A DNA stretch of 57,021 bases, the filler included, from Sphacelaria rigidula (lineage: Eukaryota), in NCBI GenBank assembly GCA_964200075.2. It is 5 parts of 5 records of this genome, joined end to end, with 100 filler letters (N's around TTAATTAATTAA, not from the genome) between each part and the next. Parts side by side here need not be neighbours in the genome. Positions count along the whole stretch, not along the records: positions 34,274 to 45,597 come from CAXNAA020005063.1; 4 more parts are not named here. One strand, 5' to 3'. Below, in pieces: positions 1-57,021 of the stretch (position 1 is its first letter; every line of letters starts with the position of its first letter). The notes beneath the pieces were generated by a model. It made no database searches. It worked only from the letters and a program-made list of their open reading frames with translations, and was not told the origin of the DNA. The position numbers and the translations under genes were made by a program.

Positions 1-100
1 AAATTTCGAGCAACAAATGGCCCAAAATACCCCCCCCCCCTATCGTAGGATGACTCGTTCATTTCCTTCACCTACTGGTAGCTATTGACAATTGCTACAT

Positions 101-261
101 GCCATACAAATTTGGATTTCGATAACCGAAATGTTGGGGTCCTCGATGAAGAAAAAAATGGGGGGAATTTTGGCGATCCGATCGGATCATTTTAATTCCC
201 GAATATTTTTCTTTCATCTACGACCTCATCATTTCGGTTGTCGAAATCCAAATTTGTAGGC
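101..261. repeat. ~160-bp foldback (near-perfect hairpin), MITE-like
   Basis: 105-159 TACAAATTTGGATTTCGATAACCGAAATG... is the reverse complement of ~205-258; the centre is the perfect palindrome GATCCGATCGGATC flanked by GGGAATT/AATTCCC. Confidence 0.85.
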
Positions 262-1150
262 CGAAGATTTGGTGTGGATATGAAGACTTTAATTTTCCGG
301 GTTCTCATCCTCAATGGAAAACTCCATCTTCAATTCGATGATCGGCTGTTAATATCTGAATGATACGAAGATGTTGGGGCATAACTTAATGCGTCAATGG
401 CCCCCCCCGTACACCGGTGGGCTCACCTCTCATACACCTTCGAGGAATGTCCCTCCACGTGTCCTGTCGTATAACTCGCAATTATTCGTGCGAATGTACG
501 CACAAAGGCAAAGTAGTTCTCTCTCCCACAGGATATATAGCTGAACTACTTCACTAAATGCCCTTCAACGTGTCCGATATTTCTTCGATTTCTTTTCCCG
601 TTTTTCCAGCGCTTTTTATGCGACTCCAATATTTTTTGTCACTCACGCCCGTTTCCATCGCGCGGCCGAACGGCCGAAACAACTTGAATCGATCCGAAGA
701 CGGTTGTATTTCGACCCGATTACGGGAGCCACGAAACGTCGAAAACACACATTTGAGAATACAATTTAGCCGTCCTCGTCGTCACGGGGTCTTCATGCTC
801 GATAGTCCCAAGCAATTTAGAAAGCTTCATCATCATTGTACGTGATCACCCTTCCCAACGTCCCCGCTCTCTGCCACGCCCTTACCCTGGTATGCACCAA
901 CAGCATATTTCCTCTGTCCCGAAATTCTCCACAATTGTTGTAAAAAAAGCGCCAAAACGGGAGCTTTCCTTACCTAACCTTGGTATAGAAACTTGACTTC
1001 ATTTTTTTTTCAGAATGCCTCGTCTGCGTCTCGTCTTTCTTACAAACCCAAACAATATCAGCATCAGTACCCCTGTCGGGGAGATGTGATCTGCACCCCA
1101 TAGTTCACCTAGCGTATGGGAGAGAAGAAGTGCACAACAACCCAACGGAA

Positions 1151-1565
1151 GACACGAAAATATCTAAATCAATGGAAGAAAACATTACCGTTTATGGAGA
1201 AAACGAAACGTAGGATTCGTATTTTCACATCATCCCCCCCCCCCCTCCGCCCCCCTCCCCCCCGTGTGAATTTATACACAACGGCAATGTATGCGATAAC
1301 CCGACAGACGGCACGAAATATCTGAATCAACGGAGTACATCATCGCATATTGAGAAAACGGAACATAGGATTCGAAGATCCCCATCCCCCCTTCCCCTTC
1401 TCCCTGATATAAATATTCTTGCAGATGTATACATGAAGGTAGCGTACACGATATCCCAGTGGGCGACACGAAAATATCTGAATCAACGAAATATGTTCTC
1501 GTAATTTTGAGAAAACGGAGACACGATTCCAAGATCCGCATCGCCCCCTCACACCTCCACCCCAC
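1151..1565. repeat. Three diverged ~157-bp tandem units
   Basis: (G)ACACGAAA(A)TATCT(A/G)AATCAA at 1151, 1310, 1465, each followed by GAGAAAACG...GATTC and then a C-rich tract. Confidence 0.7.
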
Positions 1566-1769
1566 ATACTTCCAATATCACCCCACCACTCTAGAATCAT
1601 CTTCGCCTCCACAACCACGTTTCCAAACGAGGTCTGGAGGACTTGCGTTAGATTCCGTAAATGACACTTGCGTCACTTGTGATCGTAGCTTACGGAAGAG
1701 TAAAAAAGTGCGAGTGGACGTTAGTACATTACACTCAAGAACATCCGACGTAAAATAGGGCCCATTGGC

Positions 1770-2060
1770 CTCGGTTATTTGACCACGCATGACAGTAGAG
1801 ACACCTCCAACTTTCGGGCGGCCACTACGTTTCCTCGAAATATGACATGAGAACGTTTTACTCATCTTATGCCCTTCCTGTTTCATCGTCTGTGGCCACC
1901 ATCTATCTCCCGTAGCGATCGGTTTCTCGCTACTTCCTGGTGTAGCAAACTTCTCGACGTCATACTCGTATAGTTTCAACATCTCCTTCAAGACGCCCCG
2001 TTCCTCCCTGAACATTTCACGTTTTCCCACTACACGAGCTCTACTCTTGCCTTGCCACAA
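1770..2060 (-). mobile_element. 5'-truncated non-LTR retrotransposon (LINE-like) 3' end, family A, just downstream of the adhesin stop codon
   Basis: Translates EERGVLKEM...SSEKPIATGDRWWPQTMKQEG...KVGGVS, homologous to the copy at 15830-16120. Confidence 0.65.
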
Positions 2061-2073
2061 GAAATGTCAGCAT

Positions 2074-5000
2074 CTACATCGCTGGAGGAGATACGACGTC
2101 TTCTACAGACAATGAAAACGATGTTTTCCCGTTGTTGCGGAACCTAGGTTTGGTCTCCTCGCAGATCGCGCCCTCCGCTCGCATCGCGCAGGCAACCACG
2201 GCGGACTCCAATATCACTACGAGAATCATGACCGCGTGGGCCGAAACAAGGATAATCTCAAAGGTTCTCTGACTACTCGCTTGTTCGGAAGACACATCGA
2301 CCTTCAACAACAGCGCCAAGTACATGCTCGTGAACACGATAGCGTGTCCCATTCGACTGACCCAGGTGTCCCACGCGGACGCGTAGGGGTCTAGTACTTC
2401 CGATACGAAGATGAAGAACACTCCAATCAGAAGGGTCACAGCGATCTGGGCAGCGGTGTTGGGGTATATAAATACAACCACTCCAGCAAGCAAGATCCGC
2501 CGGCCGCATTCAATTACCTCGTAGTAAAATCTACGCGGTTTGTATGGCCCCCAAAGGCCGGCGGTCGACTTCAGGCCCGCAATATCTTCCCGCTTAGGCT
2601 CACCCTCCAAAGCATGACGGTTTCTAAACAGCAAGATGCCATAGAACACGGGGATCCCGACCGGGTACAGGGCAATCATGACGCCCGCGTAGATCATGAG
2701 CGCTCGATGTTTGGAAGAGTCGCACAAGATGCGGTAGTCCGCACGGAGGTAGTCCCCGCCATCCTCGAGCTCCTCACAGGCAAACATTTGGAACAAGGTG
2801 GCGGAGACCGACGAATATACGAAGAACGTGAGCAAGAGCACCATCGAGATGTGCTTTTGACGGACGTTTTCGCGAGCTACCTCCGACCCGCGGTTGAAGA
2901 GGAGTGCAACGGCGTACGTGGCGCCAAGGACGGCCATACCCACGAGGGGTCCGATCGTGGAGAGAAGCAGGCGGTCATGGAAGTCGATGTTCAAGATGCA
3001 CCCGGAAGAGAGTATCCATGACAAGTCGAAGTTGATCAAATTGATGCCATCCAGGAACTTGGCGTACACGTCGGGGTAGACCACGTTAGCGACGTCAGTG
3101 AACTGCGTGGGAGAAGCGAACGGGAGGCAAGCACCGGATAAATAAATATGTATATATATATATATATATTGAGTTACGCTGTATATATGAACTGCGGGCT
3201 ATTTGTGGCAAACGGGCGGTACACAGTGTTTCGATTCGCGCGAGGGGACAGCGAATTAGCATGCACTGACGTACTGCGAATTCGGAGTGATTTTTAACGC
3301 TAGGGGGCAGTGCACGAGTATTACGATCGCGATCGCTTCCTAAACCATGGCCAGTAGCAAGCGAAGCTGTCTGTGATGCAAAAACCAAATCTGTTGGACC
3401 CAACAACAATGCGGGGGGCTCACGAGATTGCCGGTATTGCTGGACTACCCTCGTTCAAAATGCCTATAATGCTGTCAGTGTCGGATGTCACGAAGCACCC
3501 TCTGATTGCGCGAGGAGGTGAAACAATGGTGGGGATATCACAAACTTTGCGGAATTCATCAATGCAGAACTTGGTACCTATATATCCTGATGGCCACGGT
3601 ATACTCGGCGTGAAGCGCCATAGAACATCACATCACGGGGGAGGCAATATTTGCACGAGACAGACCACGCCCTAGTGTAGCGGTTTGCGGGATCACCTGA
3701 GTCAAGATCTGCCATGCGACAAAAACGATCTTGATGGATTGCAGCGGTAAGAACCTCGACACCCGAGCTGCGATTCCACGGCCTTTGTCTGTCGCTTCCC
3801 CCGACAGCAGATGGGAAACGAGAAGAATGAAGGCAACTATTGCGAGCAAAGCAACAATAACCGCGAATGCAATGCCCCCGGTGTTCTCGGAGCACCTGAT
3901 ACACGTGAAACTGAGGCTCGCAGTGTACTCTTCGGTGCAAACGGAGCAATCTGCGCAAGGGGATACGGGGGGCGAGGTAAACACAGCGGCGGGGACCGTC
4001 AGCAGGGCATGCTACCACGGTTCATGCTTAGGTTTAGTAGATGCGTTGCCGATAATACAGGGGACAGTGGCCTTGACAGAACAGCACTCGTTGCTACTCG
4101 ACTTTTTCGTTGTCGCTACACTGCTGTTGTCTATCGAAGAATAAAATTGCCTGGTTTACTAACACATGAATGGGTTTAATAATTGAGAGACTATGTCCCC
4201 GAGAACAGGCCTCCTACGATGGAGCGCTGCGGCACAAGGCAAACGCTCTTCGTGGATGGTCGGCTTTCCTGGCCGTGTGCTGCCCCCCGCCGCGTTGCAA
4301 GGGGCGGACCTTCAATCAGCGTGCTCTCACGAAGAAAAGGGCATGTTTAATTATACGCTGCACACTGAAGTCGAGGGCAGTCGAGACACCGTCGCATCTG
4401 CAGAGAGCATCGGAATGACAACAACAGGTTCTCACATGGTCCTTGGTATCCATCATGGCAGTAACCTGATGCTTCCGTCAACCCTCCAAGACATGCTTCC
4501 GCATTGTAGCACGGCAAGACTTCTCGGCTGCTAGCTGTCGCGCGCCAGTGGCCCTTTTCGATTGACAATGTTTCCAGCGTCACATTCCCACCCGTGCTGT
4601 TCGAGTGTGCCAACTGCGGAGAGCACAGCGGTTCTCTCCCGTCAAAAGTACAGCCTCCGTCGCACCCGTCGCACCCGTTGCAGACAGTTGCGTACTGGAC
4701 CACCGACTGACAGACGGCGCAACAGAAGAGAGACGAATCGAGCTTGTTAAAACGCTTCTGTGACTGAGGGGGTGAAGGCGACAGGAATTGCACCCGCGAC
4801 TCACATTCTTAATCTGCTATGAGCAGAGGCCTCGAGGCGGGAGGTTGCCGATACACATGCATGAAACATTCGAATGGATCTCGAGCGACGGCACCTTTGG
4901 TTCGTAGTCCAGAAACGTCTCCGGCACGCAGTCGAAGACGTTGTTTTCAAACGTGATATTGATAATCTCCTGCATGTACCCGATGCTAGATATCGCCGGT

Positions 5001-7873
5001 CCCCCTCCCTCGTCCGACACATTATCCACGAACGAGCAATTGATGAGAAACTGGACGTTGCCGGCAAGTCTCAAGGCCCCTCCAGTCCCGGCTTTGTTGC
5101 CCACGAAGGATGTACCTTCGAGGCTGTCTATGCCTGCCGCGCTCTCTATTGCTCCACCAGTGGCCGTTGCAACATTGCTGTCAAACTTGCATTCCAAGAA
5201 CATCGTAGGATTAGGGAGTGGTCTGCCGTCACTGCCTTCAGTGACTGTGGTTCCGCTTCCAGTGGCGTACACCCCACCACCGACTTGAGCGATGTTCGAC
5301 GTGAATCGCATGCCGACGAATTTCGGTCCAATGCCTACGGTCGATATGAACACCGCTCCTCCCGCCACAGCGGCGGAGTTCCCAGAAAATGTCACGCTCG
5401 TAGTCTCAAACGAAGTATACAGTGCATCTGTGAGCACCATCCCGCCTCCGTTCGCTCCGCACGTGTTTTCTGTGAAGCTAGTCGAGCCGCTAATCGTGAG
5501 CGCAGAAGGGCTTTCTGCGCTATCTGGCAGCGATGCTCCGACCGCGCCCCCGTCCGAAGAAGCGAGATTGGCTGTGAAATCTGTCGACCCACTCCAGGTC
5601 AGTGTGGATGCATACCCAATGAAAACGGCACCGCCACGGTCTGCCTCGTTACCAACAAATATGGTTCGCGCAGTCCAGGAGACATTAGCGGAGCTGTCAA
5701 GGAACAGGGCGCCGCCGCGGTCGGCCTCGTTACCGATAAATGTGGTTTCCGCGGTCCAACTGACACTAGCGGAGCTGTCCACCGATATGGCGCCGCCGGA
5801 GGAGATATTGGCCCGGTTCTGGGAGAAAAGTGTCTGCGAACTCCAGGAAACGCTCGAGTTTGCCGTGGAGTATAGACCCCCCCCTTCACCTCCTAGCGCT
5901 TCATTCCCCACGAATACTGTACTTCCATGCCATGAAACACTGGAGCCGTCAGTAACGTATACGGCGCCTCCGTCAGCGGTAGCGTTGTTATTGCTGAAGG
6001 ACGTGTTGCCCTTCAAAGTAAGGGTGCCATTGACAACACACACAGCACCACCGCGACTGCCAGCATTTGCTTCGAATGTGGTCACTCCCTCGCCCACAAT
6101 CGAGGAGCCCTCGGTAACGAAAATCGCTCCCCCATCCTTGTCCTCAGAATAACCATCGGTAGGAGGGGAGTAAGCGGTGTTGTGACTGAAATTTGTAGCC
6201 GCGCTCCAGGTAACAACGGAGCCGTCTTCTGCATACAGCGCCCCGCCTTCATCCCAAGCCTCGTTTCTGATAAACTGAGCCAACTCCCCATCCCATGAAA
6301 CGGTTGAGGTGGTAAGAGAGAGAGCGGCCCCTGATGAACCACTGTTACCAGCAAACATTACGTTGCCGCTCCACGATATGCTTGAGTTACTCGCGTCAAC
6401 AGCCCCCCCGCCGAAGGTAGCACGATTGTCGCTGAAGGTCGCCGTGTGAGTACCGGAGACATGGAAGTCAAAGATGTACATTGCACCACCGAAGTAACCC
6501 CGATTGTTGGAAAATATCACCTCCCCATCGCCGGAAACTTTCGACTTCTTACCGTAGACAGCACCACCCCCGCCTCCAGCCCAGTTTCCGCTAAACACGA
6601 CATCGTCATCCCACAAGATGCTGGAACCGCCAAGAAGCACGACAGCACCTCCATTGTCGTCAGCGCTATTGTTAACGAAAAATGTCTTCCCTGTGCACGA
6701 AACCCTGGCAGCATCGTCAAGGTACACGGCACCGCCATCCTCCGCGGCGTAATTTTCGACGAAACGTGTTTCCCCGATAAGTGAAACATTTGTGACGTCA
6801 TCAACGTATAGAGCACCGCCAAACGTGGACGCGTTGTTGCCGACGACATACGTCCTCTCCAGCGTCACGGTGGACCTCGCCGCGGCGATCGCCCCACCAA
6901 CCGAGGCGTTGCCGTTCATCAGACGCATGTTGCTTATGTGCAAGGAGGCGTTATCAACGGTGAATAGTCTCGTCTTTGCCTGCTGCCCGTCCATGCCTGC
7001 ATTGGAGCCGACTCCCGTTATGTTAACGCTGGTGCCATTTGCGATATAAAAGGCCCGTCCCACAGCGACAGTTGATCTCCACTCCACGTCAAACGCCCCA
7101 TGTGAGCAGGATATGATTTCCGCCAGGGCCGTTGCTGTCTCCAAGTCTTCCACCACCCAGGCAGTCTGTGTCTCCGGTGAGCACGTAGTGGTGACTACCG
7201 GCGTTTCTTGACATTCGTATAATTCTTGAGGGGCATCAGGATCCAAACAGTTGAAGCCGGGGAACGCACCGCACTTGTACATGGAGTAGTCCGCGCAGGT
7301 GCACAAGCAGCAGTCGCCACCGTCGTACCCGCAGGAAGCATTGTTATTTTCTTCGTCACACTGACCATTGGCCGCCGTTACTATATCTCCCGTACAGGTA
7401 TCGCGGTAGGGGCTAACCTCGTCGACACAAGCCGGGTCCAGACAGTTGAAACCATTTTCGCCGCAGGGGTCATCGGGCTCGTCCACGCATGTGCAATTGC
7501 AGCAGTCGCCGCCGTCGTACCCACACGACGGGTTGTTGTATCCTTCATGACAAAAGTGGTCACCAACTAGCTGGAGGGATCCGGTGCAGTTGGGGTACAG
7601 CAAAACTGCCTCCAGTACCTCGTCAGAGCATGACGGATCGAGACATGTGAAACCAGGGTATTCTCCGCACAAGTGATAACTATGGTCGTTGACACAGGTG
7701 CAATTACAGCAGTCGCCGCCGTCGTACGCGCACGATGGAATGTTGTACTCGGCGTCACAGTAAGTGTCGCCAAGCTTGGCGGGGTCGGCGTCGCAGTCCT
7801 GAGCAGCGACCTTAATGCCAACCCCGAAGAACACGGGCAAGATCAAGCTGATGATACTAAGTAAATTCGCCAT
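2074..7873 (-). CDS. Adhesin-like / polymorphic-membrane-protein-repeat surface protein with N-terminal LNR (Notch/Lin-12)-like repeats and C-terminal multi-pass TM domain; 4 exons, ~1510 aa
   Basis: Phase-consistent GT-AG exons on minus: 7873-4895, 4706-4436, 3950-3697, 3102-2074 (4533 nt). Signal peptide MANLLSIISLILPVFFGVGIKVAA; three CxxxxNxxxCxYDGGDCC repeats; many FxxNxAxxGGA(I/L/V) repeats; Cys-rich linker joined across an intron (GYQGP-YCSVC); TM region (QSIKIVFVAWQILTQ-FTDVANVVYP, YLRADYRILC, YKPRRFYYEVIECGRR) typical of heterokont adhesin-like proteins. Confidence 0.9.
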
Positions 7874-9699
7874 CGCTCCCGTGTAGGCGCGTGGCGTTAC
7901 GGCGGTTTGCTCTCCGCGGACTCACTAGGGCGCCAACACCCCCCAACATCAAGAGCGAAAGAGTCATGGGAGGGCAGCACAGTGAGTGATTTTACACGAA
8001 AAGCTCAAATGGTGACGAAAGGCGTGACGCACGGGTATTTCTCGAGTCCCTCAAGAGCCTAACTTCATCTGTTCAACCGGACGCATATATCCGCACATTG
8101 GTGGATTCATCAAATATTTCAATAGACGAAGGGACACACACACACACACACTATTACTGAGCCTACCGTTCAAGTGTCAGAAGTATTGGCGAGAGACATG
8201 CGGCGACCGCGAAGCACGCCAGCACCGGAGTCTACGTGACCGGTGCGCGAAACTGTGGCAAGAGATGGACGGAACGATCTAATCGCAGTGTGATGAGGAG
8301 CAAGGTCAAAAACCCGGTTGTGAAGTGCTGGACGGTAAACTATGTCCGCCGGCCTTTTTGGACATAGGTATACACAAGTTCTTCTCCTACGATCCACAGC
8401 AGCGTGCGTTGTGCTGTCTTCATCGATGCGCACTCGTTGCTGTTATCAACAGATTGATGCCGACGATAGTCACCCATTTTGTCAAAGAACCACCGGTTCA
8501 TCAAGATACGACTGCTCTGTCCTGTGTACCTCTTTCCGCCAATAATATACAGCTGGCACTATACGCATGGCGTGTGAATGAATGGCGGGGTAAAATTACC
8601 GCAAGGAGCATGCTCCCGCTGTCCCCCTGACGCTATTGGGGAAATGAGTGACATTTCCTGTAAAATATCCTATTACTGGGAGACCAGCACAGCGTTCGAA
8701 TGCAACTCGAACACAAAGCAGGCGTCTGTCAAAACGGTTCTCTGATGCCGCAGTGCTGGGAAACTGCATATCTGGAGTGCTGTATATTGCTCAAGATCTG
8801 TTTTTTTTTCTTCACTCACAAACTCGGCAAGCGCGTATCGAAAAACGTGTATCTTTGGCGTTCGCGTCGCGACAGGAGCTCCAACATAGTAAACGGATAT
8901 GAACGTCAAGTTTCTATGGCCATGGAATGAAATCTGCTCCTTACTTTCCCTCATCAGTCTCATGCCATCAATCTCTATATCCCCAAACGGGTTGTTTCAA
9001 GTGAACACGGAAGTGCTTTCATGGCGGCACTTGGGGGGGGGGGGAGCTGCAGGTGTTTGCCTGCACGAAAGGGCTGTGCTCGAACACTTTGCCTTCAGTC
9101 GACAAATATCCGTATCCCTGCGGCGGAAATTTTCGAATCTAGTAAAACCATCCTGTCCAGATTTGCATTACAACTCACTTTCCCGTTTTTCCGCGAAAAA
9201 GTACCCGCTAGAAATCACACTGAGCCCTCCCGCCCAGTGTGTACCGTACGTGTCAGCCTATCCAGCACCAATGATCGAAGGGGTGGCTGACAGCCCGATC
9301 GGTGGGTTGTGGGTACAATTATTGGTAATAGCAATGTTTCTTCTCAAAGACCCCGGGAAAAACATTAGTACGCGGTATAATCGCCTGGGGAAGGGAGAAA
9401 GATACGTTTCAGACTATACCACCGGCATCTCCAACGTTGATGTCCGAGCGGAACTGCTGATTTCGCCACGAGATGATGCAAGGCAGGCACCGAAGCAAAT
9501 ATTTTCCACCTTCCGGACGGAGGCGTCTGAATGAAGCCTGCTCTGTGCAACGAAAATCAATGTACGCCCCTTGGGCACGTGAATGGATCCAATGTCCACC
9601 CGATCGGTTACTTGTGGATTCAACTCCTGGTACCCGCAAGGTTTTTCTCACAACTTTCCGGAAACCAATATGATACGTGGAGGATCAAAGGGGATTGGG

Positions 9700-11160
9700 A
9701 TTTGAGGTTTAAGGATCCGGGCGCGAATCGTGCAACGTGCAACGTACAGCTATCAATGCAGCGGATTAAGGATCGAGTGAAATGGCACAACCCTGAGTCA
9801 TTCAGTGAATTGCAGCACAGCCCAAAACGATGTACACCCAGAGTAGCACGCACAGCTTTCGATCAAAAACAAAGAACTAAATCACACAGCATAAGCGCGG
9901 TGACGTTTTACGCGACAGGTGTTGGCCAGTCAAGCATTTTGAGGCGCGTTAATATCTTGGAGCGAGAGTGGTAACCCGTAAACAGGGGCAACGGGACGGG
10001 CGACATCAATGACATCAATCTTATGTCGGCGTCATGTCACGTGCACGTGCAACTCGAATGGTACGAAGCGCTCGGCCGTTCGAAACGCGTCGTACCGTTG
10101 CAAACAGGGGTTGACTTCGATCGGCTAATTCGCTTTTTATCTCATGTGACGTCGATTCTATCTTACATGCATGAGGGGCGAGAACGCAGAGTAATAGCGC
10201 GAGCATTTGGGCGGGAGCGGGGGGGTACTCATGACCTTGCATGCTATAGTCATATTACCGTTGACCTCGCGTCCCTACAAGGCTGGGACGGAGTCACACC
10301 GGGTTTCCGCCGGACCAGGCTCAACGCGAGCGTTGGAAGTGAAGTTTTACCTCCACACACAAGCAGACAAGTAGTCGTAAAATACTTTGCTGTGCAGCGT
10401 TCTACGAAAATGGATTGATTGTTTACGACGGTAGATTCGGGAGTGCTGATTGGTGTATCAGGAACTGACGATCTCAGGGGCGCGATAGCGTTCGGTAACC
10501 ACGCAAGCGCGGACAGCTACGGTGCCGAAATATTCAAATTGATTTTCAAAGATGAAGTCTAGAGTCTCGGTTGTGGATAAAGAAATGACAAACCTAGTAC
10601 AGGGGTTGCGATTGTCCCCCTTGGCGCCCATCACATCTCCAACGAATTTGACCCGTTTTTTTTGTCAGACGTGTGTGGACGATATGATAGAGGTACAAGC
10701 TCTATTAAATGGCAACGACGGGCACCTGCTATGTGCAGCTCGGTTAGCAATTTCCAACCATGTACGTACGCTCGGTTATCGGTAAAGCTCGACCTACCCC
10801 GTGCTTCGGCAAGCAAGAAAACAGATTGGACCACAGTGCAATAGGTGCTAGGTTCCAACGTAGATATCCTGATGATAGACATCGTCATACCTTCCAAGAA
10901 GTCGAAGGTATCAGGGCGATGCTACAATCATGGCCTGGCACAAGGACATCGGTATCAGCAAGAGACGCATGAAGTATTACCCGAAACCCACGGCACTTAG
11001 CTTCAAAAGCGAGACCTCCGCAGTTTTTCGTATGGAGGGTCCTGAAAAACTCAGACACGGAGAAAATCAGGTGACGAGAATCATGAGGGGCCTACCAACA
11101 TGGTGGACAAAGAGTACAGTCATCGGCGTCGTACGAAGGTTGTTCATGGTGGAAGTGGGC
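9700..11160 (+). pseudogene. Possible highly decayed Ty1/Copia reverse-transcriptase remnant
   Basis: Colinear scattered motifs only: NPESFSELQHSP (cf. EPxSYxEAxxSP), TCVDDMI (cf. YVDD), GARFQRR..FQEV; many stops and frameshifts. Confidence 0.3.
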
Positions 11161-11269
11161 AGTCATACATCTTATGTTCCGAGAGGCTGCCGTTGTATTC
11201 TCCCATTCTCGAACACGCATGACACCCAGATGCACGTAATTGGGTTTCGGATGCAACTTTGAAATCATT

Positions 11270-11325
11270 GGGAGGGGGGAGGGGGCGTACTCATTTGTTG
11301 CTTGCCTTAGTCGTTTGACCGTTGA
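11270..11325 (-). mobile_element. LINE-like family A 3' terminus with C-rich tail, cut by contig end
   Basis: Reverse complement reads GGTCAAACGACTAAGGCAAGCAACAAATGAGTACGCCCCCTCCCCCTCCC, matching the other copies. Confidence 0.7.
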
Positions 11326-11425
11326 NNNNNNNNNNNNNNNNNNNNNNNNNNNNNNNNNNNNNNNNNNNNTTAATTAATTAANNNNNNNNNNNNNNNNNNN
11401 NNNNNNNNNNNNNNNNNNNNNNNNN
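11326..11425. other. Artificial contig spacer (44N-TTAATTAATTAA-44N)
   Basis: Six-frame-stop linker inside an N run; identical at all four gaps. Confidence 0.97.
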
Positions 11426-12617
11426 CCTCAAAACGGTGTCGCTGCAGCCCAGACTGCACGACACATCGCTGGATGCATGTTCTGACACGCGGGTGCCTTC
11501 ACTTCCACGTTAAAACGTACTATTCAGCTTCTGCGCCGTGAAACAAACATCGATCTGTGCTGGCACCCATTGCGGATGATGACATTCTGTGCGGTACAAA
11601 TTCGGGTATTGTCTGTAGAGGTCCTCAAATCAGGAGGCACGGCCGTACACACGTTGTCGGTACTTTTACGCGCTGAAACTTCGTACGCATGTCGTGTAGA
11701 CTATAGGCAACAACCTCATGTTGTAAAATCTGGGGTAGCGTTGTGGGTGCGTGCGTATCGGGCCGAAAAGATGTCGGATTCTGTTCCGAATCTAGATTTT
11801 TTTTTCTTTCGGCGCAACACTGCATGCAAATAGGTCGCGCCTGACTTTACGGTGGGTCGGTTGTGGGAGCAGGGGTTAGGCAGATCAACGGTGTCCCAGT
11901 CCATTTCGGAATACTTTTTTTTACTGCGGCACCCAGGGTGCGGTTTCGCTGATATACCGCTGACCGTACTGTACTCGTGCAGTTCAACTGGAGCCCACAC
12001 GCTACACTTTCTCGCTACAACACAGCATGGCGTCACCGTGCTACAGGACTGGCGCCAACAGAACCACACTGCTACCGAGAAAATGGCAGCTATTAGGGCA
12101 GAACTCAACATTACGCAGATATGATTTGCGATCGATCGACGAGGGCGGCTGTGCGTGTGTATAGTCTGTTATACCTACATGCACATCTACAAACACCGTG
12201 CGCCATGGTTTAGAGTTGGGCCTGTTTGCCGTTGGCGCTCGGTAGAGATGAAGCGTGATCCCACAGGCGTCGGCGTGTGCGTCGGGTCGCTGCTTACATG
12301 TAGTATCTTACATGCGGTACAGTGCACCACCGAGCCTGCGCGGTGGTACAAAGCTGACTGACTGCATGCAAGGACACAGCCGCTTCTTCTCGTGACTGCA
12401 ACCACAGCGGGTTGGACCGCCCCGTACACACACATATATATGGAAGAGAACAGTAGCTTGTACAAGCATCACTACCCATACATTGTGTGTTGCCCTGAGC
12501 ACTGTCCCACTTCACTCAGTACTCAAGTCTGCTTGCTGTACCTTCACCATACACCTCATCAGCTGCAACACTCACAACCTGTACTAGGTCTGCCCAACAG
12601 GTTAAGTAGATGCTCAC

Positions 12618-12701
12618 CTTGGAGTCGTTACGTGCAAAGACGATGCCATGGCCCGGGTAGATCCGGCTGGAACAAAAGTAGCAGATCTCTATTCGCACCA
12701 T
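12618..12701 (-). CDS. RLP24: First coding exon of ribosome biogenesis protein RLP24 (RSL24D1, L24e family); later exons not found
   Basis: [28 protein letters not shown] followed by donor AAG|GTGAGC; matches the Rlp24 N-terminus MRIExCYFCSSxIYPGHGxxFVRND, whose CYFC distinguishes it from cytosolic RPL24. Confidence 0.8.
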
Positions 12702-15700
12702 TCTCAAACAATATCACCCCCGCAGTTGGATTCCTGTAGGATATGTCTGCTCCTGTTTGCGGTTGTTGTACGCCCAACACCACCACCGCCACCACCCGGA
12801 CTGGCTCTCAAGTATCCAAGGCTACGCACAGCACCAGTGTTGCGCTTGGTGAGCAGTAACAAATGACACACACCGGGTGCGCCGGCCTAGCTCTTTTTCC
12901 TCTCCCTCTCCTCCTCTCCTCTCAGCTGTCAACGACTTCTCGTGCTTTATTCCGGCGCTGATATGCGGCCTTGTGATGCGAGGTGTTCTGTGTTATGTAC
13001 TGCTGCTATGCGGGCGCTGCAGCCACCCAACAGCGTGTCGAGGGTGATTAACACGGAACGAAGAGTGTTCCGAAAAGGGCGTGAAATCAGTTCGTCTCAG
13101 CCTTTCAATAACAGAAGGATATTTCCAGCAGCTTAACTTGGCCTTCTTGAGGGCTACGATCTATGCTTTCCAGCTACAAGATGGACATCTGAAACCCACC
13201 GTGTGATGGACGTGGATCAGTTGCCGTCTGTGATACAACTGTTTTTTAGATATTTGTATTTGCCAAGTGATGGGTCCATACTCGCGGTCAATCATGTCGG
13301 GTTTGCCTGAACAACTTGCTGTTCCTGCAGCATTTTCCACAGGAAACCGTGCTATATGAATAGCGTAATATGTTAAACTCAAAGATATTGTAGAATGCAG
13401 TATTCATTGCTTTATCCGTCATTGATATAAAGTTTAATAAGATGATGTTGAGGACTGGCTGGTATTAAGTCTTACGATGTCCATCGCGACGTTGGTCAGA
13501 CCCGTGGTAAACCGTAGCGCATGGCGGTTCGGGTGACGAACGATCAACAGAGCATAAAACAGAGGGGATCATCTGGTACACAGGGCATCATCTAAAAGAA
13601 GGTAAAACGAGCAAGATAGCGTCAGAGATGCTGATTATCACGGAATAGGACGGGGGGAAAATGGTATTGTCCTGATGTTGTATACCCCTATCTTGAGATA
13701 AAGTACTATGCCTGCGTTAATAATGGTCATGCATGCACTCAGCAGTTCCGCCCTGCAGGGTTCAGTACTGTAACAACCCCGCGATGACACTCGTAGGTGC
13801 TAGCTCTCTGAACATATAAAGGCACGAAGAAGCGTGGAGCTTAACGAGGAATATTGAGATCACAGGTCGTGGGCCGGGTATATCAGGTGGGATTAAGCGT
13901 CGTACTGCACGTCGCTGTGCGACACACGCTGAGGTTTGTGCAAGGGTTAACTTTCTGTGGCGTTGTAACAACATTACCGAACATGTAGTCAATGAGGCAT
14001 TACTGACAGCGGCAGAAAGAACTGCCGCAGACAGAGAGGTGGCTGAGGAGAGCTGGGTACATCAAGTGTTATCTCTTGACGCTGATTCCAATGTGCATTA
14101 TCATAACCTTGTGCAGTGATATTATGTGGTAGAATCCCAACGTTTTTCCATGCTGCTTCTGACAAAGCTACATGTTGCTCTCCTTGAAATCTTTCAGCTT
14201 CTTGCTGACTTACTGCTCGTTCAAAGGGCAGACAGCACGAACGGTAGCGTAACGCCCGCTAGCCTACCTAAGAGACACACGGAGCACTGGACTGTGCGGG
14301 TACTGTATCGGATGTAAAGAAGTGGGCATTCCAAATCAATTTTCGACAGACGTCCGGAGCATTATCAAATAATGTTTCGAAATGGTCGAGGTATAGTTAT
14401 ACGTTGTGCTTGATATCAAGTTATTACGATGAACACCACTGTGCTTGACCTGGCGCCGGGGACGTGCCTCTGCACATGGTTTTTGTCGTCTCCTGTCGAG
14501 GTCATTTCGTAAGACTGGCGACATTCCTTATCCGAACCCGTAATGGAGCTACGCGACTGCAATGTTATCTTCGGTTGGCGCTGGGCACAGGAAGAAATAG
14601 GCGGAGGTCCCCGTATGGGGTGTTGATTCTCGCGTGCTGATGAAGCGCTTGTGCGCGAAAGATCCATGGCATGAGGGTTTGCCCCTTGATTTCTCTTCTC
14701 GTGCATGGTTTGCAAGATTGGTCGTTTTACTCCTGTGACAGGATTCGACACGATTGCCTCTAGGGCAGGTCATGTGCATCTCGCACTCAACTCTGAAGAG
14801 AAAATGATGCCTGCTCAACAGGTGGCCCACCCTGGCGGTCAAAGCGCGAAGGGTTGCAGAGGGTACTTGGGCTCGAGAGTATTCAAAACGAGGCAGTGTT
14901 CAAATTGCAGAGGGGGGGGTTGTGGAGGGGCGGGGCAAGGGGGTTACAAGATAGTACCGGCCTTTGCGACAATACTCAGGGCCATACATGTTATACTCGT
15001 ACTGCATCGTTTCCAGGGATTGGCATCAACCTGTTCAAATATATAGGCGCATTTTGCCAATTGAAATATGAGATCCTAATCGAAATTGGCTGCGGGTAAT
15101 ATTGGGCGACCCAGGGAGGCCAGGGATCAGAATGAAGATGATAAAAAAGGGGGGAGAGGGGAATCGGCACGAAAAAAGATACACACCTGTGAGAGGTGGG
15201 GCTGTGAAGTGGACCAGTTGAACCTGTCGATGATACTGGAACTGGACTTGACGTGGAACTGGCCGCTAGGGTGCCAGTTGCCTAGTTTATTTAAAGTTTG
15301 CCGTTACCAGCTGCGAAGTTTATTTTACACCAATGTTGGCATAGGGTAGTTTCTCACTATTCTAATCAAAGTTTCCGAGATATTCGGGCTCAACACACCA
15401 GGGAACTGATTGAAAGCCCGAAATTTGACAGATGGCGCATAATATTGTGTGAACAACGTTCGTGCAGTCGGATTTGAGCAGGGGATGCATGGTAGTGCAG
15501 GGGACATGGGATAGCCGTCTCCGCGGGTGCTTTCTACCGTCACGTTAGGGGTGGTATCCACCATTTTGGTCTATACCATTCAAATGGCAATACGTTTGGA
15601 TCACATGAAAGTTTTCTCACGATACCTGGAACATGGAAATAGAAGAATAAATATATCTCCTTATCCGGAGATTCGATGTACGCACTCTCCCTAAATCAAT

Positions 15701-15829
15701 AGTCACCCGGGTCGTCTCTACCGCTTTGGCCTGTTGCACACGAATGGCAATGCATTTAAACACACGAACACAACGATAAATAATTTCTACTACGCGAGTA
15801 ACAAATGGGTACACCCCCCCATTCCTCAT

Positions 15830-16125
15830 GCTAGAAGGGGTAATGCAGGACGTGAACGAAGGTGGCAGGAGACCGTTTGATGCATCAGACAGTAGGGAGA
15901 AAACGATGGCTATACTAGGAGATAGATGGTGGTCACAGACGGCGAAACAGGACGGGGATGAGATATGTAGAAGGTTTTCGTGCAATATATGGAAGAAATG
16001 TTATGAGCACCTAAGTGTTGGAAGTGTCTCTATTAGGAGTAGGAACGCTGCTCCGTCGCGTGGTCAATGGTCAAGTGGCTAAGGTAAGGCAAGCAATAAA
16101 TGAGTATGCCCCCCATTTCTCCCCA
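15830..16125 (+). mobile_element. LINE-like family A 3' end with C-rich tail
   Basis: DSREKTMAILGDRWWSQTAKQDGDEICRRFSCNIWKK...VSIRSRNAAP, ending AATAAATGAGTATGCCCCCC. Confidence 0.7.
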
Positions 16126-16527
16126 CCCGAGGATGAATCCCTCTATCCCGTCTCGGACAAGATGGGGATGTTATCTGCCGTGTTCGGTAGTTACATGGGC
16201 ACCCGAACACGTGGGGAATATCGTCAGGACGTATCCACCACATACCCTTCCCTTATGACCCCCTTTCCCCCCTCCATTCCTTCCCCCGGGCATGAGACAA
16301 ACGCATCCCCTCCCTGAACAATGTCAGCGAAAAGGGAGGGGTGTTATCCGACGTTCAAGCCATTCGCGGTCGGACAACAACGAATCCGGGCTCGTGACCT
16401 GTACCAATAGAGCGCGAACAATCTACCCTAACTAGTGATGGATGTAGTTTTTTCTTGAAAAGGTTACAGACACCACGGGGAAGACTTTTTCGTGCCTCCG
16501 GCGGCGCGCGGGGTCCCCTCACCATCC

Positions 16528-16587
16528 TCGGGGGGCGGGAGCGAGCGTACTCAATTGTTGCTTGCCTTCGTCGTTTGACCACTGACT
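16528..16587 (-). mobile_element. LINE-like family A short 3' terminus
   Basis: Reverse complement GTGGTCAAACGACGAAGGCAAGCAACAATTGAGTACGCTCGCTCCCGCCCCCC. Confidence 0.65.
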
Positions 16588-16858
16588 AAACGGGGAGGGA
16601 GGTGAAGCTCTCGGTTTTGTCTCTCGCCGTCGATGTTTTCACCATTGATGTACCGATCGCTGGCGCGGCCACTTTAAACTTCACTGATCGGAGCCGCCAG
16701 CTCACTGCCCGAATCACAGGGCTATCGCAGACCGTGAGGGACGTGGGTAACCGCACACTTGGCCGGCTCTAGGTATCTCTGTACGTTGTTCCCGCTTATC
16801 TCACCAATTGGTCTGTACAGTACAGTATAAGCACAGTACGTAGTCTCCGCACTTTCTA

Positions 16859-16915
16859 ACAGGGTACCGTGACTTCTTGACAGGGTACCGTGACTTCCTG
16901 GCAGGGTACTGTGAT
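16859..16915. repeat. 21-bp minisatellite, ~3 copies
   Basis: ACAGGGTACCGTGACTTCTTG / ACAGGGTACCGTGACTTCCTG / GCAGGGTACTGTGA. Confidence 0.8.
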
Positions 16916-18479
16916 ACTCGACCACATATGTGTGAATCTCTTTGCCGCGGCCTTGTCCAGTTTTTTCAGATCTAAGTTCGCCCACTGGAGTCTGCTGCAA
17001 TATAGCACGTGTATGATGACAAAACACGGGCGTGCCGTTGTAAGATTCCATCACACCATTGATGTCTCCCGTTCGATCGACTATTTTATTTTATTGTTAT
17101 TTCCGCACATTCATCCTGTTTCTCGAACCCGTGGTCACAGACGTAGGCTGGCTTTTGCCAGTGTCGTCACTACTATTCGTTACATCAGATAAAAGCGTCC
17201 ATCGAGCAGTTCCTCTGAAACCCCCAGAAACCAAAGCCGAAATGAAATAGAGCAAGAAAAGATGTATGTCAAGAACGCAAAGGGAAGGAGTCTTATCCAG
17301 TGCAATCGCTGATGGAGCCCAGCCAGCGCGATGCGGCGCCATGTTTGGCGATAATACTGCGTCTCTTCGTGATGTGGGTGGCGTGTGAACCTCCCGTGGT
17401 GAGTCTCTCACGACTAATTATTGATAAAAAAAATCGCGGCACCCAAGACTGAATAGCCCTTCGATGCCTATTCAACAGATGATCTACTACGGGCGATCGA
17501 AGGGCTGACACAACAGGCTTCCGCTTCAAGTGATGGTGGACTGTACCCCTTACTGGCCAAGCGGGAGGGGGGGAAACCCCTCTTCGTCTTCACTCTATAT
17601 CTTAATGCTGCTCGATGTCTTCCCTTTGACTTCCTAGTACTGCACTGTACCCCTTTTTAGGCTCTTGGGTGCCAGACTTTCTTTCGAAACACTCATCACC
17701 CGCCGGCGTTTGATGCCGGTTTAGCTCGATGCAAACCCGAAGCAATACTGTTCTTCGTCCAGCTTCCTCTATCTTTTTCGAGCAGTACCCTCGACGATGA
17801 AGACATTGTTTATTCCGTGTTGTCGTCGAGTAATGCTACGGTAGGGATGGACAAATACTTTCTGAGGTTAGAATTGTCAGAGCCTTTATCTCATCCAAAA
17901 CAAGACTTGTGAAACAATTGTGAGTATGCCAAGATTACTATTGCAATGTGCTAGGGATATCCCGAATGAATTTGCAAACGGGGATGCCCTGGCCCACATT
18001 CTTGTGCATCTACAATCGTCAAGAGCCCCTGAACCAGACAACATTTTGCTCAAAAAGTGCACCCCTACCGTAGCATTGCTCCGTCGCCAATCATTCCATA
18101 TTGCTTCACCGTAGAAGTTGCTTTTCCACATCTTGACAGCGATCTACGAAGGAATTATGTGAAAGATCTCGCGGACAAGGGTCTAACCCCTTGCCCGCGA
18201 AGGTAGGCCACCTGCTCTATCGGCATCAAAATTAACCTGAAGGAATTGTGCGCAATCCAGATAGACTACCCGCACCGCGGTCTAAGGGTTAACCTGCATG
18301 TGAAAGGTCGTGTTCTGTATGGTATATCGGCTGAAACTCGGGTGTTTACAGATGTGTAAACAGGGCATTTTAGGGGGTAAATTCCCTTCCGAACTGTGTC
18401 GGAGTGCTCGAAACAGGGCTCGATACCCTGCCGACCCTACCGAAAATTTCCGCTACACATTCTTGTATGGTTTGGCATG

Positions 18480-18923
18480 TGTTGTGTGTGTGTCTGTGTG
18501 TCTGTCATCCCATCTTTTCTGGACACCAGTCTACACATTTCGGTGTATGCAGGCGCATCAGCCGGGGTCACATGGGAGGGAGGACAATACAGAAGTTTTT
18601 CTTTTCCATTTTGTTTTTGTGCTCCGCTGTCCTTATCTTTCGGTATATGTGCGCGCACCAGCCGGGGACACACAGGAGGAAAACCAACAACACAAGAGTT
18701 TTTGTTTTTTTGGTCTTTCTTTTTGTTGAAGTACTCCACCTTCTTTCTGCCGTGCTTACCTTGCCCTCGTCGATCGTGAAGTCGAACGTTGTGTACCCAC
18801 GACACAGTCACCCTCCACTGTTGGGCATTGTGTGAGGAAAAATCCCAGATTGCCCCGAGATTTGAACCCACGACCCAACCGTCAGAGGGTTTCGGGGTTA
18901 CCAAGTGAGCCACCGGGGCGACC
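18480..18923 (-). mobile_element. tRNA-derived SINE, copy 1, with ~100-bp internal tandem duplication and (AC)n tail
   Basis: Head GGTCGCCCCGGTGGCTCACTTGG (A box) ... GGGTTCAAATC (B box); body shared with 48133-48493 and 52336-52640; CAGCCGGGG(T/A)CACA segment duplicated at ~18540 and ~18640. Confidence 0.8.
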
Positions 18924-19854
18924 GTACTGCGGTGCTTGCCTTCTTTTTTTCTTTACCGCCCTCCCGGGCATACCCTACAAAATACAATTTTGCATTCTCA
19001 TACCCTCTTCTCATGCTCCGTTTACCGGCGAGGTGGACACATGCATTATACGAGCAGGGGGCGCTAGCCGGTGTGAAGGCAATGAAGGAATGACTAAGAA
19101 GAAGTGACAAGGATGAAGCGCGTGTAAACTTCGAAATATTGACTCGCTAGCAGCAGATATCTTGAGCGATCGGCACTGCTGCAGGCACCTCGAAGTCTTC
19201 AGTGGTTTGATCAAAAGTCTCCCGGGGGGCAGCAAATTGTTCAAGTCATGTTACTTTCTAAAATATTTAGGAAACGATGTGGTAATACTGACTACTGTGC
19301 TTGGGGTTTTGTCCCACATTAGGCCTACCAGTGGAAGGCTACTTTGTCGTGAGAAGATCAAAATCGACTTTTACCGTCCGCGAGGTAAAAGGAAGGTGAT
19401 ACACTTCTCGTGATGAAAGTTGTGTCCGATACCGCAGAAGGGGGTAGGAAAATAACAAATCCTGTGTGACCCCGGCTGGTGCTCTCATATACACCGGAAG
19501 GTTGACAGTAGGCGCCCAAAAAGACTAGGCGACGAAAATACACACTATCGAATTGCACAAGTACCGTACTGTATATTTGCATCATTCAGTTTCTGCATCC
19601 TTACACGGCATGGTACCGTTTGTGTCGAGATCTTGCACCAAGAAGGTTCCGCCGGCAATTCAAGAACGTGCTGATGATACTCACCCTCTTTTTTGTTCCA
19701 TGTCTTGATAATACTTGACGGAGCGCTTTCGATTTGCAAGACGAGATAAAACGGTTCTCCGAGCGAAACGTGCTCTTACCCCTGAGTATAGCCCATTTCC
19801 ATATATATATATATATATCTGTACAGCGGAGGAGGATTGCACGGGCAAAAATCT

Positions 19855-19991
19855 CACACCCTGGACAAGAAATACATTAGCAAAAAATGTACTGCGTACA
19901 GTATCGACTACTGCGTCTATCGCAATAGACAAAATATTCCATACTGTGCGCAGTACACTTTTTGGGAATGGAATCTATTATCCAGGGTGTG
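19855..19991. mobile_element. 137-bp palindromic MITE with 8-bp TSD (hAT-like)
   Basis: TIR CACACCCTGGA...TCCAGGGTGTG; inner IR TGTACTGCGTACAGTAT / ATACTGTGCGCAGTACA; flanks AAAAATCT / AAAAACCT. Confidence 0.8.
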
Positions 19992-22676
19992 AAAAACCTA
20001 AAGACGCGATCGCACGGCCGATTGGATGACGATACTCGGATATTCCAATACGGCACTACACCAGCCAGGAATTCGTTAACTTATTCACGGTGTACCTTCG
20101 TATGTCTTGAATATGCACATCTATCAGGTGTATCTTGGACACAACCACCCGGGGCGAAGGCCCGCGAGGGCGGGGTTGGTGCGGAAGGGGGGGAAGAGGC
20201 ATGCCCTCAGACCAGAATTTGTCTTCCGGGTGACTGGGATATAAACGCGACCTACTTCGGGCGAGCCGGTGGGCGCACGGGAGGATCGGAGGGGAAACGC
20301 AAGATTGAGTTGAGGGACGTGGGAGGGTGAAAGGTAGAGAGGCTGAGGTGGGTTGGGCGAACGAGGCGCGAGGACGAGGGAGGCGATATTTGTCATCAGC
20401 AGCATGTCGAACATTCACCAGCTGCTGCAGGTCCTGCAGGTGAGGGTGGCCAGCGTTTGTGTGTTTTGTGCTTCGATCTCGGGTAAAATCAAACTGTGCC
20501 GGACGGAGAGCCCAAACTTCTCAATTCGACGATTTTACCACGTATTAATAGTGTTGATATGGTGAGACACCCGCGAGGCAGTGTGTAATCCATGGTTGTT
20601 TCCGGAAGTGGCAATGTCAGAAAATGAGGCAATTCATTATAGGCTGTCATCCATATGGAAGATAATCAGAAGGCCTCGGGTCGAGCAATCTCAGCAGGAT
20701 GCAGCTCACCCTTCATCCGATTCGCCGAACACATTACGGCGCTTCGCGCTTGGTGGTTGATTTTGAGCCTGGTGCGGCGAAAACCCGGCGTGCTCCTTCC
20801 CGGCTTGGTAGGGATGCGAGGTCAATGATCATGTGACCACGACATGTGAGATCATCAGTATCCCTGCCCCCGACCACCACCATCAGCCTGGTCCGGCGAT
20901 CATCAGTACCTCTGCCCTCCCTAGGTACCTCCGTCCTGCATGCCGTCTCCGGTTGATGACTTTGGGGGTCCCGAAAATCCATCACCAGTGACGGTTTTGA
21001 ACAGTGTCATTCACAGAGTGTGTCCACACGACCGCACCTCCACTCGGTGGCCGCCTTCATCTTCTCCCGTCAGAACGTCTCGCAACGGGTACACCATTGT
21101 AGTGAAGTACCCCCCCTCTACCCCCCCCTCCCCCTAACATACACACACCAGAGAATAAATGCTTTTGAATGGTTGTCCACTGAAACTCATCTCTTTCTAT
21201 CGCGGGTCTGAACAAAAGATCTGATGTGGCTGTCCGATTATTTCATCGGTCATGCCTTCCTGCGCTCGCCTCGTTCTTTTGGGGCCAGATACGGCCTTTT
21301 CACAGTTGTTTCTAAGCCAATCATGGATTTCTCATTCGCAATCCGAGCAACGCCCCGGCGCGATATATTAATTTTCTCGACAAAATACGGAAACCCTCAG
21401 AATAGTTTATGAGCCCAGTATGGATTTCTCACGGCTCAGGCAGCGCCAAGGCTTGGCCAAGGCATCATTCTTCTCGTCTTTACTAGATCATGAGTCGGTA
21501 CAACTGCGACATGATGGAAAATAACACCGTAATAACATATGCGTGCCCCCACCCGTTTGTTTCAGCCGATGTGAAAGATTTCGGGGCATGGCCCCCGAGA
21601 AATCTGGTGACGTGTCGTCTCGTACCAGATCAATTTTGGCGACCAAAACGCATCCTTAATGGTGCTTACCTCCGGTTTTGTTTTTTCCTTCTCTTCTTGG
21701 GGAGTTTTCGTTTTTTGGTCATGATCTGCAAGTCTAGCGCGTGGCCTGCAGTCGAACGGTACAGCGCAGTTGATTGCAAGTGCAGTAGCCCACCATGGTC
21801 GTACTTCGAGTGCCGAAAATGAAGAAACTTCTGAACTGGATCAGGACACATTTTCGCACTGGTTGATCGATCGGCTGATCTGTGAGCATACCGAGATACT
21901 TCTTCAGAACCTGATCGGAATATCGGGTGATTGTGTGAGGGATATCTGCCTTTTTTGCGTTTCGATCGTGCACGCGTATCTCAGGATACTACAGGTTTAT
22001 TCCCCTTTAACAATCATGTTCTACGCACTGCATTATTCATTTGTCTACGGTCGCTTGTTGTAAAGAACGCGAAAATTTTTTTTCCTCTAATTCAACCATT
22101 TGCCCGCTGGAGTTGATCATTTGTGAAATCAGCATCACTTTTGCTTGAAGAATAAAAACTGAAAATGGTACCAACTCCACATACGGATCACCTCCAGCGA
22201 TCAAGAGGTAAGATTGGAATCTCGATTTTGGCACATTCGACGACACGTTTGTTTGTTTTTCGCTGTTGAACACAGAAAACACCGCCGCCGTATGTCTTGG
22301 ACTCGTGTATATCGCCTCGCCTAGAGGAGCGTAACCCACTCTCCTGACACGCCAGTTTTCTTGCACACGGCCACTTGCCAAAATTCGAACTGGGTATGTG
22401 AAGGCGTTCTGGTGGCTGATCGTTTCGGTATTCACTGAAAGTTCCACATTCGTACGATTACGTGGACATCACTTTTTCTCCCCTTATTTTCCCTACCATC
22501 TTCAGGGGAATTTTTGGCAAGTGACTTTGAAGTGGAACTTTGGAGCCTACTGTAGCAAAATCATGAAGTGGGCCATGCTCCTTACTCTCAGTGAGGTGAT
22601 GCGAAGTGCCCGAAACATGTAGCGATTATATTTCGGAATTTGGGGGGAGGGGGGAGGCGAAGATGGGTCGAATTTC

Positions 22677-22749
22677 CATACCCTGGACAAAAGAATACAC
22701 GGTCAAAGAATGTACTGCGTACAGTATGGAATCTACTGTCTATTGCAAT
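22677..22749. mobile_element. Second copy of the 19855 MITE family, cut by contig end
   Basis: CATACCCTGGACAAAAGAATAC...AATGTACTGCGTACAGTAT...GTCTATTGCAAT aligns with 19855-19927. Confidence 0.75.
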
Positions 22750-22849
22750 NNNNNNNNNNNNNNNNNNNNNNNNNNNNNNNNNNNNNNNNNNNNTTAATTA
22801 ATTAANNNNNNNNNNNNNNNNNNNNNNNNNNNNNNNNNNNNNNNNNNNN
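22750..22849. other. Artificial contig spacer
   Basis: N44-TTAATTAATTAA-N44. Confidence 0.97.
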
Positions 22850-22921
22850 ATCAGATGCCCAGTACGAATGTACCGCGCAGATATCGGAACGTTTTTTTTA
22901 TGTTGAAGACAACAACAACAA
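22850..22921 (+). mobile_element. Retroposon family B 3' end with (ACA)n tail (RTE-like)
   Basis: ATCAGATGCCCAGTACGAATGTACCGCGCAGATATCGGAAC...GAAGACAACAACAACAA; copies at ~45955 and ~54466. Confidence 0.75.
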
Positions 22922-23466
22922 GTCAGTTGTGCCCCGGCCACAAAGTGATGGTGCTTAACAACTTGTGTTTGTAACACGATGCATGTCGTACTGCACGCGC
23001 GCAGTGTCTGAGACGGCACGCAGACGAGACCTCCAGCGCGACAAGGCGTTTGGTAGTAGTGTGTGAACCGGTGAGCAGGGGGTGTAAAAAGCATGTAGAG
23101 AACGTCAGAGTTCCGGCTGAGGTTGTTGTAATTTGAAAGCAAGCCAACCGGTTCTCGACAGAAAAACGCAGTTTCGCTGGTCAATTTTGAGTTGATATAT
23201 GTACATGAGGTATGTGCGAAGCCCCTATCGTTTCCCCTTCTCTGTTCATAAGTTATTGGTGATCGAAAATTCGGAACAATTCATTTCGGTACAAAATCGT
23301 CGATAACTCATTGAAAAACACTCAAGGGGGGACAACAGGGTCCTTACAACATACCTGATGCACATCGTGTCAAACTTTCGTGGGAAAATACTTGAACTTA
23401 AGAGCGTAACCGCGCTTCAATTTCTCGTGGCTGGTCCATCCCCACGTAGGAACCGGTCTTCGACAC

Positions 23467-23764
23467 GAACACACAATTATGCAACTCAATTTTGGGTCGT
23501 TTTTTTTTCCATGAATTTTCGACGCAATGTACAGGGTGTAGTGTATGTGTGAAGACTCCATCATCTGCTCCCAACATTTTTTCTTTTTCGGGTAGCTATC
23601 GGCGACTCAACATTTTGGAACGTTTTTTGAAACTAAATCATGAATAAATAACGAAAAAAAAAACAAGAGGGGGCAGATGATGGAGTCTTTACAGATACGT
23701 CCTGTACATCGTGTCAAAAATTCATCAAAAGCGGCCCAAAATTGAGCTGCATAATCTCGTGTTC
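23467..23764. repeat. Inverted repeat with ~100-bp arms and ~95-bp spacer (foldback element)
   Basis: GAACAC...ATTATGCAACTCAATTTTGGG...TGTACAGG...AGACTCCATCATCTGC (23467-23572) is complementary to GCAGATGATGGAGTCT...CCTGTACA...CCCAAAATTGAGCTGCATAAT...GTGTTC (23668-23764). Confidence 0.8.
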
Positions 23765-25184
23765 ATACCCCTGTCCGCGTCTTGGGCGGCCCAGCCTGTA
23801 CGGTATATCCTTTACACCAGACAACCTCTAGTTGTTCTTCGCAAATACGTTCTGTCGGTTATGCCCGCTGCTTTTCATTACACTCCTTCGTACACGACGT
23901 GTGTTCACCACTTGGCCGATTGACTTAAAAAAAAAAAATCCGGAATATATTATTCCGAACAACGCCAACGCTAATCCCAGCCCCAACAGAACGCATACCG
24001 AGAACCCTCGTGCGAGCAGAGTGAAAAGTGCTCCCTGGACAAATCTTGGCGTTGGGAGACCTCAATCTTGACGAAAAAGCGCTCTGCGCACAACTGCGGC
24101 TGTCAGCCCCACAAAACATCCGAATATGGGTGTTTGCGCTCGAATCATGTAATAGTGTTGCGGGAGAGTTTAATCGACCAAGTGGTGACACTACAGTCTT
24201 CATCCAAGGACGCCAATGAGGAATTGTTCGCCGAAACATTTCATACCTGCTCCTCGGTGGGGGACACTATGACTACAATAGAGAAAACATGAAAAGTATG
24301 GCTACACAAAATCAGCGCCTAGCTACCTCAACGTAATGTGAAATTTAAAGAGAACTTTTGAGCACCATCGTATTTACCCGTCACTTCCACTGTTCTACAT
24401 ATGCCCTCCGAAGAACAGAAGCAAAATACGAGTCTCAGAAATTAGGGAATCGAACTTACAGTTTTGGGCGGCGAGTTGATGGTTGCTTGCTGAAAGGCGT
24501 CTTAACCCACGCCGCCGACGGTGGAGGATGACAGCGGTGCGCCGCCGTCCCGGTCCCCGGCCCTTCTTTCGTGACGCCAATACCATTCCCACCATGTGGA
24601 TGCCCTCCTCCTCCTTCTCCTAATCCTGGCGTACCAAAAATACATGCAGCCACTAGTGCATCACTCAAAACGATTAAAAAAAAACACACAGACCCATACA
24701 GGCGAAGAAGCTAGAACACATATGCACGAAACTACGTGGACCAGAAGAACATAAAATAACACGTTTGCCTTCCTGCATAGAATTACATTGTTCCAAGGCA
24801 TACACAACGAGAAGTAACCTCATGATCATGCAGGCAGCGTCACAAACTGAATACAAACGCCCACGTCTTGCTTGATCAATGCTCCGGAACTGCCACAATA
24901 TCATCATTTGAAGCGGACCGGAAACTGGAGATGCCAACGATCTCTCGTATATCAACCACTGGACATGCGTGAATAACATCCCTCTATTAACACGCTGTAC
25001 GATACATAAGTCAGGGAATGGTGACCACGGAGTTCTCAGTGCGCTATCAAAGTGGAAAATCTTCAAAAGCGGGGAGCAGCTCTGCTACGTCGTCTATGTT
25101 TCGCAGGAAAACGTCATCCAATGACATTGTTCTTATACGGAGTCTGACGCCCGCGGTGTTCGCTTCAACACACTTCTTGATTCT

Positions 25185-28100
25185 CTACCAATGGTCGGCA
25201 TTTCCTACACAGCGCCATGTGCTTTGAACTAGCTCAAGGTCAACTACTGTACCTGTAGAACCGAGACCCCTTCCTTTGCCACCGCTCCTCTGACTGGACA
25301 CAGTGCTGCTGCTTGTCGAGCTGCTACTTGATCTGGGGCGCTGGTTCGTGCTGCTCGCGGCACTCTCCATGGACACCGACTTGTCCAGTTTTGCTACAGC
25401 CCAAATAGAGCGAGTGGGCGTGGCGTCTCTACGGCCCATGGCGGCGGCAGCACTGATGGCTGTAGCCACAGCCGGCGGCGATGCTGCGGGGTGTTGCCGT
25501 TGTTTTTCCTCTCGCCTTGGGCCCGGGGTGGCGGTGCCTTCTGTCCCGCGCCGTCTCGTGGGAGAGAAGTATTGCGAGGGCTGATCGGTTCCATTCGATT
25601 CCGTCCGCGCCGGTCGTATTTGGCTGCTTCGGGTACAAACGACAATGACAACGACAGTCGACGGAATCGCACGCGATTCAATCAACAGCCGAAACGCCTC
25701 CCCGTAAAAAATGAGCTACAGCACTACAGTTCCATGTACCCTGACTGTCTCGTTTAAAGCAATTCATGTTAAATCATTGATAAAAATCATCAGCGTATAT
25801 TCGAAACACCCCCCCTCCACCCTGCCGTCCTCTATCCAAACACAAGATACACACACTGGAAGATGACAAAACTCCGCCTCTTCGTGACGCACCTTCTGCG
25901 CTCTTCCACGCGTTTCGCCCCTTCTTTACCATTCCTGCTGCGGTGCTCTCTTTTGTGATATCTAGTTGTCACCGTTGCATTGGCGCTGGATGGCGGTGGG
26001 GACTGGTGGTGAGTCCTCTTCGGAACGGGAGATCTGCCTTTCCCCGCCCCGGGAGGTACATGATCTCGGGGCGGACAGTCTGTCAAGCGGGATGTCGAAG
26101 CTGAGTTAAAGACTTCCATGTCTCCTCTCTCCGAAGAATTCGCTCCGGGAGATTGGATGCCTTGTTTAGGAGTCGACGAGGAGTTACGAGGTTTATGCCG
26201 TTTTTTCGTCGGATTGCCGCTTCGCTTGATGAGATCCTGCACACGTCTGGCGTGATCGTTGAATGCGTGGTCTTCATCTGATGACGATGAGTCCTCTAGG
26301 CCGAACACCGCTTCGTATTTCTTCCTGTCGCCGATGTCAAGCTGGTCATCCCCCAACTCGCTCGGCGGTCTGCTTCAGACCAGACCAGACCAGACCAGAC
26401 CAGAAACACGGCACAAAAAAAAAGAGCGGACGTTTTCGCAAATTACAGCACGGAAGATCTTGAGCAACAACACGTGGCATGATCCGACAGCGACAAAGCA
26501 CTGACCCCAAGGGATAACCGGTTGCTGCACAAGACAAGATGTAAACTAGGCGGGTACCCGAAAAACAGACAGTGCTCGAGAGGCGGTTCGACTGTTTTCA
26601 AGAAGGCGTTTCTTCTCTCTGTTATGCATAAATCGGGACAGTGTTTGAACAAGTGGATGTATCATAGATCGCAACTCAAACGCAAGCCCTCTTCTGCTTG
26701 CTCCCCCACGCCCGTCCCCCCCTTTCCAGGTTAACAACGCTCAAACCACACCCGCGGTCGGAAGACATGAGCGGCAAATACAGAGCAACAAGAAGAGCAG
26801 CTTTTGCCGCTTCGCCGCGGATTTGATATTTTCACCTGGCACCATCTTCGCAGCTGGATTGTCCTCCCTGCGTCTTGGTCGGGCTGCTCAGTGGCGTATC
26901 CTGTACGCGCGCGGCAGCAATCAGACCAGCACAGCGTTGCAGCCGAATGATTCTTGATCGTTCACGGCAACAACACTACCGACATGTTCCAGGTGACATC
27001 ATCTGCGAGATCCAGCTGCTGGAGTGTAATGTACAAAAATCATGACAGCGTTGAACACCATTTCTCTTCTGGTTTTATTTTTTTTCGTCACTGCCAGCCC
27101 TTCCCTGCATGCGAGCGGTTTCGTAACCTCTGCCCTTTAGCGATCAGTTAATTCATCTCTGTCCTGGTACGCGCTGTACAAAATAGTACCAGTATCGATC
27201 ATTAGGTCGAACCTCTCGACCTCCGTCAACGTCAATCGGAGATAATTGTTGTCGACTCATCACATTCCCACGTATTCGAACGACGGATACCAACAAGAAC
27301 AAAACCAGAGCTGTTGGGATTCGGATCCGCGTTTGTCGCCCGAACCAGAGTTGCGGTTGGAGTACCAGTTGTAACACCGGGGGGGGCGGGTCCGGGCGGG
27401 GTGTACTCATGATAATACATGCCATAGTCGGTGGGAGGGGGAGGGGGCGTGCAAATTTGTTGCATTCCTTTGTCGTTTGACCATTGACCATGGACCCCTT
27501 TCGAGAGAGAGCACCCGGGGGGGGGGGGGGGGGAGGGCGACATTTCAAGGTACGACGCCCGACCAACGACAACCTCCAACTTTCAGATTAAGCTCAAATT
27601 TTGATGCCCCCAGTTTCCAGCTCAAATTTCCGACAACCTTCGCACCTGGTGGCGTCCAGGGCATATCCGAGCGATGATCTCACAGCCCCTTTTCACACCC
27701 ATTAACACCATTCTCTTCTAAGGTACAACACGGAGGACAGGGAAAACACACGGGCACCCTCCTTGATCGCCTATTGGTCCAATGTAGTGGTTCAAATCTG
27801 TTCAAGACTGAGTACTGCTGCAGTTCCACTGCTGGTACGTGACGCTCAAACAACAACATCAAAGGCTGTGAAAGGTCGCAAGGAAACACCACTCACAGTA
27901 TTACACTAGGGCGAGCTGAAGAAAAATGCTGAAAAAAAGTACACGACAAGGGCCCACTTTGAGGTCACCATCGGACTCGGGCAGCACGATTACCAAAACT
28001 CAAAGCCAAGAATATCATTGTTTCGCACGCCCAGCTGTCCGTCCTTCCAAGGGTGAATAGTACCCCTTTTCATTTGCCGTGAAACCCGCACCTTCACATG

Positions 28101-31070
28101 GTCCGGGCTATGCACCCGCACAACCGGCGGGGACCGCGACCCCCCCCTGCCAGGACGTGACTTTCCCCGAGATCCTCTGGAACCTTGTGAAGCAACGTCG
28201 GAGGACACCAACTGCTCCGGCATGGACGTCTTCGATGCAATCCCCCCTGCAACTCCCCCAAGCACATCACTACCGGCAAGATCAGAAGGTTCCTCTGGAA
28301 GCCACTGGTTTGTAGTGGACATATCAGCTGCAATCCAACGCGGTCGCATCGAAACATCTGTTGGCATGAGGGAAGGTGCCCCTTCTGACGGCGACAACCA
28401 ACTGCCCCGTCCGGGAGACATCGTGTCCTGGTATTCGCCGTGATGTTCACCCCCCTGTAACGGCACACGGGGATCGAATTTTGATTTTGAAAAATGGGAG
28501 GGGGGGCGAGGCAAGCTCACAAGCATCCAGCCGACTCAGGCCACGAGGAAATGCGGAGGTCAAACATGAAAAAAAAAGTATGAAGGAAAAAGATATAGAC
28601 GACTGGCGAAAACAAAGCACGACGTTTGCGTGTAGTGAGAGCTGCCGGCGTTGCATAGTCAGACGCCACCTTGTACAGTCAAGTACACTACGCTGTCGTG
28701 GCTGCTGCACGTGCTGTAGCGACAAGCTACTCTCTCCCCGCAGGGCTCACTTGGTCCCAACTGATACCGTTCCGACATGTACGGCTTGATAATCGAAGGA
28801 TCACTTGATAATCGAAGGATCACTTTTCACTTTCCACAACCATAAGTAGACAGACCTAAGTCATTGCAGCGACATACCAATGTGGGTGAGCCTACGAGTA
28901 GCCCGTGTACAGGACTCATCTATACTCGCGACGCTGGCAGCACATGGCACAGGGACCTGTACTTGTACTGCGTAGTGGAAGCCTTGACCCTTTCCCTCCC
29001 GCAAACCCACGTTTGAGTCATAAGTAAATACGCTGTTCCCTCTTCAACTGGACTTTCTCCGTGTCGGTCGCCAGAACTACGGCTATTTCATCATCAAAGG
29101 ACACGAGGTTAACAGCTTGAGCATCCATCCGTCTTTGGGACGACATGACTGCAACGGAATCACGGATCGTGTCTCGTGGACGATTCGGTTCCGACAAATC
29201 CGCCAGCTTGTCAACAATGTTGACTGCTTGCTTGTCGCAAATCGATTAATCACATCCGCTACAAATCCAGCCGCGATTGCAGTATCAACATCAACATCAG
29301 GGGAGCTAGAGGAGAGGGGGCAAGATGAAAATGAACAAAAAGAAACAGAAGTGACATGGAAACTGGACTAAAAATAGTGCGGGTCCTGACTGGAACTCCG
29401 GCAGGTCCCGTCGCCACCAAGATACAAGTAGGATGCCCACGCCTTCCGAAGCCGGTTGCGACTCAGCTATCTGGGGCAATGATTCCCGTATGCTTACTCT
29501 GCGTATCAGATGGGCACTTTATCGCTCACCCTCGGTGTCGATAAGGACCGTTCAGGGGGACTTCCAGCGGTCCTCTGTAAGGAGGGGCGGGACGTGTCTC
29601 GTTGGCGTCCATGGTAATTTGTTTCGTTGTTTGCGTCATACATTGATACTTGATGTGTAACGAAAATGTTAGGTTGAATGGTTGAATGCGCTATTGGGAT
29701 TTCGTCGAAGTTATCCTGACAAGGAATCACCAACTGTTCAAGCAGACACGCACAAAATTTGGCATAATTACTCGCGCATGTTCATGTATAGTCGAGGATA
29801 ATATAGTCGGCAGATCATACAGTGGGGATCTCGATGTGCAGGCTGCATGCAAAAAACGGGACATGAGGATGTACGCCTTACTTGGTATTCATTCCCTATC
29901 TCCCTGTTCTCCGCATCATCACGATCCTCCACGTTCCCAAGCACACTCGCACCCCCTGGGGCAGGAGGCGATGTTGTAAATTGCGCATTGTCCTCCAACA
30001 ACAAGTAAGGGTCATTTCCCCCAACGGTGCTGCCTTGAAATTGTGATCCAGCCATTTCGCCAATCCAGACAGGACGGACGGACTCCAGCTCATCCCGGAA
30101 ATGCGCAACATCGCGGTCATTGATGTTGTTCGTATCGTTGGAAGGGTACCCGCCATTCGACGACGGTAGAGTGGAGAAGGTGGGGCTGCTGCTGCTTGGT
30201 CGCGCACGGCTTTCGGTCTCTCGTCCACCAGGCGATGACTTCACCTGTTGAGTGTCGCGGCATTACATACATCAACCAGTCCGTACGACGTGATTTATCG
30301 TAGGTAATGAAGCAAAATTCGTGTCCAAGTGATGATAGCGTCAACTATGCAACCACAACAGGTAGAAACGTATTCCTGCAAAAGAGAACGCGCCATGGCT
30401 AACCGCGTGATTATGGAAGCAAATGGGGCTACTCGAGGTCGTGGTCGGTCGGGTGTCAAGTGCTGCTAGACTGGCATGTGCACCGAGGGAAGCAAGCACT
30501 CCGTGACCTGCATTTGCCCATCAGCGATAATTCGGGTAGACCGTTTGATTTTGTTCGAGTTTGGGGATACTCAATGGATAGGCACACCGCACATGTGTAT
30601 ATGTGTCTTCGTAACGTAACCGCTCTTTATAAGCATACATGCATATATACATCAAGTGTGCACATGTGCTCACTGGAATCGCAAGCAACAGCATCAACTG
30701 ATCTGGATTGACTGATTCTCACACAAACGATATAAAAAATCCAGCTCATGGTTACATGAGTAACGAGGCTAAGCAAATGCTGCAGCGTCCTGAGCGAAAA
30801 AAGGCAGAGTTCTGAAAATAAACACACACAAAGACTGTACGAGACAGTGACAGACAAAAATATCACGCCAGTTAACTCTCGATAGATCATATCAACATAA
30901 AAACATGACAACGATGATGAATGACATTCATATCGAACATCAAACATCAATTTTCGCCCACCCCAAGTATTTGATACATCATCAACTACATCTGCAGCAT
31001 TCCGCAAAACCATTTCATGGTCAAAAGCCATCGCTACCGCAACCAGCTCCAAATGGCGAGAATCGACTCA
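25185..31070 (-). CDS. Probable multi-exon gene or pseudogene for a Ser/Pro/Gly-rich low-complexity protein, function unknown, model incomplete
   Basis: Open GC-rich blocks with AG/GT bounds and phase 0-0: 30244-29882, 29574-29530, 28454-28092; also ~26373-25893 and ~25560-25185. No recognisable domain; some intervening blocks contain stops. Confidence 0.4.
27430..27537 (-). mobile_element. LINE-like family A 3' fragment embedded in a poly-C tract
   Basis: Reverse complement: poly-C, GGTGCTCTCTCTCGAAAGGGGTCCATGGTCAATGGTCAAACGACAAAGGAATGCAACAAAT, then CGCCCCCTCCCCC. Confidence 0.7.
28785..28822. repeat. Perfect 19-bp tandem duplication
   Basis: CTTGATAATCGAAGGATCA x2. Confidence 0.9.
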
Positions 31071-31295
31071 AAACGAACACTTCGCAATTCAAATACTTGA
31101 GGCTAGGTCTAGCCCTAGGGTTTGCTCTCAGTTCAGGGTCGGTGTAAGAGCCGTTTTCAGGGTGACAGTTTGGAAATTGGCATTCCTCTTTGCCCTTGCG
31201 CAACTGATGGGTTGCAACACAGACGTCAAAACGCGGAGCAGGATGAACGTCAACACATCTTGAACGCGTGGAAAACATGAGGCGAGGAAGCTGTA

Positions 31296-31335
31296 CGACA
31301 GACGTGGGTATACATCGACAGACGTGGGTATACAT
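31296..31335. repeat. Perfect 20-bp tandem duplication
   Basis: CGACAGACGTGGGTATACAT x2. Confidence 0.9.
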
Positions 31336-34173
31336 CTCTTTGGTTTTCAACGAGAAAAATGACAGAAGCTCGTACTGCCAAAATCGATCTCGAATTTACG
31401 CACATGCTCGACGACGAACTACAACACAAATCCCGGGAGCTCTTTTCGTGAAACCCTGAAGTGCGACACAAACTACCCACGTGAAACCAACGAGTGCGCG
31501 TTGCCAAATAAAACAAGGCGAAGAAAACACGAGAGTGGATGAGGTTCGACTGACGCAGGGATGCACGTTATTTCTGGAGGGTTTGATATCGTGCTTGGGC
31601 AACCCAAGCAAAATATATGTCGTTGTGCGTACCGGCGGTTCATGCTTGCGCGCCGCAACGCGGGCAGAACTCTCCCTGCTTCGACTCCTGCTCCTACTCC
31701 TGCTCCTATTCCCCCGCTTGCCGTCCAAGCTCGCCGCAGAGCCAGCTTCCGCGGATTGGCCAACCCCACTTGCCGGTGCAATATCAAATCCTGCTCACAT
31801 ATATATATGCAATCAATTGTCGAATGGGATTAATTTAAACGGCCAAGCGGATACATACTGATCATTTGGCAGCAAGTTCCTTGCTCAAGGTACGGCGAAT
31901 GCGACGGGGGCATGGCCTCGAGCTCAGACTAGGAAGCACTTCACGTACGTCCCGGACACGCCAAATTCGTAGTAACTCCCGCCACGTGCAACCGTCGGTA
32001 CACATGAAACACAAATGCGCCGCTCACGTATCGTGGACTCAGCATCGTGGACCCTACTGATCAACAAATTCAACCCCTCCCCTTCCTCAGGGCCTCCGGC
32101 CTCGGGGAATCGACCCGTGGATGACGACAAATGCACATTACGGTTTGGGTTTCAAGGCACCCAACTCCCACCACGCGTCACTTATTACCACAGCGTAGTT
32201 CGGATGAATGCCCTACCCACGTACACGGCGCGGGTGCTAGCCCCACCACCGCGCATAGCCCAGGTTTAAATCCTATCCACGTAGGTATCCCAAACGACGA
32301 GGAAAAAATCTGCAGTAGTACTAACGGAACAGCGCAGTGCAGTATACACAGTGCATGCAGACACTAGTAGTATTTACGCTAATGGAGTTCCGCTATTTGA
32401 CCGGCGGGGGACATTCCCAGTAAACAGGGAGAGAGGGCGTTGTGGAAATGAGGTGCAATGTGCCGTTGTCCGAATCGCCCTTTCATGTCGGGAGAGACGT
32501 CTGTCGGCAGTGAGACGAGACTCAGCAGGATCAAGCACCAGGGCCCTATTATAGAATGGTCCACGATACGCCCTGGTACTGCCGTTCTCTAGCAAAGAGA
32601 GCAAACATCCATGGCAGCTTTCACGCAATCTATTTCTGGTCGTATGCCTTGTCCATGTATCCTTGCGCAAATCGGTGATTAGTCGACCGCGCGTCACGCA
32701 CACAGCAGCGATCACGACGACCAATAAACACCTCGATAGCTCACCTGACTTCGCTTCAACGAAGTCAATGTTCGTCCGAATCTTTCGGCGGCTGGTACAG
32801 CAAAAAAACATGAGGACGCCGGCCTGGCTGGCCCCAGTTACGTGGTGTAGCGTGCTGCACGGTTGTGCGATGCCGATACAGATCCGACACGTTTGCCCTG
32901 AAAATAAAAAAAGTAGAGGGAACAAAGCACACCACCAGGCACGGTTCACCGAAGGGTCAGTATAGAAAATGGAGAGCGCAAGTAAAACGACCAAGGAGGG
33001 GGTAAAATAATATAAAATGAGCTAGTCGAATCAAGCAGAGGGCACTCAACGTATCAAAACGGCCAGCACACTTGACGTGTTACCAATACGGCGAGAGGAG
33101 GAGGGCTAAAAAAAGTGCAGTAGAAGGGGCATATACACGGCGTGATGCCGAATGACTGATTGCGGCGGACAAATAAAGCTCTGGTGCATGGGTCAGGTAT
33201 TTCAGTCACCGGACAGGAAGAACCTGCGAGGCTCCTGACGGGGTAGCGTAGAGCACCAGCTGTCGTGGCATTACCGCTGTTGTGTCGTGAAATAGTGCCC
33301 ATGTGTTCCCGCCCTTATGCGCGGAACACAAGAGATATTCAATCTTCAATTATTATATGATGGGGAGAGGGGGTTGTGTTTTCAATGAGCTGAATTGTAG
33401 TGTACATTGTTCAGGACTTCGCACGGCAATACCCACGTGTTAATCGCTCTTAGCACTCACGACATGTCACGTACAGGGTATCCTCCAGACCTGTTCCTGC
33501 CGCTTCATTTTCGAAATCCTATCCAAGTGTTAACTTTGGTCTTTCATCACATCATCCGTGACAACGCCTGTGGTTTCACTTGTGCGACATCTCATTCCAT
33601 TCACAGTACAGAGTTACCCCTTTTCAATAATATGGAGGCGATTTCATGCAATCTCGAGTTGTGGCGCGGGGGTTACATTTGAAACAGTCATGCTCGTGTG
33701 GCGTAGAATGTGCACTCTTTAAAGGAACACACGTCCCGGGAGAAGGGCGTGCCCCGTAAGCACGGGAAGCTGGCGATGTAGACCACGTCCAGAGCAAACG
33801 ACGCGAGCCGTGAAAAAAAAAAAAAACGGTATCTTACACCATTTCATATGAAACAGCCTGCCTTTGCCTGTCCAGCAAAAACTGGCCCATAGAATGCAAC
33901 GCAATAGGTTTCGGCGCACACACGGAAACACACCGCTCTGGATTCTGTCTTGTTCTCGACAAGCACTGCGATCGAAACAATTGTGTGCCGCCGCATTTAA
34001 CCCATCACGACACCTCAAATAAGGTTAGGGTTAGGGCTGACACCTCGAATTCCAAATGAAATTGTGAACATACGCACCCTAGATGCCCTAAAAATATGAA
34101 ACCGACGCCCGGATGGGTAGGGTGACTCGTGTACAGAGTCGAGCTAGGGGACATTGTAGGAGGTTTGGTCGGT

Positions 34174-34273
34174 NNNNNNNNNNNNNNNNNNNNNNNNNNN
34201 NNNNNNNNNNNNNNNNNTTAATTAATTAANNNNNNNNNNNNNNNNNNNNNNNNNNNNNNNNNNNNNNNNNNNN
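34174..34273. other. Artificial contig spacer
   Basis: N44-TTAATTAATTAA-N44. Confidence 0.97.
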
Positions 34274-36720
34274 AGATTCGTTAGGAGCCCCTGAACCAGA
34301 CAAAATTTCGCGAAAAAAGTGCACCCCTACCGTAGCACTGCTCTTCAAGTCCAGCTGGTGTCGGTAAACGGGGCGAAACGGGTACAGAGGTTTCACTTCA
34401 TTTTGAGGTGCAGTGCAAATCGCTCATTTCCGCTGCATTGCACAGCAGAAATCGGGCTTACAGTAGTAGGTGTTGCATCGAAGAATATAGCAAAGCTGGA
34501 AAGAGCAACACAACAGCTGTTGCATGGAAAGATTTAGTAAAGCAGTATAGAGAGTCAGGCAATCCTAGCATCCACCGTGACTCTACTCATTCAGGTCTAC
34601 ACGACAAGATTTTACCCTTATATAGAGTAACAGTATCCAATCGTATTACCGTGCACATATCATCGCCGTTGATACTCAAAATTTTGTATCGCTTCTTCTC
34701 TTTCCCATTCGAGCCGCCCTCGGAGGCGGGAGTGGAAAATGCAGCAGGTAACATGACATGTTTGGTGTATGCCGCTAAAATATCACGGAGTTGATTCTTG
34801 TATCGAGTAACGGCGGGGGTCTGGTGAAGCTGTGCTGGTTAGGAACAACCACAACAGTATCGAACCGCGTGACAACTGTAGTGAACGATATATATATTCA
34901 GCGTCGCGTAATAAATCGGTACCCACATTGTAGTTTCTCGGCCATTGTACTGTATGTTAGCTTTGTTCCGCAGCACACGAATGATCACGTTGGGAGCAAG
35001 CAAATGCCGAACGACTGACAGAAGTACGCAAGCATCGGTGCAAACGTTTGTGCAATACGAAATCCAGCAGTAGTACAGTACAGTACAACACAGTACAGTC
35101 GCTTGAATCCTAGACGGTGGTGCGGGTAGTCCATCTGCGTTATGCATACTTTTCCCCAGTGGATACTGATGCCAACTCAGCAGGTGACCTACCCTCGTGG
35201 TCAACGGGTTAATACTCACAACCATAGCGTGGCTTACAGTCCCCCCTCTGCGCGGTGTATAGAGCAGCATTGTTTGTTTCACTTACATCCCTGGGTGTCA
35301 AGGGTCATCACCTCAACGTTTTCATTGCTGTGTGCGAGTTTCACATTTCGATCCCGTGCAATCACCCGTGAGGGCAAGTTATTCTTTCAAGGCGTAAGGG
35401 AGATCATTTGTCACATCTGAAAACCTGCCTCATTTATATGGCAATGTGTATAGGGCTTACTCAATGCATGGTGACCGAAAATTTGGCTCGAGTGGGTCGA
35501 TTTTTAGCGACATGAGGTAATATCTCGTGGAACAGTAAGGCACGATTAAGATGTAGGAAGATGATGAGGGATAACTGGTAGCATTCAAATGACAACAGTG
35601 CGTCGCATCAGGTTATAGGAAGATGGGGTATCAGCCTGGGTCGTGCACTGTGCAAGCGTTGAGCAAAACTAATGTTTCGTGACAAGATGCACACAGCAGA
35701 CGGCCTGCTGTCTTACAAATTCAACAGCAATAGACAGTACGGAAGTACATCAAAAGTTTGATTCAAACAGCATGGTGTAGGGTATCTCCGATTTTGAACA
35801 GGGCACAGCAAGCTCCAAATCAAGCAGGCAGCATTGCAACGGCAGCCCTGCACCCCAGGATATAGATATACATGTGTGCGCTTATTGCAGACACGAGATG
35901 CCACAGAAACGCGGCTTCGAGTGGCCAAGAATAAGCGCTGTATGTATGCAGTAACTTGACTCAAAGCGACAGCATCAGCGCATCTGTTCGGTATATCTCG
36001 GGCTGCACAATCAGTCCCACGTTTCACGGTAGCGAGTGACGGTTCATGAATTCAAATCTAACCCACATGCAACATGGGCTAAACGTCATACCCACGTCAT
36101 CCAGAAACTGTGAAATCACTTCAAGCGGGTAACCCGGTGTTATCAGTATCAGCCGTCATTTCATTCCCCTGCATAGGTTACAGCTTGTTATAGACGCGTT
36201 ATGGTCGTGCACAGATGCTGTAGAAATGTGGCTTCGCGAGATTAACACTGCATGCATGCGGTAGCTTGACTCGGTCAGTTGAATTTTCAAAATTTCGAAT
36301 CATCCGCAATTATTCTGTAAAATGTATCTACGGATATGTATTGTCTGTGTACAACATGCGGACGTCGGGACAGCTGACTTTGCTGAGCTTCCCTGCGGAG
36401 ACACGGTCTGTAGACATTACATGAGCTAACTTGCATCACGAGCTGAAATGCGGGTAACTGCTGCAGCAACCTCCCCAGCTTGACCACCCATATGCTTGCA
36501 TGGACGTGAGGGTGTCACATATCATCGCTGGCCATTTGGTGCGCTGCTACGCACTCCCAGACGTCAACACGATTATCACATGAAGCGAAGAACGGCATTG
36601 CACCTCAACCTTTTATTGTATAAGGACTGAAGCCTCACGTCAACTGATGTTTCGTTAGCACGAGCACTTCGCAAATCGTAGGAAGGAGTGATCATACGTC
36701 ACGGATGACAACATTCAACA

Positions 36721-36970
36721 CAATAGTCCCGGTTGGAAGCACCATGATACAAACGAACGACAGTCTCCAGTTGTTGTCAACATTTGCTTAACTCTACAGT
36801 GCAGATTGATCACTGAACTAGGCAAATAACAAAAATTAGGTCAACGAGTACGAAATTTCACTATCTCGGGTGGGACCTTTCATTCTACTTATTTGACTGC
36901 CATCCACTTGTGCACGAGTTCGTTCATATTCATTTACTACAGGTCGATCCTTTCACATCTGTACATAAAG
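36721..36970 (+). repeat. ~250-bp diverged direct repeat, copy 1 (copy 2 at 45172-45422)
   Basis: Shared blocks CCATGATACAA, CAGTCTCCA, CTTAACTCTACAGTGCAG, GATCACTGAACTAGGCAAA, TGTGCACGAGTTCGTT, ATTCATTTACTACAGGTCGATCC. Confidence 0.9.
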
Positions 36971-37124
36971 TACTCAAGCTCCAAACCGTCTCATCGTTAT
37001 TCTTGTAACAATCGTAAGCTCACAGCACGTGGGGAGACAGTCCAACGCAGTACAGTACACGTCGATCGTCAGGATATCTTTGTTCCAAGCTTCAGGTGAT
37101 TCGATTTCTTTTGTTCCTTGGTAG

Positions 37125-37390
37125 TGTTGACACCAGAGCCTTCTCGAGAAGTTCTGAACACCAGGGCATCATAGCATTGCACCGATTCTTAGAAAGAATC
37201 GGATTCAACCAGATGTAAGAGGCATGTTCATGTACTCCGTATCTTGACGGATTACTTAACATCCTCACCCCTGACCGCAGGTACTAGCCAGTTCCCGCGA
37301 TCAGCCCTCCGGGCGCACACCTTTGTTCCGAATCAACGGCCCATCATTATACTATCCCCCCTCCACCGCATCACGCCGCGATCCGTAACA
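37125..37390 (-). repeat. Putative 3' LTR (~266 bp)
   Basis: On minus begins TGTTACGG at 37390 right after purine tract GAGGGAGGG; ends ...GTCAACA at 37125 (TGTT/AACA termini). Distal boundary uncertain, no partner LTR present. Confidence 0.55.
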
Positions 37391-37516
37391 CCCTCCCTCA
37401 GTCCTAGGATTGGAAACCCTGGAACTGACGTGATTTACACAATGGATCACCGCGTTACCATGTCCCTCTTCCGAGTGCTCAGCGTCGGGATGTGTAGCCG
37501 TCGATCTTGATAATCG

Positions 37517-37657
37517 TTCTGCCGGGTTAGACCACGTAGGGAATTTAAACACCGTGCAGGACGATCCCTTCCAGTCCGGAAGCGTCCTTGATCTTGTTGA
37601 CTGCTCTGCCGGGTTAGACCACGTAGGGAATTTAAACACCGTGCAGAACGATCCCTT
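37517..37657. repeat. ~55-bp duplicated segment in the element's 3' UTR
   Basis: TCTGCCGGGTTAGACCACGTAGGGAATTTAAACACCGTGCAG(G/A)ACGATCCCTT twice, ~88 bp apart. Confidence 0.9.
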
Positions 37658-37664
37658 TTCCCCA

Positions 37665-39420
37665 CTAATTAGATCCTGAACCGGCTCTGGTACCCTGTTC
37701 CTTCACCGCATTTTTCCGCACCTCCGACGGCGTCATCTCTTCCCAATCTCCATCCTCATACTTGATACGGTAATACGGCTGACGGAAGTCGAACACTTCC
37801 CCGTTGAACTCTTGCCGCTCACCTTGGTTGTCCACAAACTGTTTAGTCCCTCGAGGAATGAGTCGCAAAGCTTCATCCCGAGCAAAAGAGTCTCTTTCCG
37901 CTCGAGATGGGTTAACGGATGAGCTCGGTTTGGTTTGCGGGTTATATAGTTCCCACAAAGCATGAAACACGTCCAACTGTAGCCCAGTGAAACTGTCCAT
38001 AACTTCCTCCTCTGAAAGCCGGTGAGACTTGGTTCCGTCATTAAACAACCCCCGATAGGCCCACTCCCAGGACGATCCTGATCCCAACACCATTTTCCTA
38101 TCTGTCAATGTATACAGTTGCGGAACGGTCGTGATCTCCTCAGCCAACCCCAAATCATCCCCCCACACTAACTGAGAGTATTCGTCGGGAAACGGATGCC
38201 GCAGCTGTTCAGGGCGCACGTGAAATTTCTTCACATTGGCTGCCGAGACCGTCCGTTCACGTACCTTACGTCCTTGCATACTGACCTTAAGGCTGAGACC
38301 GGGTATCACCACTTACTTGCTGTATCTTCCATTGCCCCGTCCACAAGTCGTGCACTAGTTTAGCTGGCACATTTTCTTGTACGAGGGAGCTGTCGGATTG
38401 TTTCACCAACACTAGATCCCCTACCTGAGCTCGCGACCCTGCTGACTGGCGGGCCAACTCGGCGTTTCGAGCCAACCGTACTACCTCCCTTTTCTTGTGG
38501 CGTTGGGTCAACAGCTCGCGAACCTCCTTCAAGTTCTGGCGTTGTTGTTCCACCCTGTTATTCAACGGTGGAGATTCCGCCTCGGGTGACACCGCGTCTA
38601 ATTGGGTGCGTGGCTCGCGCCCAAAAAGCAGCTTGAATGGAGTCGGGCTGTTAGGCAATGCTAGATCGGGAGTAGTACGGTGAATCCACACAGCGGGGTC
38701 TACATACTCATCCCACCTTTCCGGCCATTGCTTACAGAGCTCGGCTAAAACGTCGTGCAACCGTCCACCGTACCGTTCCACCGCGCCTTGACCGCGAGGG
38801 TGCTCTGCGGGCATGATCCAGCTTCACCTTCATCCACCGGCATAAATGGTTCACTACTTCCGACGTGAACTCCCCCCCAGCGTCACTCCTTAAAAAATAG
38901 GGTACCCCGAACGTCAAGAAAAGCTTCAACAGACATTTCGCGACGGGCACCGTAAGCTTGGCAGCCAGTGGAGAAGCAAAGAGGACCTTGGTTGCTCGAT
39001 CCACGATTATCAGCAAGTACCGGTTACCTGAGGCGGAAACTTGCTTCATGTCTGATATGTCCATCTCTAACACTTCCCATGCCCGCAGGAATCGTGCGGG
39101 TCGCATCGCTAAGGTGTGACTGTTGGTACGCTTGCGCCGGCGACATCCACACGACAACACGTATTTGCGGGTATCGGCAAAACGACCAGGCCATTCGTAC
39201 CGTGCGTTGACTACCGCAGTCGTCCTCATTACCCCAGCATGCCCGTGCATAGTGTGTACCCACGCAAGCAGGCCTGGCACTAAGCTGCGTGGGATAGCTA
39301 GTTTGGCTGGCTCCTTAGGGGAGGTGTACCATAACAGATTATTCTCGTCTAGCACGTACGCATCCCGCCTCTTACCAACTCCTTCGTCCTTAGACCTGCC
39401 CTTCAACCGATCCCTGATGG
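37665..39420 (-). pseudogene. Gypsy integrase (HHCC, DDE, GPY/F-like) with chromo-like and Tudor-like C-terminal extension, frameshifted
   Basis: ORFs 38732-40090, 38287-38814, 37665-38312: HTMHGHAG...SCGC, WEVLEMDI, LRSDAGGEF, HPRGQGAVER, WTGQWKI; C-terminus FNGEVFDFRQPYYRIKYEDGDWEEMTPSEV. Confidence 0.88.
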
Positions 39421-39719
39421 GTCCAAGACGGGAGTCCCGTCCTTGAAATAAAGCGAGTTGCGTTTTGTCCATCAAGATTGCCTTCGCCTGCTCGAGAACG
39501 GTTCTAGGGTTACCTGTACCTGATATCAGCTCCTCAGCTGAAGCCTCCCCCCTACCATAGTCTTGGTCCGACTTATGTTCTGCCGCGGGAACCGACGAGC
39601 GAGTTACTGCGGCTCCCCAAGTTTCTGGCGACCCATCCTCATGGGGCCACATCGCTGCGAGCGCACTTAGGCCTACGTCCTCGCTTCGAATCTGAGTCAA
39701 ACTCAACAACCCTTCCGCT

Positions 39720-40860
39720 TCCAAGCTCGATAAAACCGCCCCCATCATCCACGGATGAGCGAAATCAGCTACAATATCTGACATCGCATCGGGGCTTACC
39801 GTGGGTGGGGTCTCGTAATAGTCGAGCGTGGTCGCGACTTTCACAAAAGCGACTCTTTCCAACTCTACCGCTTCCTTCCATACCCCTGCATCCGCCTTGT
39901 GGGGTGTGAATTCCTCGCGCCGCGGTTTCCCTCTCGTCAATCGAGGACGAGTTAACCTAGGCAACGGATCCTCGAAACGGTGAGTACCCTGCCTTGCCCT
40001 GTCGGCTCCAAGAAATAGGTGCCAGTCCGTCCCAATAGCTGACCCAGTGGGGGGCACATAACAGCGTACGCTTCCACCCGCTGCTTCCACGCGTGCAGTG
40101 GTTTTTCTCCTTGCTGATCCGCCTTCAGAGCGACCACATAGGTTCGTTTCTTCCGATACGGAGCGCCCACTTGCACGACGGAGACAGACGCCTGCTCGAC
40201 GCAGCAGCCGGCTCCGCTCAGTAGCGGAGTTACGCTCTTCTTCCAGCCTGGAGAATACACCTTTACACCTGTATTCTCCAAGATCAGCGTTGTCGCTGAC
40301 TCTGAGGAGAGGAAAGACTCGACCAATTGTCGGGCACCTTCTACGGATTCCGACTCCCCCGCACCTTTATCAACGGGGGTAACCCTACCCGTATCTCCTA
40401 CCAACACTTCTGGTTGTACTTTCGACACTTTCTACGATAGCCCCCTCAAAAAAACGGCTAAAAGTGTCACGAAAAAATGACCATAAAGCGTCTGATGTTC
40501 GGGTTCAGGCTGCATGAAGCGCCTCATATTGGTGACATTGGCTACAACGAACACAAGCGTGGGAATTCCCGGCTTTTCGTTGTGCTCGGCTTTTCCCATT
40601 CCGATTTACGTGAACATTTTGCCTCCCAAAACCTTGCACTTTTGGAGGGGAGGCTATCGTAGAAAGTGTCCTTCTCCATCAAGTTGTGGAAAGAAGGGCG
40701 CCCCGGAGTCGTACGTACCAACCTGACTCCCTTTCCAATCTGGTTCACCCTAACGCAATCCAACGCTTTCCAATCTGCATCGGTGGCTGTCACTACCTCC
40801 AAGAACTTCTCCGCGGCCAGGATGTTGCCCCCGCCTCCACAATGGACAATCAACGCGGGA
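39720..40860 (-). pseudogene. C5 cytosine DNA-methyltransferase-like domain inside Pol, interrupted by a MITE; catalytic PC absent
   Basis: Ordered motif equivalents: I ALIVHCGGGG, II VVTATDAD, IV PEVLVGD (no PC), VI LILENT, VIII VGAPYRKKRTYVVA, TRD-like FEDPLPRLT, X-like DIVADFAHPWMMGAVL. Confidence 0.7.
40424..40670. mobile_element. 247-bp MITE inserted in the DNMT-like domain
   Basis: Perfect 19-bp TIR GACACTTTCTACGATAGCC; flanks TTTC/CTTC (4-bp TSD, 1 mismatch); removing the element and one TSD restores the frame ...FHNLMEK-VQPEVLVGD.... Confidence 0.85.
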
Positions 40861-40899
40861 GGTCGTTGCTTAACCGGTCCGGTCATATGGTCTTCGGAG

Positions 40900-42480
40900 T
40901 CAATGATAACTCCTTCCCCCGTTTCCGGTGGGCTCCAACGTCAATGCCATCAGGTCTGCGGATTCTTTCGGGTACTCAGCCTCCAGTTCCTTCAGCAACA
41001 TCCCATCTAGTTTGGGTCCTTGTGGTCCATCGCCTCCGCCTGGTTCCGCTTCGCTATCATCGTCAGGGAATGACACATCAATGTCACTTTCCTTGGGCTG
41101 GCTCCCTTGCAGCCTAGACAGGGCGTCTGGCAACTGGTGTTCGCGTCCAGCTCGCCACTTGAGGACCATATCATACTCCATCAATCTCAGTGCCCACCGG
41201 TGGAACTTAGGCGACAAGTTTTGGCTACGGAACAACCATGTCAACGCACTGCAATCCGTGACTAGCGTAAACTCTCGCCCCCATAGATATGATCTGGATC
41301 GCTCTACGGACCACAAAACAGCGACTACTTCCCTCTCTGATGCTGATCTTTCTTCATCCGCTCGAGACCATCTATGGCTGGCGTATTCAATGATCCATTC
41401 CCTTTCATCCGCCTCTTGGGCCAGGGCGGCCCCTGCTGCGAACTCTTAAGCGTCTAAGTGTACCACGGATTGTTCATTCCAATCCGGATACGCTAAGATC
41501 GGATACGACATCAGAGCGCTCTTCAAGTCGAGGTATGCCTATTGCTGTTGGTCCCCCCACGGGATCTCCATCCTCCGGGCTTGCTTGGAGGCGAATCGTG
41601 GGTCCCTCAGCAAGTCTGTGAGTGGTGCCGCCATATTGCTGTACCCTTTCATGTACCTTTGCAGATATCCGGTCATACCTAAGAACGACCTTAGCTCTTC
41701 TACCCTCTGCGGCTCCCTCAACTGGGCGATCGCCTCGATCTTAGACTGAGAAGGTCGTATTCCCGACGCGTCGATCGTCATCCCCACGAAGTCCTGTTGC
41801 TGAGTGCACCACTGTGGTTTCTGGAAATTCACATTGAGGCCTGCCTTCAGCAGGCAATAGAGCACAACCCTCAACTACGTCATGTGGCCGGCGAAAGTCG
41901 CGCTAGGCCACAAAATATCATCCAACCAATTCTTGACACCCCCCGCTGGCAACAACGCTTCAGATACTGTTCGGTGAAATGTCGCGGGTAATACCTTGAG
42001 TCCGAATCCACAACGCTGATATGGCCATAAGTGCCCCCGCGCGTCGCGAAAGGCGGTGGGGTGTCGGTCCTCCTTCGCCACGTCCAACTGGAAAAATCCG
42101 CTTGCTAAGACCACACTCGTAAAGTGCTTGGATCCCGCCAGGCTACTATACATGGCCTGCATATCCCCCGAACCACCGCTATACGACTCGAGGAGTTCGT
42201 TTAGTCCACGAAAATCCTGACACAACCGTGAACTACCGTCCTTCTTCCGCACCGTGACGCAAGCGGCTACCCATGCGGACGTCGACGGCTCAATGAGCCC
42301 CCGCTCCGCGAATTTCTGAACTTCGTCTTGTATAGCTGTTGCTTGTTCTGGTGAGTACCGCCTGGTACCGGCAGCGAATGGCTTGCACCGGGGATCTTTC
42401 AGTCGTAGACGTAACCGTTCCCCACGCGCCGCTTTCACCTTCTTGGGGTCCACCGCAAAACGTCCTGTTTCGTTGAAGTC
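40900..42480 (-). pseudogene. Gypsy reverse transcriptase and RNase H with in-frame stops
   Basis: ORFs 41875-42453, 41539-41874, 40900-41316: IEPSTSAW, LASGFFQL, TAF, GFGL, WLDD, LRSFLGMTGY, EYASH, EREVVAVLWSVE, TDCSAL. Confidence 0.92.
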
Positions 42481-42482
42481 TC

Positions 42483-43523
42483 CTAAGATGGATAACAGCT
42501 GTATCTTCTGCGTCGGACCAACTGACCCAGGTTCGCTTCCATGAAATCTACTCCTATGGCTTCAGTTGTGTCCTTTTCCTCCCCTTCCTGCGGTTCCGGC
42601 GGCGGATGGGGAGGGGCGGGCGCAGTCCCTCGATCCTTCAGCTTCCACTTGAGCGTGGTGCCCGAGTCGGACACGTACAGATTCTGCAGCCGCTCGCGAT
42701 CTCGGACATTCACGGCCATAACTTTCGCCACTATAATACCCTTCTTCACTAGGCGAGCATTCTTGGCCGTGTTGACCACCTTACATACCAACAGTAGCTG
42801 TGGATCCCACCACTGCACTCCCCTAGCTACCCCCATCTCAGCTTCCTCATCTAAATCGAACAACTTTCGAGGTTCGATCAACACGAGTTGGCGTTCCTGC
42901 GGTTGAGGACCTCGCACGTAGCCTGGGATTAGCTCGCTAACGAAGCCTTCCAATCGCGCGTCCTTCGTCAGGCTTAGAGGCCACTGAAGTGTAGCGTCGT
43001 CCTCCCACGCCGCTCCAAGGCTCTTTCATACCTCATCACATGCTGCCAGATCGCTCTCTCCCGACAACAACCCTGTCGGGTCGTCGCTGAGCGCTCTCGG
43101 CTTGACAGCACAGAAGAGACCCCACCCTGCCGAGTCTCCCTGTCCAGTGAGGTGATCGGCGTTAACGGCTCCGAGTTTTGGTGAGCCATTAGACACGAAT
43201 CGCACCCACGGGGCCTCCGGTGATGGTCGGAACCCCGACTGACCCTCAAAAGACAGTGTGCTCTTGCTCCTTCTAAAGAATCTTGCCCCCAATATGAACC
43301 CGTACGGCAATCCATCGACCACCGTAACCCATACCTTCCTTATTCTATCCTTTGGATGGAACCGAATCGGAATTACCGCTGACCCCAAAATCTTCATCGG
43401 CGGCGTCCTGCTGTCACTAGGATCCGCTGCCCTCAGGAATCCTGCTCCTTGCCGCTGTAGTTTGCCCGATATGTTCCCCCAAATCACCGAAGACTTCCAC
43501 CACTGCTTTGATGTATAGTTCAT
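42483..43523 (-). pseudogene. Retropepsin protease C-terminal half plus degenerate dUTPase-like spacer; gag and protease active site missing
   Basis: VTVVDGLPYGFILGARFF (ILG motif); GVARGVQW..CKVVNTAKNARLVKKGIIVAKV resembles the beta-rich PR-RT spacer of some Gypsy Pols. Confidence 0.7.
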
Positions 43524-43890
43524 TTAACCGGTGCGGCGTTCACGTACAACAATACAATTTTTGCTAACGGGTGTAGCCAGCGCCACGTTGTTCCTGCCAG
43601 CTGTATCACGCATCGAAAATCGTGCGCGCGGCTGTGTTGCATTTAAGGGAGACAACGGGCGGTACCAATAATCTCTGGCAACATTTATTTGATGTAACAC
43701 CGACCCAATGTGCCAGTGTCGCGCATTAGCGGACGGTAATTCTGTGGGGCATAGTGCATTTAACCGGGGCGGCTTCACGTGTAACAATACACTGTGCAAC
43801 ATAATGGGTGCATACAGCGCTACATTGCTCCTGCCAGCTGTATCGCGCGTCAAAAATCGTGCGTGCAGCTGTTGCATTTAACGGATACAA
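43521..43890. repeat. Two diverged ~130-bp direct repeats at the point where the Gypsy element is truncated
   Basis: CATTTAACCGG..TTCACGT..AACAATAC..TCCTGCCAGCTGTATC..AAAATCGTGCG..GTTGCATTTAA at 43521-43650 and 43757-43885. Confidence 0.8.
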
Positions 43891-45171
43891 CGTGTAGAGA
43901 CTCATGCCTTTCGACATCAACTCCGCGCTTCCTGCTCAATCAAGAATAGCTGAAGATTCTGACTCTGAACTGTAAGAGCATCGAATCGAACTGCGTGGGC
44001 GGCACGCCGTTTTACTTTTCCTAAATGCATCGCGCACAAGACTCGCTCATAGCCACCTACGCGCAGGTTGTGCAGTAAGCCTGGAGCGGGTGCGGCGCTG
44101 ATATCAACTCTTCTTGACAAAATATCATTTTTGTGCCGTCTTCCTTGCTACCGTATCGCTGATTTGGGCGCGCGTCCGTTTCATCTGCCTCAAGATACGT
44201 GCGTAAAGCATGGCGGTAATAACTGCCCCTCCACCTCACCAGTCACGCTGTGAGCGATATCGCTACGCTAACGTTGTGGACACGCATCTTCAAGCGGCGC
44301 AAGCACACCCGAATGGGCCTTAGTCTTGAGGTTCATCTCGTGGCCTCAGCTCATGTATCACTTCATGTTTTCTTTCTTCGGTTGAGTCTCAGCAGACATA
44401 CAATATTCCGACATCATACTCTTATTTATGTGGGTATGTGCCCACTGACTCGCGTCATAGGCGGCGCATTTACAAGCTCCACTTATTACAACAATACGCA
44501 CGACAAACGTGAATTTCCGCCTGCAGCTGCTTCATCTTGAAGCATCTTTCTCGCAAGTGCAAATCTTTGTGGCTTCCGGTTCAGGCTATCATTCCTCTTG
44601 CTCTATTGTGCGTTGTTCGGTCTATGATCCTGGGATGATAATCTCGTTAATTGATGTTATGGCATGTGGAGTTCTGCACGCGTTTCATGATAGAAGCATA
44701 GCTCTTGCCCGCTGTTGCTAGAGGCAACGAATCACACTTCATTCATTCTGTACGTACGCGGCAGAATTGACATCTTCGCCTGAGCAGCATTGTATCTCGC
44801 AGTTATTTTTGCGGGGTACCTGTCATGGTCAAGAGTACATTGATTATTTTTAATTCGACAGATTACGTTTCTTCACTTTAACCCAAGCGCGGTGGGAACC
44901 ACTATAGCGGTCTCCGTCGCTTGATTACCTTTGTGCCGTCGTAAGCGTGGGGACGAGCGCGTCGCTCCCAGCGCGCATCTCCCAGCGCGCATTATGATGG
45001 CTGATTATTTGCTTTGTCACGTGATGCCCTTGCTAACATATGACGGGGTGTTGAAAACGCACATGTTTTGCTCTCTCTATTAATAAGAAAATTGAGTATC
45101 TCAGTGAACATCTTCCTGAACATTTTACCTCTCCTGGCTTGAGCTGCACCGCATATGATATGATCGAATAC

Positions 45172-45422
45172 AATCGTCCCGGTGAGAAGCGCCATGATAC
45201 AAGTAAACGGCAGTCTCCAATTGTTGTCAGCATTCGCTTAACTCTACAGTGCAGTTGATCACTGAACTAGGCAAACAACAAAACTTCGGTCAACGGTTAC
45301 GAAATTTCACTATTTCGTGTGGGACTTGTTATTCTACTTATTATTTGACTACCATTCATTTGTGCACGAGTTCGTTAATATTCATTTACTACAGGTCGAT
45401 CCCCTTCACATCAGTTCATAAA
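45172..45422 (+). repeat. ~250-bp diverged direct repeat, copy 2
   Basis: Aligns colinearly with 36721-36970. Confidence 0.9.
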
Positions 45423-45597
45423 ACAGCAAATTGTGCGAATTGAGGTTTAACTCTGAATTGAGGCTCAAGTAGGCAACCCGACTTGCGAACTGTTTGTAGC
45501 AGCAGTACCGAGGACAAGCTCTTATTCGGAAACAGTAACCTGTGGAGGTGAACCCGTAACGCTTCATGTTAAGTATGTCGAAGTATCGAGAGAAGTT

Positions 45598-45697
45598 NNN
45601 NNNNNNNNNNNNNNNNNNNNNNNNNNNNNNNNNNNNNNNNNTTAATTAATTAANNNNNNNNNNNNNNNNNNNNNNNNNNNNNNNNNNNNNNNNNNNN
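45598..45697. other. Artificial contig spacer
   Basis: N44-TTAATTAATTAA-N44. Confidence 0.97.
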
Positions 45698-45949
45698 GGA
45701 GAGGATGGAAGCTACTAACTGTTGACTCCGATACACCCCTCCCTCCGAGGCGGTGGGCGGTGTCATGTGGCGTCCTTTCTGGTTTACCTAGTTTATGCAT
45801 ACGCATAGCTGTCCTCTCAGAGGTCCAAGGATAGGTTTCTTATTTCTTCTTTTATTTTCACCTTTTTTGTTTTCTTTTATCGCGTCTGTGTGAATTTTTC
45901 GTGGGTCCGATTTTATTTCCTGATTTTCCTCTTACCCTAACATGCGGTG

Positions 45950-46050
45950 GTAGCCTGTAACCACGGAAGACGTCCGAGTCAGACGCCCAGTACAGCCCTG
46001 CGCAGATACCGGAACGACTTTTTAATGTGAAGACAACAACAACAATCATA
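45950..46050 (+). mobile_element. Retroposon family B 3' end with (ACA)n tail
   Basis: TAGCCTGTAACCACGGAAGACGTCCG...GCGCAGATACCGGAACG..TTTTTAATGTGAAGACAACAACAACAA. Confidence 0.75.
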
Positions 46051-47801
46051 ACAAATGGTGAATCGACAAGCTCAGTGGAGCACGTCTTCGCTTTCAGTAT
46101 GATGAGGCGGGTTCACGCCAGTTTGGCACTACAGACAACGGGTACGAGACACGTACTACTTTGTTTTCATCTAACCACAACACTAACCCCAATCACATGC
46201 AGACTGAGAACCCTCGCGCAAGGCAGTGTGTACTTTGTTGCGACTATAATTTCTGCGCACGCTACGCCCACGTCGGGCGAGCGCTTGCCGCTGTGGCCGC
46301 ATGAAGGTCAGGATATGATGGTTAACTCAAAAAGACATATATTCAACGCCGAACTGGGATCAACACTACGGATTGTGATGACGCTGTGAAACAGTTATTC
46401 TCCACAACAAATCTCGACGAGAGAGACATATAGCACATCTTGTCACCAATTGCGGCTAATAGCAACAGTCAGACGTCAACCGGCCTTCAATCCTCTGCCA
46501 AGAGCATAAAATAGCAACCACCTCTATTTAAGCTCACAGAAGCAACAGCTAGTTTACCCGCACGCTCTCCAGCTCCAGTGAAGGACTGAAAACATTACCC
46601 TATCCACTCTGTTTTCACTCAATATTCAAGACAAATATACGCCAACTAAGGGACGCGACACAAGCATCGTCAACTGCCGGATATGCCGAACTGAATTAAA
46701 ATCGTGGTCGATCGTTATCATCGATCATGGCATCCTTATTTGCAGTGTATCCCTTGCTTCGTTCCCAATAAAAAGGCAACCGCTGTCGCCAGTACTGTAA
46801 TCCAACTCAATGAGGGCTTGCATACAGCACAACCGTTTGTTTTTGAGTACAAGTTGACTAAAAGAGCGTCTGCTTTTTCCACGTGTTCCTTAATATATGT
46901 GTGCAGGAGACTGTTGTGCTTTTGTACAGTGCAGTGTTTTGCACCCCAAACGCAACCATGCCTGACACGAAACGCCACCATCTATACGCGCCTGTACAAC
47001 ATACAAAACTTGAACAACACAAAACCGGAGCAGCATCAAGTCGGTTAAGCGTGCGACCCGGTCTACAGTAGCTGCTCAATCGTGCGCTCTCTATTTCACA
47101 CCAGAAAATGCGGCCCAGAGTCACTACTTCATGTGCCACAGGACAGTACTTGTACACTACGGCAAACGCTTAACTGAGAACTAACTGTACATGGAATTCT
47201 ACTATTTTCAACGGCGGACAAAATATTTTGAATACCAGAAAACGGGAGGGAAAAACGCTGCACCGTGTCCAACAAAATAGGAAAGTTTTTGTTTTTTTTG
47301 GCGGGGGGACTCACGATTTTACATGCCGTAGTCATAATACCATTGTCCTCACATTCCTACAAAGCGGAGATGGAGCAAAACGGGTATTGGCCGGACCAGG
47401 GTCGCAATGAATCACCAAGCGCCAAGCGCCGTGATGAGTTCGGCGAGTGGCATGAGGGGTGAACTGCATTCTACAAAGATTGTTCGGCCCGAGGCGTATT
47501 GATTACCTTGCATATGGCGATGAAGGGGGAGCTTTAAACGCACTGCTTTCAACCAAGTGGTACTGCACTTTTGCACCAAGTCAAGACCTCATGTGAGAGC
47601 CCCACCGAAAACTGTACCACAAGATTGCACTTACTCTTTTTACCTACACTTTCCCCTCCTCACCGAAATAATTGTACCATCCATACTCTTCAACAATGCG
47701 AGGGGAGCATTAAAGGTGAAAAAGAAGGCGCCACAGTCTTCAACTACCTGAGGCACCAGCACTATTGGATGATGCTGTGTCATGACGACATCTCCCCTTC
47801 C

Positions 47802-48911
47802 CTATCCCACTTTCTGCTCATTGGCGGCCTCCGCTTCAACCTCGGAAAATAGCTCGGCTACAATAGCTTCATCGAGCGCAGCATCACCCCTCTCCTCTCC
47901 CCCGCCTCCAATACGCATAGCGTGGGCACACAGCTCCAAGGCTCGCTTTCGGTCCTCCCTGACGCCCATACCCTGTGTGGTTTTTATCGCAGGAAAAGAA
48001 AGAACACGTGCGACGGAAACAAGGAGGATGATTGTGCGGCTGTTGGGTCCCCTGGTGATTTGCAGGGTGTTGTAGAAATAGGGTCTCTTCCTCTGTACAG
48101 GCTTGAGTGCCAGCTGTCTCTCCCCACCGACTGGTTGTTGTTGTTGTTGTTGTTGTTGTCGTCGTCCCATCTCTTCTGGGCGCCGGTCTACACCTTTCGG
48201 TATATGTGGGCGCACCAGCCGGGGTCACACAGGAGGAAGGCCAACGCAGTTTTTTTTTGTTTTAGTTCCCCACCTTCCTTCTGCGGTGTGCTTGCCTTTA
48301 TTTTTCATCGCGAGAGGAGTTCAGCAGTTCCTTTCCCTCGTCGACAATTGAGTCGAATGTCGTGTACCCACGACATAGTCGCTCTTCACTGCTGGACATT
48401 GAGTGAGAAAAATCCCAGATCGCTCCGAGATTTGAACCCACGACCCAACCGTCAGGAGGTTTCGAGGTTACCAACTAGGCCACCGGGGCGACCGACTGGT
48501 AGTAGTGGTAATAGTCGTAGTAGAGAAACACAGCTCAACATGGTGAAACAATTACTTGAAGAGTACCGCACGCAAACTTTACCACTGCTACCTAAAATCA
48601 GTACCGGCTACCTTGGCAGTCATTTTGGCCAGGTTGAGCATAGCTTCCATCATGCCACTGTCGGCGGCTTTTTCGAACCACCTTGCCGCCTCGGGCAAGT
48701 CCTGACGAAAAAAACAAGCAAAAAGAGCACAACGCGCCGTGGGAAATATGCGTTAGCTCGACGAGAATAGCTTCGTCAATCACAGCACCATCCACCCTCC
48801 GCGCGGGCGCCTCCGATACGCATAGCATTTGCACACAGCTATGGTGCATCGTCATGGTATGCGTCTTGGATGATAGCCAGCTGGCTACTGATCAAGTGCA
48901 CAACAACCTTC

Positions 48912-48948
<37 letters not shown>

Positions 48949-51900
48949 CTTGTTGTCCGCATGATCCAGTCCCCGACTGGTTGGAAGTGACAAGCCTCGC
49001 AAACCATGTGCGTTCGAGACAGAATGGCCAAGTAGCTGCTTACTATTACTATTACTACTGCTACCACTATTACTATTACCATTACTATCACCATCACTAG
49101 TACTATTACTATTGCTATCATTATCTCCGCATATGAGCTCGATTTCTCGAAGCCGTGGTTACAGATGTGAGCTCGTCTTTCCAGTACCGTCGCTACCATT
49201 CCTTAGGGAGCAAACACGAAGCTTCACGAAGCGTAGACTGACTGCCAGAAGCCACCTTGGGGGTTATGATAGGTTGCGACAGGTGCGTGTGCATACCACT
49301 ATCCGCGGCAGGCTACCTACACGTTCAGCAACCAGTATCGCACCTTTTCCACTCCTCTCCCGGAAAAGAAGTGAACGCCAACATGATACTGTGCCGTCGG
49401 TAAGCCCAGGTTCGCCGCCCTGAGGTGCAGCTCGAACCCTTTCTCCCAGTCTTCCTCAAGACCCGCCCTGAGCAGCGCAGCGTACCCAGCGGGGTAATTT
49501 TAACAAACACGTGAGCCCGACCTCAGAGAACGAAGGCGCTTGCGGCGTTTTGTAACTGAGCGTTGTTCCATACCAACGCGGCGTTTTCTGGCGATCCACA
49601 GTGGTACAAGGTAATCGAGCATTCTCTATTCCCAAAGCGGATCGGTCAGAAAACGTTATTCTTGGAGTTTTTGTTCTTCGGAGTGCTCCGAGATATATGT
49701 CTTCTCGACAGAATCACCGAAATTATCTCCGCACCTTCCCGCGCAGTACCAGCTGCCCAGAACGTCGCACGCCGTCGGATCTCCCGTATCCACGGCCACC
49801 TCATACCACCTGCGAGTCAAGTTTGCACAAGCGTCCCGACCAGGCGCGGCATTGTCACCACTGTGCCGCCTCGTTCTTTCCGCCGCGTTCTACTGTATCA
49901 AGGATAGTAATGCGGTGGCCTGCAAAACCGCCAGGAGCTGTACATTCTCCCCCCTAGGTTGCTGCTCCGTCTCGTAAGGGGTGCGTGGTCAATGGTCAAA
50001 CGACTAAGGCAAGTAACAAATGAGTACGCCCCCTCCCCAGGTCACGGAAGCAAAGCATCGACCAACGAAACGATCGCCACGTATCCGCTGCCACGTTTAC
50101 CTGAAATCAGCGTGCCGTCTGCTTGTTCGTTCCACTTTGTGACGGGGAATTTTACTCAAACACAAATTTCGCAAGCTGCGTCCAAAGGCAGACATATACT
50201 CCTCCAACGTCATACTCCAACGTTTCCTGGTATATTCACCAGGGAAAAACCGAATCAACGTAGGATGGGGTGGAGTCCCTACAGGTGATTTCGACGGACA
50301 TGAAGTGAGACCATTCGCAGTACACCCTTCCGGAGGACATGTTGCTGTCGAACCACATGTGATCTCTCATTTCCAGGAACAAAGTGTAAGCTTTTATGCG
50401 CTGTTGCGATGGCAAGAAAGTAATGATGCATTCAATGCTACTGCGGTCATTATCCACGTCTCACTTTGCTGCTCGCTCTTCGTCCTTCTCCCCGCCCCTG
50501 CCTAGAGCTAACATGGCCGCCGTGTTGCTGATGGCCGGAGCGAATCCCTCTGCGGTATCGACGAACAAAAGGGGAGTGGGCACAGACGAAAAATACAACA
50601 AAATTAACACAGCAAAATGTCTCACGGCCATGTTTCAAGGGAGTCAACAATACCACCGTATTATTAATTTTTAAGCAAGCCCTCGACATACGTGTACATA
50701 TATCCACATGATGGTCTTGATGGACTGTCTTAGAAAAAATGAGGGAAAAAAAACCACACGCATTTTATAGTATATGTCCTCACATGAGCTGGTTTCACGC
50801 AGCCACTGCACGCTGCTGCTAGAACCGGACCGTTTCGAGGTGCATACCCCAAGTACCTTGCATGCAAAAGCCACATGACCGACACACCACAAGAGGGGAG
50901 ACACAGGCATAATTTCTTCGACGTTCGAAAAACTGCAGAACAAACGACATTGAGAACCTCCAATTGACGCGTCTCTTCTCCCCTTGTAAGATTCTAGAAT
51001 CACCCCAACATCACGTCGCTGAGCTCAAAGTTTGGGATGTCGTACTACCGTCTCCTCATTGAAAATAATCGGCTCCGCGCGTACTGCCTAGTACCCCCCT
51101 TCGCTCTGCAGATACGTAATTCACGTCCGAACTAACCTCTCGCAGCAGCCATGAAAAGATTGCGTGCACGGGTGTCGTCTTGGGGAATTCCGACGTCATG
51201 ACCTTCCCCCGAAGAGAGAATCAGCGCCAAAGCGTACTGAAGTGGGTACACAGCAACGGGTATGGACACAATTAAGGGCGGGCAAGACTCGTGTAAGGTG
51301 CTGTGCGGTCCCGGCGGTCAACTTTGCATTTCGCCGCTACATTTACCATTAGCGCTGTACACAGGTAATGTAAAAACATATGCATGGCCCACTTATTCAC
51401 CGCTGGAAAAAAAATAAGGTTGTCCTCCGTCCGGTCTGCACATATTATTTCACCACGAAACGATCTACGATTCAGGGGGAGTCTTCGAGTACGCATCTAA
51501 AACGGCATCTCGACCGTATTTTGAAAGCGCTACTTCGGAGCTTGCCGCCAGTGATCCGAAGTCGTGCCTTGACAGCGTGTTCGAAACGGATACATACCCT
51601 GTCCCCTCGGCACAGCACTTGAGCCACAACGATGTGGACATACTTGGTGGGAGCCGCACCAACATGGCTCACACCCGCCATCAACGCTATCTCCTGTCGT
51701 GCCACCTAAGTGACTGTACTGTACTTTTGCTATCTAAGGATTCAGGGACCACACCATTTGCTACGGAACTGTCATTCACAAGCTTTGCAGAAGTCAAACA
51801 CAGAATACTGACGCGGGATCGAAGAAACACGCCATGACTGGATTTTGTAGACGTACACAGCACTCTATCGACCGTACATGCAGAGCCAAGCATAAGAACT

Positions 51901-54900
51901 TTTCAGTTCACCTGTGCTTCAGGAAATCCTCCTTCTGCTAATCGCTCAAACACCTCCACCGCCTGCACGAGGTCATGCTCAGTGCCTTCAGCGTTTCGCA
52001 GGCAAGAGGCATACGAGTACCTGGCGCAGCGAAGAAACGGGGTGGTGGGGTGGACGGAGGGGGGGGGGGGGGGGGGATCGGCTTATCGTTGAAAAGTAAG
52101 CCCCGCTGGTGCAGCGCCAAGTTTTTGCGAGCAGGAGAACTTAACCAATTGATATAGATGTGAGCGATCGTGTACAACGACGAAGAAACGGGGTATTTCA
52201 CGCCACGGTGGTGACAACCTTGCATAAAATTGACCACGCTACAACAGTGAGAGCCGTTTTCTTGAAGCCGTCGTTAGCGTTTGGCAAATCGGGGAATCTC
52301 GCGCCCAAAGTTAGGTAGCTACGGTATACAGTTTCGGTCGCCCCGGTGGCTCAGTCGGTAACCTCGGGACCTTCTGACGGTTGTGTCGTGGGTTCAAATC
52401 TCGGAGCGATCTGGGATTTTACCTTACACCATGCTCAACAGTGGAGAGCGCCTGCTGAACCCCTCTCGCGATAAAAAATGAATGTCAAGCACCGCAGAAG
52501 GAAATTGGAGTACTAAAAACAAACAAAAAATAAAAAAAAACTCTTGTGTTGACCTTCCTCCTGTGTGACCCCGGCTGATGGGCCCACATACACCGAAAGG
52601 TGTAGACGAGCGTCCAGAATATATGGTACGACAACACACAGTCTTGTGCGGAATAAATAGGTTGGTTGTATGGGGGTTTCATGCCATGCCACTTGCTACC
52701 CGTTTCTTTCCCCGTCCTGGACAAGTAACGTGGTCTCGTGTGTAGAGTATCACGATCACACCAATATACCACTCAAGACGTTCGCGTGTACACTATTATG
52801 CACCAATATCCTGCCTATGTTTCATTATCCTTGTTCTATTTGGGTGCATCGCCTTTGTCAGCCTTGCAGCCGGTCTGGGTGGTCGCTAGACTCACGTTGC
52901 CTGGAGGTGTCCTGCATCTGCTGCCTTCTTCCACAGCAAAAACGCCTTCTCTTTGTCTTGAGCCACGCCCTCCCCTCCCTGGAAGCCGGTTGTCACGAAA
53001 ACCAACCGGGAAATTTGTCGAGGTGCGGAGACGACGAAGCATCAACGAGAGAATTTCGACGGCACAGAGCAGTGCGTCACTCCCCACATCAGCACAGATT
53101 TCACGTCAAAATATGTCATCCCCCATCATTGCAACCACTACCCACGGTGGCTGGCTAGCGAGGGTACGCTGCCTCGGCGCGGCATCAAGTGGCGGAGAGA
53201 TAATTACGTGCAATCGGCGAGAAACTTTGGCGTACAATTGATTCACCATACTCTAGGCCATCATCTTCTGTGAATGTTTCGAAGGAAAACGCACTCCACA
53301 GTCTTGGATACGTATACAGTGACAGTAGATACTCTGCAGAATCCAGTGGACGCTAATGCGTGATTGAAAAAATGGTTACTTTGCAGGAAACATACAACAT
53401 CCCACAGAGGCAACTCGAAAGGTGAACGAGGGTCAGCAGTTGTAACACGCCGCGGAGCCACGGTTGCAAACACGAGTGCTCGAAAGTTCCGACCTAACGA
53501 CCCCCGTCGGAGTCAAAGTTTCCGCACATCGGACAGCTCATGACCTACCTAAAATAACTATAATAATAATATAATCGAAAAGGACTCTAAGATCCGCTGT
53601 CCAAAAACGCAAAATACGTGACAGCAGCATCCTAAAAGCCAAAGCGCTACCTTTGCGCTACTCCGCATGCTCGGCTTCCAAGACTGAAGGGAGCAAATGT
53701 GGAAAAGAGGGTCAAATGAGCTAGCTCATGAGCTGTCCGACGGATGCAAGGTTGTCACAATACAACAGTGCTGTACAGTAGTACAACGGTCACCACCGTA
53801 AAGGGAGTAGTACTTTGAGCCCAAATAGCACAGCAATAACGACGGTCCAGAGAAGGGTGGGTGGGCGTGGGGAGTGAACTCTCCCGATGAGGGGTGTCGT
53901 TATGTCATGCAGTGCTTGTCTTGATACACCTGGTATGCTTGTACGTATGGCTGTCCCTCGAGAGGTCGAAAGATAGCACCTTGCGATTCATAGTTCTTCG
54001 GTTGGTCGTATTTGAGGCCTCGAGTCTCGCCCGCAGTCGGACCCTGTGTTTCTTTTCTTTACTTGGCGTCACGCGACGAGTCGGAAAGCCGGGTGCCACC
54101 CCCTGAAGTCCGAATGGCCAGCAGCGGCACCGGATCTTATGAGGTTAGCCATACGTAATCTCTTTCTTCTTCAATAATTATCCCTGTTTTGCAAGGGTAG
54201 GTCGAGTAGAGTATACTCGATTGCGGGGTATTTTAAAAGTCGCACTTAAAGTACACAAATTGGGGGTAGGGTTTTAGGGATCGCTTCACAGCTATTTTTG
54301 GGTTACGACTCCTCAAACTCCACCCTAATTTGAGTACCTCAAGTGCGTCTTTCAAAATCCCCCGCAATTGAGTATACTCTACTCGACCTGCCCTTGCTGT
54401 TTTGCTAGTATCGCGTTTTGTGAGTTTTAATCTGGGTCTATTTGTTTTTTTTTGTTATTTTGCTAGCCTGTGACCACGGAAGGCGTCCGCATCAGATGCC
54501 CAGTACTCGTACGAATGTACCGCGCAGATATCGGAACGGTTTTTAATGTGAAGACAACAACAACAACAACTTCGAAGAGAAGGAAATGTGTTGCGTTCAA
54601 GTACTGTACTGTATTCTGCTTCCCAATTTTCCAAGCACTCACAGTAAACAAGGCGTTGGCCGTGACATAGTTTTCCGCAGGCGACTTGTACCAGTCGTCG
54701 CTCCACGCCTGGGATGCTTGTGCTGCTGCCAGTACTCTCCCTTCACATTCCAGGGCCTGCCCTGGGGGAGCAAGCTCTTCCATTGCCTCCCTTACCCGTG
54801 CCAGATGTACGGCATACCGGTTGGGTAACGCAGACGCTCTAGCCGACGATGACATCATTTGTGGCGCCAGGTTCCTGACGGAACCGCCAAACGTACCCAG

Positions 54901-54912
54901 TGCACGCCTCAT
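47802..54912 (-). CDS. Sel1-like repeat protein, 9 exons, 368 aa, ~7 repeats, probable mitochondrial presequence
   Basis: Phase-consistent GT-AG exons: 54912-54643, 52978-52896, 52020-51912, 51236-51137, 50549-50465, 49809-49735, 49467-49344, 48701-48612, 47972-47802 (1107 nt). Spliced product includes NALFTGGEGVAQDKEKAFLLWKKAADAGH, AQYHVGVHFFSGRGVEKDLPEAARWFEKAADSG, MLNLAKMTAKGMGVREDRKRA. N-terminus MRRALGTFGGSVRNLAPQMMSSSAR is R/S/A-rich with no acidic residues. Confidence 0.9.
48133..48493 (-). mobile_element. tRNA-derived SINE, copy 2, with (AAC)n tail, in Sel1 intron 8
   Basis: Head GGTCGCCCCGGTGGCCTAGTTGG...GGGTTCAAATCTCGGAGCGATC; same body as the other copies. Confidence 0.85.
48916..49125. 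repeat. (AT)n and (TAC/TAT/CAC)n microsatellites in Sel1 intron 7
   Basis: AT run 48916-48946; degenerate trinucleotide array ~49040-49125. Confidence 0.9.
49960..50040 (+). mobile_element. LINE-like family A 3' fragment in Sel1 intron 5
   Basis: GCTCCGTCTCGTAAGGGGTGCGTGGTCAATGGTCAAACGACTAAGGCAAGTAACAAATGAGTACGCCCCCTCCCC. Confidence 0.75.
52336..52640 (+). mobile_element. tRNA-derived SINE, copy 3, in Sel1 intron 2
   Basis: GGTCGCCCCGGTGGCTCAGTCGG (A box) ... GGGTTCAAATCTCGG (B box) ... CCTGTGTGACCCCGGCTG ... CGTCCAGAA. Confidence 0.85.
54192..54396. mobile_element. 205-bp hAT-like MITE with long TIRs and perfect 8-bp TSD, in Sel1 intron 1
   Basis: CAAGGGTAGGTCGAGTAGAGTATACTC... / ...GAGTATACTCTACTCGACCTGCCCTTG; TSD CTGTTTTG at 54184-54191 and 54397-54404. 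Confidence 0.92.
54463..54570 (+). mobile_element. Retroposon family B 3' end with (ACA)n tail, in Sel1 intron 1
   Basis: CCTGTGACCACGGAAGGCGTCCGCATCAGATGCCCAGTAC...GAAGACAACAACAACAACAAC. Confidence 0.8.
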
Positions 54913-55717
54913 CCTGTCGTTGTTGGTGTAGTGGAGTAGACTCCTTGCCCAAGATAGCGCAAGTGCGATATTTCAGGGCCAGCTCTAGCCTCCGTGAGGT
55001 ACCCTGGTGAAGCCTGTGTTCTTGGCACGTGAACGCAACCAGCAGGCCGTCCGCAGGGCACACCGCGTCGAGGAAGGAACAAGATGAACGATGGTAGAAG
55101 GGTTCTAGGTTAGGAAAAGCCGTAGCAAGACGTGCAGCAATCGCCAGGGCGCGCAATAGTTATGTGTGAGGGTATTTTGGGATGCGTAATAGCTTTGCGC
55201 GAGGGCGTTTAAGTGTAGTGGCAGCGTAGAGCGGTGGAGGTTGTGGGTGGAGCAAGATGACTCCATTTAAGTCGGGGTGATTGATTCCGGTTGGGACGCA
55301 CGAAGTACGTACGCGTCTGTGCGTCTGTGGTCTGTGTGACCTTGTCACCAATGACGATGAATACCACCCTTCACTACGTGGTCAACATTACGTTTACAAT
55401 AACGATCTCCTCGGGGTCTATGACTACCACGCCACCAAATTGAGTGTCATTAGTGATGATATTTCCATTAATTTTGATAAACCGGTCTCTGAGGGGTCGG
55501 ACTACCTCTATTTTGAAGAGAATTGATGCTGAAAGTTCGGAGGGGTGTTATACCCCATCAACGAGTGTATCGTAACTTGTCTCTGACGTAACGATAAGCT
55601 GTCCCGCGTTCATGCGACGGTGAAACTACAGCTGTGGTGCTTCAGTTTCTACGGTTGCCCGCGGAGAAAACACCAAGTGTTCACAGGGGGAGGTGAACAC
55701 AGGCACAGTAGATTTTT

Positions 55718-56065
55718 ATGTATGCATGGCATGTGCTCCACATTATTACCGCCTGTGTCGGATTCGTCACCACCACGAATAACGTAAACAGCGCTAACGC
55801 TTTCGTCGGCAGCACCAGCAACAGCGGTATAAGCAGAAGGGGGGAAAAACGGTTTTACCGTAATCACGCTGAGGCTGCTCAGGTGCGAGGGCTGCATACT
55901 GGCCGGATCGCAGATCAGTGTGTCTCTAGCGGGCGGTTTGAAGTGGTCGACGCCATACGGATGCGAGGGGGGAGTACCGAACGTGACGGGAGTCTGTCGT
56001 GGCGGTATCGCGGCGGCGGAGAGAGGGCACGTTTGCCACGTGTTCAGCAATGTGCGGCAGAACAG
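55718..56065 (+). CDS. Possible first exon of a gene divergent from the Sel1 gene, perhaps plastid-targeted or secreted
   Basis: MYAWHVLHIITACVGFV (hydrophobic), SANAFVG (ASAFAP-like), RMRGG/RYRGG, donor CAG|GTACCA; later exons unresolved. Confidence 0.3.
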
Positions 56066-57021
56066 GTACCACTGCTACTGTTACTGTTGTACTTTGTACT
56101 GTACTGCACTGTACTGTTATCGGTGTTATTTATTTTCGATGATATCGAGGCTGTGTTTTTGAAGGTTAGACGCCAAGAAAACCCGCACCTCGCTTGTGAT
56201 GACGCCGAAACTTGGAGGATATGTTGATTGGTACTACAGCAAGGTGTCGGAGCCGCAGCCGTGGCTGCACAAGGCGCTGATGGCCCGATCTGCATTGAAA
56301 CGGTGGATACCATTCTCATCACATTCTTTGTCTTCTCACCACCTCCTGTCTGATGACGAATGTAGTATGTACAATTTCGGTCAGGCTCGCAGACCTCACG
56401 GATCCTACAGGCGTCATCGTCAATCTTCGCCCAGTTAGGGATGATCGCTCCCAGAAGATCAGAAAATAAACAGGATGTAGACCCAACCATATATGTAAGG
56501 ATTCAGGCTGAACGTTTGCCGGTCTGAAAGGCTCGACACGTCAAGGTTAAGCCTATCTCACCGACCGCTGCGTTCCGCCATGCACCCTGCCCCACGTATC
56601 CGACAAGTGGGCAACATGCCCGCACAGACAGAAGCGATGCTAGTGGATACACGATCCTGACAGTCTGGCAGCCGGCAAGGTAGTTATGGTAGTGCCCCTC
56701 TAGCAATATCAACTGACAGTGCACTGCCGCAGAGTTCACAGATGAATATTTTGGCGATTGCCTCACCTGCAGTTCGCCCAGATGTAGTGGATTTTTCCAC
56801 CATCTCACCGCGCCAGATTATATGTGAAAATGTATCAGATCCTGCATTATCTTGAAATGTCCCAGCCCCTGGACGAAGATTCTACAGTCAGTACGAAGAC
56901 GGTGTTAAAAGCAGTACGTATATAATATATTGCCGACTACACAATACCTCAAGTCGGTAACCGCAACGCTATACTTCGAGACAACAACAGTGTGTAAAAA
57001 TCTCCAGGGTATCAAATGCTA

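Follow-up and report, generated by a model that had tools for sequence, protein, structure and literature searches.

DNA methyltransferase (DNMT) domains within retrotransposons are known from Klebsormidium nitens (KnitGypsy-Dnmt3) and from Symbiodinium (SymbioDIRS-Dnmt3 and SymbioLINE-Dnmt) (de Mendoza et al. 2018, PMC5890265). According to the accessible part of that study, these DNMTs are detectable with the Pfam family PF00145, reportedly keep the key functional residues, show Ka/Ks values below 0.2 and methylate CG in yeast. EpiLTRs, which combine DAM, DNMT and chromodomain in LTR elements, occur in Cymbomonas and Euglena according to the available part of a preprint (10.64898/2026.05.21.726589). 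In addition, Gypsy-10_Ec32 stands for a Gypsy lineage of Ectocarpus that carries a Tudor domain and has a homolog in Tribonema minus, and the same source, as far as accessible, gives 5mC as negligible in Ectocarpus, a brown alga, both genome-wide and on transposable elements (PMC12477816). As set out in the accessible sections of PMC4802922, the Cys of motif IV in C5 methyltransferases attacks C6 and the Glu of motif VI protonates N3, while the arginines of motif VIII position the target base.

The DNA analysed here, a window of 57,021 nt from Sphacelaria rigidula (the whole stretch, made up of five unrelated 11,324-bp pieces and linkers), contains a single copy of a retrotransposon with a methyltransferase-fold domain; no further copies of the element were found in the other four pieces, which are unrelated to it. 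Its membership in Ty3/Gypsy follows from reverse transcriptase (RT), RNase H and integrase in this order, flanking LTRs and a C-terminal Tudor domain (Pfam on the window frames), and it is colinear with the 2024-aa relative P0045 by tblastn. The Tudor domain is likewise found by Pfam in the relatives P0045, P0044 and P0013. The methyltransferase-fold domain sits between RNase H and integrase of Pol on the minus strand, and in the window copy it is split among three reading frames (Table 1).

Table 1. Features of the Ty3/Gypsy element, in minus-strand order, with positions counted along the whole window
Feature	Position	Strand	Evidence
5' LTR, ends approximate	45150..45425	-	direct repeats; alignment to 3' LTR
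Reverse transcriptase and RNase H	40900..42561	-	Pfam PF00078, PF17917; tblastn
In-frame stops in RT-RNase H (n=3)	first bases 41877, 41541, 41448	-	frame reading
Domain N-terminal part, motifs I-III, own frame	40672..40940	-	tblastn with P0045, P0013
MITE-like insert, 247 bp, inverted-repeat ends	40424..40670		inverted repeat, word depth, contig ends
Domain centre, motifs IV to VIII and small-domain start, 159-aa open frame	39952..40431	-	42 relatives
Motif IV (catalytic loop) equivalent, P-E-V-L-V-G-D-T-G-R-V-T	40378..40413	-	frame reading, family alignment, hhalign
Domain C-terminal part, target-recognition part and motif IX/X region, third frame	39647..40054	-	tblastn with P0045, P0013, P0004, P0017; ORF 38732-40366
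Integrase, H2C2 zinc domain and rve core, two frames	38305..39496	-	Pfam PF17921, PF00665; tblastn
C-terminal Tudor domain, PTM/DIR17-like	37665..38312	-	Pfam PF21743, 31.3 bits against a cutoff of 27.2
3' LTR, ends approximate	36700..36970	-	direct repeats; alignment to 5' LTR

The initial annotation had proposed that the DNMT captured by this element lacks the catalytic Pro-Cys of motif IV, and the reading of the minus strand bears this out. That is, the copy has Thr-Gly where Pro-Cys is expected, the Gly codon GGT (40389-40387) occupying the position of the nucleophilic Cys, and the stretch is colinear with P-E-x-x-x-G-(N/D)-A-C-R in the relatives. Two other explanations were rejected. A frame change hiding the motif is contradicted by the absence of an encoded Pro-Cys from all three minus-strand frames between 40300 and 40480. 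Removal or concealment by the nearby inverted-repeat insert is contradicted by contigs of other element copies that join 40418 to 40670, i.e. without the insert, and by the family alignment, which is colinear over the insert site with no residues missing. The assignment of the stretch to motif IV is based on this colinear alignment together with a weak hhalign register to E. coli Dcm, the place of the loop in an AlphaFold model and the match of the domain to the C5 fold over its whole length.

Fold tests were run on residues 425-800 of the family member P0013 and not on the broken window copy. The AlphaFold model, computed from a 39-row alignment, reached a pLDDT of 85.2 and a pTM of 0.80, and it places the family Cys in the loop immediately after the fourth strand. 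All 50 matches listed by Foldseek were C5-MTase-fold enzymes or DNMT2 homologues, and all but one were methyltransferases; the top 19 had E-values from 1e-11 to 2e-9, the best being 1.2e-11. With VIA-align, superposition on M.HaeIII (1dct_A) gave a Z score of 23.6 and an rmsd of 2.8 A over 262 of 324 residues, and DNMT2, M.HhaI and DNMT1 scored 22-23, so that the four are tied within 1-2 Z units. The top 50 VIA matches all had the C5-MTase fold, and apart from the carboxymethyltransferase 8yf3 they were methyltransferases; the alignments covered model residues 2-315, i.e. the large and the small domain. Furthermore, 30 of 30 ESM Atlas matches were PF00145 clusters, with a score of 0.94. The domain is a real C5 cytosine-methyltransferase fold, with the stretch in its catalytic loop.

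Sequence searches were weak throughout for this domain. PF00145 exceeded its gathering cutoff in just one of the 39 family rows (P0008, 23.2 against 22 bits), appeared at E <= 0.1 in six of the 39, and was absent at E <= 0.01 from four long polyproteins; Pfam returned no family for the two methyltransferase fragments of the window. Against PDB sequences, phmmer gave 0 matches and 2 chance matches, and the family profile gave none. The hhalign comparison of the family with Dcm was statistically weak (E 0.13), and its register sets the family Cys on the Cys of Dcm G-F-P-C-Q, L-E-C on L-E-N, and V-P-s-t-K-r-R on L-P-Q-H-R-E-R.

The 159-aa frame at the centre of the domain had 42 relatives at E <= 0.001 (best 8.5e-40), and the loop in this family reads G-(N/D)-A-C-(R/C). 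Contrary to the idea of a family that has lost its Cys altogether, Cys occupies the nucleophile position in 19 of the 34 rows covering the column, among them every one of the seven long polyproteins in which the loop is covered and the domain runs from motif I to motif VIII. The check for an intact Pro-Cys in the family consensus therefore came out divided, since the Cys is present in these rows and no row of the 34 has a Pro before it. The full-length relatives P0043 and P0047 come from Ectocarpus sp. CCAP 1310/34, and Cys-bearing members occur in Ectocarpus. P0001 has an open frame of 226 aa that is 55% identical to the window. The 10 clusters looked up were all singletons, from Logan, ENA or JGI. 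A homologue search with the window fragment at near lengths gave no match, one with the window-clade alignment (see below) gave five, all of them previously in the set, and a single-protein search of metagenome contigs for related loci found no relative.

The window copy itself is a dead relic, with stops, several frame changes, a MITE-like insert and LTRs that are 86% alike (233 of 272 aligned bases identical, i.e. 85.7%). Because it is a dead pseudogene, its own Cys-less state says nothing about function, and to call this copy a pseudo-enzyme is trivial. The insert interrupts the domain between motifs III and IV and lies 6 nt upstream of the motif IV stretch. Its ends are 84% complementary over 31 nt and perfectly so over the first 19 nt; these 19-nt ends were found twice where none was expected, and the DNA hairpin has a z score of -6.15. 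In the sequencing runs, word depth within the insert is about 1000 times that of its flanks, and in each run more than 100 contigs break off at 40424 or 40670, their flanking sequences differing from one another. The insert is MITE-like and of very high copy number, with an imperfect target-site duplication only (C-T-T-T-C and C-T-T-C-T). Relative to genomic copies about 90% alike, no difference fell within 40378-40413 among the about 40 differences listed, which include 24 coding ones and beside which 384 more exist. Synonymous changes made up 12 of these 24 against 30.5% expected, a weak excess (one-sided p 0.036).

The distribution of the Cys was followed on a tree of 28 rows from which the motif IV columns were excluded and whose root was not fixed. 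The Cys state changes four times on this tree, compared with a mean of 9.6 when states were shuffled, and none of 500 shuffles was as low. The window and its three nearest loop-covering relatives, P0001, P0003 and P0006, form a clade (support 100/99) in which none of the four rows has the Cys. The nucleophile position holds Gly in the window and Thr, Ser and Ser in the relatives, whose loops read Ala-Thr or Ala-Ser. A second Cys-less clade consists of seven rows (support 93/97), and two further Cys-less rows, P0030 and P0039, are placed singly among Cys rows. It should be noted that the window clade has just four rows over the loop, three of which are short predicted proteins on contigs of 0.9-2.6 kb that may themselves be decayed copies. 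The earlier suggestion that the changes exceed the decay of one copy is upheld as regards the Cys, its loss being common to the three relatives in the clade. By this reading, the Cys appears to have been replaced by Ser, Thr or Gly in two clades, the window's included, the polarity with Cys first resting on the origin of the fold and not on the tree.

The remaining motifs of the window copy are as the initial annotation had described them: His takes the place of the motif I Phe (H-C-G-G-G-G), E-N persists at motif VI (L-I-L-E-N-T), the stretch assigned to motif VIII reads P-Y-R-K-K-R, so that Lys and Arg occupy the places of its two arginines, and motif X has ADFA instead of GNAV, the region reading V-A-D-F-A-H-P without G-N. 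Moreover, the N-terminal part with this G-loop also contains an acidic motif II, T-D-A-D-W. The Phe of motif I and the Gly-Asn of motif X are parts of the cofactor pocket. Phe is found at its position in none of 11 family rows, with the G-loop itself present, and the motif X region lacks Gly-Asn family-wide, reading E-F-T-L-P-P in the long members. The motif II acid is kept in 14 of 15 rows and the motif VI Glu in 38 of 44. The residue after this Glu is Asn in just two of the 44 rows and Cys (E-C) in 20, P0001 of the window clade among them; the second Cys-less clade has E-S. At motif VIII, in the weak hhalign register to Dcm, the first Arg place holds Lys in 32 of 47 rows and the second holds Arg in 34 of 47, and the Gln place is taken by Thr, Ser or Tyr.

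Both Cys-less clades keep the motif VI Glu, the Lys/Arg assigned to motif VIII and the conserved core of the fold. Pairwise identity within the window clade was 0.62 in the columns that are at least 70% conserved in the Cys rows (n=45), as against 0.40 in those less than 40% conserved (n=36); the difference (Mann-Whitney p 7e-4; Spearman 0.30, p 3e-4) is measured at the protein level, where codon degeneracy and the fact that conserved columns align better may account for part of the signal. The residues kept include the low-degeneracy Trp, Cys, Glu and Phe. Columns conserved in the family stay conserved in the window clade, which points to constraint acting on the fold once the Cys had gone. 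A domain within a polyprotein could also persist because a clean deletion is rare. As to the proposal that the family keeps a non-catalytic module, the C5 fold, the clade-wise loss and the conserved columns are in its favour, but the family is not uniformly Cys-less, and the proposal is supported in part; cDNA protection or target selection, the roles suggested for the module, would be guesses.

Taken as a whole, the data are probably best explained if a complete C5 fold, with the stretch as its catalytic loop, belongs to an old Tudor-Gypsy lineage, within which the window lineage has a constrained, non-catalytic module. In this picture an old Ty3/Gypsy lineage of stramenopile algae carries the C5-MTase fold after RNase H and before integrase, and its Pol ends in a Tudor domain. 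The domain of the window lineage would not be a C5 methyltransferase, since it could not form the covalent Cys-C6 intermediate, and it would have been copied onward as a folded module under constraint. Most likely it would act within Pol, beside integrase and Tudor, to bind DNA or as a scaffold, without catalysis; minimally, it may be a segment that the polyprotein needs correctly folded. A bolder version, to which we give distinctly less credence, is that the captured DNMT turned into a dead but selectively retained DNA-reading module, which grips or flips a base without methylating it and helps integrase and Tudor to choose targets or handle cDNA, the hosts having almost no 5mC and the Ala-Cys members representing an intermediate stage.

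Plain decay is the alternative that survives best, although we regard it as rather unlikely. That is, a working or once-working family of Cys-bearing DNMTs would have lost the Cys in dead copies as neutral damage. The window copy is dead, with its three stops, frame changes, insert and LTR divergence, a single base substitution in a Cys or Ser codon would yield its Gly, the Cys is kept in more than half of the rows, and P0030 and P0039 are the lone Cys-less rows among Cys rows that decay predicts. However, independent decay at one codon is unlikely to have left four of four rows in the window clade and seven of seven in the second clade without Cys, and the losses are better placed on the stems, followed by diversification (end branches of 0.3-0.7 changes per column). 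The conserved columns are still conserved inside the window clade, and the open frame of P0001 also fits decay poorly.

It is less probable still, and in our view improbable, that the domain remains an enzyme with a changed mechanism or substrate (RNA or a cDNA-RNA hybrid), possibly using another Cys. RNA m5C methyltransferases use a Cys at motif VI, and such a residue could be seen in the E-C of 20 of 44 rows, P0001 included; the family has also retained its G-loop together with the acid of motif II, the Glu of motif VI and the Arg of motif VIII, and the best fold matches include the tRNA enzyme DNMT2. Yet no alternative Cys is common to all, since the window has E-N and the second Cys-less clade E-S, and the cofactor-pocket residues of motifs I and X are missing family-wide. 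Moreover, Ectocarpus, a holder of Cys-bearing members, has negligible 5mC according to the accessible part of PMC12477816. Finally, a DAM-type adenine methyltransferase or an unrelated Rossmann-fold module is very hard to credit and the adenine-methyltransferase reading was rejected: G-G-G-G-N-I-L-A-A-E in the motif I region is similar to what numerous SAM-dependent enzymes have there, Methyltransf_25 (2/39 rows), Methyltransf_15 and MTS (1/39 each) gave weak Pfam matches at E 0.018-0.05, and DAM-LTRs are widespread (preprint 10.64898/2026.05.21.726589, available part), but the Foldseek and VIA matches are of the C5 type with both domains aligned, the ESM Atlas clusters are PF00145, the motifs follow one another as in C5 enzymes (I, IV, VI, VIII, X), and no DAM family was among the Pfam matches at E <= 0.1 in 39 rows.

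Like KnitGypsy-Dnmt3, SymbioDIRS-Dnmt3 and SymbioLINE-Dnmt, the present element has a C5 DNMT domain inside a retrotransposon coding region, and it shares with KnitGypsy-Dnmt3 the location of this domain within Pol of a Gypsy element, as far as these are described in the accessible part of PMC5890265. Unlike the K. nitens and Symbiodinium DNMTs, the algal family is mostly missed by Pfam, never has Pro-Cys and includes two clades without Cys; in addition, the element is Tudor-bearing and its known relatives are in a stramenopile alga. The published retrotransposon DNMTs have retained their catalytic residues and are able to methylate DNA (PMC5890265, accessible part); the present family has an Ala-Cys loop and, in two clades, no Cys. 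The architecture, a Ty3/Gypsy Pol with a C-terminal Tudor, is that of Gypsy-10_Ec32, and the full-length relatives P0043 and P0047 are likewise from Ectocarpus; judged by architecture and host, the window lineage may be the Gypsy-10_Ec32 lineage. The main text and four supplement files of PMC12477816, figures aside, make no mention of a methyltransferase in that lineage, and no account of this DNMT-fold domain was found in the literature searched, PMC12477816 included, figures and bioRxiv supplements aside. A full DNMT fold in this lineage would have been overlooked because Pfam barely detects the domain.

EpiLTRs are similar in that an LTR retrotransposon pairs a DNMT domain with a chromatin-reader domain, but they differ by an extra adenine methyltransferase, by a chromodomain instead of Tudor and by a DNMT that is sister to DNMT4. 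Furthermore, the Cymbomonas EpiLTR has its DNMT attached to the 3' end of pol, whereas in the window element the fold lies between RNase H and integrase and there is no DAM (EpiLTR data from the available part of the preprint). If the Ala-Cys form were active, this would bear on whether brown algae are truly without cytosine methylation. If selection maintains the Cys-less form, the transposon would have a pseudo-enzyme of its own, and Pro-Cys, Ala-Cys and no Cys would form a natural series with which roles of the DNMT fold besides methylating could be probed. Mammalian DNMT3L and plant DRM3 are catalytically dead paralogues of host DNMTs that serve as non-enzymatic partners. The window lineage resembles them in keeping the DNMT fold without the catalytic motif; however, DNMT3L and DRM3 are host genes that act with an active paralogue, whereas the module described here is part of a transposon polyprotein.

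The window totals 57,021 bases and consists of five pieces, each 11,324 bases long save the first (11,325), joined by linkers of the form N44-TTAATTAATTAA-N44. Both the retroelement and its DNMT-fold domain lie inside piece 4 (34274-45597), and no related element was detected in the other four pieces at either the DNA or the protein level. Since no copy of the retroelement recurs across the pieces, the window alone cannot support statements about a family. The element, on the minus strand of piece 4, is a Ty3/Gypsy-type LTR retrotransposon in which Pfam placed, between the LTRs and in this order, a reverse transcriptase (RT), an RNase H (PF17917, E 1.3e-22), the zinc and core domains of an integrase and, at the C-terminus, a Tudor domain (PTM/DIR17-like, 31.3 bits, cutoff 27.2). 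In tblastn it was colinear with residues 1-2011 of a protein relative of 2024 aa, P0045, with frame changes near 42600, 40900, 40010, 38813 and 38310. Given these frame changes and the stops in the RT-RNase H frame (first bases 41877, 41541 and 41448), this copy is dead.

Coordinates of repeats, insert and linkers in the window
Feature	Position	Strand	Remarks
LTR-like direct repeats	~45150-45425 and ~36700-36970	-	alignment 233/272 bases identical, 85.7%
Inverted-repeat-ended segment	40424-40670		247 bp
Direct repeat inside element	37503-37570 and 37590-37657		68-nt unit, 87 nt apart, 91% alike; downstream of Tudor frame
Direct repeat inside element	43565-43657 and 43802-43892		~90 nt, spacing ~236 nt, 83-91% alike; upstream of protease-like region
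Small dispersed repeat (probable)	34278-34343 and 18016-18081		66 nt, 89% alike; start of piece 4, and piece 2
Linkers	11326-11425, 22750-22849, 34174-34273, 45598-45697		between pieces

Fragments of the window matched no Pfam family and no PDB sequence, and Pfam did not flag the DNMT-fold domain on the long polyproteins. The 159-aa frame at 39952-40431 retrieved 42 relatives from 1.84 billion representatives (E <= 0.001, best 8.5e-40), and a search with one long relative, P0013, led to 12 polyproteins, two of them named Ectocarpus sp. CCAP 1310/34. PF00145 was matched at E <= 0.1 by 6 of 39 aligned rows, and its cutoff was exceeded by P0008 (23.2 vs 22 bits). The AlphaFold model of P0013 residues 425-800, built on a 39-row alignment, was confident (pLDDT 85.2, pTM 0.80). 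All 50 Foldseek matches listed for this model were C5-MTase-fold enzymes or DNMT2 homologues, and all but one were methyltransferases. VIA-align superposed it on M.HaeIII with Z 23.6 (rmsd 2.8 A, 262 residues aligned) and on DNMT2, M.HhaI and DNMT1 with Z 22-23, covering model residues 2-315, i.e. both enzyme domains. Moreover, all 30 ESM Atlas matches were PF00145 clusters (score 0.94). The initial annotation's description of a captured DNMT is thus borne out as to the fold. An adenine methyltransferase (DAM), considered because a 2026 preprint describes LTR retrotransposons carrying DAM, is excluded by the same C5-MTase fold matches.

The strands of the P0013 model follow the order seen in C5 enzymes; by residue positions counted by hand, the loop that follows strand four contains the family G-N-A-C, strand five closes with L-E-C, and V-P-T-x-K-x-R comes before strand seven. 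An hhalign comparison of the family with E. coli Dcm was weak (E 0.13), and its register puts the family Cys on the catalytic Cys of Dcm. In the family alignment, G-D-T-G-R of the window falls at this Cys column. The predicted model, the hhalign register and the family alignment agree in assigning the window stretch to motif IV. Its minus-strand codons 40413-40378 read P-E-V-L-V-G-D-T-G-R-V-T, and no Pro-Cys is encoded in any frame between 40300 and 40480, as the initial annotation had held. Its other motif readings also stand: His for the motif I Phe (H-C-G-G-G-G), E-N retained at motif VI, P-Y-R-K-K-R at motif VIII, with Lys and Arg at the two arginine places, and A-D-F-A for G-N-A-V at motif X (V-A-D-F-A-H-P).

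Beside motif IV lies a segment whose 31-nt ends are 84% complementary, the first 19 nt perfectly so; these perfect ends occur nowhere else in the window. As single-stranded DNA it would fold into a hairpin (z -6.15). In four public sequencing runs its word depth was ~1000x that of its flanks; more than 100 contigs with unlike flanks stopped at 40424 or 40670 in each of three large runs (X1-X3), and 17 stopped at 40424 in the fourth (X6). These data mark the segment as a MITE-like repeat of very high abundance, flanked by C-T-T-T-C and C-T-T-C-T, an imperfect duplication. Contigs from other copies of the retroelement (~91% alike; three runs) lack it and join 40418 straight to 40670, so the insert is secondary. 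The 251 nt they skip equal the frame offset between its two sides, which explains one frame change of the domain. The insert did not remove the catalytic loop, nor did it hide it.

In the 52-row family alignment the Cys column is filled in 34 rows, by Cys in 19, Ser in seven, Arg in two and, in one row each, Tyr, Gly (the window), Phe, Thr, Pro and Ala; the Pro, the Ala and one Arg stand at row ends, where the alignment is doubtful. The preceding residue is Ala in 23 rows and Pro in none, so that of an intact Pro-Cys the consensus holds the Cys only. The motif VI Glu is kept in 38/44 rows and followed by Cys in 20, Ser in 13 and Asn in two. At motif VIII, Lys occupies the first arginine place in 32/47 rows and Arg the second in 34/47; the motif I Phe is absent from all 11 rows and the motif II acid present in 14/15. 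To judge from these residues, the family overall is a DNMT of strongly derived type whose loop carries Ala-Cys.

RNA m5C methyltransferases have a motif VI Cys, which the family E-C (20/44 rows, including P0013 and P0043-P0047) recalls; the window has E-N instead, and the Ser clade has E-S.

A tree was built from 28 of the 52 rows without the motif IV columns, the other 24 having too little coverage or no Cys column. Cys state changes four times on it, against a shuffled mean of 9.6 (as low in 0/500 shuffles). The window forms a long-stemmed clade with the relatives P0001, P0003 and P0006 (support 100/99), and none of the four has Cys (Gly, Thr, Ser, Ser). Seven further Cys-less rows, mostly Ser, make up a second clade (93/97) that is nested among Cys rows; P0030 and P0039 represent isolated losses. 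On this unrooted tree the change is naturally read as loss, because the fold derives from enzymes whose mechanism requires the motif IV Cys (PMC4802922).

Within the window clade, mean pairwise identity was 0.62 in the columns (n=45) whose conservation in Cys rows reaches 70% or more, and 0.40 in those (n=36) below 40% (Mann-Whitney p 7e-4; Spearman 0.30, p 3e-4). A weaker trend in the same sense was seen in the second clade (p 0.011). Furthermore, 12 of the 24 coding differences from other genomic copies among those listed, a small sample, were synonymous (expected 30.5%, one-sided p 0.036). Both tests point to constraint, neither decisively. The suggested pseudo-enzyme would fit the window lineage and one other, which lost the Cys with the fold conserved; the family at large keeps a Cys. 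The proposal that the changes exceed decay of one copy fits the clade-wise loss, although the window copy is itself a pseudogene. Most likely, the two clades retain the DNMT fold as a non-catalytic module.

Literature searches found no description of this domain. A 2025 study of Ectocarpus TEs (PMC12477816) describes a Gypsy lineage carrying a Tudor domain, Gypsy-10_Ec32, which has a homolog in Tribonema, and presents it as the first Tudor-bearing TE; the study also states that 5mC is negligible in Ectocarpus. Its main text and four supplement files do not mention a methyltransferase in that lineage, nor does the description there include the ~320-aa DNMT-fold domain found between RNase H and integrase in P0043/P0047 of Ectocarpus sp. 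CCAP 1310/34. EpiLTRs, in turn, carry DAM, DNMT and a chromodomain (2026 preprint, 10.64898/2026.05.21.726589). DNMTs are also known from Symbiodinium LINE and DIRS elements and a Klebsormidium Gypsy element (de Mendoza et al. 2018, PMC5890265); in these, by contrast, the key residues are conserved, Ka/Ks is below 0.2 and CG methylation was obtained in yeast.
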